This document shows positions 1-64,000 of a DNA stretch of 64,000 nucleotides, piece after piece; within the stretch, counting starts at the first letter, position 1; every line of letters starts with the position of its first letter. Position numbers and translations under genes: made by a program. Source of the DNA: Tubiluchus corallicola (Eukaryota > Animalia > Priapulida); the NCBI GenBank assembly GCA_030141605.1, contig JAQGDQ010001041.1, positions 1 to 64,000 of the forward strand, written 5' to 3'. The notes below the pieces were generated by a model, which saw only the letters and a list, made by a program, of their open reading frames with translations, was not told where the DNA came from and did no database searches.

Positions 1-278
1 ACTGACACGAAAATCATGCAAAGTTGAAAATTGTAAGCTCTCCGATCTAATGCACAATTTTGATAGAACATATAAATTTGCAGTATGTTTACTATGTACA
101 CGAGTATACTTTTAAAAATTCACTCTTTTTTGCTTTATGAATGTGCAAAAATAGTTTCTATGATCATTGAACTATTTAATCTGACACGATATACGTTATT
201 GTAATTAAAATGCTCCGTAAATTTTTGTTAATTGTAAAAATTGATCTGTTATAGAAAATTATGTAACATATTTATTTA

Positions 279-362
<84 letters not shown>
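279..362. repeat. (TAC)n microsatellite abutting the element's left end
   Basis: Perfect TAC run of about 28 units ending at 362. Confidence 0.95.
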
Positions 363-1065
363 AGTAGGATAGATGTTACACCTCTGGCCGATTTCCCGGG
401 GGGGGTGGGGATTTCCCCGGGGGGGTGGGGAAAAACACCCCTAAAAAAGTGCGAAAATCCGGGAAAACCCCTAAAAAAGTGTGAAAACCCGTGTGAAAGT
501 GCGCACGTGACCGAAATCGACGAAAAAGCGCGAAAAACAAAGAAAAACGAAGAAAAGGCGTGTGAAACGAGGTAAAAATTTTCCATTTTTTCCCTCCCGC
601 ATGGCTTCATTTGGATCGAATGACCTTGAACTCTAGGTCACGTGACCAAAGTTCATTGACCCCTGGCCCCTGGATGGCTTCTTTTTTTGACGCCCCATTT
701 TAAACCGCGCGAAAGTGCGTGAAAGCGCGTGAAAGCGCATGAAAGCGTGTGAAAGTGTGTGAAAGTGTGTGAAACGAGGTAAAAAGCGCCTCAAACGAAG
801 AAAAAGGGAGAAGTGGAGTTCCCGCCGAGGACTAATTAGTGCTAATTGGCGCTAATTGGCGCTAATTGGGGAGCCCCTGCCACCCCTCCGCCGCGTGCAA
901 ACGTCCGTCCCGGGGGTCGGGGACACCCCCCCTGCAACCCACCCCTCCGTCGCGTGGAATCGTCCACTGCAGGCAATGAGGGAAATCTTTTTCCCGCCAC
1001 TCGCGCAGTGCCGGCCCTTTTCCGCGACCACTTCTCTCTCTCGGGTGTCCTCCCTTTTCCGCGAC
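363..1065 (+). repeat. Left terminal inverted repeat (703 bp)
   Basis: Reverse complement of 2722-3450 up to TTCCGCGAC. Mirrored ORFs (359..610 - and 3203..3577 +) have identical translations over the shared part. Confidence 0.95.
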
Positions 1066-1120
1066 CACTTCTCTCGCGGGTTTAGATGTGTGTGTGTGTG
1101 TGTGTGTGTGCGTGTGGAGA

Positions 1121-1174
1121 TTTATTTCAAACGCCAAAGTTCGATAAATGCATTTTCACAAATCTTTTTTTATT
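1121..1174 (-). terminator. Candidate polyadenylation signals of the element cassette
   Basis: AATAAA on the minus strand at 1174-1169 and 1126-1121, in an AT-rich stretch downstream of the TBP-like stop and just before the left TIR. Confidence 0.5.
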
Positions 1175-1322
1175 GATGGATTACAAAAAATTTTTTTTAC
1201 ATTTTTTATGCAAAATACATACGTGCTAAAACTAGATTATTATTATTATTATGGTGACATGATAGTTCTACATTTTACGTTTTTTTCGCAAATTACACAA
1301 ATTACGCAAAATTACAGTAAAA

Positions 1323-1907
1323 CTACACTAATGACGACGAGCGAGTACATGGATTGTCGTCGTCGATGTGATACAGACAAACGTTATTGTTGTTAAAAAC
1401 GAATTCGTTAAATTTGCGGAAAACGCGAGAGAAATCCTCGACCTTTGTCCCGCCCATCATTATTATGCTTCCGGTGTGAAAAATGTTCAGAGTAATTTGC
1501 TCGCATTTGCAAGTTAGTTTGGGAAATAGTTCCACTTCGTAAAACACTTCTCTAAAAGAATGCGTCGAAGGACGAACGAGTTCTTCGTACAGTGCACCCA
1601 GTTTCAATCTGCAGCGAATTTTGGCTCTGGCGGTGATGGTGCGAATTGCGATCCCGTCGGCGGGCGTCAGTCCGAGACCTTTCGAGAGTTCTTCGATCGC
1701 ATTGCGTAGTACTTTTTCCTCCGAAAAACCGTTGGCCACCACGGAGCCGGAGGCAAAAATCATCAGCGTCCCGCCCAGTCGCTTTAGCAGAACCATTTGC
1801 GGTTTCCTTTCGTAGCGTCTTCCGCCTGTTCTCCGCCAGAGTTCGTTCAGATCGAAGCGCTGCGAGAACGAAGCAGTGGCGACGATGTTGACCGTTTGGA
1901 CTGACAC
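1323..1907 (-). CDS. Divergent TATA-binding-protein (TBP)-fold protein, about 194 aa; no ATG before the domain (GTG at 1907)
   Basis: Two TBP repeats: VNIVATASFSQRFDL...TLMIFASGSVVANG and FYEVELFPKL...TLNIFHTGSIIMMGGTK (compare TBP LIFSSGKMVCTG and YEPELFPGL). Length equals a bare TBP core. Confidence 0.85.
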   Translation of the reverse strand: MSVQTVNIVATASFSQRFDLNELWRRTGGRRYERKPQMVLLKRLGGTLMIFASGSVVANGFSEEKVLRNAIEELSKGLGLTPADGIAIRTITARAKIRCRLKLGALYEELVRPSTHSFREVFYEVELFPKLTCKCEQITLNIFHTGSIIMMGGTKVEDFSRVFRKFNEFVFNNNNVCLYHIDDDNPCTRSSSLV

Positions 1908-2359
1908 GTTAGTACGTAGTTGGCAATCGTTTCGGACGCCCGAACCGCTCTGCCTCGTCCGTTGCTCTGCCAACGTATGGCGGGCGGCGGGTGCTCGCTT
2001 TCCAGATCTTCTACGCGTATGACCACGCGATTTTTGGGGAGATGTTTTTTGACGAAATCGTACATCTCTGCCCCCTTGACGTAGGTGATCCTGCCTCTGG
2101 TGGTCTGTCGTAGAATGTTTTCCAATTCTGCGTACTCGATCATTCCCTCCTCCCACGAGATGCCGTGTATGTGTCTGATTAGGTAGTTGTAGGTGGATCG
2201 CTTGTGCTGGGGAACGCGATTCCAGGGGTGGGGCGGTTTGAAGGTGTAGTTGTGATATATGCCGGTCTCTATTTCGCGAATTACCAAATTTTTGACCAGG
2301 TATTCTTCTTTTCCGCACTGGAAGGCATCTATGGTGAGAACTATGCTCGATTCAGACAT
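1847..2359 (-). CDS. 170-aa protein, probable DnaQ/DEDD-like exonuclease fold (possibly degenerate)
   Basis: ATG start and globular composition. Motifs IDAFQ..EYLVKNLVI, FKPPHPW, IHGISWEEG, YVKGAE and EDLE recall DnaQ-like proteins of invertebrate Polinton-like elements and DNA viruses (from memory). The ExoI DxE motif is incomplete. Confidence 0.6.
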   Translation of the reverse strand: MSESSIVLTIDAFQCGKEEYLVKNLVIREIETGIYHNYTFKPPHPWNRVPQHKRSTYNYLIRHIHGISWEEGMIEYAELENILRQTTRGRITYVKGAEMYDFVKKHLPKNRVVIRVEDLESEHPPPAIRWQSNGRGRAVRASETIANYVLTCQSKRSTSSPLLRSRSASI

Positions 2360-2702
2360 CTGTGACGATGGGGGGTCCTTCTACGCCGTCGGCAACGAGT
2401 TTTCCTTCGATGACGATTTGCTTGTGATTGTTCACAAATTCCAGAGACTTGATTTTTTCGAAGGTGTATTTTTTTATGACCTTGTTGGGGGCACTCTTGC
2501 GTGCGTTGGCGCGCTTGCCGCCCCGCGTCCCCGCTTGTTGTTGCTTGCGAGGAACGGTGGTTAGAGGTTGTTTGAAATCCTGCAAGAGAAGAAGAAGAAC
2601 AATAGTTATAGTATTGTTGTTCGCTAACGACAACTAGGCATTTTTGATGAGCCATTCTTTCAGATTTCTAGGTTTTTTGGGGGCAGTGGGGGTGAGCACC
2701 AT
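2352..2702 (-). CDS. Small basic protein with a histone H3-tail-like segment; in-frame TAG at 2636-2634 (short intron or nonsense mutation)
   Basis: Strong Kozak GCCGCCG-ATG-G at 2702 gives MVLTPTAPKKPRNLKEWLIKNA*. The same frame continues to DFKQPLTTVPRKQQQAGTRGGKRANARKSAPNKVIKK...TDV*. A pyrimidine tract plus CAG acceptor ends at 2580. Confidence 0.6.
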
Positions 2703-2721
2703 CGGCGGCGATGGAGGGGGC

Positions 2722-3450
2722 GTCGCGGAAAAGGGAGGACACCCGAGAGAGAGAGAAGTGGTCGCGGAAAAGGGCCGGCACTGCGCGAGTGGCGGGAAAA
2801 AGATTTCCCTCATTGCCTGCAGTGGACGATTCCACGCGACGGAGGGGTGGGTTGCAGGGGGGGGGGGTGTCCCCGACCCCCGGGACGGACGTTTGCATGC
2901 GGCGGAGGGGTGGCAGGGGCTCCCCAATTAGCGCCAATTAGCGCCAATTAGCACTAATTAGTCCTCGGCGGGAACTCCACTTCTCCCTTTTTCTTCGTTT
3001 GAGGCGCTTTTTACCTCGTTTCACACACTTTCACACACTTTCACACGCTTTCATGCGCTTTCACACGCTTTCACGCGCTTTCATACACTTTCGCGCGGTT
3101 TCGCGCGGTTTAAAATGGGGCGTCAAAAAAAGAAGCCATCCAGGGGCCAGGGGTCAATGAACTTTGGTCACGTGACCTAGAGTTCAAGGTCATTCGATCC
3201 AAATGAAGCCGTGCGGGAGGGAAAAAATGGAAAATTTTTACCTCGTTTCACACGCCTTTTCTTCGTTTTTCTTTGTTTTTCGCGCTTTTTCGTCGATTTC
3301 GGTCACGTGCGCACTTTCACACGGGTTTTCACACTTTTTTAGGGGTTTTCCCGGATTTTCGCACTTTTTTAGGGGTGTTTTTCCCCACCCCCCCGGGGAA
3401 ATCCCCACCCCCCCCGGGAAATCGGCCAGAGGTGTAACATCTATCCTACT
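2722..3450 (-). repeat. Right terminal inverted repeat (729 bp)
   Basis: Differs from the left TIR by two extra 10-bp GAAA units, a longer G-run, one extra CT unit and a few substitutions. Confidence 0.95.
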
Positions 3451-3510
3451 CACAGTTTCTGTACGTAGTAATGTTTGTACTTATTTACAAGTGAGGCTAA
3501 TATACAGTAA

Positions 3511-3925
3511 GGGCATGGTCAGACTAGTGAGTTTTCTGTCGCGAGATTTCTTTCTGACAGCAAACTTGCAAGTGTAAACTGCTTTGCGAGTTACTGTAAA
3601 AAATTGCAAACTCGGCACCGGTTGACGTGAGTTGATTCACTGTCTAGTGTGAAAGCTTCAGGGAGTTACTCTCAACACTTGTGTGACAATGAACAGTGAA
3701 GTGAGTGTCAGCTTGCACTTACTGTCAGAGAGTAACTCGCAGCAAGTTTTGCCCTCTAGTCTGAACATGTTTGTGAGTTACTGTCTAGTGTGAAAGCCTC
3801 AAGGAGTTACTCTCAACACTTGTGTGACAATAAACAGTGAAGTGAGTGTCAGCTCGCACTTACTGTCACAGAGTAACTTGCAGCAAGTTTTGCTCTCTAG
3901 TCTGAATGCACTTGCGAGTTACTTG
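3511..3925. mobile_element. MITE-like repeat with an internal 141-bp duplication
   Basis: Inverted ends CATGGTCAGACTAG / CTAGTCTGAACATG (3756-3769). CTGTCTAGTGTGAAAGC recurs at 3640 and 3781. Related sequence lies at 18186-19102 (reverse) and about 31535-31620. Confidence 0.65.
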
Positions 3926-4574
3926 CGAATGCACCAGTTTAAAGTTAAAGTAAAAGTTTGGTAATTATGATTTCATTTGATAATTTTCACGTAATTAAGC
4001 GTCACTGAAAAGTTCAACTGTATTTCTCAAAGGAGTCTTTATGTTTTTATGAATATTTTAGCTAAACACATGCCAGATTTTATAAAATAAGTTTTAAAGA
4101 CCATCTAAAACATCACAAGATATCACATAATTTTATTAACACACAACTTATTTTCTCATGTAAACTTACTTTCAGTAATTTCAGTGTAATTTCAATAACA
4201 CAAACTGCTACGTATACCTTCGCGTACGGCTATGAACACAAAAACAACGTTAAAAGCCAAAGTTCAGATATCATTAAGCAATGCCGTCAGATACGCAAAT
4301 TCTATTTGCTTAAATCACAGCTAAAATAACAGAAATAAAATATGCCTAATCCCGCATAATAGTACAAACCCAAAGTAAATCCTTAAACCAACTGTAGATA
4401 AAACAGGGTCATATAAAAGACATGTAAGGAGTTAACATTAAAGATTTCTGTGAGTGTTTTGCTGTTATATGGAAGTTAGCACTGTCTATTTGATGTAGAG
4501 TTGTTCAGAGAATGTTCTCTTGTATTTTCTATGTACATTAGGCTTTGTCCCAAACAAGTAACAAGTTTCACGAC

Positions 4575-4970
4575 TGAAAGAGCCAAACAGAATGCAATAA
4601 AAGAGCCTAACAGAATGCAATGAAAGAGCCTATCGGAATGCAATGAACGACCACAACAGAATGCAAAGAAAGAGCCTAGCAGGATGAAATTAAAGAGCTT
4701 AATAGAGTGCAATGAAAGAGCCTAACAGAATGTAGTGAAAGAACCTAATAGAATGCGACGAAAGAGCCCAACAAAATGCAACGAAAAAGCCTAAAGGAAT
4801 GGAATGAAAGAGCCTAATGGAGTGCAAAGAAAGAGCCCAATGGAATGCAATGAGAAACCCTAACAGAATGCAATGAAAGAACCTGACAGAATGCAACGAA
4901 AGAGCCTAACAGAATGCAACGAAAAAGCATAAAGGAATGGAATGAAAGAGCTTAACAAAATGGAATGCAA
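4575..4970. repeat. ~23-bp minisatellite (GAAAGAGCCTAACAGAATGCAAT)
   Basis: Degenerate tandem copies are visible. Confidence 0.85.
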
Positions 4971-5502
4971 GACCAAAACCGAATGTATTGAGTTTGGCAG
5001 CTGATTTTGCAAAACAAATGCGCAGCATTGCGTTTTCAAGAAACATAAAATCACTGCACTGCCCATGAGTAAATTTCATACTTGAAAAGCGCATAATACA
5101 CCAACTCCCAAATTCACTAACCTCAGACTATAGGCTCAAATTTATCAAACACAACATGGAAATCAATCTCAGTCAATTATCATTTTTTGTTTGCAAAACA
5201 TCTCTTTGCTCTAGAAGCGTAGTAATGTCGGTCTCTGGCTTAAGCTACTAAATGATGGTGGCTGATGTTTACATAGCACTAAATTGCATGAGTAATAATT
5301 GATAACCCTGACAGTGTGAGTTGATTTAATCCAAGTTTGCTACTACTGTAGATTACTAAGGCCACCAGATTATTGAACATATTTTCTTAACCTTTCCAAG
5401 TCATGACGATGTCGTAATAACAATTTTTCTGTGACTTTATCAGCTGTGTGGTTTATCTTATTAAATGCACCTAAACTACTAGGTCTACTAGTATAATGCT
5501 TA

Positions 5503-6017
5503 AAAAAATGTTTCATATCATTTATAGTTTCAAAGCAAGTAAAAAAATGTTTCATATCATTTATAGTTTCAAAGCAAGTAAAAAAACTTTTCATATCATT
5601 TATAGTTTCAAAGCAAGTAAAAAAAACTTTTCATATCATTTATAGTTTCAAAGCAAGTAATAAAACTTTTCATATCATTTATAGTTTCAAAGCAAGTAAA
5701 AAACTTTTCATATCATTTATAGTTTCAAAACAAGTAAAAAAAACTTTTCATATCATTTATAGTTTCAAAGCAAGTAAAAAAAATTTCATATCATTTATAG
5801 TTTCAAAACAAGTAAAAAAACTTTTCATATCATTATAGTTTCAAAGCAAGCAAAAAAACTTTTCATATCATTTATAGTTTCAAAGCAAGTAAAAAACTTT
5901 TCATATCATTTATAGTTTCAAAGCAAGTAAAAAAAACTTTTCATATCATTATAGTTTCAAAGCAAGTAAAAAAAACTTTTCATATCATTTATAGTTTCAA
6001 AGCAAGTAAAAAAAACT
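5503..6017. repeat. ~39-40-bp minisatellite (TTTCATATCATTTATAGTTTCAAAGCAAGTAAAAAAACT)
   Basis: About 13 near-identical copies. Confidence 0.95.
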
Positions 6018-7970
6018 TGAGTTCAAACCATTTCCTTTATCACTAACCACAGAATGCTAGTGACAAATGATAAAAGGTGACTAATAATTGTTGTAGTAAG
6101 TGTTACTAAGCTTCAATAATTTAGTAATTTCAGTAATTTGTTACTAAAATTCTAATTTTCAATTTCTATGCAAGCACAGTGAAAAGGTCAGATGTCGCAA
6201 CACTACAAAACTGTAAAAATATATCAACTTAGTAGTACTTACACATCTTTATATCGTAGCAACAAATGTAGCTGAAATGTATGCTATTTATTACCCATGT
6301 AGTAAAAATGACGCCAATGGCAATCGAGAACCAAATAGTAACAAAAACGAATGAAGTATGACAAGTTACTAGATATTTAACTCTAGATAATAAAGTGACA
6401 GTGTGTTGTGCAACTTCTACTCAATGAAGAATTAATGGTAAAATTTTATGTACTGTTAACATACATTAATTATATTTTAAGAGTAAGCAAGTGTCTTTAT
6501 TTATCACCTTTTTACAAGAAAAACACAATGCATAAAACGATAATATGATACAATGTAAGAAAATTATATGATGATTAATTTATCTGAGATATAAAATTGT
6601 CTGCCAAAGATTGCTTATATAAAGTTTGTAGGAATTAAAACTTAAGTATCACGTAAAGTAATTCTTTTCATTTAATTTTTGTGTGAGCACCGAAATTTTA
6701 AAACGTCTCCATCTTGGCGCATGCGCTAGGTCAAAGACTTTTAGAAGTATATTATTCAAGACTTCAAGACTAAAATACAAGGATTGCGGCCATCATTGCA
6801 CATGAAAGCATTAAATGAATGTATGAAAGTTGATTTAATGAAGCTCGTAAGTATGTACAGTTAAATGTAGTCTAACCGTATGATGGGATTGTTAAGCAAT
6901 TAATGAGTACAAGTGTAAAGCATAAAATTAAAGAAGAAAAAAATTTGATTTGAAACACTTTATTAGCAAGACCATTATGGTCAGTTACAAGTAAGTAAAC
7001 AAATGTTATGGAATGTATAAAAATTACTATTAGGAACTATTTCATATGCAGTCACGTAAAATGACAACGTACGAAATAATAATTACCTGTGATTATTTTG
7101 TCTACTTACGATCGCAAATTATTGTGAATTTAGAAAGTTTTATCACCAATCATGCAGATGCAGATTGAAAGCAAAACTCAACACACACATAACTTGGGAG
7201 CTGAGCTTCTTCACACTGCCAGCCATACATTCGCACCTCAGCAAAATGGTCTTTATTGTTGAACACACCAAAATTTAAGCATAATGTGTACAAGTTCACA
7301 AATATTATTAATAAATATAATGTGATATACATAATAATAATAATAATAGTATTAGTAATTATAATAATGATATTAAAAACTTTATAACACAAGTTACACA
7401 AGGCTTTATTGCATTAAGTACATTGAGATGTCTGCTAGTTTATCTGGAATGCGCAACAAGAATTTTTTGTGATAAGAAATAAATTATATGTACCAGCTGT
7501 TACCAAACATGCACTTAATAAGCATGGCATAAACTTGTCGTACAATAAAGTACACGTTAAACCGGTAACTGGACAAAAGTATCTCAACGAATTCAAGCCG
7601 GTAAAACAACTTAAAGTAAGTGATCATTCATACATTCAATCATGATCATTCGAACACCATGTTTACATTCACACATAGTACAAAATGTACATACAATGCA
7701 ATACTTGAATAAAATCATATGACAAAACAACTTCTATATAATATGCACAAATCAAGGCATATCCTTTGGTCAGGCCAGAAAATCTGACCTTTTCATGTTA
7801 CTATCATGGAATAAATTTTCTGGTTAAACTTTCGTAACTAGAAGGAGATAAAGCTATAAGCCTTTATGATTATACATGCAATGTTTTGTGCCTATATTAA
7901 ATAAAGCAAGATATCATTTGACACCTTACTTAGTATAAATTAAAACACACTCACTACAATCCATTTCAAC

Positions 7971-8460
7971 TTAAAGGAAAACCGGATGATAGTGTAATCA
8001 GAACGAAGAATGCTCAAAAATATTGAAAGCTACCTCGGATACTCAAATTTCATTAAGCTTTCAAAGCTACGCGCTCCTCAGTGAATCTACTGAGATTTTT
8101 AGTGGCGCCTTTTTGACACATGCGCGTGGCCGACAAATAGAAGGTGGTACCGTGATAACCATGACCATGAACTGCAGTGTTAGTTTCATGACGTCATATG
8201 ATGTAAAGCCCATTTTTCGTGACATCATGCATTTAAGCAGTACTGTAACACTTATGCAAATGTGCTTGACGTGCAAGGGAAGATGCCTGCCATTGCACAA
8301 ACTGTGGTTGGTTTCTGACATAAGCAATAGCTGTGTTCAGTACCCATTAATTAACTTTCTAAGCTAATTATTCAAATATAAGGAACAATAGTTAACTTTT
8401 ATAGACAAGAAAATGTATGTTTTGGACAGTAATCTAAACAATCGTCCAGTCTTCCTTTAA
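7971..8460. mobile_element. TTAA-flanked Kolobok/T2-like MITE, family A
   Basis: TTAA-AGGAAAACCGGATGAT ... ATCGTCCAGTCTTCCT-TTAA. An inverted homologue lies at 20195-20760. Confidence 0.8.
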
Positions 8461-8970
8461 TAGAATAATTTAAAACAGCGACTACAAATTCTAAGCAATT
8501 TCACATATCAAACAGTCATGGCAAAAAACCAAAATAAGAAGTCGGTCAAAAGTTAATAACCTATCAGCATAAATCTACTAGTCCTATAGACATGATGCAT
8601 AAAGGAATTATTTAAAATTTCTATAATATATATAATGGATAAATACAAGATATCTGCATTTACTTATAGATATAAGTAAGATGAATAATAAGGAAAATAT
8701 TATACAGTAGATAGTCAAATATATAAGTATTTAAAAAATTGTTCAATGATAACCAAGAAATACAACAAGCAATGCAAAACACAATGTGTAAGGCTACTGT
8801 AAAAAGTGAAAATAATGCTAGTGAATGGTACACGCTGCATTTACTACATCAGTTAAACAGCTGTAGGTACAGAGATATGCTTGCAAAAAAACAATAAGCC
8901 TTTTCAAAGGTTAAATGTACCACAGCAACACATCTTAAGTACAATCGTCATGTGACATGTGTGTAAACTT

Positions 8971-9188
8971 AGTTGTTTTACGTGGACTTAACTTAATTAT
9001 GCATTAGTCTGTGCGTAAGAGTGATTTACTAGTAGGATTTTGCTTGGGAACAACAAAAAATGAACTAGGAAAGGTCCTAGCTAGCTGTTAAAACTGTTAC
9101 TATTACAATAGCATGGGCTGCGAGGCGCTGTCAAGTGTACACAAATGCGTTGTCTGGTACACTCAACCTTTGACATTTTCACGATCAT
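8971..9188. repeat. Dispersed repeat fragment (copies at about 21351-21478 and 38341-38529)
   Basis: Shared CATTAGTCTGTG..GAGTGATTTACTA..GGGAACAA..GAACTAGG..GGTCCTAGCTA..CTGTTAAAA. Confidence 0.7.
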
Positions 9189-10785
9189 CATCAATCATCA
9201 AGGCTTACTTTATTCTAAATGAACTCTATCTCACTAAAAATGCATGTCAGCAAATATTATTAAACAGAAAGTGCTTGAAAAAGTAACCTGGGATGTGAGA
9301 TAAAACTTAACATTATGGCAAGAGTATATGCACAGGTGCAAATCACGAAAAACAGATTAGAAAATATACTACAATTTTGTTTACATATTGTCACACTGAA
9401 ATTTTCAGTAGAAACATGATAGCTACATAAACTCAACAGATATTAACAGCAAGAAAATACTTATACTTTTTAATAAACACGGCATTTGAACTACCCCTAG
9501 TATTAGACAACAAGGCATGTCAAATAATTCAAGAGCACGCAAAACAAAAATATTATGAAGTAAAAGGAATAAATAAAAATAATCATATCTTTTCTGTTTT
9601 TTCCAATCATGGTTTGTGGGCAGACATTTTTTACAAATATTCCATGTTTTAAGCCATCATCAACATAATCTGCTCAAAGAAGTTTTCCTTTAGAAACAAT
9701 ACTTGACCGTCAAAAAACGAACGCTAGGTGGCCATGCGTGATAGCATAACATCCAGACAATGCAAAAACCTGGCTGAGATGATGGTAATAAGCTAGCTGT
9801 TAGTAGTTTATAGATGCGCATTTACGGTTGCCATTAACTCTAAATTTGTGAAAGTTTAGATTGCATTGTTTACCTCACAATGAGTAAATGGCCAAGTTTT
9901 GTATTACATGAAGGAGAACAAAACGGCAAAATGAACGGCTCTAAAGAGTTTTCACAAACCTTTAATCCAATTATAAAAATTTTCTTTATTGTGAGATAGA
10001 TGTAATTTTTTATATAAATGTAAATAGACAACATAGATTAAGCAAAGAGAATGAGAGAGTGAATAGATGAGTGTGAGATTGAATTTTAAGCGGCAAAATA
10101 ATAATTATAAAAACTTTAGAATGCAAAGGGGGGTAAACCTGAAAAGCACAAAACTTTTCATTTTCTTTCTTTCAAAATGATTTCTCATAAAGCATTTGTT
10201 ATCCAAAAAACAGACTTTAAATAAGTTCACACACTCACATGTGAACACACATGATATTGCATGCCAATGTAGATTGGACAAAAGTGTGACAGAGGATTTT
10301 GGACAAAATACGTCATCATCATAATGCTGCTACCTAATTGAATACCTACTTAACAATTTTTCATTCAGTCTATATTAAAGTCACAGTTCAATGAATGCTG
10401 CATTTGAAATTCAAAAAGAATGCAAAAATTTTTCATAAACATGTAACCTTCAATGGAACTACCAGATTAGAGTTACCAAATAGCAGTGATACAACTAAGT
10501 TGATTATACAGAAAAACGGTGTTACCGGACAACCGGAATACGTTATACATTATTACATATCTACCTGCATGTAAACAACCCAGTAGCTGCAGAAAAAGTA
10601 ACACATATTTATTGATAAGAGTGCATTCAAAACAATACTATTTTTTGCGGCTATTAAAAGTCGCGTAACCTAAATGAAATCTAACTTACATGATTGTCTA
10701 CAGCCTTGAAAATTGATAGACGATGAAAAAAACGGTCATGACAAAGTGAAAAACTATCATGGATAGATGCATTTCCTACATCAAA

Positions 10786-11376
10786 TGTGTGCTTGCATAC
10801 CAAAACCGCTCATAAGTTGGCGTAGTTAAAACTGCTTTATGATATTTCAAACTAGAATGATGTTTTGTCAATTTTTCGTATTTTGTAAAAACCAACGCTA
10901 AACATGTTGGACTTTTATATTCTAGCATCAAATTATCAGGAAAATGTCCAAAAAAATACTAAAAATCTAATTTTTTCAAACTCCGATTGTAACTCGTGAA
11001 AGCTGTCATTTTGCTTCGGATTTTTCCTGTTCACAAGTTCAGATCCTCGTCAGGAAGAGCCATCTACTGGATTTACACATAACCTCAATGTGTTTTTGCA
11101 AAGTCCATAGCAACCACACTTTCGTACGGTTGCTAAGTGTTTTGTAGAAATGTGATAAAAAACAATGGCTGACTTTAACAGCGATTTTCTCAAGATTACG
11201 TTTTCCAGCGTGCAGCCTGCACCTCAAATTCAGAGTGGATTATCTCAGCTTAGAAATAACGTAGAGCAATGAACTTGGTATCAAAATGATACTCACGAAA
11301 TGGAGATTCAGCATATGTGAATAACTAAGAAAGCTTAATTGCCGACTTATGAATGATTTTGCTATGCAAGCACACA
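10786..11376. mobile_element. MITE with ~45-bp TIRs just downstream of the NCS stop codon
   Basis: TGTGTGCTTGCATACCAAAACCGCTCATAAGTTGGCG pairs with GCCGACTTATGAATGATTTTGCTATGCAAGCACACA. Confidence 0.75.
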
Positions 11377-11574
11377 AATATAAATGCAAGATAGTCAAAA
11401 AGTGAAATAAAAGTAACTGGAAAAAAGCACAGAGCCTGAGTTAACACCATGTTACATATTCTGAAGCTCAAATCGTATTATGCAAATACAACAACAAAGC
11501 AACACATGCTGCACTATTAAAACAAACGTGCCAAAAAGCAACATATAAAATTTCAAACATATCTATCTATCTAT

Positions 11575-11751
11575 CTAACTAGCTGTGAGAATTTTGTACA
11601 AGTCTTCATCGCCTAGGCACCCCTTGGTAAATTCTTCCTCGGTTAACTTGCCGTCGCTGTTTTCGTCCATCCGATCAAAAATCATTTTTGCTCGCGCTTC
11701 TGGGGTATCCTGCTGTTGAGTGACCTCTGCTCCGAGCATGTCGTAGATGGC
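11575..11751 (-). CDS. ncs-2: Neuronal calcium sensor 2-like, last coding exon (EF-hand 4)
   Basis: Acceptor TTTTAG|GCC. Encodes AIYDMLGAEVTQQQDTPEARAKMIFDRMDENSDGKLTEEEFTKGCLGDEDLYKILTAS*. 177 nt, phase 0. Confidence 0.93.
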   Translation of the reverse strand, partial: AIYDMLGAEVTQQQDTPEARAKMIFDRMDENSDGKLTEEEFTKGCLGDEDLYKILTAS

Positions 11752-13055
11752 CTAAAAGATCAAGGTAGCAGCTTGCAATTAGACAGAAGAGGATTCACTA
11801 TCAAATCCACCCCACATGTCTTTAAAAAACTCAAAGTGGAAAGTATTCTAGATTTGCAATCCAATAAATCCAGCAGTTCATGTTAAATCACAGATGTTAA
11901 AAATATTCTTGTTAAATGTTAATGCTTTTTTAAAACCTAAAAATTTAGTTTTTTTGTCTGCAAATAGGGACTATCAGAAAACTTATATAGTTTTCTTCTA
12001 CAAATCAACAAAACAACTTGAATCCTAAACACTTTGTTCAAAAGAATTTTTTATACACGAGATTTTAATTACGTAATTGCTCATTGCACATATAAAATAA
12101 ACATGTATTTGAACAGGATATCAGCTGAGCAACAATGCTGTTATTTCAAAGGCCCTTTTAGGTTTTGGAACTTAACAAACGAGGAATAGATTATTGCACA
12201 TGACAAAAAATTAAGATTATCTCAATTTGGTGCATAGCACAGGGTTGCAGATGACGTCATCACTGTCCCTGGCATGCAACTTAGACACAAAATTCTTGTA
12301 GCAAAAGGCCAAGGCCTAGTATTAGTACATAACACATTTAGTCAAATTTTATTGCTTCGCTTGCAAGTTATGTACAAATATTTGATTTTGTGAAATGGAT
12401 TGAGGGGCACTGATGATGTAATTTGGCCACTTCTTGTGTTCTAAGGTCACTAATCATGCTATTAAATGAAAGCCCACATATAAGTTCTTATTCGTCCATA
12501 ATAGAACTCAAGTGTCTATTTGTTAACGTCTTGGAGTTATAAGCTGCCTATTTGTTAACGTTTTGGAGTTATAATCCGTCTATTTGTTAATGTTTTGGAT
12601 AATCTGTTTATTTGCTAACGTTTTGGACTTATAATCTGTCTATTTGTAATATTATTTATAATAATACCCTTGTAAGGTCCCTGGTTCAAATCCCGTCTAA
12701 GTCCCAACTTTTTCACATTTAATTACTTTCCAACAAGTCTTGTTTGGAAGTTTAATGATTACGAGTTTATGCCATCATAAATTAAAACACTCGAAATTAA
12801 GATTCACATACGTGATAATTATTTACTTCTTACTAAACAGGTCTGGATCAACACTGATGAAGTTTGTGCACCCATTGCATTAAACTTTTATGGTAATTAC
12901 AGAAGTGTTCATTGGTTACTCATTAGTTAATGCAAATTAACCATGCAACGTTATCTGTACATTCATAAATGATTCAACTACAAAAGGGGAATTACTTCTG
13001 ATTAGAATCTTAAGCAGTTGAACATTTATATAACAAAAATTATACCCTCACTCAT

Positions 13056-13689
13056 CAGTGGTGTGTAGCAAGTGTTTGTGGCACCCAGGGGCAAGAAAGT
13101 TCTGGCGCCAAGCCCTTTTAATGTTTTGATCATTTGTTTCGTAGGTGAAGCCGCAAATGATGCACGTTTTTTTTGCGTCCCTGAGCCCAACTTTCCCTTT
13201 TCGACAAGATTAAGGTGAATTTTTCCTAAGAATCACCCTGAATTTGATTTGCAGTACTGTACTAAAATAACTCTTTTCTATGCATTAGTTGAACGTAACA
13301 CGACAGTCCTTAAACATTCAGCTCCAGCGTTAAAACATGCAAAGATTATGAAACATACAGAACACTACAGGTTTTCACAATAATGCAACCAGCACTTAGA
13401 GAAGCGCCACTGTTTCTCCTAAAATGATCGATCTGCTAAGCCACTCCACACCCTGCACATGCCCTTAAGTAACAACATTAGCCTTTTTTCTAGTGTGCTT
13501 GTAGTAATTAAGTCAGTCACGATGATCTCTGACTAGGCAATTTTGTTGTAGTTTGAAAACTTTTGTTGTTTTGTTCATGTCGGATTAGTAATTAATAATT
13601 AACAGTCATTGAACTATAGAATTTTGTGTCCCTCACCCTTCAGCCCAGGGGTGATTGTTTCCTATTGCCCCCGCCTTGCTACGACTCTG
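13056..13689. mobile_element. Old hAT-like MITE
   Basis: Ends CAGTGGTGTGTAGCAAG...GGGGCAA and TTGCCCC...CTTGCTACGACTCTG. No TSD is recognisable. Confidence 0.45.
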
Positions 13690-14117
13690 TCAAAGTGGAA
13701 GACATTTTAGAAATAATGTGTGTGTTTCAGCTGAAATTTAAAAAACTGACGGGGGCATTCTAAGCAATTCCAAAAGCACCATATCTCTACCAGGCTAAAT
13801 TCAATTATATACACAGGATAATCATTTCTGGTAACAAGTTTAGAAACGAATTACTAGTACTGCAGGGAGTTAGGCTTTATCAAGAGCTCACAGAGGATGA
13901 AAGGTTAATTTATTCAGCATAAGTACGAAGTTTGTTTAAGATATCACAGATGAAAAGGATGTTAGCAAACTTTGTGTACGGGTTGTGCAAACAGAAAATA
14001 AGTGATATAAAAATGTTTAATATTCCGTGTCGATAAACTTTTCTGTATCAATTTCATTCCATGAGTTATTTACTCATACAGTACCATCATTTTCAGTTAT
14101 TGTTCCTATGAAAAAGT

Positions 14118-14284
14118 TTTTAGAAAAATGTACAAGTTTTAATATAAGTTTTATCATCTATTTACCTGGACTATTTTAGAAAAATATATAAGTTTTAATA
14201 TAAGTTCTATCATCTATGTACCTGGCTTATTTTAGAAAAATATATAAGTTTTAATATAAGTTTTATCATCTATGTACCTGGATT
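14118..14284. repeat. 56-bp tandem triplication including the NCS exon donor site
   Basis: ACCTGG occurs at 14164, 14220 and 14276, each preceded by the same AT-rich block. Confidence 0.9.
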
Positions 14285-14550
14285 ATTCGAACCATTTCGC
14301 TCAATTCTATCGTTCCGTTTCCATCCACATCGTACATTCTAAACGCCCACTTGAGTTTCTGCTCCGGCGTTCCGCTTGACGTCACGTTGATGGCAAGAAG
14401 GAACTCCCTGAAGTCGATGGAACCGGAATTGTCTTGGTCGAACGTTCTGAAGACGTGATCACAGAAGGTCTCCGCATTACCAGAGGGGAAGAACTGCTTG
14501 TAAACCTCTAAGAACTTTTTCCTAGTCAGCTGACCATTTGGACAGTCTTG
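14278..14550 (-). CDS. ncs-2: Neuronal calcium sensor 2-like, middle coding exon (EF1 DCPxG, EF2, EF3)
   Basis: Acceptor TTTGCAG|CAA and donor CAG|GTACAT. Encodes QDCPNG...[14 protein letters not shown]...[33 protein letters not shown]. 273 nt, phase 0. Closely resembles C. elegans NCS-2 as recalled. Confidence 0.95.
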
Positions 14551-14618
14551 CTGCAAAGAAAAATCAAATGGTCAATGTTACGTAACACCTACAAGAACAA
14601 TAATTAGTTAAATAATAA

Positions 14619-14754
14619 GGCTAAAGTTTACAATTCTCCACACACAATCGGATTAGGGTTAAGGTCAGGATTAGTATTAGGGTTAGAATTAGGGTTGGGG
14701 TTAGGGATAAAGTAAGGATATCTAAATTGCGTGGGGAATTGTAAACTCCTTCCC
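14619..14754 (+). mobile_element. Short element: inverted repeats enclosing degenerate TTAGGG repeats
   Basis: AGTTTACAATTCTCCACAC ... TTAGGG-like units ... GTGGGGAATTGTAAACT. A reverse homologue lies at 51507-51947. Confidence 0.75.
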
Positions 14755-14990
14755 ACAATAACACCTAGTACGTCATCACTACTAAAACTAATTGAAAACC
14801 CCTTAGTGACTGAATATTCAATTATTTCACAATCGAAGATTAAACTGTCTTAAAGGTAAATTCACCAAGATTCCTAAAGTATAAATTTAAGCATAAAAAT
14901 ATTTCACCTAAAAAAATATATCCATAATAAAAAATAAAAAAATTACAAAACTAATTTAAGTAAATCTAGAAAGTACGCATAAGAAGTTTG

Positions 14991-15293
14991 AGAGCCACTA
15001 ATCTATGTCTTTATATCTGGTGTATGTGAATGCTCAAGCTTCTTGCATATTGCTCTTTGATTTTTGTTAAAAACAAGGTGAACCCTTCAACACTTACACT
15101 AAAGCTTTCATTTCCCTATTTACAAGATACATGTAACATGTAACAATCAGAGCCACTAATCTATGTCTTTATATCTGGTGTATGAATGCTCAAGCTCCTT
15201 GCATAGTGTTCTTTGATTTTTGCTAAAAACAAGGTGAACCTTCAAAACTTCCACTAAAGCTTTCATTTCTCTATTTACCAGATACATGTAACA
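14991..15293. repeat. ~157-bp tandem duplication
   Basis: AGAGCCACTAATCTATGTCTTTATATCTGG occurs at 14991 and 15148. Confidence 0.85.
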
Positions 15294-15723
15294 TAATGAA
15301 TACATGACGCATTTGTGTCACACAAAACGGTGCCCACGGGACACACATTGCATTAACCACGCAACCGTGTGACGTTTCTTTGCGAACCTCTAATGACAAA
15401 ATGCGTCAATTTAGTTAAACTAGAATTAATGATTCGCACTGCACTTTTATCCTATATTCCCTTGATGTCACAATGCTTTTAAAAGTTCAAAATGAGACAA
15501 GTCAACTCTGACAGCATTTATACTGATGGTAGATATGTTGGACTGTTGGTGTTCTGTTCCAGTTAACAAGTTTTTTGTCTCTAAACCAAGCTTGGTTTTC
15601 ATTATGAACATCTTAATGCCAATTAGTGAAAGGCACTGACTCACTTTCCAGTGTGGACCACGGACTCAATAAAAAATTTATTAATTTTATTAGCAAGATA
15701 AAGTAATTTATACTTTTGCTTAG

Positions 15724-16101
15724 TTAAGGAAGAGTGTGCCATGAACGGTCTGATTATTTTTTCAAACTTTAAGCACTGTTACCTAAACTTGTTTCAAATG
15801 ACTTGCCATCAAAATGACGGTGCCCAATGGTCATCGCGGGAGTTTACACAGCGTTAATGCTAATGCAAGCCCCATGTGCAATAAGAATGCATAGTTATAT
15901 GAATTTTCAAAACGAATCTTTTTAGCTTCATCTACGAACTGTGTTTTTTCTAGTGCTTTAGTATTTGTTAGAACAAAGAAGACTCCCGCGATGACCATTG
16001 GGCGCCGTCATTTTGATGGCAAGTCATTTAAAACAAGTTTAGGTAACAATGCTTAAAGTTTGAAAAAATAATCAGAGCATTCAAGGCACACTCTTCTCTA
16101 A
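15724..16101. mobile_element. Fold-back MITE with ~115-bp TIRs and TTAA/CTAA flanks
   Basis: 15728-15843 is the reverse complement of about 15982-16097. Related arm fragments lie near 46580-46730 and 48130-48270. Confidence 0.85.
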
Positions 16102-16823
16102 CGCAGTCATTTGTGTACTGCTGAACAAAATAGCAAAGTTAAAAATTGCCGGTTTTCAAAATAGACATTATTACCATAAACATTAATTCATTATTATGTC
16201 ATTTTGACCTTCAACAATATGCAAACTACAGTCTGATAATAACAAAATTATCAATACCGATTCAAACAAGTGCGTTTAGATTTCACAAATGTGGGAACCA
16301 CAAAACTAACGCTTGGTTTTGACTTCTAGTGAAAATAGTCCAGTGAAAAAAGCTCGTGTTAGAGAATTTATTGTTAAAAACACTGTTACTGGCACAGAAG
16401 AACTAGTGTAAAGTGAAATTAAGCAAGAAATGTGAATCTGTCAGCAGGGTGTCAGCTAAAGTAGCCCTGCTGTACTTGAAAGTTATTACAAATAGATGTA
16501 AACATACGTTAATATTTTAACTATTATAATATTTCTTTTTAACGTGTATTAAAAATTCTTTTCAATTTTTGCTGTCAGAAATAAAAAAACACCAAAGTTT
16601 TTCAAGAAGTGAATCATGACAAACCTTGAAAAACCAGCATGAATCGTATTTCTTGTTCATTTATGGCCCTACGAAAGTTTTGCGAATAATGACAATACTA
16701 AATATTAAGATAGATATTATTTACTTAAAATTAAGTGCAATTTCTGATATCTGATATATATATATATATATATTTATTTATATGTGTTTATATATATATG
16801 TTTATGTATATGTTTACGATAGA

Positions 16824-17497
16824 ATGCTATGTGTTGATGATAGTCAATGAAGTAATTATTAAGAGACAATACGACTCAATTCACTTCTATTTTATTATCT
16901 ATCAACAGCAAGCATGTTGGAGATGATGACAGTGCTATGCGTTGATGATAGTCAATGAAGTAATTATTAAGAAACAATATGACTCAATTCACTTCTATTT
17001 TATTATCCATCAACAGCAAGTATGTTGGAGATGATGACAGTGCTATGCGTTGATGATAGTTAATGAAGTAATTATTAAGAGACAATATGCTCAATTCACT
17101 GCTATTTTATTACTTACAAGCAGCAAGCATGTTGGAGATGATGACAGTGCTATGTGTTGATGATAGTCAATGAAGTAATTATTAAGAGATAATTTGGCTC
17201 ATTTCACTTCTATTTTATTAACTATCAGCAGCAAGCATGCTGGAAATGATGATAGTGCTATGTGTTGATGATAGTCAATGAAGTAATTATTAAGAGATAA
17301 TTTGGCTCAACTATTAAAAGAGATGACTCAATTCACTTCTATTTTATTACCTATCAGCAGCAAGCATGTTGGAGATGATGATAGTGCTATGTGTTGGTGA
17401 TAGTCAATGAAGTAATTATTAACTATCAACGAGCAAGCATGTTGGAGATGATGACGGTGCTATGTGCTGATAATAGTCAATGAAGTAATTATTAAAA
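16824..17497. repeat. ~108-bp minisatellite
   Basis: TGCTATGYGTTGATGATAGTCAATGAAGTAATTATTAAG recurs at 16825, 16933, 17041 and onward. Confidence 0.9.
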
Positions 17498-18185
17498 GAG
17501 ATAATTAATATAGCATCCAGGGACTAACGAATGCAAGGGAATAGACACGACTGCAGCTCTGCAAACACATTATCACTCCATATGCAGTTATTACACGCCA
17601 ATAAATTATACATTTGGGGTCATTTCATGCAATTAGCTTGCTATAATGTGTTGAGTGATGCACTTGGTGCAAATATATAATGGCTGGTAACACGATCATA
17701 TGATAGCAGAAAGGAGTTTTCCTGGCTTTCTAAATTTCAAAGTCTGCTGTAATTTATACGCTTGTTTTCCAGCAAAACCGTCAAAACATAACAACAGTAA
17801 CAGAAAATTTTGAAATGTTGTACACTCATGTTTTAAGTTTCAACACTAGTGCTTTAGTAATCTAAATACGCCTGCCAAGGTAATTGAAGTTACTGACCCC
17901 CAAGGTAAATTTGAAAACCACTACAAACATTTCTAGGTTTGGCAGAGCATGTTTGTAAACACTACTGTCGAATTTTTTGTGTCAAGAGAAAAACAATTTT
18001 TACATAATATCCCAAAACACACAGGTTTAACATCAAATCACTATAATGTGTAAATTGAAATATTTTAAAATTAAAAAAAATCAGAGGTAAGTCACAACAG
18101 TAATCTAGGACACATTTAAACAAGAGTTTTCATAAATCACAATAAGCATTCTTAGTGCAATTTAATTTAGTTTTCTTATGAAGCT

Positions 18186-19102
18186 TTCAGACTGGTGAGT
18201 TTTCTTGTCAAGTAACTCGACTAGAGAGCAAAACCTGATGCGAGGTATTCTACGATAATAAGTACGAGTTGACACTCTATTCACTGCGAGAAGTGTCGTG
18301 AGTAACTCTCCGAGGTGTTCACACTACTTCTACGATAATAAGTACGAGTTGACACTCTATTCACTGCGAGAAGTGTCGTGAGTAACTCTCTGAGGCGTTT
18401 ACACGACTTCTACGATAATAAGTACGAGTTGACACTCTGTTCACTGCGAGAAGTGTCGTGAGTAACTCTCTGAGGCGTTCACACTACTTCTATGATAATA
18501 AGTACGAGTTGACACTCTATTCACTGCGAGAAGTGTCGTGAGTAACTCTCCGAGGCGTTCACACTACTTCTACAATAATAAGTACGAGATGACACTCTAT
18601 TCACCGCGAGCAATGTCGTGAGTAACTCTCCGAGGCATTCACACTACTTCTACGATAATAAGTACGAGTTGACAGTCTATTCACTGCGAGAAGTGTCGTG
18701 AGTAACTCTCCAAGGCGTTCACACTACTTTTACGATAATAAGTACGAGTTGACACTCTATTCACTGCGAGCAATGTCGTGAGTAACTCTCCGAGGCGTTC
18801 ACACTACTTCTACGATAATAAGTACGAGCTGACACTCTATTCACTGCGAGAAGTGTCGTGAGTAACTCTCCGAGGCTTTCACACTACTTCTACGATAATA
18901 AGTACGAGTTGACACTCTATTCACTGCGAGAAGTGTCGTGAGTATCTCTCCGAGGTGTTCACACTAGACAGTAATTCGCAGGAAATCAATTCACAGCAAC
19001 TGTTGAAAAGTTTGTAAAAACTTTCAGGCAGTAACTCACAAAGCAGTTAGTACTTCAGAGAGAGAAAACTCGCGACAGAAAACTTGCTAATCTGAACACG
19101 TC
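18186..19102. mobile_element. MITE (family of 3511-3925) containing nine 80-bp tandem repeats (18248-18966)
   Basis: Ends TTCAGACTGGTGAGTTTTCT / AGAAAACTTGCTAATCTGAA. TTCTACGATAATAAGTACGAG recurs every 80 bp. Confidence 0.85.
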
Positions 19103-20194
19103 GTTAGTGTGAACCGTACTGCATCATTAAATAAATTACATGAAGAATGTTAACAGTGATTCATGGCAACTCTTTGTCTAAATGTTTTTTAAAACCATCA
19201 TTGTTACATATCCCTCTCTTTCTTAGTTCACCATCTTTTAAATTATATGTTATAGTGTTCAAAGATGAAAACTAGTGAGTTTTTGAAAAGTTATCATTTA
19301 TAATACAATCTTTTATTAATAATATTGTGGAATTTTATGTACAAATGTTTGGTACACTTTATGCTTATCGAAAATATAAAGAACAAATAATGTGACATCT
19401 CACTTTATGTATTGTTTAATGTGATATGAAACTGGTCATAGATAGTGCAAAAAATTGATTTTTCAAAATGACAAAGAGTTGTGTGATTGGTTAACAACAC
19501 TGGTGATAAACCAACTTCTAAACAGCTTCCGATTTGGAAACTATATGAATTCCTTGATATCAACAACATATTTTGTAATAACATGTTAATGAAGCCAGAA
19601 TTTGATGGCATTTTCTAGGTTTCTTAGATGAAATAGATGAGTTTTCTTAGATGAGATTAGAACTCTGCTTGCTCTAATAATAAACTACCTAACGTTTGCC
19701 GTGTCACTTCAAATGAATAATGCCAAACAGCTACTGATATTAGACAAAATAACCTCACACATCTAACCTAAAGAAACGCCATGAAATAGCATCATCAGTT
19801 TTACGTGAGAACTGCAAATACTTTGTTATTTGCAAGGATTCGCTAAGTTGTAATTGCCCAGCAAACTCAGAGCAGACTGCAACGGTGTGTGTGGGCGAAA
19901 AGACACTAAAATTTCAAGACGCAATAATTTGAAAAGCAGCATGATGTCCTAATTTCCTTTGCAGTTAATTAATACTACACTCTTAAAGTTAAAAATATAA
20001 AAAGCATGTGCAGCCCACCCAAACTAGACATTTTCTTCTGCCACCAAAATACACATCATATAAAAGTAACAATGTATTTTATTGATCTTGAAATATTTAT
20101 ATGAGATGATAGTAAGTGAATTGATCTATTTCAACATATCTTCCTTTAAATGCCCGCACATCTGATCCACCAACAAATTTTAAAATTTGATTAC

Positions 20195-20760
20195 TTAAAC
20201 GAAAACCGGATGATTGTTTGTGCTCAATTTCATTTTAGTTTTCTATCCAAAATATATGCTAGTATATAAAGAAGTTAAAAAACCTTTTATATAAGTTAGC
20301 ACTTGTTTCCTATACTTGAATAATTAGCCTAGAAAGTTAATTAACGGCAATTGAACAAGGCAATTGCTTATGTCATAAACTAACCACAGTTTGTGCAATG
20401 GCAGGCATCTTCCCTTGTGCATCAAGCACATTTGCATGTTGGTGTTACTGTTTAAAGGTGTGATGTCACAAAAATGGGCTCAATGTCATATGAGTCAGAA
20501 ATTAACACTCCAGTTCATGATCATGGTTATACCGCCTTATATTTGTTGGCCACGCGAATGTGACAAAAAAGTGCCGTTGCCAATCTTAGTGGATTCGCTG
20601 AGTGGCGCGTAGCTTTGAAAGTTGAACGAAATTTGAGTATCCAAGGTAATTATTATTTAATCTAAGCTTTGATTTGAAAAAAGGCTTTTGTAGTTTTCAA
20701 AATTTTAGAGCATTCCTTATTCTGAACTAATGATTACATAATCATCCGGTTTTCTTTTAA
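20195..20760. mobile_element. TTAA-flanked Kolobok/T2-like MITE, family A (inverted copy)
   Basis: TTAA-ACGAAAACCGGATGAT ... ATCATCCGGTTTTCTT-TTAA. The interior matches 8067-8327. Confidence 0.8.
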
Positions 20761-20856
20761 CTGCATACAAAAGGGTATGTCTATTATTTTACTTTTTGTG
20801 TTCATCATCATCATCAGCATCGCTATAATTGTTAATGTTAATACTATTATTATTAC

Positions 20857-20899
<43 letters not shown>

Positions 20900-20951
20900 A
20901 TCAATATTATTATATAAACAAGGGAGATCATAGAAAACCTATCATACTTAC

Positions 20952-21068
20952 ATAAAATCCCCTATGCCATTCTTTTATCTGTTCCTCGTTAAAATTTGTG
21001 TTTGTCTTTAAAAAGTCTAAATCATCTTGAGCCAACTTGGGTTTCTTCTTTCTAAACACGTTGCCCAT
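20952..21068 (-). CDS. ncs-2: Neuronal calcium sensor 2-like, first coding exon
   Basis: Encodes [39 protein letters not shown]. Donor TAT|GTAAGT. An acceptor CAG at 21081-21079 lies 10 nt before the ATG. 117 nt; joins in frame to a 188-aa protein. Confidence 0.93.
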
Positions 21069-22384
21069 CTTCAGCTACCTGTATCAAAAACCAAAGAGAA
21101 AATTTTAATATCAATTAGTTTTTAATGCCAGTTAAGTCACGAAACTATTCAGAGAACTGGATAGGAGACCTAGTGCCTGTAAATTACATTAGAGTGGTTA
21201 CATCAGTAAGCCTTTTCACAGTTTCACTGTGCTCACGCACTGTTGCTGTAGGTCAAAGGTTAAGTGGACTACATCATTGCGTCTTAACTACAATCGACAC
21301 GTGAGGTGTGGGTAAAGCAAAGCCGTCTACCGCATCAGTTCAGTAACTCCAGTTGTTTTACGTTGACGTTACTTAGTTATGCATTAATCTGTGTACAGAG
21401 TGATTTACTAAGCAGGATCTCGTATGGGAATAAGAAAAAATGAATTAGGCAAGGTTTTAGCTACCTGATAAAACTGTCAAACTGATTTTCATTTAGGTGA
21501 TGCATATTTGAAAGTACACAAACCAGATACATAAGATAAAACTGTAAACTGTTTTCCAATCTCTCTACTCTGCATTTAGGTAAAACAGAGAAATTCAAGA
21601 GCAGTTGTATCTCATACCTTTTTTTAACTTTCAAACATAGTTTTAAACTCGTTTTTACTTAGGTTGCGTATAATGTGTCATAATACTTGTCTCTATCAGT
21701 CTACTTTGCTTAGTCTTTTAATTCACAGAATATTTTCTAGTTTTGCTCTCGTATAAATCACCTCTCGGTTGTAATAATAAACAAACGTATACATAAGATC
21801 AAAATGAGATCATCAAAAAGCAGGCATCGTTAAACTATTTATTGACAGAAACAGTGACAAATGTGTGTCTGTTAACCCGCGACTCTGACAAAGTTCTTCT
21901 AATGAAAGAACACATGCCATACACTGAGCAACTCAGCGTCAGTGCAGGCAAACACCAGCGTTCTGTTCAACAACCTAAAATGAGGCGGGCAAATATGTAA
22001 TCAGGCAATTTCAAAGGCAACTTTAAACGGAAGAATATTTCAATTGAAATAATGAACTTTGTCAAGAATCAATAGCTTGTTCCGCTTTGTGGTAGAAGTC
22101 AGAAGCCGGCGTAGTTGATATCGAGTGATGGAAATTTATGAGTCGTGCAGGCAACCACCCACAGGAATTATTTCATTTCTTACATTATTTTTAGCATGGG
22201 TTTCACCATGTATCAAAATCGTCACAAATTGTTATTCAGAAAGTCTATGAAATTTTGTTTATTTTCTTTCAAGAGAAAAAGCTCTTTGGAAAAACTCCTT
22301 TAACAACAGGTACTTGGATTAGAACTGGCGAACTTGAATCAAAGCAAATGTTTTGCTAAACTCAATAAATAATGTGATTGAAAC

Positions 22385-22969
22385 TTAAAGCAAAGCCGGA
22401 ACACAATCTTAAATTGTATGTCCAAACAATCTACTCTTTAAAATATTGAAAGAACCATACAGTTTTTTTTCAAAAATGACTTATGTGAAAGAATTATTAC
22501 CACACAAACGCAATTTCACGTTCGCCCCACTAGTTCTTCGCACTAGCGCCTGCATTTCGGAAACGCGTTGCACAAAAGCAAGTGCTGTATGTATCAGTTC
22601 AGAGGTGTTCGTTTGTGACGTACAGCACATGTCCGACAGCGCATGAAATTTGAATTTTTATCTTAACGCTTGCCGAGTTTTAGTAAAACACATTCAACCT
22701 CTTGCCGTAGCACTGTACTTCAATTTTTGCTTTTGCGAACGCGTGCAACACGTTCGTAGAATATTTTTGCTGTTGAAAATTATGTTCATACATGATGTCA
22801 TCATTAAGATTTTATGATGTCATCATCCGCCGTTAATTAAGTTTTTAATCTTTAATCTATTATTTAATTATTAGAAATGCTTTTGCAGTATTAATTGCGT
22901 TAAAATGGATACCTTTTATCGGTCTTGAAAATGGGGTAGTATGTGAAAAATCATCCTGTCTTCCTTTAA
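22385..22969. mobile_element. TTAA-flanked Kolobok/T2-like MITE, family B
   Basis: TTAA ends. Shares CACTAGCGCCTGCATTTCGGAAA, GTAGCACTGTACTTCAATTTT and TGCTGTTGAAAATTATGTT with the other family B copies. Confidence 0.8.
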
Positions 22970-23907
22970 ACCAAAAGTTTCGACATACAGTGCACACAAT
23001 GACACCATTTTTCACGTACTTTAAAAATTAATATACACGACCCATATTGTTCTTTAAACAAGAGAAAACTTGTCTGTCCAAAAGATGATAGCGGATGTTT
23101 TACCGTACTTGAAAATATATGAAAAATTACCCTGTCTTACTTTAAAGCTTTTCCTCAGCTGTGACAATACAGCTTTTATTTCGCGTTTGAATTATGAACA
23201 AAACATAATCTTGGAACTGAGCCATCTGGTGGACAAAATATCAATTACAGCAAAAAATTGCTTTTGCAAAAATGTCGACAATAGAACGTCTATGGCAATA
23301 ATACAACAAAGAGAACAACATTAGACGCAACAAACTGTCCCTTATAAATACAAAATCGATCAGCTACGTCTTATCAAGCTGCAGAAATATGAAAACAGCA
23401 CATCATTTCACAAAATGTCTGCAAAAATCCACAAAATTGAGCCCCAAAATTTCATAAATGCGCTTAAAATAATGGGGAAACAAATAGGATAGTGCAGAGC
23501 AGGGAAATGTTTATGATACTTGTGGGAAATCATGTCGTCAAATTACCTTACAGGAATAAGCTGTAATGGCTCGCAAAATGCATGAAAACTAGGCAAATGA
23601 TAAATTTAGGAACTAAATATTAGAGCAAATGACATTATCATGTAAAAGCCAACATTCGCTCATACAGCACTCATTCATAACAGACATAAATCTCTTTACA
23701 AACGTATTAACAATGTACAGTGTGTACAGTTTGTCACAAAAATGACTGATATTTTAATGTCTAAAACCCTGAAAACTCTGAAGGGAAGAAATTTACAAGA
23801 ATGCAGCGAATAACTGCTGCTAATTTCAAAGATCTTGAAGTCGTAGTTTTTATCACAATGGTAAAATTAAACATGCACATCAGTTATGAACAATGTTCAG
23901 TTATGAA

Positions 23908-24025
23908 CAGTGCCGGATTAAGGGGGGGGGGGGGCAAGGGACCCAGGCCCTGGGCCACCCATCAAGAGGGTGCCTTCCTTCCAAGCAGGGGGCCACAGGC
24001 CTCCCGCATGCTTAATCCAGCCCCT
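23908..24025. mobile_element. Tiny hAT-like MITE
   Basis: CAGTGCCGGATTAAG ... CTTAATCCAGCCCCT inverted ends with a GC-rich interior. Confidence 0.55.
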
Positions 24026-24091
24026 ACATCAGTAGCCATAATTTAGATTGCCTGAGAAGTATCACAGTCGTTAGTTGCCAGACAGTCTAAG

Positions 24092-24667
24092 TTAAAGGAA
24101 AACAGGATCCTATCCTCTAATACACTGAAAGGAAACATGCTATTTTTTCAAGAATGATTGACGTGAAAGAATTATTACCACAGAAACGTAATTTATCGCC
24201 GTTAATTCTTCGATGTTACATGTACTTCACCATTCGCTAGTTAGATGGGCACTAGTGCCTGCATTTCGGAAATGCATTGCACAAAAAAACAGGTGCTTTT
24301 CCTCTCAGTTGAGAGGTGTTCGCTTGTGATGTAGTGCACAAGTTCGGGAGCTCATGCATGAGCACAGTGTTAACTTGAAGTTTGCCGAGTTTTTATATAC
24401 CACACTGCATGTTGTACAGTAGCACTGTACTTCAATTTTCGCTTTCTCAAACACGTGTAACACGCCCGTGGAAAGTTTGTGCTGTTAAAAATTATGTTGG
24501 TTTGTGATGTCATCACTAATTCGGTCTTCCGTCATTAATTACATTTTCTACCAATTATTTAATTTTCAGAAACGCTTTGGCATTATTATTGGTGTTGTGA
24601 CATGCATACTTTTTACCGTACACTTCAAAATGGAGTAGGGTACGAAAAATCATAGTGCTTTGCTTAA
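24092..24667. mobile_element. Kolobok/T2-like MITE, family B
   Basis: TTAA-AGGAAAACAGGA start. Same internal blocks as 22385-22969. Confidence 0.75.
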
Positions 24668-25779
24668 GTTTCTGTTATAATTTTTACAAGGTCAATCTCT
24701 AAACGTAAGAAACCAAGAAGTAGGATTTTTTAAATATGAAAGTTTGGAAAACCTTCGTGTGTTGTTTTTGTTATTATCAAAAACTCATATTTTCCTGTTC
24801 TACACGTTTATGTACTTGAAATGTAAGTAAGTAAGTAAATTAGTTTATCACCATTTTTAAAATAGCAAAATACATAACTAAGTGATTTATAAATCTGTAC
24901 AACATACAATAATATTACAAAGTGCAAAAGTGATTATTGATTAGTGGTGAAAGGGAGGCGAAAGAACCAGGAGTTATCGAGGTTAGCCACCCTCTCAGAA
25001 TTATTACTAATATAATTAATTAATGCGCATGTACCAAGTAATTAAAAATGATTAGATTTGGCATTCAAGACGATTGAAAATTAAATTATTATACAAATGC
25101 GTTAGTTTCTAAATAAAATCATCTTCAATATTGGGAAAGAAGAGACAAACGTGACTATCTTTAAATAAGAAGTTAATATTTACGTATTTAAAATTAATAT
25201 TATGATTAGGATCATAATAATGCATTAGAAGCCTAGAAGATGACTAGCTCTGTTTTGCTGTAATGAATCATGGCTCTCAACGAACTTATTAACACTGACT
25301 CTGTGCCTTGCTACTTATATTACAAGAGCAGGCTTTTACTACATACAATAACGCCTAATGAGTATTTACGATAATTGCCCTGGTGCAGTTCGTGTAATAT
25401 TTTACAATATATGCATGCAGAGAACGTATAAAATATGCAAAGGCAACTGGAAAATTACACATAGAAATAACAGCTTAATGATAGCAAAGAATTATAATCA
25501 GTTGCTTCAGTTTTGAAAATTACACTATTGTTGTTGTTGTTGTTTTTGGTAACCAAACATTACAGCTTAATTTACAGTCCTACAAATCACGTTGATTCTG
25601 GTAGCAGGATGATCTAGATAGGAGACGTTGTCTTCTAAGATAAAATAATGAATCCGGAGAAGTGTCTTCGGACATGTTTCAATGTATAGTGGTAAGTACA
25701 GTTAGTGAAACGTTAAGGATGCGGATCAGCAAGTAAGCTTATGCAGCACTGGACTTGATTAATTATTTTATGACTTATT

Positions 25780-26265
25780 TGATGACTTATTTCAATTGAA
25801 TTATTTCGACTTGGTGTTGCGTTGGCGGCCATTTTGAATGGCCTTGATCTTGAATAACCTTAGAACACTACTTCTTTGACAGACAATATGCACTTTTACG
25901 TCAGCTGGTACTATACTTATGCCATCTTAAATGCCACCTAGTTGACTTATTCTGGTTGAGTTATTTTGACTTTAGTGTTGCATTGTCGGCCATTTTGAAT
26001 GACCTTGATCTTGAACAACCTTAGAACCCTATTTCTCTGACAGGCAATATGCACTTTTATGTCAGCTGGTAGTATACTTATGCCATCATAAATGCCACCT
26101 AGTTGACTTATTTTAATTGAAATATTTCGACATTAGTGTTGCATTGTCTGCCATTTTGAATGACCTTGGAACACTATTTCTCTGACAGGCAATATGCACT
26201 TTTATGTCAGTTGGTAGTACACGTATGCCATCTTAAATGCCACCAGTTGAGTTATTTTGACTTTA
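25780..26265. repeat. ~161-bp tandem repeat, about 3 copies
   Basis: CCATTTTGAATG occurs at 25829, 25990 and 26151. Confidence 0.85.
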
Positions 26266-27089
26266 AAGTGGAGTTTGTGGCCGTTTGAATATAAGTCCCA
26301 TAACTTTTCCCCCAAAGTGGATTTATGGGGATTTTTAATGTATTATTCAGAACAGGTGTGGATGTCTGTGCAAAAATTCAGCCATTCACTATTTTTGTCC
26401 GAGTGATACCTTATTTCGACCGGACCATTAGCCCATAACTTGCCTAACCTTTCCTTGTAAAGGACACACACACACAGTAGAAAAGTCGATACTGGGGCAA
26501 ATAAACAGAACTAAAAGATACACGAACAATCTCCAAGTTTTTTGACTCGCAATGCAAAATTTTCATGAAAAGTGCTTCAACTGCGTACGCCCAGCCTTGG
26601 ATTGACCCCTAGAGACGCACCAACTATTAACTCTTGCAACAGATTAACGCGAAAGATGTTGAACACCAATGACCACCTTCACAGGAATGGTCACTAATAA
26701 CCACCCATCTGGGATAGACCATTATGCCAGAATGGTGGTCATCTAGAGCACAACAAAAGACCTTAATTGAGATAGATTGTAACAGTATGCTGGCAATAGC
26801 AAATCAAGTTGGCTTCATAGCACAGCTGCGGCAATAATGTTGGCTTCAGAAGTAGTCTCAGAAGCCCACACGAATTAGAGCTTCATATAGACGGACAACA
26901 TAGACACATCAATTGACCAAGCCGTTACTGCCTTAATAATTTCACTAGGGAATTGAGACCGTTCACAGTATCGTCCAGTGCATGCAGGCTGGTACTGTTA
27001 AACTTGTATAATGTAATTAGTTAACGACAGAGAAGCCAGGAACAATTTTTAGATTTTATATGAGATCATTAGTTGTTTATCAACTGGGA

Positions 27090-27165
27090 CGAGACGGTAT
27101 GGTATAATAGTAGCTTTCCGCCTGGGAGGTCGTGAGTTCGCGGCCGGGTCATACCAAAGACTTTC
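27090..27165 (+). mobile_element. tRNA-derived SINE head fragment
   Basis: GGAGGTCGTGAGTTCG B-box-like motif followed by CCGGGTCATACCAAAGACTT, recalled from Meta-type SINE bodies. Confidence 0.4.
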
Positions 27166-27294
27166 GCGTGGTATTTAGGGTGAAAGTGGGGTAACAATAG
27201 TCACTGCTATGTAGTTGTAGGGTTGTTATTTATAATCGGGAAGAACATCTATGAACTTGTGCGAATTGTTAATCCAAAGACCGACTTTAAATAA

Positions 27295-27543
<249 letters not shown>

Positions 27544-27639
27544 AAGTATTGCTGTCGATGGTATTCTTGTTCCTGTACAATTATCTTTGAAAACTTTCAG
27601 AGGCCAAAATTTTCATCGTAAATTTTGAAATTTTGCTTA

Positions 27640-27930
27640 AACATACCATACGGGTCTGGTACAGACCGTAACAGACCAGTCTTTCATCTTTCCAATATGA
27701 CCCTCAAATATGCCTATTAAATGCACCGTTAAATGCCTATTAAATGAATCCGCCGTACACACTATTAGATAGATATGGTTTCTTTCATTCTCATGCAGGT
27801 TTATGCTTATGGATCTGCCCCATTTCGAACACCATTTACCATTATCATGAATCCATCTCTTCTTCAAATTTAGAATATACACTGTTTGTCCCGTAATGAG
27901 TAAATAACAGTACTTTACAGCTTTCAAAAG
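27640..27930 (-). pseudogene. Degraded CR1/L2-like LINE ORF2 C-terminal fragment
   Basis: GRSISINLHENERNHIYLIVCTA and VCTRPVWY weakly resemble LGVTISxDLSWNxHI..A and CIRPVLEY. Confidence 0.35.
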
Positions 27931-28475
27931 ACTCGCGGAAACGTATAAAGTGGAGACGTACTGCAAGATTTAAGTCACGTGTACTAGATCCAAGGACGTT
28001 AGTGCTTCTATGCTATTTGTAACACAAGAAACTAGCTGCTGTCTGATACGGGAAAAAGCCACGATGGCATACGACTAGAAAATGATCTAATGACAAAGAC
28101 CTCAGTAGTTACAATCGGATACGAATGTCAACTTTCCAATCTCTGACTTGACTTCAACTGTGTCACCAACATTGGGTCGACTATTCATGAGGGTAAAGGA
28201 GTAATAAGGAACGTCGCTCTGCAAACTTTCTTGCAAACTTCTTGCACCTTAAATGCCAGAAACTATTACACTAACTGAGCAAGACTAGAAGAAAAGTTGT
28301 GTTACTTCAAACGACCTCTACTGTTCTGGCAAGTACATTGAAAAACATTCACACAAACAATTCAATCTACCCAGATGGTGCCTGTATGTAACCCCTGCAT
28401 CTGATACGTGTAAGGTAACAAATCTCATCGTTTTTACTCAGCAGTAGAGATCATACTCGCGAAATACATGGAGTG

Positions 28476-28481
28476 AGAGGA

Positions 28482-28577
<96 letters not shown>

Positions 28578-28600
28578 TGAGAGAGAGAGAGAAAGAGAGG
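28476..28600. repeat. (GA)n microsatellite
   Basis: Seen directly. Confidence 0.95.
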
Positions 28601-29189
28601 AGAACAGGGAAAGAGTGGGAGAGAGAAAAAGATGGGAAAGGAGAAAGGATGAGGAGGGATAAGGAAGAAAAGAAGTGGAGAGGCAAACAGAAAAAAACCG
28701 AAGGCTTTATCTTACTAAAATAGCAGATTTGCAACTAAAAACGCAACCGCGATTTTTCTATTGAAAATATTTCTGGGAAATACTTCTTCCGTGAAACGAC
28801 CTAAACCCACCCAAACCTAATCAGCAGGTACTGACAGAGTTGAATTAAATGCACTCACCTGTGATTATGCGTAGGCCTATTTGGTCCAGAGTTGCTTACA
28901 TACAGACGTCACTTAACCATTAGTGACTGCAATAAAACCAAACGACAATCAATAACATGTGAACGGTGAAACAGTACCGGCTACACCATGCTGCAATTAT
29001 TATTCACATATTATTATTAATAACTTCCACGTAGATTGTAGAAAAATAATGCATAATGAAGATGATAGTACTGCAACAACGGTTTCTGTTTCATGATAGC
29101 ACAAAACAGAAGAACAAATTAACAAACATGCACAGGTTGTAAAATTCTTCTACAGGTTAAACAATCTAAAACACCGTGGTATCAGTAAC

Positions 29190-29460
29190 AAATAAACAAT
29201 GTCTCACTAGATGTCATGCAGCGAGACATCAGTAAGAAATAAATAATGTCTCATCACATGTTCTGCAGCGAGATATCAGAAAGAATTGAACGATGTCGCA
29301 TCACTTGCTGTGCAGTGAGATGTCAGTAATGACTAAACGATGTCTCACTACTTGCTGTGCAGGGAGACATCAGCAACAAATAAACGATGTCTCACCACTT
29401 GTTGTTCAGCGAGACGTCATTAAGAATTGAAAGATGTCTCACTACTTACTGTTCAGTGAG
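29190..29460. repeat. ~47-bp degenerate minisatellite
   Basis: TGTCTCAC-like motif at 29201, 29247, 29294, 29341, 29388 and 29435. Confidence 0.8.
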
Positions 29461-30084
29461 GCAACAATAAAAAACTACTTTTTGTGTAACGAAACGTCAG
29501 CAAGTTAACGTTGTCAAGTACTGAATCGGAGTGCAGACTTGCCACAAAGATAATGGCGAAAAAGGAGGACAGGGGACACAAGAGAATTACTTTACAAATT
29601 AGAAGCTATATAGTGTGAGAAAAACCACCTGCGCCCTCTCTGTCTCTCTCAAACACACAAACACACTAATTAAGGCAAGAATTTGAAAATTCTGAAACAC
29701 AGATGATGCACCATAATAGCTAGTGTTCCAATGTTTTTCATGACTTAGACAAACAGCTCACCATGTTGGTTCCTGCATTTACAGTACGGTCATCTTTTTT
29801 GTTTACCCCATAAAGTAAACCATTATCGTACAGTAACTTAATCTAGTGCAGTTATTCACATAGTTGTAATCCAGATGCAACCGCTTTATTGTAAAGCAAA
29901 GGTCTCTGGTTTTAACATCACTGGATAAACGCATCCCATTCGACCTTCAAAAACAATACGGCTGCAAGAGCACATTTAGGTCCATAAATGCTCATATAAT
30001 TCTTAACGACCACAGACAGTGTTGTTTTATGGTCGCCTAGGCATCTATGATTCAGAGTATAGTGCTGTTTGTAGATCTGCACGA

Positions 30085-31388
30085 AGAATGGATGACTGGA
30101 CAACTAGGATGGATGGACTGAGTGAATGGACAACTAGGATTGATGTACCAGATGAATGAACAACTAGGACGGATTGACTGGATTTGTGGACAACTAGGAT
30201 GGATGGACTGGGTGAATGGACAACTAAGATGGATGGACTGAGTGAATGGACAACTAGGATTGTTGTACCAGATGAATGAACAACTAGGACGGATTGACTG
30301 GATTTGTGGACAACTAGGATGGATGGACTGGGTGAATGGATGACTAGGATGGATGGACCAGATGAATAAACAACTAGGACGGATTGACTGGGTGAATGAA
30401 CAACTAGGATGGATTAACTAGATTTGTGGACAACTGGGATGGATTGACTGGGTGAATGGACAACTGGGATGGATTAACTGGGTGAATGGACAACTGGGAT
30501 GGATTGACTGAGTGAATGGACAACTAGGATGGATGGACTGGATGAATGGACAACTAGGATGGATGGACTGGGTGAATGGACAACTAGGATTGATGTACCA
30601 GATGAATGAATAACTAGGACGGATTGACTGGGTGAATGGACAACTGGGATGGATTGAGTGGGTGAATGGACAACTAGGATGGCTGAACTGAGTGAATGGA
30701 CAACTAGGATGGCTGGACTGAGTGAATGGACAACTAGGATGGATGGACCAGATGAATGAACAACCAGGACGGATTGACTGGGTGAATGGACAACTAGGAT
30801 GGATGGACCAGATGAATGAACAACCAGGACGGATTGACTGGGTGAATGGACAACTAGGATGGATGGTCTGGATGAATGGACAACTAGGATGGATGGACTG
30901 GATGAATGGACAACTAGGATGGATTGACTGGGTGAATGGACAACTAGGATGGATTGACTGGGTGAATGGACAACTAGGATGGATGGTCTGGATGAATGGA
31001 CAACTAGGATGGATGGACCAGATGAATGAACAACCAGGACGGATTGACTGGGTGAATAGACAACTAGGATGGATGGTCTGGATGAATGGACAACTAGGAT
31101 GGATGGACTGGATGAATGGACAACTAGGATGGATTGACTGGGTGAATGGACAACTAGGATGGATTGACTGGGTGAATGGACAACTAGGATGGATGGTCTG
31201 GATGAATGGACAACTAGGATGGATGGACCAGATGAATGAACAACCAGGACGGATTGACTGGGTGAATAGACAACTAGGATGGATGGTCTGGATGAATGGA
31301 CAACTAGGATGGATGGACTGGATGAATGGACAACTAGGATGGATTGACTGGGTGAATGGACAACTAGGATGGATGGTCTGGATGACTA
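30085..31388. repeat. 30-bp minisatellite (GGTGAATGGACAACTAGGATGGATTGACTG), about 43 copies
   Basis: Exact 30-bp register across the array. Confidence 0.97.
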
Positions 31389-32061
31389 GCGACGGTCAAC
31401 TCCCATAAACAGACACATTGGATCACAGTACAAAGCAAGGCGCCTAAGCAAAGAAGATATAAACAGAGCTTAAGTAACTAATCTTACAGCTATAATTATA
31501 AGTATGTAAGAAAATGTAATGAACCCTTCAAACATTCTGACAGCAAACATGCAAGTGTGAACAGCTTTGCGAGTTACTGTCAGCAAATTACTGCAAACTC
31601 TCCGACAGTTGCTGCCAAATAAAATTGCTGGCTATTATATTTTTTAAAATATGGAGCACTTCTGTCATTCCTTGCCATTTGTACAACAAATGAGTTGCGG
31701 TTAGTTACCAATGACGACAAATATCAGAATAAGAACGAGAATAAACAACAAAAACAAAAAATGGATCCCGAAAGTGACGAGTATTCATGAATTATTGTAC
31801 TTTTTCGAAATCATTACTCGTTAAAAAGTGGTAGCGAAGTAAACATCCCGAGACAAACTGAATAAAATAGCAAAAGTGATTTTTATTATTTTACAGAGTT
31901 TCAAAACAGGTTTCGAACACCGGGTCGGTATGCATGTTTACAGCAATTGGTTGTTCCAGGACTGGGACCTAGCTCGTGAAGGTTAATACTCTTTAAGGTG
32001 AGACGATGGACAGATGACAGTGTCATATCAATGAAGCTCTATGGCAGATGAAGTCACCAAA

Positions 32062-32123
32062 CTGGTGGTCACCCATCCAGCTATTAACTAGGCATGGCAT
32101 TACCTTACTTCAGTCACTGAGCG
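32062..32123 (-). mobile_element. 5S rRNA-derived (SINE3-like) fragment
   Basis: Minus strand GAAGTAAGG...GCCTAGTTAATAGCTGGATGGGTGACCACCAG resembles 5S GAAGCTAAG...GCCTGGTTAGTACTTGGATGGGAGACCGCCTG. Confidence 0.55.
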
Positions 32124-32989
32124 CAGACTGTGGGTGGTTACTGGCATGAGCGTGACATGGCGTCAACTGCAGCTTCAGTTCCCAGGCAACTAATTTTGGC
32201 ATCTTGCCAACAATTTTACCTCAATTTCCAACAAGGGCATATTCGTTTAAGCTACAGTTAAGCACGAACGGATACCGAAACAGGCACTATAAATCACTAA
32301 TGATCATTTCATTTTTTCAGGAAAATTTCCAGCAAATTTATTAACATTAAGATGCTACGGCTCAAGACAGCCAGTTGAGTTGCGCAGCAGACAGACAGAC
32401 AGACACACAGACAGTTGACTCGCCAAACGTCCGGATAAAATATTTAAAATCTTGCTCGTTTTAACGCTCGACTTAAATTTTCAGTCTGGTGTCGAAATGG
32501 CGGCCATAAATACGAGTTTATGCGGCTTACAAACGAAACGAAGGCATTCACACAAAATTAGAGGCACTTTATAAATTATGCAGTTCATTCAACGCAACGT
32601 TAGATTAGCATAAGCTGGACTTTCATTCTCCATTATGAATTTTTGCGACGTAATTTAAATTTGCGCGTGTTTGTACTTGCCTGCATAAACAGATGTAAAA
32701 TGGAAATTATAAACACTAAATAATACATAAAATGAAGCAAGATTTTCATGGTTGGTTCGTACTGTCCTGGAAATTTTAGTCAGAATCATCACCACAACTA
32801 ACGCGTGGGATACAGACGCTATTGCATAAATTCTGATCAAATTTAGCAAGATAGTGTTTATCGTTTGACTGTGCCAGGTCGAGTGTGGTTTACTCGTGTC
32901 TGAAATATAGATGATCACGCTCATGTGTAACTGAACAGTGTGCACAAATTACAGCTGCTTTTTACTGCAGTTGGCTGTGGAGACTTTGA

Positions 32990-33592
32990 TTAAAAGGAAG
33001 ACACGGTGATTTTTCGTATACTACCCCATTTTCAAGTCCGATAAAAAGTATACATTTTAACACAATTAATATTGCAAAGCGTTTCTGATCATTAAAAAAT
33101 AGATTAAAAACTTAATTAACAGCGGACGAGCGCCTGTTACATCACAAACTAACATAATTTTCAACAGCACAAACATTCCACGAGCGTGTTGCACGTGTTT
33201 GCAAAAGTGAAAATTGAAGTGCAGTGCTACTGTAAGATATTCAGTGTGTTATACTAAAACTACACAAGTTTCAAGATAAAAGTTCAAATTTATCGCTGTG
33301 CTCATGCATGAGCTGTCGAACGTGTGCAGAGCGTCACAAACGAACACATTTGAACTAAGAAGTACAGCAAATATTTTTGGGTAATGTGTTTCCGAAATGC
33401 AGGCGCTAGTGCCCGTCTAACCAGCGAATGGCGAAATGCATGAAACAGCAAAGTACTAGAGGTGCGAACGCGAAATTGCGTTTGTGTGGCGATAATAAGT
33501 CATTTTTGAAAAAATTGTATGTTTCCTTTCAATATTTAAAAAAGTAAATTGTTTTGACCTACAGTTAAAGATTGCATCCAGTTTTGCTTTAA
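32990..33592. mobile_element. Kolobok/T2-like MITE, family B (inverted)
   Basis: TTAA-AAGGAAGACACGGTGATTTTTC ... GTTTTGCT-TTAA. Reverse complement of the family B blocks. Confidence 0.8.
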
Positions 33593-34548
33593 TTAAAATG
33601 AACTCAAGATGAAAATTAAAGAAAAATACAAAAAATTATCAAAAGACTTGATAAAACGATAAAACATTTGATTGTGTTAATATATTTAGATTAATATATT
33701 GCTCTCCTAGCTTAATATATTTGTAAACTGTGCTGGTCAGACATGGCAAAATACAGTTTACTAATATTCAATCCGCGAGCATAGCTGATTTTTAACTTAT
33801 GTCAGGTATTTTTAGATATCTACTCACAACGTTAACTAACTCGAAAACTATAATACGTAGAGTCACGAATTTTGCAGGATAGATACCTGGGGAATAGGCT
33901 GACAATGATGTGGTTTAAAAAGCTTATATTGTTCAAGAACCCAAGACAGAAGCCAAAATGTGAAAATTGGGCAAGCTGCGCAGTCACATTGGGTAAACCG
34001 CATTGGCCCAGGCATAGTCAAGTGACAATTTGTGCGTGGTCATCAATAGTTCTGGCATGAGTAACCAGACTCGACCTGACACAGTCAAGCGATAAAAACG
34101 GTCGTGCTAAATTTGGATCTGAATCCAGTCTTGCTATATTTGACTTGACAGCAATCCCGATTGAAACATTACCGTATAAGGGCTAAGATATTTTTTGCGT
34201 TCTTGACAGTTATCTTGAATATTTCCTGGAATATCCCGAGTGCGATAGGATTTTTCCCATTAGCATCTCGAATGTGTCAGCAATATAAGGACAAGATAAA
34301 CGTAGTTAGCATGTTAGAAGAGAAAGGCAATGAAAGCTGTGTTGGTCAGTATACATGTATGTAATCTAGTGCAAGAAGCCACAGCGTTCTTGAGTTTTCC
34401 AACCATCCAATCTATAGCCACAATAACACACACTGGAATCAATAAACGCATTTAGTGACATACTTGACATTACAATAATCTAATAACCTGACTGGATATA
34501 GCCAAACCTTGGGTATGAGCAGCCTTAGAGAATGTATATTGGGTCATT

Positions 34549-34550
<2 letters not shown>

Positions 34551-34615
<65 letters not shown>

Positions 34616-34673
34616 GTGTGTGTGTGTGTGTGTGCGTGCGTGTGTGTTGGAGAGGGAGAGAGAGAGAGAGAGA
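34551..34673. repeat. (TG)n + (GA)n microsatellite
   Basis: Seen directly. Confidence 0.95.
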
Positions 34674-35399
34674 GTTCGTATTTTCTAGTTCTATTTCAGA
34701 ACCGTGAAAGCAGATTTTTAAATCCGAAAGCTTGGTTTTTAACGAAAACTTTATTGGGTTTTTACTATAGACTCTCTGTGAGTTTTGTTAATACTGAAAC
34801 TCGCTTAATGAAAACAAACAGCGAAGCCACCACCAGCACAAGAAACAGAATTTCTGTTACGCCTTTTGAATATCAACAGAATAAATATTCTCCATTGATT
34901 ACAATGTCCTCCTTCAGAACAGATTCATCATTATCAACATTGCTTAACATTCGCGTCAACACTTCCTACCTTATTAGCCAGGATAACAAATGGAGTGCCT
35001 GCATTCAGAAGCTGTCATACAAATCAGGAGTTGCAATCGATGCTTAATTGTCACAAGTCTTTCTGGTTATAACAAACAAGGCAGCTGCTTGGGTAATGCC
35101 GGCCGTGCAGAATGCATAAATATCCTAGTTCTTACAGCCAGACGCTACGGGAGACAAATTTTCCCGGAAAGGATAGCAGTGTACACTTCCGAGAGGAAAT
35201 ACTTTATAATTAAGGGGGCGGGGATTTTTTAAATAGCTGACACAGAAGAGAACAGCTGCTACGCACCATCCCGTTTCCTTTTTTTCCAAGAACCCAATGA
35301 ACAGGCAATGAAAAAGTTCGTTGGCCGTCCAACAAGCAAAATAGTTTGTATCTTTAAGGTATTTTTACTAATAAATAAAAACTGTCAACATCGCTTGCT

Positions 35400-36165
35400 T
35401 ACTAACCTGTACACACAGCCACAACGCTTAACTTACTCAGCCGCAATGCTTAACCTGTGCACGCAGTATGCCACAATATTTTATGTATGCATGTATCATG
35501 CTTACTCAGCCACAATGCTTAACGTGTACACGCAGAATGCCACAAGATTTTATGTATGCATGTAACATGCTTACTCAGCCACAATGCTTAACCTGTGCAC
35601 GCAGTATGCCACAATATTTTATGTAAGCATGTAACATGCTTACTCAGCCACAATGCTTAACCCGTGCAAGCAGTATGTTTACTTAACCACAATGCTTAAC
35701 GTGTGCACGCAGTATGCCACAATCTTTTATGTATGCATGTAACAGGCTTACTCAGCCACGATGCTTAACGTGTGCGCGCAGTATGCCACAATGCTTAACG
35801 TGTGAACGCAGTATGCCACAATATTTTAAGTATGCATGTATCATGCTTACTCAGCCACGATGCTTAACGTGTGCACGCAGTATGCCACAATGCTTAACGT
35901 GTGCACGCAGTATGCCACAATATTTTATGTATGCATGTATCATGCTTACTCAGCCACAATGCTTAACGTGTGCACGCAGTATGCCACAATATTTTATGTA
36001 TGCATGTATCATGCTTACTCAGCCACAATGCTTAACGTGTGCACGCAGTATGCCACAATATTTTATGTATGCATGTATTATGCTTACTCAGCCACAATGC
36101 TTAACGTGTGCACGCAGTATGCCACAATATTTTATGTATGCACGTAACATGCTTATTCAGCCACA
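35400..36165. repeat. 69-bp minisatellite with 30-bp subrepeats
   Basis: CAGCCACAATGCTTAACGTGTGCACGCAGTATGCCACAAT... occurs at 35951, 36020 and 36089. Confidence 0.92.
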
Positions 36166-36871
36166 TAGTTTATGAATCTCATATTTTTAATAACTCACAC
36201 GAAACAAACAGACTTACATAATCCACTGAGTTAAAATATTGCCTGTCCAGGAGGACTTTCAAGCAATAATTTCGCAACAAAATTCATCTACTAAGCATAA
36301 ACGATATTTCCAGAAACACAATCAACGTTGCAGAATTTTTATTACTCTTTCCAAACCTTATTTTCGCAGGCCGTGGGCCATTTTCACGTACAATAAGTCA
36401 ATATACAATAAGCCAGCAAAATTCCAACATACATGCATTAATAATGTATGCAGTGCACATACTGAAACCCAAATACAGACGTCATAGGTTCAATACGTAC
36501 TGACAAACTCTCTTATCTAATTGAGCAGTCGTCACTAGTTAGAGTCTCTAATCAAATTTGCAGTAATTTCCAACTCTTAGCGAGCAATCAAAATGACTGG
36601 TACAAAGTAGAAATTCGTTTACGGCTAAATGAAATTGTCTCTATTGCCGATTGCCGTCTCAAAAACAAAAGGAGGTCATTGAAACACCAAGACGTCATCA
36701 AAACGAGGATGTTAAGTTGATTTGTCATTTAACCAGCGCCTTCCATATTGGGGAAATAAAGAAATGAGACGTTTTTTGTTTGCCATTGCCAGACGAAAAA
36801 AGGAAAAAGACAATCAAAACGTTGTAAAACGAACTTGACAGAAAGGAAAGAAATGCAAAAAACAAAGCTCT

Positions 36872-36934
36872 GAGCCCAAATTTGAACCAGGGACTTTTGG
36901 GTTACAAGTCTAATACTATGACCATTACACTACA
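36872..36934 (-). mobile_element. tRNA-derived SINE head (similar relics near 12672, 43095 and 47743)
   Basis: Minus strand TAGTGTAATGG (A box) ... GTCCCTGGTTCAAAT (B box). No complete cloverleaf. Confidence 0.5.
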
Positions 36935-37089
36935 GATACTCTGAAGGAAGCTAATAACCCACTATTTAACTTCAGCACTTACAAGTGTTAGTTTACTTAC
37001 GATGAATTAACTAATCATTACCAACTAATTACACTAACTTTATATAATTAATTTAGAGCCTAGAATAAATATTAGAGCATTAGAGCACC

Positions 37090-37381
37090 GTTGTTGTTGT
37101 TGTTGTTGCTGCTGCTGTTGCTGTCGTTGTCGCTGTTATAATGTTAATGTTATTGTTATTGTTACTCTTATTGTTATTGTTATTGTTTATTGTTATTGTT
37201 ATTGTTACAGGTATTGTTACTGTTACTGTCACTGTCACTGTCATTATCACTATCATTATCACTATCACTATCACTATCACTATCACTATCACTATCACTA
37301 TCACTATCACTATCACTATCACTATCACTATCACTGTCACTATCACTATCACTATCATTATTATTATTGTTATTGTTATTA
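37090..37381. repeat. Compound tri/hexanucleotide microsatellite ((ACTATC)n etc.)
   Basis: Seen directly. Confidence 0.95.
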
Positions 37382-39398
37382 TGCTGTAGGTTAAGAATAA
37401 AAAAAGCTTCGTTTGTCGTTTTTGTTGCAAACTTTAAATGCTGTAAATCGAATTATAACTGCGTTTCTGAGCTAAAATTCAGAAGTAACAAGCTTTGCTT
37501 CGTGTTTCTGTTACAAACGTTTAAAATTATGTAGAATTGGTGTAGGAATTTGCCTGGTATCCTTGCACCATATAACTAAAAGTTAAAAAGACGGTAACAC
37601 TTTATAATCAAACTTGCAAATCCACTGTTTAAACTAACCAAATTAAAAACGAAGAACACTGCGTACTACGCTGTATTAGAGAGACTTTGTTTAATGAAAT
37701 TTGTGATGAGGATCACTTACTGATGAGGATAAACTCAAACTCTTACTAAGCAGCAGAGTTTTTTTGCTAAATGTTTTAATAAAGCAACTATAATTTCTAT
37801 TCATAAAACAACAAATTTCTTTTTCTTTAAATGCATTGCTTTTATGCAAAATGCACGATGATGCTAAACCAAGCGCTTAGGTTTACTGTCTTTGTGCATT
37901 GTGGATTGTATTATAGTCATGAATAAACTAATCATTATTATGTCAATGAAAGCTCTGCATCTAAACTCACGACAGCCCTACTTCATGGCACATTAACATT
38001 GTGTTATTTTCAAAGTCACTCTGTACACCCTGTCTTCTCCTGTTTGTACCGCTTCAGTTGAATGTGATAAATTAAATTATCCAACCATCCAGAAAAATTT
38101 CCCTCAAAGCCAGTAGACGCACTCAGCCATTAGAAATTGCTCACGTAACAGGTTCATATAAACAAACTAATGAATAATATTTAGAAGGGGTTTTTGCCAT
38201 ATAGGCATATTCACATGTAAATTCACATAGGCACATTCACATGTACAGAGTACTATATATTGTAGATACACTGTTCTTATGACGTTATCAGCTTTCTGTG
38301 CATGAAAAATATTCCTTTGTGTGGGGATTTTGTCTTTGTTATACATTAGTCTGTGGGTAGAGTGATTTACTATCAGCATCTGGCTTGGGAACAAGAAAAA
38401 TTGAACTAGGTAAGGTCCTAGCTACCTGTTAAAATTGTTACTATTACAATAGCATGGGAGGCGGGGCGTTGTCAAATGTACACAAATGCGTTGTCTGGTA
38501 CACTTAACCTTTGACCTTTTCACGATCATTCTAATCACTGGAAATATGAAAAGATTTATTACTGTGACAGCCGGCGCTGGGTTCCTGATTGTTTATTACG
38601 TAACTTCCGGTATGAAAATGGCGACGCCTTGTTTTAAGCTTGGGCAATAGAATAAATGTGATGTACAGAATAAAACCTAATGATCCATTTTATTATTATA
38701 CTGTTGTATCAACTCTTCAGCAAAATTACCTCATCTCTACGTGAGGTGACGGCAGTAACAAATTAAACGTAACTGTTGACTGCCTGTCACTAGCCAACCG
38801 TGACAATTTATTATCTCTAGTGAAGCCATCCGTTTACAGTATGCCAGAGCACGCAGTACGTCTAAATTGAACACGTAGGCAACTCTGAACGTAATGTTTT
38901 CTATACAAGAAATTTTCATAAACTTACTTTAATTCTCTAATTTAGCTGGCGAAATTAAAATATATTAATTGTTGTGGGACACAGTTCATAAAATACGGCA
39001 TATAGTAGTTAGCATTGTTTTTTGCACTGCCTGGTTCTTCCTGCAAATTGTTCATAAATTTTCGGGAAGTTAAATAGATAAGAAAAGAGAACAGCTCCTT
39101 GTCTAACCCCTACAACGATTCTTGTAGCCTAAATGTGCCGTTCAATTTCTGTTCATATAGGTCGTTGTAAATAAATTGCTACATCTTATACCACCGTGAA
39201 AACACGCAACGTTTTAAAATAGGCAGCAAAAGTTCAAAACTGCTGCAGCTTTCACAGTAAGTTGACGAGAAATATTAATCATCCCTCTGGACAACTAATT
39301 CAACCATTTAAGAGAGTAGTTTTAAATGGTGACCGGTAATAAAGTTGCAGAAAAGAATCACGGAAAAAGTGTCACAAATAAAGGTCACAATTTCCATC

Positions 39399-39725
39399 TG
39401 TGACTTTTTACCTGTGACTTTGTACCTGTGACTTTTTACCTGTGACTTTTTAATTGTGACTTTATACATGTGACTTTATTATCTGGGTTCCAGCAAACAG
39501 CTACAACAACAATTATTATTCACTGTCATATTTTACCGAATCGATGACAATGACTTTTTACCTGACTTTTTACCTGTGACTTTTTACCTGTAACTTTATA
39601 CCTGTGAATTTATACCTGTGACATTTTACCTGTGACTTTTTACTTGTGACTTTATACGTGTGACTTTTTACCTGTGACTTTTTACTTGTGACTTTATACG
39701 TGTGACTTTTTACCTGTGACTTTAT
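39399..39725. repeat. 14-bp repeat (TTTTTACCTGTGAC) arrays within a local duplication
   Basis: Seen directly; the flank CAGCAAAC.GCTACAACAACAATTATTATTCACTGTCATA is duplicated. Confidence 0.85.
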
Positions 39726-40825
39726 TATCTGGATTTCAGCAAACTGCTACAACAACAATTATTATTCACTGTCATACTTTACCAAATCTATGACAACCAA
39801 CAATAATTCATTAGCTTCATTAGTGCCGCTTAGCTTAGACACGATACTTTACAGCAACCATTATAATTAGCTAATTGCTTTAATTAATTCAGATCAGCTT
39901 ACAAACTGCGCATGGACAATTTCATGCAACGGTAGCAAAACGAGCATAAATTATCGCCTGGTGAATTCAAAAGCTGTAAATCATAGTCTAATTAATTTTA
40001 GTCATCAGAAATGTTGAGTTGGATAATGTGTGGAAGTTAGTCAGCAAGCCAGTGAGTAGTACAAAGAGTGAAAATCTGCCATTATTATGCTAGGAAATAA
40101 ACTGATAACAGGTTCATTTCATACCCTAAAACAGTAACAAATTGTAGAAATTCGACATAACAGAATTGATACACAAGTCGCTTCATCTTCATGACTACAA
40201 CTTGAACAAGTTAAATCCAATGCGACGAGTTCGTGGGAAACCAGACTGCAAGATTTTCCACTTAGTATCTATAGTCTTTTTGCACTATTTGTTTACAATG
40301 TGGCCTGCCAATGTAAACAACATTGCTTCAAAAAACTGAACAAGTATGAAGGAACAAATAGTTTTAAGAATAAAAAACGCGCTAATTTCTTTCAAGATTG
40401 TTCTTTGTCGCTTCAAGCTTTCATGGTTAAACACCAATTTTTCAAGATCGAGTACAAAAAATTTCAAGAGGCGGCAACACTAAACGCAACCAACGTTTCA
40501 GAACTCACTACATTTACTCACGGTAATGACAATTTTAATCTTTTATATGGTAAAAATGTTACCCAACAGCTTTAAACAAACAATAGTACAATACGAAATT
40601 AGCCACGAATATTTAAAAGATACTCAAGACAGTTACAAATCGAAGAACGTTTTTTAAAAATTTACTTCATCGTCAAACAGTTTCGTTTTGTTTTTCTTTA
40701 CCCGTACTAATACAATTTGTCACGTTTTGGAAACAGTCTTAATTTATCCAGACAGGTTTTCTAATAAGCAAGAAACAGAAGTGATCAATGAAGAACAGTT
40801 TCTCTACCCATCTGTATACAGTGGT

Positions 40826-41577
40826 TATACAGTATACAGATAATAGAAAATTGGTACAGTAGTGCAAAATACCTTTAGAACTGCTGCAAATCCAATATTA
40901 TATACAGTATATATATAATAGAAAATTGGTACAGTAGTACAAAATACCTTTAGAACTGCTGCACGTCCAATATTATATACAGTATATACATAATAGAAAA
41001 TCGGTACAGTAGTACAAAATACCTTTAGAACTGCTGCACATCCATTATTATATACAGTATATACATAATAGAAAATTGGTACAGTAGTACAAAATACCTT
41101 TAGAACTGCTGCACATCCATTATTATATACAGTATATACATAATAGAAAATTGGTACAGTAGTACAAAATACCTTTAGAACTGCTGCACATCCAATATTA
41201 TATACAGTATATAGATAATAGAAAATTGGTACAGTAGTACAAAATACCTTTAGAACTGCTGCACATCCAATATTATATACAGTATATAGATAATAGAAAA
41301 TTGGTACAGTAGTACAAAATGCCTTTAGAACTGCTGCAAATCCAATATTATATACAGTATATACATAATAGAAAATTGATACAGTAGTACAAAATACCTT
41401 TAGAACTGCTGCAAATCCAATATTATATACAGTATATAGATAATAGAAAATTGATACAGTAGTACAAAATACCTTTAGAACTGCTGCACGTCCAATATTA
41501 TATACAGTATATAGATAATAGAAAATTGATACAGTAGTACAAAATACCTTTAGAACTGCTGCACATCCAATATTATA
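40826..41577. repeat. 75-bp minisatellite, about 10 copies
   Basis: TAATAGAAAA occurs at 40841, 40916, 40991 and onward. Confidence 0.95.
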
Positions 41578-44121
41578 ATATCCAAATCAGAATTTCGTGC
41601 CCGCAAATATAAAGCGTTTACGCCTTATTATGGGCGCATTATAATGGGCATATCTTGTACTCTGTGTAAATCTCCACTTAGCAGAATACAAATAAGTAAA
41701 TATAACAACGTATTAAACTGTTTGCATGCTTGTAAACAAGCCCACAGACTGTCGTGGCTGCAAAGTACTTTAACGCAAGGTACTTTAACTTCATTCGCAA
41801 ATATTAATAATAGTCTCATCGCAGCCTAGGAGCAAAACAGCGGAAGTCAGAGACTATACGTCCGGTTAAACTAGGTAGTGCATCATTAGTTATTCACATG
41901 TTTTTACTTATTAAATGTAGTAAACGTATTAAGCGTGTATTTTATAACTTTCGTACTCTCAAATTTACTGTTAAAAACAAGAACAGTGTCTAGTCAGCTT
42001 GGAACTAAGCTAGTAAGCTCTGTGTGTTAAAGAGCCTTACATTTCTAAATTATTATTAACATCATTTAATAAATATTTTATTTCATAAAAAGTGTTATTA
42101 GTTGAAATTATTTACACCATTAGTAATAAAAACAACATAACGATAGCAAAAAGAATGAATGGGCCTAGTATTTCTGATAAAATATATAAGAAGTACAACT
42201 TCTTTTCAAATTAACTTGTTACGATGTAATTTAGAATTGATTACAGTTGTGCTACGCTTAAAAAATTCATGTCATTACAGTCTATGCATTCGATGCAATC
42301 TCTAGCCATATTAGCAATTACCTGTTGGTTTCCTATCGAAGTCATTTTCCTCACTGATCTCCATGCCAAAATATATTATATCCATTTTCTAACTGATGTT
42401 CTAACTATTACAATTGAATGTGCAACATGTCAGTCGTAAATTAAAACCCATTGCTGATTTAACAGTAAACAGAGCTTGGTGCGCCACAAACTTAAAAATG
42501 TTACTACTTTGTTTACAACTAATACAGCATTTACTAAAACGGTTGGCAAACTGTTGACTTGGTAGTAAATTAGACATTTATCATATAACCTATATTATGT
42601 TCTAGAAAAATAACAGTAATAATAATAAGACTTGTAAGTGAAGCCTTGCACACAAATGGTGCCAACTTTCTAACACACAGACGGTGGTTTTGCAAACTAG
42701 TTTTTCTCAAACTATGGGAAGCTGATCATATGTATCTCTGGCTTCTATTAGGAGGGGTTTCATAGACTGGGCGGCAAAACAAACAGTAGAACAAAACGCG
42801 CCGCGGCACACTCATACAATAATCTCGGTCGAGGTTTTTTCTGCTGTGACTTTGAAGTAGAAGCGTTAAATGCAATATCATGTTCACTGAAGCCAGAAAG
42901 ATGCAGCGCGTAAAAGAGTAGCACACGTCTCGTCGTATGAGCGGAAGTAAATGAGTTTCTTCAATGGCTTCATAGGGTAGTGGCTTCAGTTGAGGTAGAG
43001 GGACTATTTTCGCGTCAATGAAGGAAATTACCAGCAGAGACGCAGTTTAATACAGTAATAAGAATATGAAAGGTCTACAAAATCTGAATCGTAAACAGAA
43101 GGTCCCCGGTTCAAATCCAGGCTGCACATTTCCTGCCTCTCAAATTTAGCAAAATTTTAACTAATTCTGCGTTTGTAGCATTAGGAATTCCCAAGGTGTC
43201 AGGGCTTTAAAGAAGAAGTGATAAAATTCGTTCATTTTAGCGGCCAAACCAAAGCAAAAAGTACCATTTGTAAAAATTATAGATACACTTAAAAGTACGC
43301 CGGACGATTGTGTAGACATTAGCTCAAAATAAACTATGCTCTAAAATATTCAAAACTAGAACAGCTCTTTTTAAATCAGTGCTTAGATTAAGTAATAACT
43401 ACCTAGGATAGTTAAATTTTGTTAAACTTTCAAAGCTATCTGAGTCACCAGCAGGCATTATTATTGGCTGTTCATTCCGAGAATGACTACAGATACTAAT
43501 AATCAGTTTGATATCGTAAAACATGAATGACATTCAAATATCACTGTCATTTCCGACGTCCACACGATGCTGCAACACTGACAAACTCGACAATGACAGT
43601 ATTTTGAATGACCGCGTGGACGACACATTAGAAAACGAACTTGCCTTACAACAATGTGCAAACAGAGCACTGAGAACATTGTACCAACCACTAGCAAACA
43701 CAATCAACAGGCGAAACAGTTAAACTTTCAGCCTTAAACAAAACGAACACGAGAAAAACATTAAATTCTACCTCATTTCTACAAGTCGCGGGGTCTGAAA
43801 ACTCGTGAATCGATTATCCTGTAAATCGGGAGTTTATCAACGCGTCTCTGTTCTACTAATGTATTCCCAGAAGGCAGGCAGTCAGTATGTCTTAATTCAT
43901 CAATTACTTGCGAGCGCCAAAGTGCTCCATCAAATTGTGTTTTCTTATACACTGTTCAACTTCTTTTGGTCAACACGGGGAGAAAGAAAGCAAACAGATT
44001 TGGTGAAGTATGGAGAAAATTGCTACAGGGAAATTGACGAGGCTGGCAAATGTAATGCATTGCATCTCACTAACAAGCGAGGCTGAGTTACACACCCAAC
44101 CAATTCAAATTGCGTAAAAGT

Positions 44122-44511
44122 TTAAAGGAAAGATCAAGCCTTCTAGGCGGTTAGGCTTATTTCACCGTTCGCGAAAAATGTTAGAAGGATTTAGTAATAA
44201 AGGTGCAATAAGCGCCTCGTGTAATTAGTAAAATCATTTTAAAGTCGCGATCACTTCATGCTTGGGCGCTCCCATTTTCAATGCCCATTTTTCTTCCAAT
44301 GACGTCATTCGTCTTGAAGAAAAGTAGTGCACTGTCAGTCTTCACAAAAATAGTACAATAAGTTTTTACAAAAAAATGGATGGCTAATTTTGTAACATTT
44401 TTGCGTGAACATGAAGTAAAGTTGCATTAGTTTAAGCAGCGCTTCCAATTAACTTTAAATGATAACAGTAAAATAAACCCAACATACTGAGTGACCTGCT
44501 CTTTCCTTTAA
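44122..44511. mobile_element. TTAA-flanked Kolobok/T2-like MITE, family C
   Basis: TTAA-AGGAAAGATCAAGCC ... GACCTGCTCTTTCCT-TTAA. Confidence 0.65.
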
Positions 44512-45125
44512 AGGAATGCAGGACTCCATCATCTTAAACTATAGTTCAAAACACTCTGCAATTTAAAATATTGAAAGGAAACATACTATTTCTTCAAGAA
44601 CGACTTACGTGAAAGAGTTATTATTATTACAGGAACGTAATTTCGCGTTTGCGCTGCTAATTCTTTGCTGCATGTTTAGACGGGTACTAGCGCCTACATC
44701 TCGGAAACACTTTGCCGAAAAAAACAAGTGCTGTACCTCTCAGTTCATAGGTGTTCGTTTGTGACATAGTGCACACATTCGACAGCTAATATGTGAGCAT
44801 AGCGGTAGGCTTCAAATTACAGTTTTAAACTTAAAATTTGCCGAGTTTTAGTAGAACATACTGAACCTCTTACAGTAGCACTGTAGGCCTTACTTCAATT
44901 TTCGCTTTTGCAAACACGTGCAACACGCTCGTGGAATGTTTGTGCTGTTGAAAATTATGTTCAGTTGTGATATCATCACGAGCTGAGCTCGCTCGCCATT
45001 ATTAGGGTTTTAACGTATTATTCAATTATCAGAAGCGCTTTGGTGTTATTACAGGTGTTAAAATGTACACTTTTACAGTACTTCAAAACGGGGTAGTATA
45101 TGAAAAATCACCCACTTTCCTTTAA
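44508..45125. mobile_element. Kolobok/T2-like MITE, family B
   Basis: TTAA-AGGAATGCAGGA ... AAAATCACCCACTTTCCT-TTAA with family B internal blocks. Confidence 0.8.
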
Positions 45126-47495
45126 TAAACCAACTGAACTCATTAAGTCACCACAAACAAATACGTATAACGTTTGTATACACTGTCTAACACTGGACAT
45201 TATAGTCATATAAATGCACAAAGCAATACTAAATTAGAACGACTGAAAAACTAAATCATATGGACTCGAACCCAAGATCTTCAGCTAGTATGAAGTACTG
45301 GGCTAGAATTACTACAGGACAGAGTGTTTCCATTAATTTTGTCGTTTTCCAGTGCTTGTAAATAACAACAACTGAAGATTCAACCTGTTGATAAATTTAT
45401 TCCTGCAATAAAATCAATTTTCACAGGATTCTCAAGCGTTTTAAGTGTCTAATCTTAACCAGCGAGTCAACATACAAACCACAATTGCTTGATATTTGAC
45501 AGATAGAATCATAAACGAGTCCTATGCATTAATAATACCAAGCAAATTTAGCATGTCCAATAACAATCATCAGCGAGAACGGTATGAGCGTTTGCTTATA
45601 TAATCACTCAGTGAACTGAAGCCCATTGCAAATACGCGAAAATACTTGATCTTCTAATGATCCACGTTTATCTCCTGTAGTAATTGTGCAATCATTGCTG
45701 TCGTAAATCATTTCTGGAGCAAGAAAAAACTTAGACTTATCTAAACACTCTTGTATAATAGTTTACTAACTAGAGTGCTCAAATGGGAAGCCAGCAAGTC
45801 CTACGCACGCGCAAAACTTGTTGCTATTATCGTTTTGGACATTTGGAGATGGAAATTTGAGCAGTAATTTAAAGTCAAGCTACATCCTCACTATAATATA
45901 CGTTTTTAAAACATAAGCATTTACAATACAAGACGTTAAAATCATACACTCATTACAAATATTCAATTTACCTTATTATAAACTTACTGTAAAACTGGTT
46001 TCTTTTGATTTTATCACTTCATTGTTCACGATATTAAATTTGAAGAACCGCCATTTTTCCTTGCGCGAGGCGAATGACGTAATGAGTACAGTCACGAGGT
46101 CACCAAAGATCGGTAAACAATCATCGGTAACCATTGTACCGCTTTTTGTACCGCGTACGTCATTCTCGCTCACTCGCGCTAAAGACGTGAAACATGGCGA
46201 TCATTACGGCAATGCACGCACTCGAAATTCGCCAGAAAAAGGTAAACTCTTTAATTTATAAATCTCTTTTGTTTAATAATAATTATGAATTCTCTGTGTA
46301 ATCATAATAATGCGTTAAAGAACAGTGTCTGTTGGGGTTACATAAGCCCTTTATATTGTCACATTTTAAGCAATTCTAGTACAGCAGTGGTACTTGGACG
46401 ACTGTGATTATTCTGATTCATTCTTAACTTTAATACTTAAAGATTTCATTAGGAATCACAGATTAACACCTACAATGAATTTCACAATAAACTGTCCAGT
46501 TCCCTGAGATTGTTCAAAGACAAGAAAATTCGTCTTGAAATTTTATTCGTCTGAAAAATTCGTCATTGCATACAGGGATCGTGTTAGCAGTAACACTATA
46601 TAAAACTTGTAAATTTAAATTTCTGCGATGACTGTTACATTTAGACGTTTGACTGTTACAGCAAGACGTTTGAAACAAATTTAGATAACATTGATTAAAA
46701 TTCGAAAAAATGATCAGAAAATTTTGGCCAGTTATAAAACTATCACACTGCGACAAAACTTTTCCACCTATTGAAGAAGATCAACAGTTTTTCTTTAAAC
46801 TGGAACTATTTTTGGTGGCCAGTACATTTGGAGTAACAGATACAGGATACTATAGGTGACCTACATAAGGTATAATCCAATAAAAGAAAAAAAACCAAAA
46901 ACAACAAGAAACCACTCCGATTCTTCTTTCTAATTTTATAAGGAGAGAAAATATAATGGCAGTAGAGATGGTCTCCATACCGTCATGTATTATTTATTCA
47001 TTCATTTTGTGTGTGAAGCTGTGCGTGTGCGTGTGCGTGCGTGCATACATGATTTAATTATACAATTATACAGTGTTATAATTACGTGAATATACATGTA
47101 CCATGTAAACAGAGTGATGACATATTTGGGCACACAAACTAGTTATTATCAATCATTTTGTACATGGAATTAGTTAACACATGCATGTGCAGCTAATGAG
47201 GAATGATGGTAGTTAATGGAAGAGACAGCGTCATATTCATTGAATAATAGGTTCACATTTATTAATTAATAAACAGCATCTGTTGAGTTGATGATTAGTC
47301 TAATTAGTTAGAATCACTATAGTGTAAGGGATCTAACAATAAACAATAATTGCATTATTGTAATTTCTGTTCAAATACTATTACTCTGTTTCTTGTATGG
47401 TACTGTTTTGTATACTAACTATTATTGATGTATTGTATTATATTGTATTGTATACTAGCTGTTGTTATATGACCAGTGCTTGCAATAAAACCTTT

Positions 47496-47668
47496 GCTAC
47501 TGCTACCGACACTGCCACCAACACCACTATCACTACCACCACCACTACTATTGCCACTACAACAACAAGAACTACTGCTACTGCTGCTACCACCACCACC
47601 ACCGCCACCAACACCACTATCACTACCACCACCACTACTGTTGCCACTACAACAACAACTACTACTAT
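47496..47668. repeat. (ACC/ACT)-rich simple repeat
   Basis: Seen directly. Confidence 0.9.
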
Positions 47669-48426
47669 CAGTACATTGGAAATGCTGAATTCGGTCGTCC
47701 GGCTACAAAGCATGAACTTTGGATTGCCTTGACCACTGAGAAATAGTGCCTAGTGGTCAACACATTTGTGTTGTAAGCAAAAGGCAAACGCTTGGTTCAA
47801 GTCACATTTCCCATCTTTCAAGTTCTTAATTTGGTTATCAAAATTTAATTAATTGAGAGTTTGTACCATCATTCATACATATTAAAGTACTGATAGGCTG
47901 CACTGATAACTATGCACTTTACGACAGAATAATGTTGCTTTACTTACAGAATTACTTCCACCTTGCATATTTCAAATTACTCAAAATTACTAGTATAGTA
48001 GTATTCAAATGCACATTGTGGTGGTACATTCTTAAAGCACAAGAAAACACTCTTCACAAAGAATGTTTTTGAAAAATTCACTTTGAAGTTTTAGATCACT
48101 TACATGCTGTCTTATTGCATACAGAGCTTACCAGTAACGCTGTACAAAACTTGTAAATTTGAACTCCCGCGATGAGCATTAAGGCCTAGCCTCAGCCATT
48201 TTAACAGTAAGTCGTATAAAACAACTTTAGATAACATTGCCTAAAGCTTGAAAAAATAATCACAGCACCGTACATACTGTTAGTTAACTAAGCAATCAAT
48301 AATTGGTGAATTGACCGTTTTACCAGTTAGCGTGAATATGTTTTAAATTAATAATTTCTTTACTAATTACATAAGTCTTTCAAACAGGTAATGGTAATTA
48401 ATATAATTTTGTATAGAAGTTCTTTT

Positions 48427-48712
48427 GTCTTTTCTTGAGGGTAATTGTCTTTTCTGGGGGGTAATTGTCTTTTCTTGGGGGTAATTGTCTTCTCTTGGGG
48501 GTAACTGTCTTCTCTTGGGGGTAACTGTCTCCTCTTGGGGGTAATTGTCTCCTCTTGGGGGGAATTGTCTCCTTTTGGTCGGAATTGTCTTTTCTTGGGG
48601 GTAATTGTCTTTTCTTGGGGGTAATTGTCTTTTCTTGGGGGTAATTGTCTCCTCTTGGGGGTAATTGTCTTTTCTTGGGGGTAATTGTCTTCTCTTGGGG
48701 GTAATTGTCTCT
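48427..48712. repeat. 20-bp minisatellite (GTAATTGTCTTTTCTTGGGG)
   Basis: About 14 copies in register. Confidence 0.95.
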
Positions 48713-49174
48713 TGTTCTACGTATCTCTTTCTTCCATGGACTTTCTGCAGTCGAAAATGAACAACAAGAAACACAACAGCATTTGCCAAGAATAATAAAC
48801 AGGGCGAAAATAAATGAAATGAAAACCTCCTCGCGATGATTTCACGGCTCGCTGCCAGAGGGCAGAACCATCGGTAGAAGAGCATGAATTCTTGAGCGTG
48901 TGAAGCACTGCACATGGTGTTCAGTAAAACGAAAACGCAATAACTACAAACCTTTTATTGATTGCTACATATATGCTTACTAGATATTTTTGTATATAAA
49001 CCTGGATTTAAGCAAATATCAAAAAATGAAAAAAAAACGGATTAAGCTAATATAGAAGACGAAAAAAACTGAATGAAAAGTTTTTCTACAGTGAAGAAAA
49101 AATGAAAATTTTCCATCTACTGACGAAAAAGACTTTATAAAACTGTAGGAGTGATTGTCACAACGTACCACAAC

Positions 49175-49631
49175 GTACGTGTACTTCACTGTACGGTTCA
49201 CGTTACGTCAGTCTAACGTGTACTTCGCTGGTACAGTTCACGTTACGTCAGTCTAACGTGTACTTCGCTGGTACGGTTCACGTTACGTCAGTCTAACGTG
49301 TACTTCGCTGGTACAGTTCACGTTACGTCAGTCTAACGTGTACTTCGCTGGTACAGTTCACGTTACGTCAGTCTAACGTGTACTTCGCTGGTACGGTTCA
49401 CGTTACGTGAGTCTAACGTGTACTTCGCTGGTACAGTTCACGTTACGTCAGTCTAATGTGTACTTCGCTGGTACGGTTCACGTTACGTCAGTCTAACATG
49501 TACTTCGCTGGTACAGTTCACGTTACGTCAGTCTAACGTGTACTTCGCTGGTAGAGTGCACGTTACTTTAGTCTAACGTGTAGTTCGCTGGTACAGTTCA
49601 CGTTACTTTAGTCTAAAGTGTACTTCGCTGG
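49175..49631. repeat. 40-bp minisatellite (GTACTTCGCTGGTACAGTTCACGTTACGTCAGTCTAACGT)
   Basis: About 11 copies. Confidence 0.95.
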
Positions 49632-51506
49632 GACAGAGTAAATTTTTCAAGTCTTCTTTCTTGAATTAAATATGCTTATATCATCAGATTCTCATATGTC
49701 CATTATCAGGACCTGAGGGTTTCTTTCAATAATGGCGTTCTACAATAAGTGGGGAAAATATATGATAATGAAGCTAGAGGTGGCGTAACTCCGTTAGCTC
49801 TCCACTGCAACTTGCACTTCCCATTACAAGTAAAAACAGAGTTAAAACCAGTAAAAAAAACTACGCGAAATAAGTTTAACATTTTTACTGCTATGCTAGT
49901 GGCGTGTCAGCACCACTTCCGACAAAATATGCTTTGCCAGCATCAAAAGTGTCCTTTCAAGAATGTAATAAATATATCATTGACACAATGTACATTGTAC
50001 AAGCATTCGTTTTCTGCATTAATTACTTTCACAGTGTTTATGAAACAAATAAAATAAAATCAATAATATAAAAGATGCAAAAAATACTTTATGAAGTAGG
50101 TAGTAGTTTCAGTTTTACACTAAAACAAAAAGAAAACCCCCTAACTAAGATTTTTTTTAACACTTTTAACTTTTCTTGGTGGTTTATATAAGAGCAAGTC
50201 TGGTGTGAAAGTGTCATTCCCTAAGAAAATCAAAAACTTCATTTCGGGCGTTTCACTCGTTAGATGACGCCAGAAGCTCTTTAGTCCTTAGTTACAGCAG
50301 CATTTGAGTTTGTTTATCACTTGTCACATTTCGCTGTGTAGCATTGCTTACAGTTTCAAAGAATCCAAGGACGCGGTATCGAAGGAAGCCGTTGCTAGGA
50401 CATTTGTTTAGCCTGTGATTTTCCGAAGTTTTGCGAGCAAAACCGAAACAATGTTATGGGGGGGGGGGGGAGAAACTTCGAGCCCCGATTTCATTAGGAG
50501 GGAAACCACGAAATTTAACAAAATTAGTGTCAATTTTTGAAGTTACGGTTAGCTCTTTTAATTAAAGGAAACTTGTTTCACGTTAAATTTGACCTCTAAA
50601 TAGCACACTGATTACTAGCCAGATGAATGTATTCAGTGTACACATGTACCAATCCATTGTTATCAACAACCTAAATTCAACAACCTAAAACTAACAGCTT
50701 TTCAACCCTTTCCATACGGCACAACAATTAGCATTCTGTTTCATCGTTTCCAGTCGAATGGCATTGCTACGTGCGTCACAAACGTTTATTAAGCTGAAAG
50801 TGCGTCTACCACGCAAGAGAATTATTACTACTCTCTGCTGGAGGAATACTAATACTGCAAGTGTTTAACGTCATAATACGTTCTCTTCCTATGAGACATC
50901 AATAGCAGAACTTAATTAACTCACGGGAGGCCAAGCTATGCGGTGTGGTTATATCACCCGGTAATGCTAAATTAATATTTTAACAACAAACCACCACCAG
51001 GGCATCGGCTACGTAGTGTCCAAGGCGTGAATTATTTATACAGACAGTACCGAGTGGTAATATATTTAATGTTCAAAGATAAGACGATGCATTATGGATG
51101 GAGTATTACAGCAACTCGCGGGTCAACACACATCTCCGCAAAACATTCTTCCAAGAGTTAAATGCCACGATGGGGCGAGTCCACGATACCGGGGAATCTT
51201 GTCCTTTAAGACATTTAGACAGTTTGCAACTCTTGCTAATCTGGATACGGTCTCAATAAGCTCAACGGACAACAAAGATTTCCTCTTCAGTCAATACAAA
51301 ACCAGTTTTCCAAGCAAGCAGCTGCTAAAACTTAATCCAAAACCTCTTTGTGTTATTAGTTTTTTTTCCTATCCATTTGTAGGATAATCCAATAGAGGAC
51401 AGAAGGAAGCCATAGAGGATGATGTAAATGTGGGGATTATTCCAGATTAAAGATGCTGGAATAACGTCTAGTATGAAAACTGAGTTACCCAAAATGAGTG
51501 CGTTAG

Positions 51507-51947
51507 GAAGGAGATTACAATTCCCCACACAGTTTAAATACCCGAAGCCAAACCCTAATCCTCACCCTACCCTAACCCAAATCCTAACCCGAACGAACTA
51601 ATTTCTTGTGTGTGGGGAATTGTAAACTTTAGCCAAATAGAAACCCTAATCCTCACCCTAATCCTAACCCTAACCTGTTTCACGAATATATTTCTTGTGT
51701 GAGGAATTGTAAACTTTAGCCAAATATGAACCCTAATCCTCACCCTACCCTAACCCTAATCCTAACCCTAACCTGCTTCACGAACTAATTTCTTGTGTGA
51801 GGAATTGTAAACTTTAGCCAAATATGAACCATAATCCTCACCCTACCCTAACCCTAATCCTAACTCTAATCCGCTTCACGAACTAATTTCTTGTGTGTGA
51901 GGAATTGTAAACTTTAGCTAAATAGAAACCGTAATCCTCACCCTAGC
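51507..51947 (-). mobile_element. Tandemly amplified copy of the TTAGGG-containing element
   Basis: CCCTAA-like tracts followed by GGAATTGTAAACTTTAGC at 51616, 51703, 51801 and 51901. Confidence 0.8.
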
Positions 51948-54169
51948 CCGCAGAACGTTCGAGGATTCGAGGCCCAGTCGAAGTCTCTTTAGTTTGGCAT
52001 TGCTTTCGTGCGTTCACATGATTGCTAATGTGAAGCTAGTACTTATTACTAGAGCGAGGGTGTTCTAAAAATGTTACCTAAACCGAATAAACTGATTTAG
52101 AATTCTAGAGATGATACTAACTATTCACTTATTTTATGTGTCAAGCAAGTCCAGTTTTTGACTGCAGGTCAACAGCAACCTTTTACTTGTAATTACAGAA
52201 GCCGGAAATACAAATAAACAGGACAACTCAGATTATTTAACAATTCGCTATTCTTTAGGCACTTATTTTGGTCAAACCAATTATCATTTTTGGAAATTAA
52301 TTACAGTAGTCTTAGTGTAACCTGCAGGAAGAAACCTACAGATTAATTCAGCGCCATGCAATAAATACTTGTGTCTCCTCCTATTGCTATATGGAGAACA
52401 AACAGTGGCCAACAACTCACATCGGACCATGGTACCAGTGAAGTATTTGTACAAATAACTGTAAGATCCATAAAATTGTTTTCTCAAGACATTTGACCTG
52501 AATTTCTTAAGTGATCCAGGAGTAAATTACATGATAAAATTTTTCATGTCAAATTTATCCATGACAAACCTTGTATGGGATTGAAGTCTGTTGATTTATT
52601 ACTACCCACAGGCCTATTTCATTATATCTATCACAAATTATCATCAAACTGCTGTTAGCATAAAATATGCTATTATAATAAGGAACTTTCATAAGTGTGC
52701 TATACTCCTCGGAACAGGAAAAACAACCACTACACTCATCTGTCCTTTTTTACTAACGTGCTGACTATATGCTTTAAATATTTACAAAATTTTAGTCATA
52801 AACTGATATAATTATCTTCTTAAACATCCCCACATTGCTCTCTGGGTGGCCCCTATAAGCTGCAGCTTCCTTGGTCTCCCTAAACATACATAATGTAATG
52901 TTGTTGTTTATGTTAGTAAGTTGACAAACGCACGTATTTTTGGCAATAGTTATGTCATGTAGCATATTCTGAAATCTGTTGTAAATGTGAATGCGACTGT
53001 ATGTTATCCCATGTAGCATATTCTGAAATCTGTTGTAAATGTGAATGCGACTGTATGTCCATACTGTACATTACCATTTGAAAAAAATCACCACACGCCT
53101 GTATATTCTATACTGTATAGACCTGTGTTCTCATTTTCGTACATACTTTCGCCTGTATACTCTATACTCTATAGACCTGTGTTCTCATTTTCGTACAAAC
53201 CTTGTCACAGTGTACATGTAGTTCTGGTTTTCGAATTATATCTTACTGACAAATGTGATGTTTAAATAAGGCCACTAAAGTCGTAAGTGGCCATAAATAA
53301 CTCTACTTTTAGTACTAATTTTCATGTAGTGACGATGTTAATTTCATATGCGATCTATTGCTAATATTTTGTAAACCAGCAATAGTATATTTTCCCTTTA
53401 ACTTTAATTTTAAATGCGAAATGGTAAATCTGTCTACAGTCGTTTTTCTCAACTCATTTGTTTACTTGTTAATAACTACTGTTTGTTAATTATGATTTTT
53501 TTCGCTAAATTTTTGCAATTACTTTTTTCTTCTTGTTTTTCGATTTTCTTGTACTTTATAAATTTCAGGCTTATCGCACCAGATTAAAGCCGTACCGTCG
53601 TTTTTGTTATTATTGGTTTGGGCGCATTCACAGTAAAACTGTAGTTATGTTAATTCAAATAAATTGAAATTGAAATTAAATTAAAAGGTGCTTTACCAAT
53701 TGCTGTGCTGTACTTAGTCACATGCAAAAAGCAGTAGTGCTGTAATTTATATTCTGGTGAATGGAGTATATAAATTTCTTATGAACCCAATAATTGCGAA
53801 GTATCATAAACCACTTGCTTTGGAAAGTAATTATGAAGAGGAATCACCCCCCCCTCCCCGTGGCAATTCAACCACCAAGCTAAAAGACCGCGCAAAGTCA
53901 TCTACATCCTCAGGGAAACAAAAATGACCACTTTCTTCCACCATTTCTTTTCAGGCATTCGCAAAATAAGCTCACTTCTTCTGGAGTGTAGACCATTTCC
54001 CCTTGAAGCCTACCAAAGAGCAAGGTTTCTGAACAAACTTAATGAAGCCATGGAGAGCAAACAGTTCTCTTAATACAAAAGAATAAAACAAGCCTTGATG
54101 TAAACAAAGTTGATGCAAATAAAACCAGACCAAAACAGTTTCGATTGAAAAGCGTGTAGGGTCACGCCG

Positions 54170-54222
54170 TGTGTTGAGCAAACAAGGCTAGTCAGTAAAC
54201 GGATGGGAGACCACCTGGGGTT
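54170..54222 (+). mobile_element. 5S rRNA-derived (SINE3-like) fragment
   Basis: GGCTAGTCAGTAAACGGATGGGAGACCACCTGGG matches the 5S IE/C-box region. Confidence 0.55.
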
Positions 54223-56079
54223 CAATACTCTCTCTAGGCAATTTCATTCAGCAAACCGATCCTGGTTTTTACTTCCCGGAGTGCCAATATCCAAACATCT
54301 TAGAGTTGCCGAGGTATCTCTCATGGTGCAGTAGCTCATCTTAGACGACTAGTCGTGTTAAAGAGTGAGATACACGGCCTTCTAGAATCATTCAAATTTA
54401 GGTGGTTTTTCACTGAGTTGTCCAGTTCATAGTTACCTTTGTTTGAAAATGTCGAACTGAGTTAAAAATACATTCCAGTTTCATACGAACCCCAAAACAA
54501 ATCTGCATGGAAAAGCCACTTCCACGTGTAGCTGAAATACCACTTCCGGTTCTGTTGATCAAAAATCCATTTCCTCCTGAACCTGGCGAGAAACACGGTT
54601 GCCAATAGTGCTAACTGATAAGACCATTAAACAACTTTGCCAATAAAAGTGGTCGTTTCTGGTAAATCCAACAAATGATACAACGTTTCCCTGGAGGTAC
54701 ACCAACAGAGAACATTTCTAATTAAAGCTAAGGCCAAAAACATCAGGTTTTAGTCGAAACCATTTATCCTACGCACTACATCTGCTCTCGTACAGACCAT
54801 TTATTTACCTCCAACCGTATCGATTCCCACTAATATCAGTCTGTAGTACAAGAGAACGATTTCTTAAGAGGCTAATCAGCCTGCCAGAGTTCAAGTATGT
54901 AACAACTGATCATGTCACAATGATTATAGAGACAAGGCACTCCTCTGCGTGCGCCCTCTGTGTGTAGCAGACGTAACAACTGATCATGTCATAATGATTA
55001 TAGAGACAAGGCACTCCTCTGCGTGCGCCCTCTGTGTGTAACAGAGAAAAATAAGATGAATAGTGAGGCAGTGAACGTCAAGCTACCAGATTGTCCAGGA
55101 CTAGGGCGTTCAGGCTCCTCAAATAGTTGCAAAACGGGAGCATGCTAACAGCGAGTCCAATAACGCTAGTCAATAGTACTGTTCACACTATGGAGAAGAT
55201 ACAGGACGCGTCTTGAATCTTCTTAATCTATTTCAGACATTTAATAGCTTTGCCTACTTGTACTCATTTTTACGGTTTTGATATGTGGCTTTTTTTCCTC
55301 TCTGTCATTAAAAACACAAATACACACCCAACGAAAAGTGTTTGATCAGGGCGGATCCAGCAAGCTAAAAGATACGCCCTGTTTACATTAAAAATAATAC
55401 GGGTCCTGGATACGCGCATGTTCTATGATCACATAAAGGAGGTAGGCGCCAATAATCACTACCTACAATCGTCTTTCAGGCTGTCTGACTATTTACACTA
55501 GGTGCGAATCTAAAAATTACACTGAGGGTGGAATATTTTCTGTCTAGTGTACAAGGAGTGACTCCGTCAAACCTGTCTAGAAAATGGTACATAAATATGC
55601 ACACGAAAGTGACCCTGCCCATCAAATATGGCAATCAATTTTCACACCGGAATACTCACTCGCAATATTCTAAACTCATAAAAACTCGCAAGCAACAATA
55701 AAAGCACCAAAGATGCTCATATACGAAGCCACATTATCACTTATCGCTGCAGGAGTGAAGCCAGTATTCAGATATGGCAAAATAAAAGTGCTCGTAAACG
55801 AAAATGCAAGCGTCACGTAGAGAAAACAACGGCATAGATTATATTGTATCGCAACTTTGCTATGAATTTAGTACCCCACAGTGCTTAACTTGACATAGCA
55901 CCTCGTAAAAAAGACACAGGTAATAAATAATAAAGTAGAACAACACACACGTTGTTGGTAAGACTACGAACGGGGATTTTGACGTCAGTGATGCATACAC
56001 TTGTTGCCAGTACAGTACACTGTAATACCAGCATCTGCTGCTGCTTAATGTATTGCGAAGATGATGTTGCTGGTGCCAA

Positions 56080-56557
56080 TACTGCTACCGCCATCATCAC
56101 CATAACTGCCACCACCATTATTATCATTTACACTGCGACCATCACTGCTGTCATCATTGACACCACCACTGCCGTCGCCACAACTACAACCACCACTACC
56201 ACTACCATCACCAACAAAAACACCATCAACACTAGTACCACTGCCATCGCCACCACCACAACCTCCACCATCACCAACACGAACACCACCACCACCACAG
56301 TCACCACAACCACCACCATCAATACAATCACCACTATCGTCGCTATCATCACCACAATCACTACCACTGCCACTGCCACTGCCACCGTCATCATAACTAC
56401 CACATCACCACAACCATCACAACCATCACTGTCACCACATCAGCAATGGTCACCATCACCATCATTACCCACAACACTACTACCACCACCACAGAAGCCT
56501 TTGCAACCACAACCACTGCCTTTGCCACCGCCACCAGCATCGTTACCACCACAACAC
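56080..56557. repeat. (ACC/ATC)-rich low-complexity repeat
   Basis: Seen directly. Confidence 0.9.
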
Positions 56558-57679
56558 TTTGATTAGTAATTCATTATCTTGAATTGTGTCAAAACGTTAA
56601 AACTAAAAAAATCAACACCACAAAGGCAATACATTGCTACATAGAGACTCCAGGAAACTACAATGAACAGAAAATCACACGGCCAAGACCATCACGTATG
56701 TTGCCAGCAATGGCTATGAACAGCTAGCAAATCACCAGTATAATCAGAATAATGTTATCAGAACAGATGTATTGATCACCCAGCACTTGCTACATCAGTC
56801 AAAGTTAGACTAGTTCAGACAATAAAATAACTTAATGGGCCAACAATCATAACACCAGGACGAAGCCAGTCGTGTAATTGATATTTCACGCCTGAGCGAG
56901 TTCGCAAAACTCGCATCAGCTGCCGTGAATCCTACTTAAAATACATTAATTCCGTTACGTTTATGCTCACGCTTACGCGGGAATGTAATTCCAGGTAAAG
57001 CAAACGCATTCAAACCGAAACCTGATCTAAAAACAAGGCTTCCCAGTAATGCCCAGGCATAAATTCATCGTCAAAATGTTTTCCATTTCAATTAAATTAG
57101 CCAGTGCCGCGTGCAACAAATTTACAGTCCTGTTAAAGCCATAGTTACCAATTGAAGCCGTGCGCATAAACAAAGCACAAATTAGCGAAATGCAACATCT
57201 GCTAGGCAATTGAAATCGATACTCTTAGCTGTAGTATGCACAATGAAACCATAACATGGCTTCTCTTGAAACCAAACACTAATCGATAATAGGATAAAAC
57301 GATTAGCGAAAATCGCGGTAAGCTTATAGCTGCAGACGTAAGAAGTTCTTTTTGTGCGACTGGACATTAGTGGTGTTAAAGCTCAACAAGCTTTGCCTCA
57401 TTTCTACTGCACAAAATTTCCTGGAGGATTGTTGGAAATCCACTTATAGATGATTCACTTACCAAGGATGAATAATGAAAGTTTGCTTGAAGGCTTAGCT
57501 AGCTGGGTGTAAAATGTGTTGTTCAAGGGCAGTTGTTAGGACAGTGAAAACTTGGACATTCATTTTGCCCAATTCAGATAATGAAATAGATTGTATAATT
57601 GAATAAAACAAATTTATGTTTTTGACTGTATGATTTTTTTTATAAATATAGGAGTTTTGAAGGTTGCGTATTGCAATAG

Positions 57680-57928
57680 CTACTGCCGCTGCCACTGTCA
57701 CTATCACTGTCACTGTCGCTGCCGCTGTCACTGTCACTGTCACTGTCACTGCCACTGCCACTGCCACTGCCACTGTCACTGTCACTGTCACTGTCATTGC
57801 CACTGTAACTCCCACTGTCACTGTCACTGCCACTGCCACTGTCACTGCCACTGCCACTGCCACTGCCACTGCCACTATCACTACCGATACAAGTACCACT
57901 GCCACTACAACAATCGCTACAACGACTA
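57680..57928. repeat. (GYCACT)n hexanucleotide repeat
   Basis: Seen directly. Confidence 0.93.
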
Positions 57929-59074
57929 GAGCGGTGCGTGAAAATTCCTGACAGAACCTTTTTAACAAAAACGACGATTTCTTGTACAATATTATTGAGT
58001 TTTTACCAAGCGAGAGAACATTAGCGGCCATCTTGAAGTTGCATTATTTAGGACGTGTCGCCTGGGCTGAATTATTTGGATATGAGCTACCCGGTGGCAT
58101 GTACAACTCAACCCAACTGAGAGGTTTCTGTTGCTTTGGTTCTGACTTTAGTACATAATGAAGGGGACTGATATCTCAAATGTGCTTCAAAATCAGAAAC
58201 AGTTTCATAGTAAACAACAGCCATACTGTTATTACTCACCGCTGGGTTTCTCGTAATACTCCCACGCAGTTTGACTTGTGAGCTAACAAGTGGGCATCAG
58301 AAGCCAGATTACTTGTAATCCTAAGATTATATCACGTTGCCATAAGCTCTCTGAAGCCACAGAAGCCAATTAAAAGCGATCTTGACTATAAATGCTTAGC
58401 ACAGCGCGATTTTTGCTCATGTGACAGCATTGACAAAAGAAGCGGCTGCGGTAATACGATGGAACGCAAGCGTCAAAATTAAATTATTTAGAAAATTATA
58501 ATTAGGCGACCTTCACAACTGCACTGTTGTCTATTCTTCACCTCAAAAACTCGCTTTGTTACCTTGCAATAAATTCAATTTGAAACGACCTCTCATGCCA
58601 TCAACTTCCTATTCATCAGTCTTACATTCCAGCCAGAAAAATGCCACGCCCCCCCCCATCCACTAGGCCATCTACCAGTAATGTTAACCACCAAGCAATA
58701 TAAAAAAGGCACATTCCACATATATTGACAATCTCACTTACCAAGAATGCTTATAAGCGGCGAATTTTACCATTTAAACACAGTTTTACAGGCATTGTAC
58801 GTTAATTGAAAAAAAATAATTGTGACTGTGAATATTTTATCGCTGTTTTGAAATATGAATAGTTACGTACAACTACAAAAAGACCAAACTATAAAGAGAC
58901 TCCAAAAATAATAAACAAAAAAGCAGTAATAAGTCCCTTCGCCTAAGTGCGAAACAAGAGAAAACGAACTATATTATTTGAAATGATAGTGAAGATCACA
59001 ACAACTGTAGCCTGGAAAAAACCTCGTTTTATTTCAGAACAAACGGCTTCAACGGATTGATTCTATAAAACATT

Positions 59075-59590
59075 TCACCTCAACTCACTTCGTCTCAACC
59101 CACCTCCCCTCCCCCATCTCACTCTCACCTCTGCTCCCTCATCATAACTCATCATCATTATCATCATACGCCCGTCACGTCTACTGTAGACATTGGGCAG
59201 GCAGAATTCTAAAATAAAAGAAAGGAATATTTAATCCATCTCCCCGGTGCATTGTTAACAATCTGACCATTTAATTTGGCTGAGCATGATTATGCTTTCA
59301 GAGTTAACTCATCATAACTCATGTCATCTTATCTCATCTGACCACCTCAAATCACTTCATATCACCTCATCGCCTTAACTCTGCTCACCTTCCCTCATCT
59401 CACATCGTGTTATCTCATCAGTCATAATCTCACCTCAGCTTAACTCACCTCGCTTCACTTCACTTCATCTCAACTCATCTCATCTCAGCTGGTCTCCTCA
59501 CCTCACATCATCTCACCTCATCTCATCACCTCACCTTTTTTATCTCGTTTCATCGCATCTGACCACACCTCAATGTAATTCATCTCACCA
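59075..59590. repeat. Degenerate (CTCAY)n pentanucleotide tract
   Basis: CTCAC/CTCAT-rich sequence, interrupted at about 59170-59307. Confidence 0.75.
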
Positions 59591-60200
59591 GTACAACAGA
59601 ATTAGCTGTTCACTGCAGCAGTTAACACATGGAACTCAACGAACAATCAGCTGAAAAATTTCCACTTTTTACTGGCCCACCAACAAACTCAATTTCACTG
59701 ACTTTCTGCACCAATAACTCACGGAAATCACTGTGCATAGAATGGAAACTATATGATTTCTGCAACACAGACTGACTTTGCACTGCGTGTGGATATTTAA
59801 TCCATCTCCCCGGTGCATTGTTAACAATCTGACCATTTAATTTAGCTGAGCACGATTATGCTTTCAGAGTTAAGATCACTGTAAATATTTGCATTTTGAC
59901 CCTCTCCTTGCCTGAGAGGTTCCTATTGAAGAGAAGCTGAACTTCGTGTCTTGATTGTCTCAGTAATTAGCTGATCAAACTTCACAGGGATGCTGCCGCT
60001 TAGAGAGTCAGTACCGTTATTGTTAGCTGTTCAGATGGGAATAACTTAATTTCAAAAATTGTGGACTGGCGGACCCATTTTCACTCGCATTTTACCGCAT
60101 ACTGGCACACCAACACCTTACATTTACGTTCAGCTAGAAATTAGTAGTTGACACCACTCTCCAAGCAAAAATAGCGCTTCAGAACGCTAAGCAAGACCAC

Positions 60201-60260
60201 ATTGACATCTCTAGGGCTTTCAATAAGCTCTAGCATAAACGCCTACTCCACAAATTTCAA
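60201..60260 (+). pseudogene. LINE (CR1/L2-like) reverse transcriptase relic
   Basis: Translates as IDISRAFNKL*HKRLLHKFQ (compare DISKAFDRVWHxGLLxKL). Confidence 0.65.
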
Positions 60261-60619
60261 CCTTTTACAATAAACACCATATTTTGAAAAATATAAAAAC
60301 AAACAAGTGACAACATGCTGATTATCATATTATTACTTCAACATATGCAGACTGCAGTTGTGTGGTGACTAATTTTGGAGACTGTGGTTACTCATAAATA
60401 ATGGTATTTAAACTGCATGGTCACTTCTTTGTGGAACAGCACTGCTTCTGTTTCAGAAAGATTGTGTCTTGACCAGGTCCTTGTCAGGGACCTCCTTTTG
60501 AGTGCTTTTCCAGCCACATTCTCAAGAACCGTTACGTCTTGCCCATATGCCAGCATTATAATCACATAAGATTATTAATAAAGTATTATCGCTTATAATT
60601 GCAGGTCATTAGAAGTAAT

Positions 60620-60697
60620 CTTGTTCATATCATTCATGTAAATCCAAAACAGTAAAGGGCTATGTATTGAGCCTTGCGGTATCCCAGCTATTATCCA
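60620..60697 (-). pseudogene. LINE reverse transcriptase relic
   Basis: Translates as WIIAGIPQGSIHSPLLFWIYMNDMNK (compare GxPQGSILGPLLFLIYxND). Confidence 0.75.
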
Positions 60698-63024
60698 CTT
60701 GGGGGATTTCCTTGCAATCTGATAAATTCGTGTTGAATCTTTTCTTTTTTAATTTGTCTGATTTGTTTTTAAAGTGTAGATAAAACTTTGGTTACACTGC
60801 ACCATTAAAACACTCAACGAGCCTAAGGCATTTTAACTTTTGAAACATTTCCTTCGTCTAAGTCACTAACTCTTCAGCACAAGCTTTCTGAAACTTTTTC
60901 ACGACTCAATTAAATAGCTACGGCTCAATGTCGCAGCTTCACGCACTGAACGACGAAATGCCCTTTCACTATTGCCTTTATAGTATTCAATAAAATTAAT
61001 GGCAAAACCTATTTATACCCGATTAATGTCGAGCGGTTTACTACAATTTATTTACCCTTTCTCTTCATTTCAAAGTATAGCATCAGTTTCTTCATATCAA
61101 TCATAGGATTACCTCTACAAGTAGCGTTTAATGCTGTCAGATTGTTAGCATTAGCGATGACAAATCTTTAAAAGCTCTAAATTCTTTGCAAATATCGTTG
61201 TCATTTACATTTCATATTTTACATCTGGATGAGGGACAGGCAGCCAGTTGAAAGGACAGTCAAAAGCTATACTGAATACACGAATACTTTTTCATCAAAA
61301 CAAAAAACTTATTTTAATAACTGTTACACATTAGGGGTTAATTAGTGCTATTGTTATGCATACGTAAATATAAGTTCTCTTTTTTATTTTTGTAAATAGT
61401 AAGTTTATGTATTTGTAATTAAATTTACTAGCAATTAGTAGTATTATTATGCATATGTAAATATTTTTAACTGCTTTAACTTTTTAATTTTTGTAAATAG
61501 TAAGTTTATGTCTTTGTAATTAGTTTTACTAGTAATCCCATTTTTCTAGTAATCCCATTTTTATGGCTTAATACATGTAATGTCTGCGAACTGAGTTGGT
61601 GGACCCTATTATTAGAGGACCCTAAATGTTAAATTACAGGATCCTAAACTTAAATAAACTGACATTTTACTCGACTACTGTGTGGATGCTATCAAGTGAC
61701 ATCAATTTGAAGAAAATAACTCTAGTCAGGTATGCACATGGTGTTGCACATACAGAATCCACTGGACTCACTACAACTCACTGATAAACTGACAGTCATA
61801 AATGAACGTAAAAAGGGCTACCGTAAGACAAAATAGAATAAAAAATCCGTCTACAATGGAAAAGGTTTGTCCAACTGTATTTCCACCTTCAAAACAAAAA
61901 TAGCCAAAATGGCATCGTTTCTAAATTCCACAAAAGAACTGATAAAGTGTCTATTAATATCAGAAATGGTCTCTGTCCAGGTACCACTTTTCAGAGAATA
62001 GAAGCCAGAAGTATGCTATCCATCAATTCAACAACAGAACTGATTTGTTCATTCCTTTCCAAGAGCAAAAGAGGACATCATCTTCAAAGCCGCAGCAGAA
62101 GCCTGCACATATGAGTACGAATCCTAGCATGGAAGGCCAGAAAAGAACCAAAAAAATCTTCAAAATTCCACAATCGGATACCTTCCATCTCTGTACTATC
62201 TAGCTGCAAACCAACCATTAGCAGGCAGTGAGTCACTTGCAATCAAACTGCTTTCAATTTTAGAGAATCACTCTAAATTTTTGCGGACCACAAACACTGT
62301 TTCTGTTCAGCTTAATCAGTTGCGATAAGAAAGAAGGTTTAACAAAGCGAAACTTAACAAGAGCGCCTGTTTGTCGGGACAAATGTCTTTTTAATTACCT
62401 GCTAGTAAAAGCTAAAGACAAGCAGAGCCAAGATGCAATTTAATTATGTTGGATGCTGCTGATTTAATATGTAGTCATCTAACAGAGCAGAAACTAGTGC
62501 GAAGTGCTTAAGGCAGTATTCACGCAGAGAATACAGTGAAATAGAAAACCACACTGATACTGTGGCTACGCTTTTTTTACCTATCCTTGAATCCATCCCT
62601 TGAAACTATTTTCTCCCCTGTTAGAAAGACGGTACTCTCGCGTCTTAATAAAAACGATTAGGCGCTAAACTCCAAAAATGGAAACGTCCGCTTTAGATGA
62701 TATGCAATAGGTATTCAAAAGTTATTCTTTTTAAAGTAAAATCTTTTCATTAACTAAGAAATGAGTGACAACATTACGACATTAAAGACGTACAATTAAA
62801 AATTATTTTTGTCTGGTGTTTAAATAACCGAAGTTGAACAGAACATGTGACCCTTGCAACTAAATTATCACGATCTGAATTAATGCACAAATTTTCTCTT
62901 TAAGACAAATAAACGTGCCAAAATACTTCCCGAATTTGCCAATTCCTTTTTTCTAAACCGTTTTGGGTATTAACCTGGAGACATCTTAGCATCACTTCTG
63001 TCAATTGCAGTTTAAATCTCCATG

Positions 63025-64000
63025 GGATGAGATTAAGCAACCATCTAAGAACGATCTCATTCCACGAGATGAGACAAAGTGGCCTATCGAGAGAACCGTC
63101 TCATTCTATGAGATGAGACAAAGTAGCCTAACGAGAGAATCATTTGATTCTATGAGATGAGACAAAATAGCCTATCAAGGTAATCATTTCATACTATGAG
63201 ATGAGACAAAGTAGCCTATCGAGGTAATCATTTCATACTATGAGATGAGACAAAGTAGCGCATCGAGAGAATCATCTCATACAATGAGATGAGACAAAGT
63301 AGCCTATCGAGAGAATCATCTCATTCTATGAGATGAGACAAAGTAGCCTATCGAGGTAATCATTTCATACTATGAGATGAGACAAAGTAGCCTATCGAGA
63401 GAATCATCTCATACAATGAGATGAGACAAAGTAGCCTATCGAGGTAATCATTTCATACAAAAACAAAACCACAAACAACAAAAACAAACCACAAAACAAT
63501 CGAGAATCATTCATACATGAGATGAGACAAAGTAGCCTACGAAACAACTATGAGATGAGACAAAGTAGCCTATCGAGGTAATCATTTCATACTATGAGAT
63601 GAGACAAAGTGGCCTAACGAGAGAATCATTTGATTCTATGAGATGAGACAAAGTAGCCTATCGAGGTAATCATTTCATACTATGAGATGAGACAAAGTAG
63701 CCCATCGAGAGAATCATCTCATTCTATGAGATGAGACAAAGTAGCCTATCGAGGTAATCATTTCATACTATGAGATGAGACAAAGTAGCCTATCGAGAGA
63801 ATCATCTCATACAATGAGATGAGACAAAGTAGCCTATCGAGGTAATCATTTCATACTATGAGATGAGACAAAGTAGCCTATCGAGAGAATCATCTCATTC
63901 TATGAGATGAGACAAAGTAGCCCATCGAGAGAATCATCTCATTCTATGAGATGAGACAAAGTAGCCTATCGAGGTAATCATTTCATTCTATGAGATGAGA
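63025..64000. repeat. 44-bp minisatellite (TATGAGATGAGACAAAGTAGCCTATCGAGAGAATCATCTCATTC) running off the window end
   Basis: GAGATGAGAC recurs at 63066, 63110 and onward, about 20 copies. Confidence 0.95.

Follow-up and report, generated by a model that had tools for sequence, protein, structure and literature searches.

Structure of the element

The 64,000-nucleotide stretch of Tubiluchus corallicola DNA analysed here (the window) contains, at positions 363-3450, a 3,088-bp element of which 46% consists of two terminal inverted repeats (TIRs); its 1,656-bp interior is filled by three overlapping minus-strand frames (Table 1). Alignment of the two TIRs gave 700 identical columns out of 729 (96%), with 26 gap columns and 3 substitutions, and this near identity of the arms suggests that the copy is young. 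The termini, 5'-AGTAGG...CCTACT-3', are of the AG...CT type, and the observed/expected CpG ratio of the element was 1.22 (interior, 1.36), as compared to 0.72 for the remainder of the window. Among interior frames of at least 40 aa, Pfam and fold searches identified only TBP and DnaQ-like proteins and no mobility or replication genes, including protein-primed PolB and retroviral-type integrase; packaging ATPase, protease and capsid proteins were also absent from the 1,656-bp interior. An initial reading made from the sequence alone, which had described a CpG-rich 3.1-kb unit, nearly half of it TIR, with AG...CT termini, three co-oriented overlapping frames with downstream AATAAA signals and no mobility or replication genes, was thus borne out on each of these points. 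Rfam gave no matches across the window.

Polintons generate target-site duplications of 5-8 bp, usually 6. No exact 6- to 9-bp repeat was found flanking the element when its boundaries were shifted by -6 to +6, and the 6-bp duplication that the sequence-only reading had named as a Polinton feature was thus not recovered; a match at 5 of 6 positions requires the left end to be moved by 3. As the left flank is a microsatellite, (TAC)28, its presence may have erased a duplication.

Table 1. Positions of features of the element and its left flank in the window
Feature	Position	Strand	Description
(TAC)28 host microsatellite	279..362	n/a	abuts left end of element
Left TIR	363..1065	n/a	703 bp, beginning AGTAGG; contains tandem units of 10 and 20 bp
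(TG)15 microsatellite	1087..1116	n/a	between poly(A) signals and left TIR
Two AATAAA polyadenylation-type signals	1169-1174, 1121-1126	-	from sequence
ORF3	1323..1898	-	TBP-like core, both repeats; overlaps end of ORF2
ORF2	1847..2359	-	170 aa; DnaQ/DEDD fold, Polinton/adintovirus 'MAEL'-type family
ORF1 body	2352..2579	-	75 aa, basic; PRKQ 2552-2541, then ARKSAP 2504-2487
Predicted intron	2580..2634	-	49-55 nt; prediction only
22-codon frame	2634..2702	-	ATG nearest right TIR, strong start context; stop precedes ORF1 body
Sequence common to TIR inner end and a second variant of the DNA upstream of ORF1	2722..2731	n/a	10 bp; predicted microhomology deletion breakpoint
Right TIR	2722..3450	n/a	729 bp, ends CCTACT

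Proteins encoded by the interior

ORF3 matched Pfam PF00352 over two stretches (E 8e-22; 77.3 bits against a curated cut-off of 22.9), and 31 of the 35 PDB matches listed were TBP sequences at E <1e-4, supporting the earlier TBP-like assignment with both repeats present. It retains three of the four DNA-intercalating Phe residues and both TFIIB-contact Glu residues of TBP. The atlas clusters to which it is similar are 59-75% viral. The frame is open from 2351, no ATG precedes the start of the fold, and the first ATG, at 1796, lies 34 residues inside it. A stop-free frame of 143 codons across ORF2 has a probability of about 0.008, and ORF1 and the TBP core may conceivably form a single read-through protein, i.e., a TBP with a histone-tail-like N-terminus. 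A splice leading to the TBP start (perfect branch-point heptamer 1914-1908, candidate acceptor 1901) was rejected, as this copy carries a minority variant at 1913 and the corresponding codon of the relative P0002 specifies a different residue.

The pair of ORF2 and TBP was found again at about 60% identity in P0001 and P0002, each from an 1,855-bp contig (probably one and the same). Word-based homolog searches gave one match with the TBP-like query, none with ORF2, and no longer forms. TBP-like queries gave no accepted match in viral and metagenome contigs; two candidate loci (L001 and L002) were rejected, as they lie in structural gene regions of phages and their matches are short and out of frame.

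ORF2, whose ATG overlaps the ORF1 stop, belongs to a family of 653 members. Its structural model (pLDDT 92) matched PolC/DnaQ (E 2.6e-4 to 9e-4) and Maelstrom (E 1.9e-3 to 7e-3), with an atlas score of 0.86 to a Maelstrom cluster; the best named viral match was a protein of Drosophila-associated adintovirus 2 (E 6e-11). These matches uphold the DnaQ-like assignment. A model from the single sequence had a pLDDT of 37 and no fold match, Pfam found no family in more than one of 93 aligned members, and a profile of that 93-member alignment found nothing in the PDB below E 0.26. The DnaQ/DEDD fold is present in ORF2 and the motif I acidic catalytic residues of active exonucleases are missing; position 9 is Thr, as compared to an acidic residue in 83 of 92 relatives, and position 24 is Asn, as compared to an acidic residue in 90 of 92. 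A C-terminal Cys/His motif present in most of the family is also missing. ORF2 is thus predicted, on the basis of these residues, to be a catalytically inactive relative of the nucleases.

One stretch related to ORF2 was found in viral contigs, and P0003 had no match there. An adintovirus contig (L003) encodes A32 ATPase, PLA2 and double-jelly-roll capsid genes followed by an ORF2 relative (30% over 88 aa, E 2e-12), and has no TBP-like gene. This order, with the capsid gene before the 'MAEL' place, agrees with a published map that runs 'FtsK PLA2X Penton Hexon MAEL .. ITR', with MAEL near the ITR. The ORF2 family is an ordinary accessory gene of monopartite Polintons/adintoviruses.

ORF1 had no significant match in Pfam, PHROGs or the PDB. 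It contains ARKSAP, a sequence match to the H3K27 hexapeptide, preceded by PRKQ, the two being co-linear with histone H3 residues 25-30 and 16-19, respectively. The hexapeptide had a chance probability of 5e-6 when the residues of ORF1 were shuffled and occurred in 0 of 3,000 simulated interiors, the motif having been chosen post hoc. The proposed H3-tail mimic is supported as a match of sequence and found no support from profile searches. The H3-like frame (2633-2355, minus strand) contains no ATG and would depend on a predicted intron. The sequence-only reading had placed the first ATG 20 bp inside the right TIR, and an ATG is indeed found there (2702), yet it opens 22 codons only and is not the start of the H3-like frame. 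The acceptor of the predicted intron, at 2580, is the pyrimidine-richest of the interior (13/14), and the candidate donors at 2634 and 2628 are weak, both being in phase with an ATG at 2655. As neither ORF1 nor the TBP core has its own ATG, their translation would require a putative splice, non-AUG start, frameshift or read-through.

Copy excess and junctions in sequencing runs

Depth was assessed from contigs of runs X1, X2 and X3 aligned to the window; the depth of a contig does not give a copy number, and the values for X1 and X2 are inflated, as overlapping contigs were summed. Over 1120-3450, depth was continuous and high, the sums being 151-504 (X1) and 223-361 (X2) times that of the flank. 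In X3, single contigs stood at 536 and 1,026 as compared to 32.7 for the unique flank, and TIR and cassette were at 12-31 times flank depth (a value of 8,112 at 2072, about 250 times flank, was excluded from the ratios as an outlier). TIR depth was 133-317 (X1), 150-179 (X2) and 12-15 (X3) times flank, i.e., at or below cassette depth, which suggests that the TIR is not common to a larger pool of elements with other cargo. It is also short of the twofold excess over the cassette that two TIRs per copy predict. Both TIR and cassette are present in multiple copies in each of two independent samples, contrary to the single copy that the sequence-only reading had named as a possible refutation, and no contig among the runs spans the whole 3.1-kb unit.

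The depth ratio falls tenfold from X1 to X3. An episomal burst was rejected as an explanation for this difference between samples, as the adjoining host repeat drops equally (1,347 versus 48 times flank). In X5, the element was absent at 85% likeness; across 296 positions the flank contig of this run shows 33 differing letters and 10 gaps, and X5 is therefore not a clean empty-site control.

In X3, the loose ends with the best support included the left-TIR inner junction (letters matching 1066-1078 by eye), and the region of the junction between right TIR and ORF1 was at high depth, which remained high down to 1120. A second upstream junction departs from the window sequence at 2731 in three of four runs, with loose ends behind it in 2, 4 and 1 contigs of X1, X2 and X3, respectively. 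This junction has a median length of only 14-21 bases, and it may represent a local variant. As the second junction has 10 bp in common with the TIR end, a microhomology deletion is hinted at. Between 1793 and 2072, 7 differences of the 363-3450 copy from the majority were listed. Frequent coding indels (at 1355 and 2534, both in trinucleotide runs) were multiples of three in all three runs that hold the element, while one-base deletions within the frames were listed for X2 only.

Comparison with known systems

Non-autonomous Polintons, reportedly described by Kapitonov and Jurka in 2006 as Polinton ends without core genes, are likewise multi-copy and presumably mobilised in trans; they are gene-less or palindromic, whereas the element retains three genes in a compact cassette that includes poly(A) signals. 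With the 'mael'-associated group of animal Polintons/Mavericks (adintoviruses), the element shares long TIRs, AG...CT ends and CpG richness, as presented in PMC8502044, bioRxiv 10.1101/2025.02.07.637071, PMC8097293 and PMC10748475, as well as an accessory gene whose family occurs downstream of the capsid gene. Unlike Polintons, it measures 3.1 kb rather than 13-25 kb, lacks genes for pPolB, integrase, ATPase, protease and capsid, shows no target duplication in this copy, and carries added TBP-like and H3-like genes; unlike most of the family, its ORF2 is without the acidic and Cys/His residues.

The Vesanto virus of Drosophila has segments of 3.3-5.8 kb with inverted terminal repeats, up to twelve of them, defined by co-occurrence (PMC8363768). 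The element is similar in being a unit of the 3-6 kb class with inverted repeats and without a full gene set, but this copy is located in a chromosome, and sister segments are not evident. A TBP label appears in a figure legend on MELD viruses, in the section of PMC8502044 on non-animal datasets; like the TBP of MELD and large DNA viruses, ORF3 is a virus-borne, divergent two-repeat core, but its setting is a probable derivative of an animal Polinton, where it overlaps a gene of the MAEL type, and no ATG marks the beginning of its fold. The hexapeptide of ORF1 is identical to the ARKSAP H3 mimic of SARS-CoV-2 Orf8 (bioRxiv 10.1101/2021.11.10.468057); unlike in Orf8, the hexapeptide follows an H3-like PRKQ and lies in a short, basic reading frame within a transposon-like element, the likeness being a sequence match only. 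ORF2 shares its fold with the MAEL domain of Maelstrom and with DnaQ/DEDD exonucleases, but is shorter and has no canonical DEDD site or C-terminal Cys/His motif; its modelled kinship to Maelstrom proper is at the level of the fold only.

Origin of the element

We infer that the element is non-autonomous and arose by deletion from a Polinton (adintovirus), and that a full-length helper would copy and insert it through common ends, a reading that we consider somewhat probable. Among the three options of the sequence-only reading (deletion derivative, helper-dependent satellite, segment of a multipartite Polinton-like virus), a deletion derivative mobilised by a helper is the best fit. The Polinton origin itself is supported by the TIRs (703/729 bp), which fall within the 100-1,500 bp given for Polintons/Mavericks in the literature, and by ORF2, with its family member in an adintovirus contig and its adintovirus fold match. 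The ends, AGTAGG//CCTACT, match 5 of 6 bases of (AGT)2//(ACT)2, which together with (AG)3//(CT)3 is the published Maverick end motif, defined on vertebrate elements. A search for the helper with the terminal 20-mer gave no matches in viral and metagenome contigs.

A single deletion would have fused one TIR, at its inner end and across the 10-bp microhomology, to the start of the last gene module of the parent, whose terminal module would have consisted of ORF1, the MAEL/DnaQ-like gene, the TBP-like gene, the poly(A) signals and the other TIR. A full-length helper would supply the enzymes, and the mini-element would move via its matching TIRs. The cargo, if expressed, would be driven from the CpG-rich TIR. 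The TBP-like protein may steer transcription initiation to promoters of the element, the ORF1 peptide may mimic H3K27 and thereby serve as a decoy for silencing enzymes or readers, and ORF2 may be a dead nucleic-acid-binding protein that acts on small-RNA silencing, like Maelstrom. The earlier argument that the element resembles a designed unit rather than a random deletion is weakened, as the neatly placed ATG opens 22 codons, ORF2 is an ordinary ITR-near gene and the second junction suggests a breakpoint.

We consider it unlikely that the element is a selected regulatory satellite or a segment of a Polinton-like virus that is bi- or multipartite. Its cassette would then be kept since the products aid, in trans, the helper or sister segments, and free linear molecules of it would be replicated and packaged. 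In none of the three runs does the TIR exceed the cassette in depth, contrary to what many segments with common ends would give (diverged TIRs would escape detection), and the multipartite option thus loses ground, even though the size is near that of Vesanto segments (3.3-5.8 kb, with inverted terminal repeats, as cited above) and the related ORF2-TBP contig, at 1,855 bp, is near the 1,656-bp interior. Selection for the cassette would be consistent with all three frames being open in this copy, with one theme common to the three genes and, weakly, with the coding indels in multiples of three; however, the copy is chromosomal, the ORF2 family is normal in monopartite adintoviruses, and the tenfold drop from X1 to X3 does not point to episomal amplification, as the host repeat next to the element drops likewise. 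That a Polinton satellite was selected as a stand-alone gene-control module, serving its helper in trans, is a similarly doubtful proposition; if true, a polintovirus would have split into one genome for structure and a mini-genome for regulation, the latter amplifying and supplying an H3K27 decoy, a Maelstrom-like decoy directed at small-RNA silencing and a TBP of its own.

Alternatively, the depth could derive mostly from longer Polintons with the cassette beside one TIR, the 3.1-kb form being a rare or one-off internal deletion. We judge this improbable, as the left-TIR inner junction ranks with the best-supported loose ends of X3, depth is high both at the junction of right TIR and ORF1 and down to 1120, and the nearly identical TIR arms (3 substitutions) indicate a young copy. 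It would account for the missing contig across the unit, TIR depth below twice cassette depth, the second upstream junction in three runs and the 7 listed differences from the majority, and tens to hundreds of Mavericks per genome do occur, according to the literature. Ends from an unrelated foldback or DDE transposon with a captured Polinton piece, or an inverted repeat created by assembly, would fit the missing target-site duplication and an end motif one base off the commonest Maverick motif, but are very improbable, as ends, TIR length and cargo are all Polinton-like, and an artefact does not explain arms that differ by indels and substitutions or the presence of TIR, interior and left inner junction in independent runs.

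Significance

Literature searches found no paper describing the ORF1-ORF2-TBP cassette, and no TBP gene or H3K27 hexapeptide in an animal Polinton module. The element touches on the question of how Polintons evade germ-line silencing and run their own transcription, and isolates in 1.7 kb three candidate factors (TBP-like, MAEL-like and H3K27 mimic), each of which is testable in vitro. Should the mini-element be maintained for its genes, an animal Polinton would have a functional satellite; otherwise the mini-element would still point to an undescribed Polinton lineage with its own TBP.

Ends, composition and surroundings

The element is a real, multi-copy, Polinton-derived feature with unusual cargo; that it is an unrelated transposon or an artefact appears highly improbable. 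The sequence-only reading had described a CpG-rich unit, nearly half of it TIR, with AG...CT ends, and this description held: the TIRs make up 46% of the 3,088 bp, the termini are AGTAGG...CCTACT, and the CpG observed/expected ratio is 1.22, as compared to 0.72 in the remaining window. The inverted arms agree at 700 of the 729 aligned columns; gaps account for 26 of the others and substitutions for 3. A (TAC)28 tract directly adjoins the left end, no TSD of at least 6 bp was found at the element ends, and the 64-kb window contains no further copy. The surrounding DNA is eukaryotic and repeat-rich, with introns; among the 121 window frames scanned (out of 175 candidates), none was a Polinton core gene and two were EF-hand exons.

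Coordinates of the element, its frames and other features
Feature	Position	Strand	Description
Element	363-3450		
Left TIR	363-1065		
Right TIR	2722-3450		
ORF1 (H3-tail-like)	2633-2355	-	No ATG in frame
Unspliced frame overlapping ORF1	2655-2341	-	From ATG 2655; 104 aa; arginine-rich, protamine-like end; no Pfam match
ORF3 (TBP-like)	1922-1326	-	
Diverged relative	1737-2149		
Second multi-copy subfamily	1919-2056		ORF2-TBP overlap; ~88% identity; depth 232 (X3)
Depth spike	2024-2249		Part of ORF2; ~8,100 in X3, 15x other cassette; absent in X1, X2
High-copy host repeat	3519-3925		Separate from element; two 141-bp units; starts ~70 bp off right end; dozens of differing flanks in run contigs
Host EF-hand (calmodulin-like) exons	11578-11751, 14269-14571	-	Pfam E down to 5e-17
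MITE-like short fold-back	15723-16102		121-nt arms, 93% complementary, 138 nt between
Partial adintovirus contig	L003:1-7120		ATPase, PLA2-like, protease-like and capsid genes; ORF2-family member

Cassette genes

The TBP-like character of ORF3, proposed from the sequence, was confirmed by a Pfam TBP match in two stretches (E = 8e-22) and by TBPs of solved structure, to which residues 9-172 align (best E = 2.9e-9). In this alignment ORF3 keeps the first-repeat NIVAT strand, both second-stirrup Glu and three of the four intercalating Phe; the Asn of the second repeat and the first of the Phe are not conserved. Its atlas neighbors are TBP clusters labelled 75% viral, 59% viral and 58% eukaryotic, and the single relative among 183 candidates (P0001) is 59% identical. 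The frame is open from 2351, yet no ATG occurs in it before 1796, 34 residues into the fold; the frame stays open in 0.8% of 20,000 synonymous ORF2 shuffles (uncorrected for the frames examined).

ORF2 has no Pfam match, and 653 relatives at E ≤0.001 were found among 1.84 billion representatives. The DnaQ-like assignment was borne out by a structure model (pLDDT 92; alignment of 92 of the 150 relatives listed), whose PDB matches were PolC/DnaQ exonuclease domains (E = 2.6e-4 to 9e-4) and, more weakly, Maelstrom (E at least 1.9e-3). The top viral fold matches were an unnamed entry (E = 2e-11) and a Drosophila-associated adintovirus 2 protein (E = 6e-11), followed by ichnovirus ORFs and then DnaQ/DEDD nucleases. 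Ichnovirus (polydnavirus) ORFs occupy ranks 3, 4, 5 and 7, i.e., four of the seven best viral matches, and tie ORF2's Polinton family to wasp viruses. In the adintovirus contig L003, an A32 ATPase, a PLA2-like gene and a double-jelly-roll capsid gene precede an ORF2 relative (30% over 88 aa), which retains the acidic and Cys/His residues. From gene order and fold we infer that the ORF2 family corresponds to the gene labelled "MAEL" in a published Polinton map (PMC8502044), where it comes after FtsK, PLA2X, Penton and Hexon and ahead of the ITR.

ORF2 itself has Thr at position 9 and Asn at position 24, which are acidic in 83 and 90 of the 92 relatives, respectively, and is without the C-terminal Cys/His motif that 105 of the 131 relatives with at least 145 aa possess; it is therefore a predicted pseudo-nuclease. 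Three other close matches share the position-9 and motif losses. The relative P0002 is 62% identical to ORF2 and has also conserved the tail overlapping the first TBP strand, and P0001 and P0002 each come from an 1,855-bp contig; the overlapping ORF2-TBP pair is thus probably conserved in another genome.

For ORF1, the neat first ATG seen beside the right TIR, at 2702 (minus strand), opens a frame that ends after 22 codons. Within the interior, the site that most resembles a splice acceptor is the one at 2580; predicted splicing from either of two weak donors would link ATG 2655 to it in phase. The ORF1 body contains PRKQ and, 12 residues later, ARKSAP, in the same order as the matching stretches of the H3 tail at K18 and K27. 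ARKSAP, chosen post hoc, occurred at a frequency of 5e-6 among ORF1 residue shuffles and in 0 of 3,000 simulated interiors (approx. 1e-4 to 1e-3 when corrected for a few dozen H3-tail hexamers); ARKS alone occurred in 247 of the 3,000. Profile searches of ORF1 gave no link to histones. The identical hexapeptide is the histone mimic of SARS-CoV-2 Orf8 reported in bioRxiv 2021.11.10.468057.

Copies, junctions and origin

Element words (69-75%) are present in four of the six listed runs, from two studies; contigs of four runs (X1, X2, X3 and X5) were compared over 1120-4500. Summed cassette depth was 151-504 times that of the flank in X1 and 223-361 times in X2. Overlapping contigs inflate these sums, and depth does not equal copy number; the depths support more than a single copy. 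Single X3 contigs reached depths of 536 (1309-2053) and 1,026 (2181-2595), with a unique flank at 32.7, and X5 gave scattered low-depth matches only. No run contig spans the entire 3.1-kb unit. In X2, a joint returns from 1185 to 1120 (depth 427), which points to some copies with a tandemly duplicated poly(A)-signal region.

Contigs of X1, X2 and X3 (2, 4 and 1, respectively) track the region upstream of ORF1 to 2731 and then depart from the window. Bases 2722-2731 are common to the TIR end and this second upstream form, as expected if a deletion had used microhomology. The diverged relative differs at 65 of 413 aligned bases (~84% identity) and has single-copy depth in X3; matching joints also occur in X1 and X2. 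Among the origins first proposed (deletion derivative, satellite or multipartite segment), the 2731 junction favors the deletion derivative. Somewhat better than evenly likely, in our view, is that the cassette was a terminal accessory module of a parent Polinton, which one deletion would have trapped between the TIRs.

TIR depth (133-317, 150-179 and 12-15 times the flank in X1, X2 and X3, respectively) did not exceed cassette depth. This speaks against these same ends bounding much other cargo, and so against a segment with shared ends. The neighboring host repeat falls from X1 to X3 in parallel with the element, so nothing indicates an episomal burst in a particular sample. We consider a selected satellite or segment unlikely. 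TIR depth also fell below the twofold excess predicted for two such TIRs per cassette, a shortfall in favor of the reading in which the cassette sits mostly in longer elements and the deletion copy is rare; we consider this reading likewise unlikely.

Relation to known Polintons

In Polintons, protein-primed replication begins at the ends and an integrase of their own carries out integration; non-autonomous Polintons are known. The element does not qualify as an autonomous Polinton; as a non-autonomous derivative it fails none of the tests applied, not all of which are decisive. The genes defining Polintons were taken from PMC6431247 and PMC10748475, and comparison also drew on bioRxiv 2025.02.07.637071, PMC3014272, PMC8363768 and PMC8097293. 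No published TIR-bounded unit of TBP, MAEL and histone mimic was found in a literature search covering few subscription papers; in PMC8502044 a figure on MELD viruses (non-animal section) includes a gene labelled TBP, and nothing relevant was found in PMC11738798.

With its ends preserved but without enzymes of its own, the element would be mobilized in trans. Judging from sequence and fold, its TBP-like protein may be promoter-selective, ORF1 may serve as an H3K27 decoy, and ORF2 may be a dead MAEL-type nuclease acting on silencing.

Follow-up and report, generated by a model that had tools for sequence, protein, structure and literature searches.

A 3,088-bp element bounded by terminal inverted repeats of approximately 700 bp was identified in the window (the whole stretch of 64,000 nucleotides analyzed here), and its minus strand encodes a divergent two-lobe TBP core whose altered DNA contacts, judged by comparison with related sequences, are an old family signature and not the result of decay. 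A joint explanation is considered probable, in which the element is a young, internally deleted, and non-autonomous Polinton/Maverick derivative, and the TBP of complete elements would be an early protein whose binding to a variant TATA box brings host TFIIB and Pol II to the late genes. The features of the element are as follows, with positions given in the window.

363..1065, plus strand: left terminal inverted repeat of 703 bp, beginning with AG
621..662, plus strand: cluster of five half-sites of nuclear-receptor type that includes a perfect inverted repeat with a 1-nt spacer (650-662)
1121..1174, minus strand: two AATAAA signals beyond the TBP stop codon
1323..1907, minus strand: divergent two-lobe TBP core, with no in-frame ATG upstream of 1796
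1847..2359, minus strand: 170-aa open reading frame with Maelstrom/DEDD-like features, overlapping at its 3' end with the TBP core's 5' end
2352..2579, minus strand: 75-codon basic open frame without an ATG, behind the element's strongest acceptor-like site
2722..2774, minus strand: 14-nt pyrimidine-rich word present twice at the inner repeat end, a candidate TATA-less initiation site
2722..3450, minus strand: right terminal inverted repeat of 729 bp, ending with CT and presumed to be the promoter region of the minus-strand unit

The TBP core lies in a minus-strand frame that is uninterrupted over 342 codons (1323-2351), where the TBP part spans 1374-1922 and contains neither a stop codon nor a frameshift. 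The Pfam TBP model (PF00352) matched it in two stretches with an E-value of 8.1e-22 and a score of 77.3 bits against a cut-off of 22.9, and 35 solved TBP sequences matched the core as well. An AlphaFold2 model built from an 84-row alignment of TBP-like hits reached a pLDDT of 95.1 and a pTM of 0.88, with the two-lobe topology and the pseudo-symmetric saddle fold of the TBP family; a fold predicted from the single sequence was uninformative (pLDDT 33.5). The best Foldseek match was yeast TBP (1tbp; TM 0.83, rmsd 2.2, and 23% identity), with identities to solved TBPs of only 22-27%, and within a viral structure library the TBPs of large DNA viruses (NCLDV) were the top fold matches. The intronless two-repeat TBP core that had been proposed in a sequence-only reading was therefore borne out by both the profile and the predicted fold. 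While the core has no intron, other frames of the element carry splice-acceptor-like sites. Similarly, an N-terminal extension is absent as proposed, but the 5' boundary given for the core, 1907, is not an ATG, and the first in-frame ATG is found at 1796.

Residues of the window TBP were mapped on a plant TBP from among the hits (P0005) in Arabidopsis numbering, with the intercalating phenylalanines numbered as in the relevant part of bioRxiv 10.1101/2025.01.26.634961. Three of these four phenylalanines (Phe74, Phe148, and Phe165) are kept, as is the Asn27 of cellular TBP. Compared with canonical TBP, the first stirrup is shorter by one residue and has lost its Phe (Phe57 to Pro), the Asn of the second repeat is replaced (Asn117 to Thr), and the acidic second stirrup retains both Glu144 and Glu146. 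Apart from the kept Asn27, these states had been recognized in the sequence-only reading, but its list was too short, as changes also affect the N-lobe basic patch and Thr82, Thr173, Val119, Leu163, Lys78, and Lys169. Among the canonical TATA contacts, three of four Phe, one of two Asn, and neither of two Thr are present, an incomplete canonical set. The basic patch, which serves TFIIA, TAF1, Mot1, and Brf, was taken to comprise Asn49, Glu51, Arg65, Lys96, and Lys103, and the mapped positions are replaced or gapped in the window TBP. Within the C-terminal lobe, both positions that read as Glu in the window sequence are those described as contacting TFIIB in section 11 of PMC7221094.

A search of the full protein library with the window TBP returned 108 hits, many of which were short divergent TBPs, and the only close protein relative was P0001 (59% identical), which was found in Logan only. 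Metagenome contigs were scanned with a 19-row alignment of a sister group rather than of the window's own subclade, and the best 80 of 95 relatives were kept as loci. The removal of three large-virus-like loci, two loci lacking a clustered TBP ORF, and another four with a TBP under 130 aa left 71 locus TBPs. Four derived states of the window TBP were shared across this set: Phe57 was replaced by Pro in 69 of the 71, Asn117 by Ser or Thr in 70, Val119 by Thr or Ser in all 71, and Leu163 by Asn, His, or Ser in 69, and none of these four columns was part of the locus search patterns. Kept residues included Phe74 (71/71), Phe148 (69/71), Phe165 (69/71), and Asn27 (70/71). Glu146 occurred in 69 and Glu or Asp at position 144 in 67 of the 71 TBPs, a conservation that is partly circular because the E-x-E columns belonged to one search pattern; the E-x-E is also kept in P0001, P0002, P0004, and P0008, which came from a different search. 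For all 71 close pairs of relatives, a set distinct from the window copy itself, dN/dS was below 0.5 (median 0.16). The viral contigs searched with the window TBP, two alignments, or the neighboring ORF yielded no locus, although a single relative was counted in one of these searches, and the genome contigs searched contained no DNA of the window subclade. Separately, P0003, from a DPANN archaeon, is 702 aa long and combines four TBP-like repeats with a membrane-like segment.

In a tree of 66 rows, the window TBP grouped with P0001 (99) and then with P0002, P0004, and P0008 (92), and this subclade was sister to the Polinton-locus clade with 88% SH-aLRT, among long branches. The window TBP was placed outside the 11 canonical eukaryotic rows (97). 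Forcing the window TBP and P0001 into that canonical group was rejected (AU p 0.010) on a tree that has long branches, came from a quick search, and contained canonical rows labelled by the analyst, with no metazoan TBP or TRF2 row among them. The phylogeny thus speaks against a decayed host copy as far as these rows extend, and together with the shared derived residues and the neighboring gene it upholds the earlier proposal of a divergent TBP encoded by a mobile element.

The 170-aa ORF that overlaps the TBP core had no Pfam or PDB match and no close protein relative in a direct search, while tblastn against locus L054 gave an E-value of 9e-12 within the small set of 80 loci. The L054 relative received an Atlas lead to Maelstrom (PF13017, 0.87), which is used as a lead only. 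A Glu, a Cys, a His, and a second Cys, which we take to be the Maelstrom motif, are nearly invariant in 11 relatives of this gene; the window copy has lost these conserved acidic, Cys, and His residues and keeps eight of 16 conserved columns. This family is widespread in Polintons and has no Pfam model, and in four loci (L017, L023, L024, and L027) two tandem copies lie directly downstream of TBP. A literature search found no paper that ties Maelstrom-like genes to Mavericks. A fusion of the two window genes by programmed frameshifting was set aside: no slippery heptamer was noted at the junction by eye, and the relatives keep the genes separate.

In 48 of the 80 loci, and in 27 of the 33 loci of at least 4 kb, there was a gene for a packaging ATPase, an integrase, PolB, a protease, or a putative capsid protein, where capsid labels were inferred from size and gene order, and Pfam searches of representative loci identified rve with chromo, DNA_pol_B_2, Pox_A32, Peptidase_C5, and PLA2. 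Among the 21 loci with both genes, the Maelstrom/DEDD-like gene was directly beside TBP in 20, although short contigs bias such counts toward closeness. It was directly upstream in 15, as in the window, with 11 overlapping by 55-79 nt; it was directly downstream in five and 2.9 kb away in one. The window element hence shares both gene homology and gene order with Polinton loci, as would a Polinton derivative.

The structure of the element is in line with such a derivation. Its outer ends read AG...CT, which presumably corresponds to the Polinton consensus. Its terminal inverted repeats are long, as in Polintons/Mavericks, for which a 584-bp terminal repeat is termed typical in the section of PMC3014272 concerned. 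Aligned to each other, the two arms are 99.6% identical (700 matches, three mismatches, and four indels in internal repeats), so the insertion is either young or homogenized. The interior measures 1.66 kb with all frames on the minus strand, and only a repeat-adjacent early unit is kept, which consists of a small exon, the Maelstrom/DEDD-like gene, and TBP, without late genes. No PolB, integrase, or virion gene was found in the element or in the 64-kb window, and due to the lack of PolB and integrase the element was classed as a Polinton/Maverick derivative and not as an autonomous member. The sequence-only reading was right in calling the element mobile, but it overlooked the Polinton/Maverick derivation, the family-wide nature of the residue changes, and the missing ATG before the core. 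Searches against PHROGs and Rfam returned nothing, and no second copy of the element was found within the window. An exact 6-bp target-site duplication was not found, as the flanks differ and the one 5-nt word common to the two sides is offset by 3 nt. At 279-362, the left repeat is adjoined by a perfect (TAC)n run that the right flank lacks, and this run may have erased the duplication.

The 75-codon frame is likely a spliced exon, as suggested by the acceptor-like site before it (16 of 16 pyrimidines, followed by CAG) and by its GC3 of 0.59 against a GC2 of 0.36. It had no informative relative in PHROGs, the 80 loci, or Atlas, and an Atlas lead (recognition 1486, with bacterial hypothetical hits) was set aside. 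The 14-nt pyrimidine-rich word at the inner repeat end may be akin to a TCT initiator. Consistent with the earlier claim that no canonical TATA is present at this end, TATAWAWR was absent from both strands of the whole element, and YATAAACR (see below) was absent from the element as well.

The terminal repeats also hold short tandem words (GTGTGAAAG four times, GCTAATTGG three times, and CACGTGACC twice) and G-rich runs near their ends. An 18-nt repeat-end pattern recurred in four viral contigs that had nothing else in common, and was judged a chance match. The rest of the window is rich in micro- and minisatellites and has no long unique ORF, with the surrounding DNA at 35% GC, a composition suggestive of an animal genome. 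Dispersed repeats of 75-95% identity in both orientations were observed at 22540-22975, 24203-24510, 32985-33572, and 44531-44971, and further ones at 8031-8403 with 20288-20766 and 43283-43438; these families are probably short elements of the host.

Word counting in the loci revealed a variant TATA box, (T/C)ATAAAC(A/G) or YATAAACR. In loci that are mutually related, and from which the motif was itself defined, the box lay in the 100 nt upstream of the start in 105 of 198 non-TBP genes but in none of 61 TBP genes, compared with one of 198 in each of the antisense and internal controls. Most sites were located 31-60 nt before the ATG. The occurrence of the box varied among genes: it preceded 21 of 30 ATPase, 12 of 20 integrase, nine of 11 putative major capsid, and 13 of 15 PLA2 genes, but only one of eight protease and none of 17 zinc finger genes. 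In contrast, a canonical TATA was found before 19 of 61 TBP genes and 23 of 198 others (p 6e-4). The box was enriched in the 69 loci with Pro at position 57 (230 occurrences against 85 expected), and not in the two loci that keep Phe57, which represent one lineage (three against 2.9). One of the loci keeping Phe57, L072 (1302-2728), encodes a PC4 coactivator (Pfam E-value 4e-21) just upstream of TBP; the PC4 gene has a canonical TATA, and YATAAACR is not enriched there. The three large-virus-like loci (L078-L080), which were left out of the Polinton counts, have a more canonical TBP and, by eye, genes resembling those of a large DNA virus, and contain no YATAAACR against 5.2 expected.

Given this enrichment before the non-TBP genes of the relatives, the promoters in question are TATA-variant and not TATA-less, which corrects one half of the earlier suggestion that the TBP recruits TFIIB/Pol II at TATA-less promoters; the recruitment half remains plausible with both glutamates kept. 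The box of the window subclade may differ from YATAAACR, since Lys78, Val80, and Thr82 are positions at which this subclade departs from the box-bearing loci, its DNA was not found in the contigs searched, and its join to the locus clade has 88% SH-aLRT. A literature search of article text found no paper that addresses how a Polinton TBP functions or that describes a YATAAACR box.

In the mechanism proposed for complete Polintons, the TBP gene would be transcribed early by host TFIID, and the viral TBP would then bind the variant box before the capsid, packaging, and integrase genes, where an intact Polinton TBP would favor YATAAACR over TATAAAAG. The C at position 7 was present in 131 of 153 box sites. 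We assume that this is the C that can form a Hoogsteen pair and that this end of the box is read by repeat 1, the repeat in which the Phe was lost. Cellular TBP takes a C in the box only via Hoogsteen pairs that avoid a leucine clash, according to the account in PMC4402545 (cf. 1qn3). Host TFIIB would likely act as the adapter that brings Pol II, in view of the two kept TFIIB-contact glutamates and the lack of any TFIIB family match among 121 ORFs of 11 loci, which are partial and could thus miss a TFIIB gene. Most TBP-bearing large viruses, as surveyed in the relevant part of PMC7221094, encode their own TFIIB. The loss of the N-lobe basic patch would let the viral TBP escape control by TFIIA, TAF1, and Mot1, an escape that section 12 of PMC7221094 proposes for other viral TBPs. 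Any targets of the window TBP would have to lie on other copies.

Whether the window copy takes part in such a mechanism is a separate matter, and there is only slightly less than an even chance that it is a dead passenger, in which case the parent Polinton used its TBP, the start was lost here, and no folded protein is made. An ATG precedes the first conserved Asn in 70 of the 71 relatives, at a distance of three to six residues in 56, and the window copy has none. The 42 codons before the ATG at 1796 are real coding sequence, as they add 36 bits to the TBP profile score, which none of 500 shuffles reached; this ATG lies inside repeat 1, and translation from it would drop the first strand and helix of that repeat. 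Additionally, no TATA-like site lies upstream of the core, the acceptor-like site at its 5' end is weak (eight of 16 pyrimidines, only 8 nt behind a branch-point-like word), and the neighboring gene has lost its conserved residues. Several observations point the other way: the core has no stop or frameshift, the near-identity of the repeats leaves little time for decay, and all three frames keep GC3 above GC2, each beginning just behind a YAG. P0001, the nearest relative, was also called from the same internal Met, which lends weak support to a shared unusual start, although other hits show truncated calls too. From the sequence, a start-less and silent copy comes close to an even prospect, expression through splicing or a non-AUG start is a real but somewhat smaller one, and an indel or assembly error is improbable. 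A silent window copy is compatible with the family-level part of the favored explanation.

It is unlikely that the TBP of the family serves instead as a decoy for TFIIB/Brf, or as a structural or replication factor on the terminal repeats, with the box read by a host protein. A host factor could indeed read the box, and the TFIIB-contact glutamates persist alongside the loss of an intercalating Phe, an Asn, and the two Thr contacts. Moreover, an element devoid of the box has still retained the TBP gene, and a divergent TBP can switch its substrate, such as the Giardia TBP that binds single-stranded DNA (PMC12209930). However, three of the four phenylalanines persist and the replacements are nearly invariant, as expected for a new specificity, while the box wholly avoids TBP genes and shows no enrichment in loci that keep Phe57. 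The sequestration of TFIIB, raised earlier alongside its recruitment, found nothing in the analysis that points to it, whereas recruitment is made plausible by the kept glutamates.

More doubtful still is that the element forms a regulatory satellite instead of debris, whose repeat-driven and spliced early unit would be under a nuclear-receptor promoter and whose orthogonal TBP would act in trans on the late genes of complete Polintons. In that case, the TBP and the YATAAAC-type box would make up the smallest viral late switch known, with a single 175-residue protein redirecting host TFIIB/Pol II under hormone control by the host. The half-site cluster in the left repeat spans 42 bp and is mirrored at 3151-3192 in the other repeat; its half-site consensus and the assignment to ecdysone-response-like and FTZ-F1-like factors are our assumptions. 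The perfect inverted repeat matched twice in the window, both times in the terminal repeats, where 0.06 matches were expected. The cluster, which was found post hoc at one locus, contains five half-sites, compared with at most three in 1000 shuffled repeats and at most one in the rest of the window, and this suggests that the early unit may be under hormone-receptor control. It was not found in the 80 loci, which mostly lack termini.

The capture by a transposon of a processed and decayed host TBP or TRF2 gene is very improbable and already largely refuted, as the intronless core without N-terminal extension or start codon, and trees without a metazoan TBP or TRF2/TBPL1 row, are outweighed by the 22-27% identity to solved TBPs, the rejected placement with the 11 canonical rows, the four derived residues and neighboring gene in common with Polinton loci, and the absence, at both kept first-lobe aromatic positions, of the Trp at N.L5.1 given as diagnostic of TBPL1 in PMC7221094.

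If the favored explanation of an early Polinton TBP with its own late box is true, it would be a natural case of a TBP whose specificity has changed at a base disfavored by the cellular protein. A re-shaped TBP with a matching variant box would reduce the question to one protein and one motif, testable in vitro. The window copy, which may be silent, adds a minimal derivative and a cluster of hormone-receptor-type sites. To our knowledge, no virion programme, including the timing of virion genes, has been dissected in Polintons or adintoviruses.

Compared with known systems, the window TBP resembles cellular TBP (PF00352; 1tbp, 1cdw, and 1qn3) and TBPL1/TRF2 in its saddle fold, three of the four phenylalanines, Asn27, Glu144, and Glu146, while it differs from cellular TBP in the replacement of Phe57, Asn117, Thr82, Thr173, and the basic residues of helix 2. 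Figure legends on MELD viruses and adintovirus relatives (Starrett et al., PMC8502044, bioRxiv 10.1101/697771) already label TBP-like genes, again in linear elements related to Polintons; the accompanying text offers no residue analysis, promoter motif, or function for them. Unlike in those genomes, the window TBP resides in a 3.1-kb deleted element without PolB, integrase, or virion genes. The TBP label in Polinton-related viruses was thus known, and the residue signature, the variant box, and the half-site cluster are what is reported here.

The TBP-TFIIB pairs of NCLDV also include a viral two-lobe TBP without the eukaryotic basic signature of the N-lobe. As described in the corresponding sections of PMC7221094, the positions that contact TFIIB are variable in them (conservation of about 40%) and a TFIIB of viral origin usually accompanies the TBP, whereas the window TBP keeps both glutamates and no TFIIB was found in the related partial loci. 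The closest functional model, by analogy, would be the TBP mimics of beta- and gamma-herpesviruses (KSHV ORF24, EBV BcRF1, and HCMV UL87), which use a variant TATT late box with host Pol II. In the portion of PMC6541308 that treats them, these mimics are of large size and bind directly to Pol II as part of a complex of six members. In contrast, the window TBP is a bare core of about 175 residues in which the TFIIB glutamates remain, and YATAAACR carries its variant base, a C, at position 7, while that of the herpesvirus TATT is at position 4.

Follow-up and report, generated by a model that had tools for sequence, protein, structure and literature searches.

The window analyzed here, a 64,000-nucleotide stretch of a contig from the priapulid Tubiluchus corallicola (JAQGDQ010001041.1, positions 1 to 64,000), contains near its left end an inverted-repeat element of 3,088 bp (363–3450) that carries three genes, all on the minus strand. 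From right to left these are a small gene whose product includes a stretch resembling the tail of histone H3 (the motif gene; exon at 2352–2579), a gene for a protein with a DEDD/DnaQ fold (1847–2359), and a gene for a TBP-like protein (1323–1922). The genes lie between a left terminal inverted repeat of 703 bp (363–1065), which begins with AGTAGG and is identical to the right repeat at 699 of 703 aligned bases, and a right terminal inverted repeat of 729 bp (2722–3450) that is located upstream of the minus-strand genes. The ends of the element are AGTAGG ... CCTACT; Polintons have the ends 5′-AG ... CT-3′.

The right repeat contains four E2F-like sites, where 0.32 are expected (none of 2,000 shuffles reaches four; two of the four are tandem copies), together with three CCAAT boxes, 10 bp apart, and two CACGTG boxes. 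The repeat lacks a TATA box, even though a TBP is among the products of the element. From its sequence we infer a promoter role for the right repeat; by box content, both inverted repeats (2722–3450 and 363–1065) resemble the promoter of a cell-cycle or histone gene. An AATAAA at 1169–1174 (minus strand), downstream of the TBP gene, is a candidate polyadenylation signal that the genes may share; a second AATAAA ends at 1126. No 6-bp target-site duplication is seen at the element, whose two flanks are unlike each other; on the left, a duplication may have been overwritten by the (CTA)n run that forms that flank. Directly to the right of the element (3490–3930) lies another high-copy repeat family that is internally duplicated and has many loose ends. 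The window is otherwise rich in microsatellites and in A and T, and at 11575–11751 (minus strand) it includes the last exon of an EF-hand calcium-sensor gene (Pfam EF-hand), presumably neurocalcin-like; this exon and the base composition of the surroundings suggest an animal host for the element.

No second copy of the element is present within the 64-kb window. In four sequencing runs, which represent no more than two samples, the contigs over the element have summed depths from hundreds to tens of thousands, values that do not equal copy number, and diverged contigs of the element, in which approximately 10–20% of the letters are different, occur at much lower depth than the main ones. In all four runs the contigs have loose ends at 2731, that is, in some copies other sequence lies upstream of the first gene. 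The high depth, the diverged contigs and the loose ends together indicate that the element probably exists in many copies, with older subfamilies and longer forms. This other sequence, which terminates in a stop codon of the minus strand, hints at longer elements that hold additional genes.

The DEDD/DnaQ-fold protein (170 aa) was characterized by its homologues, a structure model, Foldseek and an alignment. A profile search collects 653 relatives at E ≤ 0.001, the best match being 62% identical; the structure model is confident (pLDDT 92), and its Foldseek matches to DnaQ domains (E-values from 1e-4 to 8e-4) identify an RNase H-like DnaQ fold. In the search against viral folds, the best named match is a protein of Drosophila-associated adintovirus 2 (E = 5.5e-11), followed by ichnovirus proteins; we write ‘best named’ because the top entry has no name. 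The first acidic motif is incomplete, with one acidic residue where relatives have D-x-E/Q (a pattern found in 90 of the 152 collected proteins, two of them not members of the family), so the protein is likely to be inactive as a nuclease. No common Pfam family was found for 72 DEDD-family sequences. When viral contigs were searched, the gene gave one relative with no loci listed, and none of 70 matches to the family alignment was related.

The TBP-like protein consists of the core only and is identified by Pfam (PF00352, E = 9e-22; two TBP repeat stretches, 77 bits vs a curated cut-off of 22.9), by TBP in the PDB (E = 3e-9) and by an atlas score of 0.96. At the four positions that we take to be those of the DNA-intercalating phenylalanines, it has F at three, the first not being F. 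Upstream of the first homologous strand the frame offers no ATG; the one relative, which is 59% identical, is likewise called from this internal Met, and a conserved, spliced arrangement may thus account for the absent start. A TACTAAC...CAG near 1912–1899 is a possible acceptor for the TBP gene; alternatively, the protein could be fused with the product of the overlapping DEDD gene. A search of viral contigs with the TBP gene gave no relative, and the TBP alignment gave two short, unrelated matches there. The best match of the DEDD protein and the relative of the TBP-like protein are each encoded by a contig of 1,855 bases, perhaps one and the same. Eleven differences between copies are listed in 1793–2072 (the list holds 40 of the 111 differences): five of six in the DEDD-only part and one of three in the TBP-only part are synonymous, and the two in the DEDD/TBP overlap are each synonymous in one frame.

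Polintons are characterized by a protein-primed PolB and a DDE integrase (PMC6431247), and their insertion produces a 6-bp target-site duplication (PMC3014272). The studied element resembles the Polintons and adintoviruses in its long terminal inverted repeats and in its DEDD-fold gene, which among named viral matches is nearest to an adintovirus protein, an affinity that is by fold; it resembles the MELD viruses, for which a figure legend of PMC8502044 gives TBP-like and SET genes, in having a TBP-like gene. However, Polintons measure 15–25 kb vs 3.1 kb for the element, in which no frame for PolB or a DDE integrase occurs (363–3450) and no packaging ATPase, protease or capsid gene is found; likewise, none of the 25 frames of at least 110 aa in 6000–64000 is PolB- or integrase-like as judged by eye. 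Because the element departs from Polintons in its lack of polymerase, integrase, ATPase, protease and capsid genes, in its size and in the 6-bp duplication, we rejected an autonomous Polinton. Since polymerase, integrase and capsid genes are absent, and since the long repeats, the AG ends and the affinities of the genes point in the same direction, the element is best read as a likely non-autonomous Polinton/Maverick (adintovirus-like) derivative.

The motif exon (2352–2579, minus strand; 75 codons and a stop) was delimited with a codon model, a single-sequence structure model and inspection of the sequence; its stop codon overlaps the ATG of the DEDD gene. According to a codon-position model trained on the two neighboring genes, whose frames are fixed by homology, the frame that encodes ARKSAP beats the other minus-strand frames by 49 bits and does so in both halves of the exon; this margin is comparable to that of cross-validated controls and is reached by none of 5,000 shuffles. 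With this margin, the ARKSAP frame is the true coding frame, at least by origin. The protein begins with a basic segment (11 K and R vs one acidic residue in the first 38), for which the structure model gives coil, and continues after residue 38 with a two-strand hairpin (mean pLDDT 69, pTM 0.31, low confidence). The initial annotation had described a peptide with no histone fold, and this holds: neither the 93-aa frame nor a 30-mer has a match to H3 in the PDB, and there is none in Pfam. A fold search with the model returned none of 48,161 chains at Z of 2 or more, a result that is uninformative because the query is a lone hairpin. A likeness of the hairpin to TFIIA-gamma or PC4 was considered; searches of Pfam and of PDB sequences do not bear it out, and they also gave no match of the motif protein to a known core protein. 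The exon encodes no signal peptide. The protein ends in T-D-V (2352–2366, minus strand), presumably a class I PDZ-binding pattern; this end is constrained by the overlap with the next ATG and is likely due to chance.

The open stretch of the motif frame contains no in-frame ATG. A candidate first exon or leader lies upstream at 2634–2702 (minus strand), a 22-codon frame that is in the same frame as the motif, starts with an ATG at 2702 in strong Kozak context and ends with a TAG at 2636–2634; its codon pattern puts it approximately 10 bits ahead of both alternative minus-strand frames but only 1.5 bits ahead of the best opposite-strand frame. Within this frame (2637–2702, minus strand), TPTAPKKPR has what we take to be the pattern of a nuclear import signal beside a CDK site. 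The stretch between, 2580–2636 (minus strand), has 35% GC vs 47–51% in the flanking coding parts and a pyrimidine tract with a CAG acceptor that ends at 2580; the low-GC gap and the acceptor suggest that an intron probably precedes the motif exon. The only GT ahead of the TAG directly follows the ATG at 2702 and is a weak donor, and three GTs at 2634–2628 would fit an ATG at 2655. In one minority contig of run X1, part of the sequence ahead of the motif exon is missing; the ends of this gap are not GT-AG, so we do not count it as evidence of splicing.

The H3-tail-like stretch occupies 2469–2552 (minus strand) and was defined by translation and by word and diagonal comparison with H3: in the minus-strand translation with scripted coordinates, PRKQ starts from 2552, ARKSAP lies at 2504–2487 and VIKK extends to 2469. 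The peptide and the positions given in the initial annotation agree with this translation, and the H3 tail to which it was compared is that of the H3 chains in the PDB and the commonest natural tail, which is shared identically by 62 of the 74 natural H3 loci that we fetched (as contaminants of microbial assemblies) for reference. Those loci come from 74 stretches of prokaryote-labelled genomes (L012–L085) with canonical eukaryotic H3 genes, many of them in tandem approximately 4.6 kb apart, and are likely host contamination of the assemblies.

ARKSAP is an exact match to a word with a modification site, H3 residues 25–30. The three words occur in the order in which H3 has them, as had been claimed; their spacing does not follow H3. 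ARKSAP and the second K of VIKK fall on one ungapped H3 diagonal (K27 and K36; nine identities with H3 1–44), and PRKQ is seven residues off this diagonal. The run of Q between PRKQ and ARKSAP has one additional residue in one third to all of the contig depth, depending on the run. With marginal alignments (see below), PRKQ off the diagonal and a variable Q-run, the hexamer ARKSAP is, as judged from sequence, the solid core of the resemblance, and the support from its flanks is weaker. The stretch also includes an RGG word. In the six frames of the 64-kb window ARKSAP occurs once and ARKS three times. ARKS is common to the H3K9 and H3K27 sites; the residues that precede it here differ from those at both. 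In the studied copy, a KQ and a GGK (2507–2546, minus strand) are spaced like K4-Q5 and G12-G13-K14 of H3, with a G at the K9 position; this register is lost in copies with the extra Q.

Whether the resemblance exceeds chance depends on the test used. When the 75-aa exon is shuffled 200,000 times, colinear exact H3 words with a total length of 10 arise in three cases, and the same number of shuffles of the basic 28-mer gives eight; in simulation, such chains occur zero times per 24 million six-frame residues, zero times in 20 million residues with the composition of the collected proteins, and four times in 20 million residues with the composition of the motif exon itself. Of the 2,065 segments in the six frames of the window, that with the chain PRKQ plus ARKSAP ranks first (the runner-up scores 5), and it scores higher than all 152 collected proteins; this chain statistic is post hoc, that is, it was picked once the match was known. 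An exact H3 hexamer of any kind occurs in 109 of 200,000 shuffles of the motif exon, at a rate of 6.5 per million residues with the composition of that exon (131 in 20 million), and at 0.5–1.8 per million six-frame residues of simulated DNA. The last rate equals approximately 0.06–0.23 per 64-kb window, so a large scan would return many lone hexamers by chance. In BLOSUM62 local alignments to H3 1–44 with four gap settings, 357–624 of 10,000 shuffles of the exon (p 0.04–0.06) and 171–1,800 of 10,000 shuffles of the 28-mer (p 0.02–0.18) score at least as high as the real sequence, and p values against two viral H3-like tails are similarly marginal; by alignment score, then, the resemblance appears marginal.

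Homologues of the motif gene were not found by a word-index search among proteins of 40–130 aa, and its best score in the atlas (0.80) is below the threshold for a lead. In metagenomes, the matches listed comprise one locus from 595 stretches, which is not a homologue; it falls within a gene for a small GTPase, and we rejected it as due to chance. A degenerate ARKSAP...[VI]KK pattern has five matches in viral contigs, none of them with ARKS. Two giant-virus contigs that share one MAG label (L009:2059–3210, minus strand, and L011 at approximately 1501) encode long proteins in which near-complete H3 tails are fused to non-histone sequence, and these copies of the tail are far stronger than the motif studied here.

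The copies of the element that we see over the motif are near-identical ones. The main X1 contig has no other letters and one in-frame 3-base insertion over 2181–2595, and a diverged contig has 18 other letters and 10 gaps over 2397–2584; among the 40 of 111 differences listed, none is a substitution in the motif exon. X2 and X4 lack one base of the T run at 2469, a loss that is absent in X1 and in X3 of the same sample; because it is inconsistent between runs of one sample, we take it to be a likely homopolymer error.

Viral mimics of the H3 tail that have been described include SARS-CoV-2 ORF8 (ARKSAP), influenza H3N2 NS1 (ARSK) and adenovirus protein VII (AKKRS) (PMC10208167, PMC13165374, PMC10833455), and motifs of this kind have been surveyed across the virome (PMC11738798). 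Like these mimics, the motif protein is of viral type, lacks a histone fold and carries a short word that matches H3 exactly; it differs in that the word lies in a predicted disordered basic tail, is encoded by an endogenous element, is accompanied by two further H3-like words and is known from sequence alone. The initial annotation had cited ARKS of ORF8 as a precedent, and the entire hexamer ARKSAP is identical; however, the precedent is disputed, with mimicry by ORF8 claimed in PMC13165374 and PMC10208167 and the hexamer reported not to act as a mimic in PMC10833455. PMC8502044 describes accessory proteins with short host-mimicking motifs (Oncoid) in the adintovirus group. No H3-tail mimic of a Polinton is described in the literature that we searched, which covers few subscription journals.

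Mobile elements may also act against host silencing by other means: VANC of the Arabidopsis VANDAL elements is described as a sequence-specific anti-silencing protein (PMC5735166). The motif protein would be like VANC in that a mobile element encodes a factor against silencing, here a putative one; it would differ in mode of action, that is, histone-tail mimicry rather than sequence specificity. Host proteins also have ARK(S/T) sites, e.g., the automethylation site of G9a, an enzyme whose preference is given as ARK followed by a hydrophilic and then a hydrophobic residue (PMC8541646, section 3.1). The motif has the same arrangement; it is encoded by a mobile element rather than by the host, and its modification is putative.

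The reading that we prefer, tentatively and with somewhat less than even confidence, is that the motif gene is a real coding gene on a non-autonomous Polinton derivative and that ARKSAP is a functional mimic of the H3K9/K27 type in a predicted disordered nuclear tail; for histone mimicry by the motif protein as such, we regard the odds as about even. A serious alternative, which we also place below an even chance, is that the gene is real and that ARKSAP is a coincidence of composition within an ordinary tail, rich in K and R, that binds DNA or RNA or directs nuclear import (e.g., the tail of a small protein of the core type from the parent virus). The 11 K and R in 38 residues with an RGG word in the same stretch, the marginal p values of the alignments, the 6.5 H3 hexamers per million residues at the composition of the exon, the PRKQ that is out of register and the dispute over the ORF8 precedent (PMC10833455) all agree with an ordinary basic tail; however, two ordered exact words are rare at fixed composition (8 of 200,000 shuffles of the 28-mer), and no known core protein matches in Pfam or PDB sequence searches. 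These two readings are not fully exclusive, since a basic core protein may itself be a mimic, adenovirus protein VII being the precedent (PMC10208167).

The motif gene could also be a relic that was coding in a longer parent, with the amplified 3-kb copies unable to make the protein and spreading solely via their inverted ends. We consider this quite unlikely, even though the motif frame has no in-frame ATG, a TAG upstream of the exon at 2636–2634 and no strong donor, the TBP frame likewise has no start before its first strand, the acidic motif of the DEDD protein is incomplete, and the loose ends at 2731 (four of four runs), with other sequence upstream, are consistent with a longer parent; against these stand the textbook acceptor and the low-GC gap that suggest an intron, three frames that are otherwise open, a 59% identical TBP relative called from the same internal Met, and five of six listed DEDD-only differences that are synonymous (40 of 111 differences listed; two of three TBP-only differences, however, are non-synonymous). 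Finally, an overlapping 104-codon frame with an Arg-rich end opens at the ATG at 2655, in good context and without splicing, and were it the true gene, ARKSAP would lie in a shadow frame; this very improbable reading is largely refuted because the frame scores approximately 49 bits worse than the ARKSAP frame over 2355–2579, because GC is distributed over its codon positions as in a shifted frame, and because a shifted frame of the DEDD gene looks equally rich in R, H and Q.

On our preferred reading, that of a functional mimic, the motif protein may act as bait for the host enzymes that silence genes. From the observed sequence, the coding frame, the anatomy of the element and the folds of the two neighbors, we infer its splicing, expression, nuclear location, modification and effect on silencing as follows. 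The inverted repeat would drive one transcription unit (as the E2F-like and CCAAT boxes and the single downstream AATAAA region suggest), and splicing would provide the motif gene with its start. Once made, the small basic protein would move into the nucleus, where the lysine of ARKS would be methylated or acetylated by the host's writers of H3 marks, those of the G9a/GLP type being the best fit. The modified ARKS would then tie up or recruit chromodomain-type readers, and the mimic would thereby help the element's own TBP to keep the element's genes transcribed.

The initial annotation had proposed a decoy that counters silencing of the element, with PRC2 as a target. The general idea gains from the true coding frame, the predicted disordered basic segment and the location in a virus-like mobile element beside a TBP gene, a setting in which a chromatin-directed mimic would be expected; the PRC2-specific version is not borne out, as nothing singles out PRC2, ARKS being common to K9 and K27 and the preceding residues matching neither. 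As judged by the preference given for G9a (PMC8541646), the A-R-K-S-A site would fit that enzyme at least as well as PRC2. A bolder extension, which we think unlikely, is a mini-Polinton that has been stripped of its replication and capsid genes and keeps, under selection, a three-gene cassette for host control behind an inverted-repeat promoter of the cell-cycle type: one gene for an H3-tail decoy, one for a DEDD protein that is dead as a nuclease, and one for a TBP of its own. The decoy would blunt silencing through H3K9/K27, and the element would owe its high copy number to this effect.

Histone-tail mimicry has been described for a handful of infectious viruses, and in this element a motif of a known type occurs in a new setting. 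Should the motif be due to chance, the element would still be unusual, as it is short, retains a TBP and two other accessory genes and lacks every mobility gene. With a 75-residue candidate decoy on a 3-kb element, the resistance of animal DNA transposons to chromatin silencing would become directly testable; if the bolder reading is correct, this would be an animal DNA transposon that counters silencing through histone mimicry.
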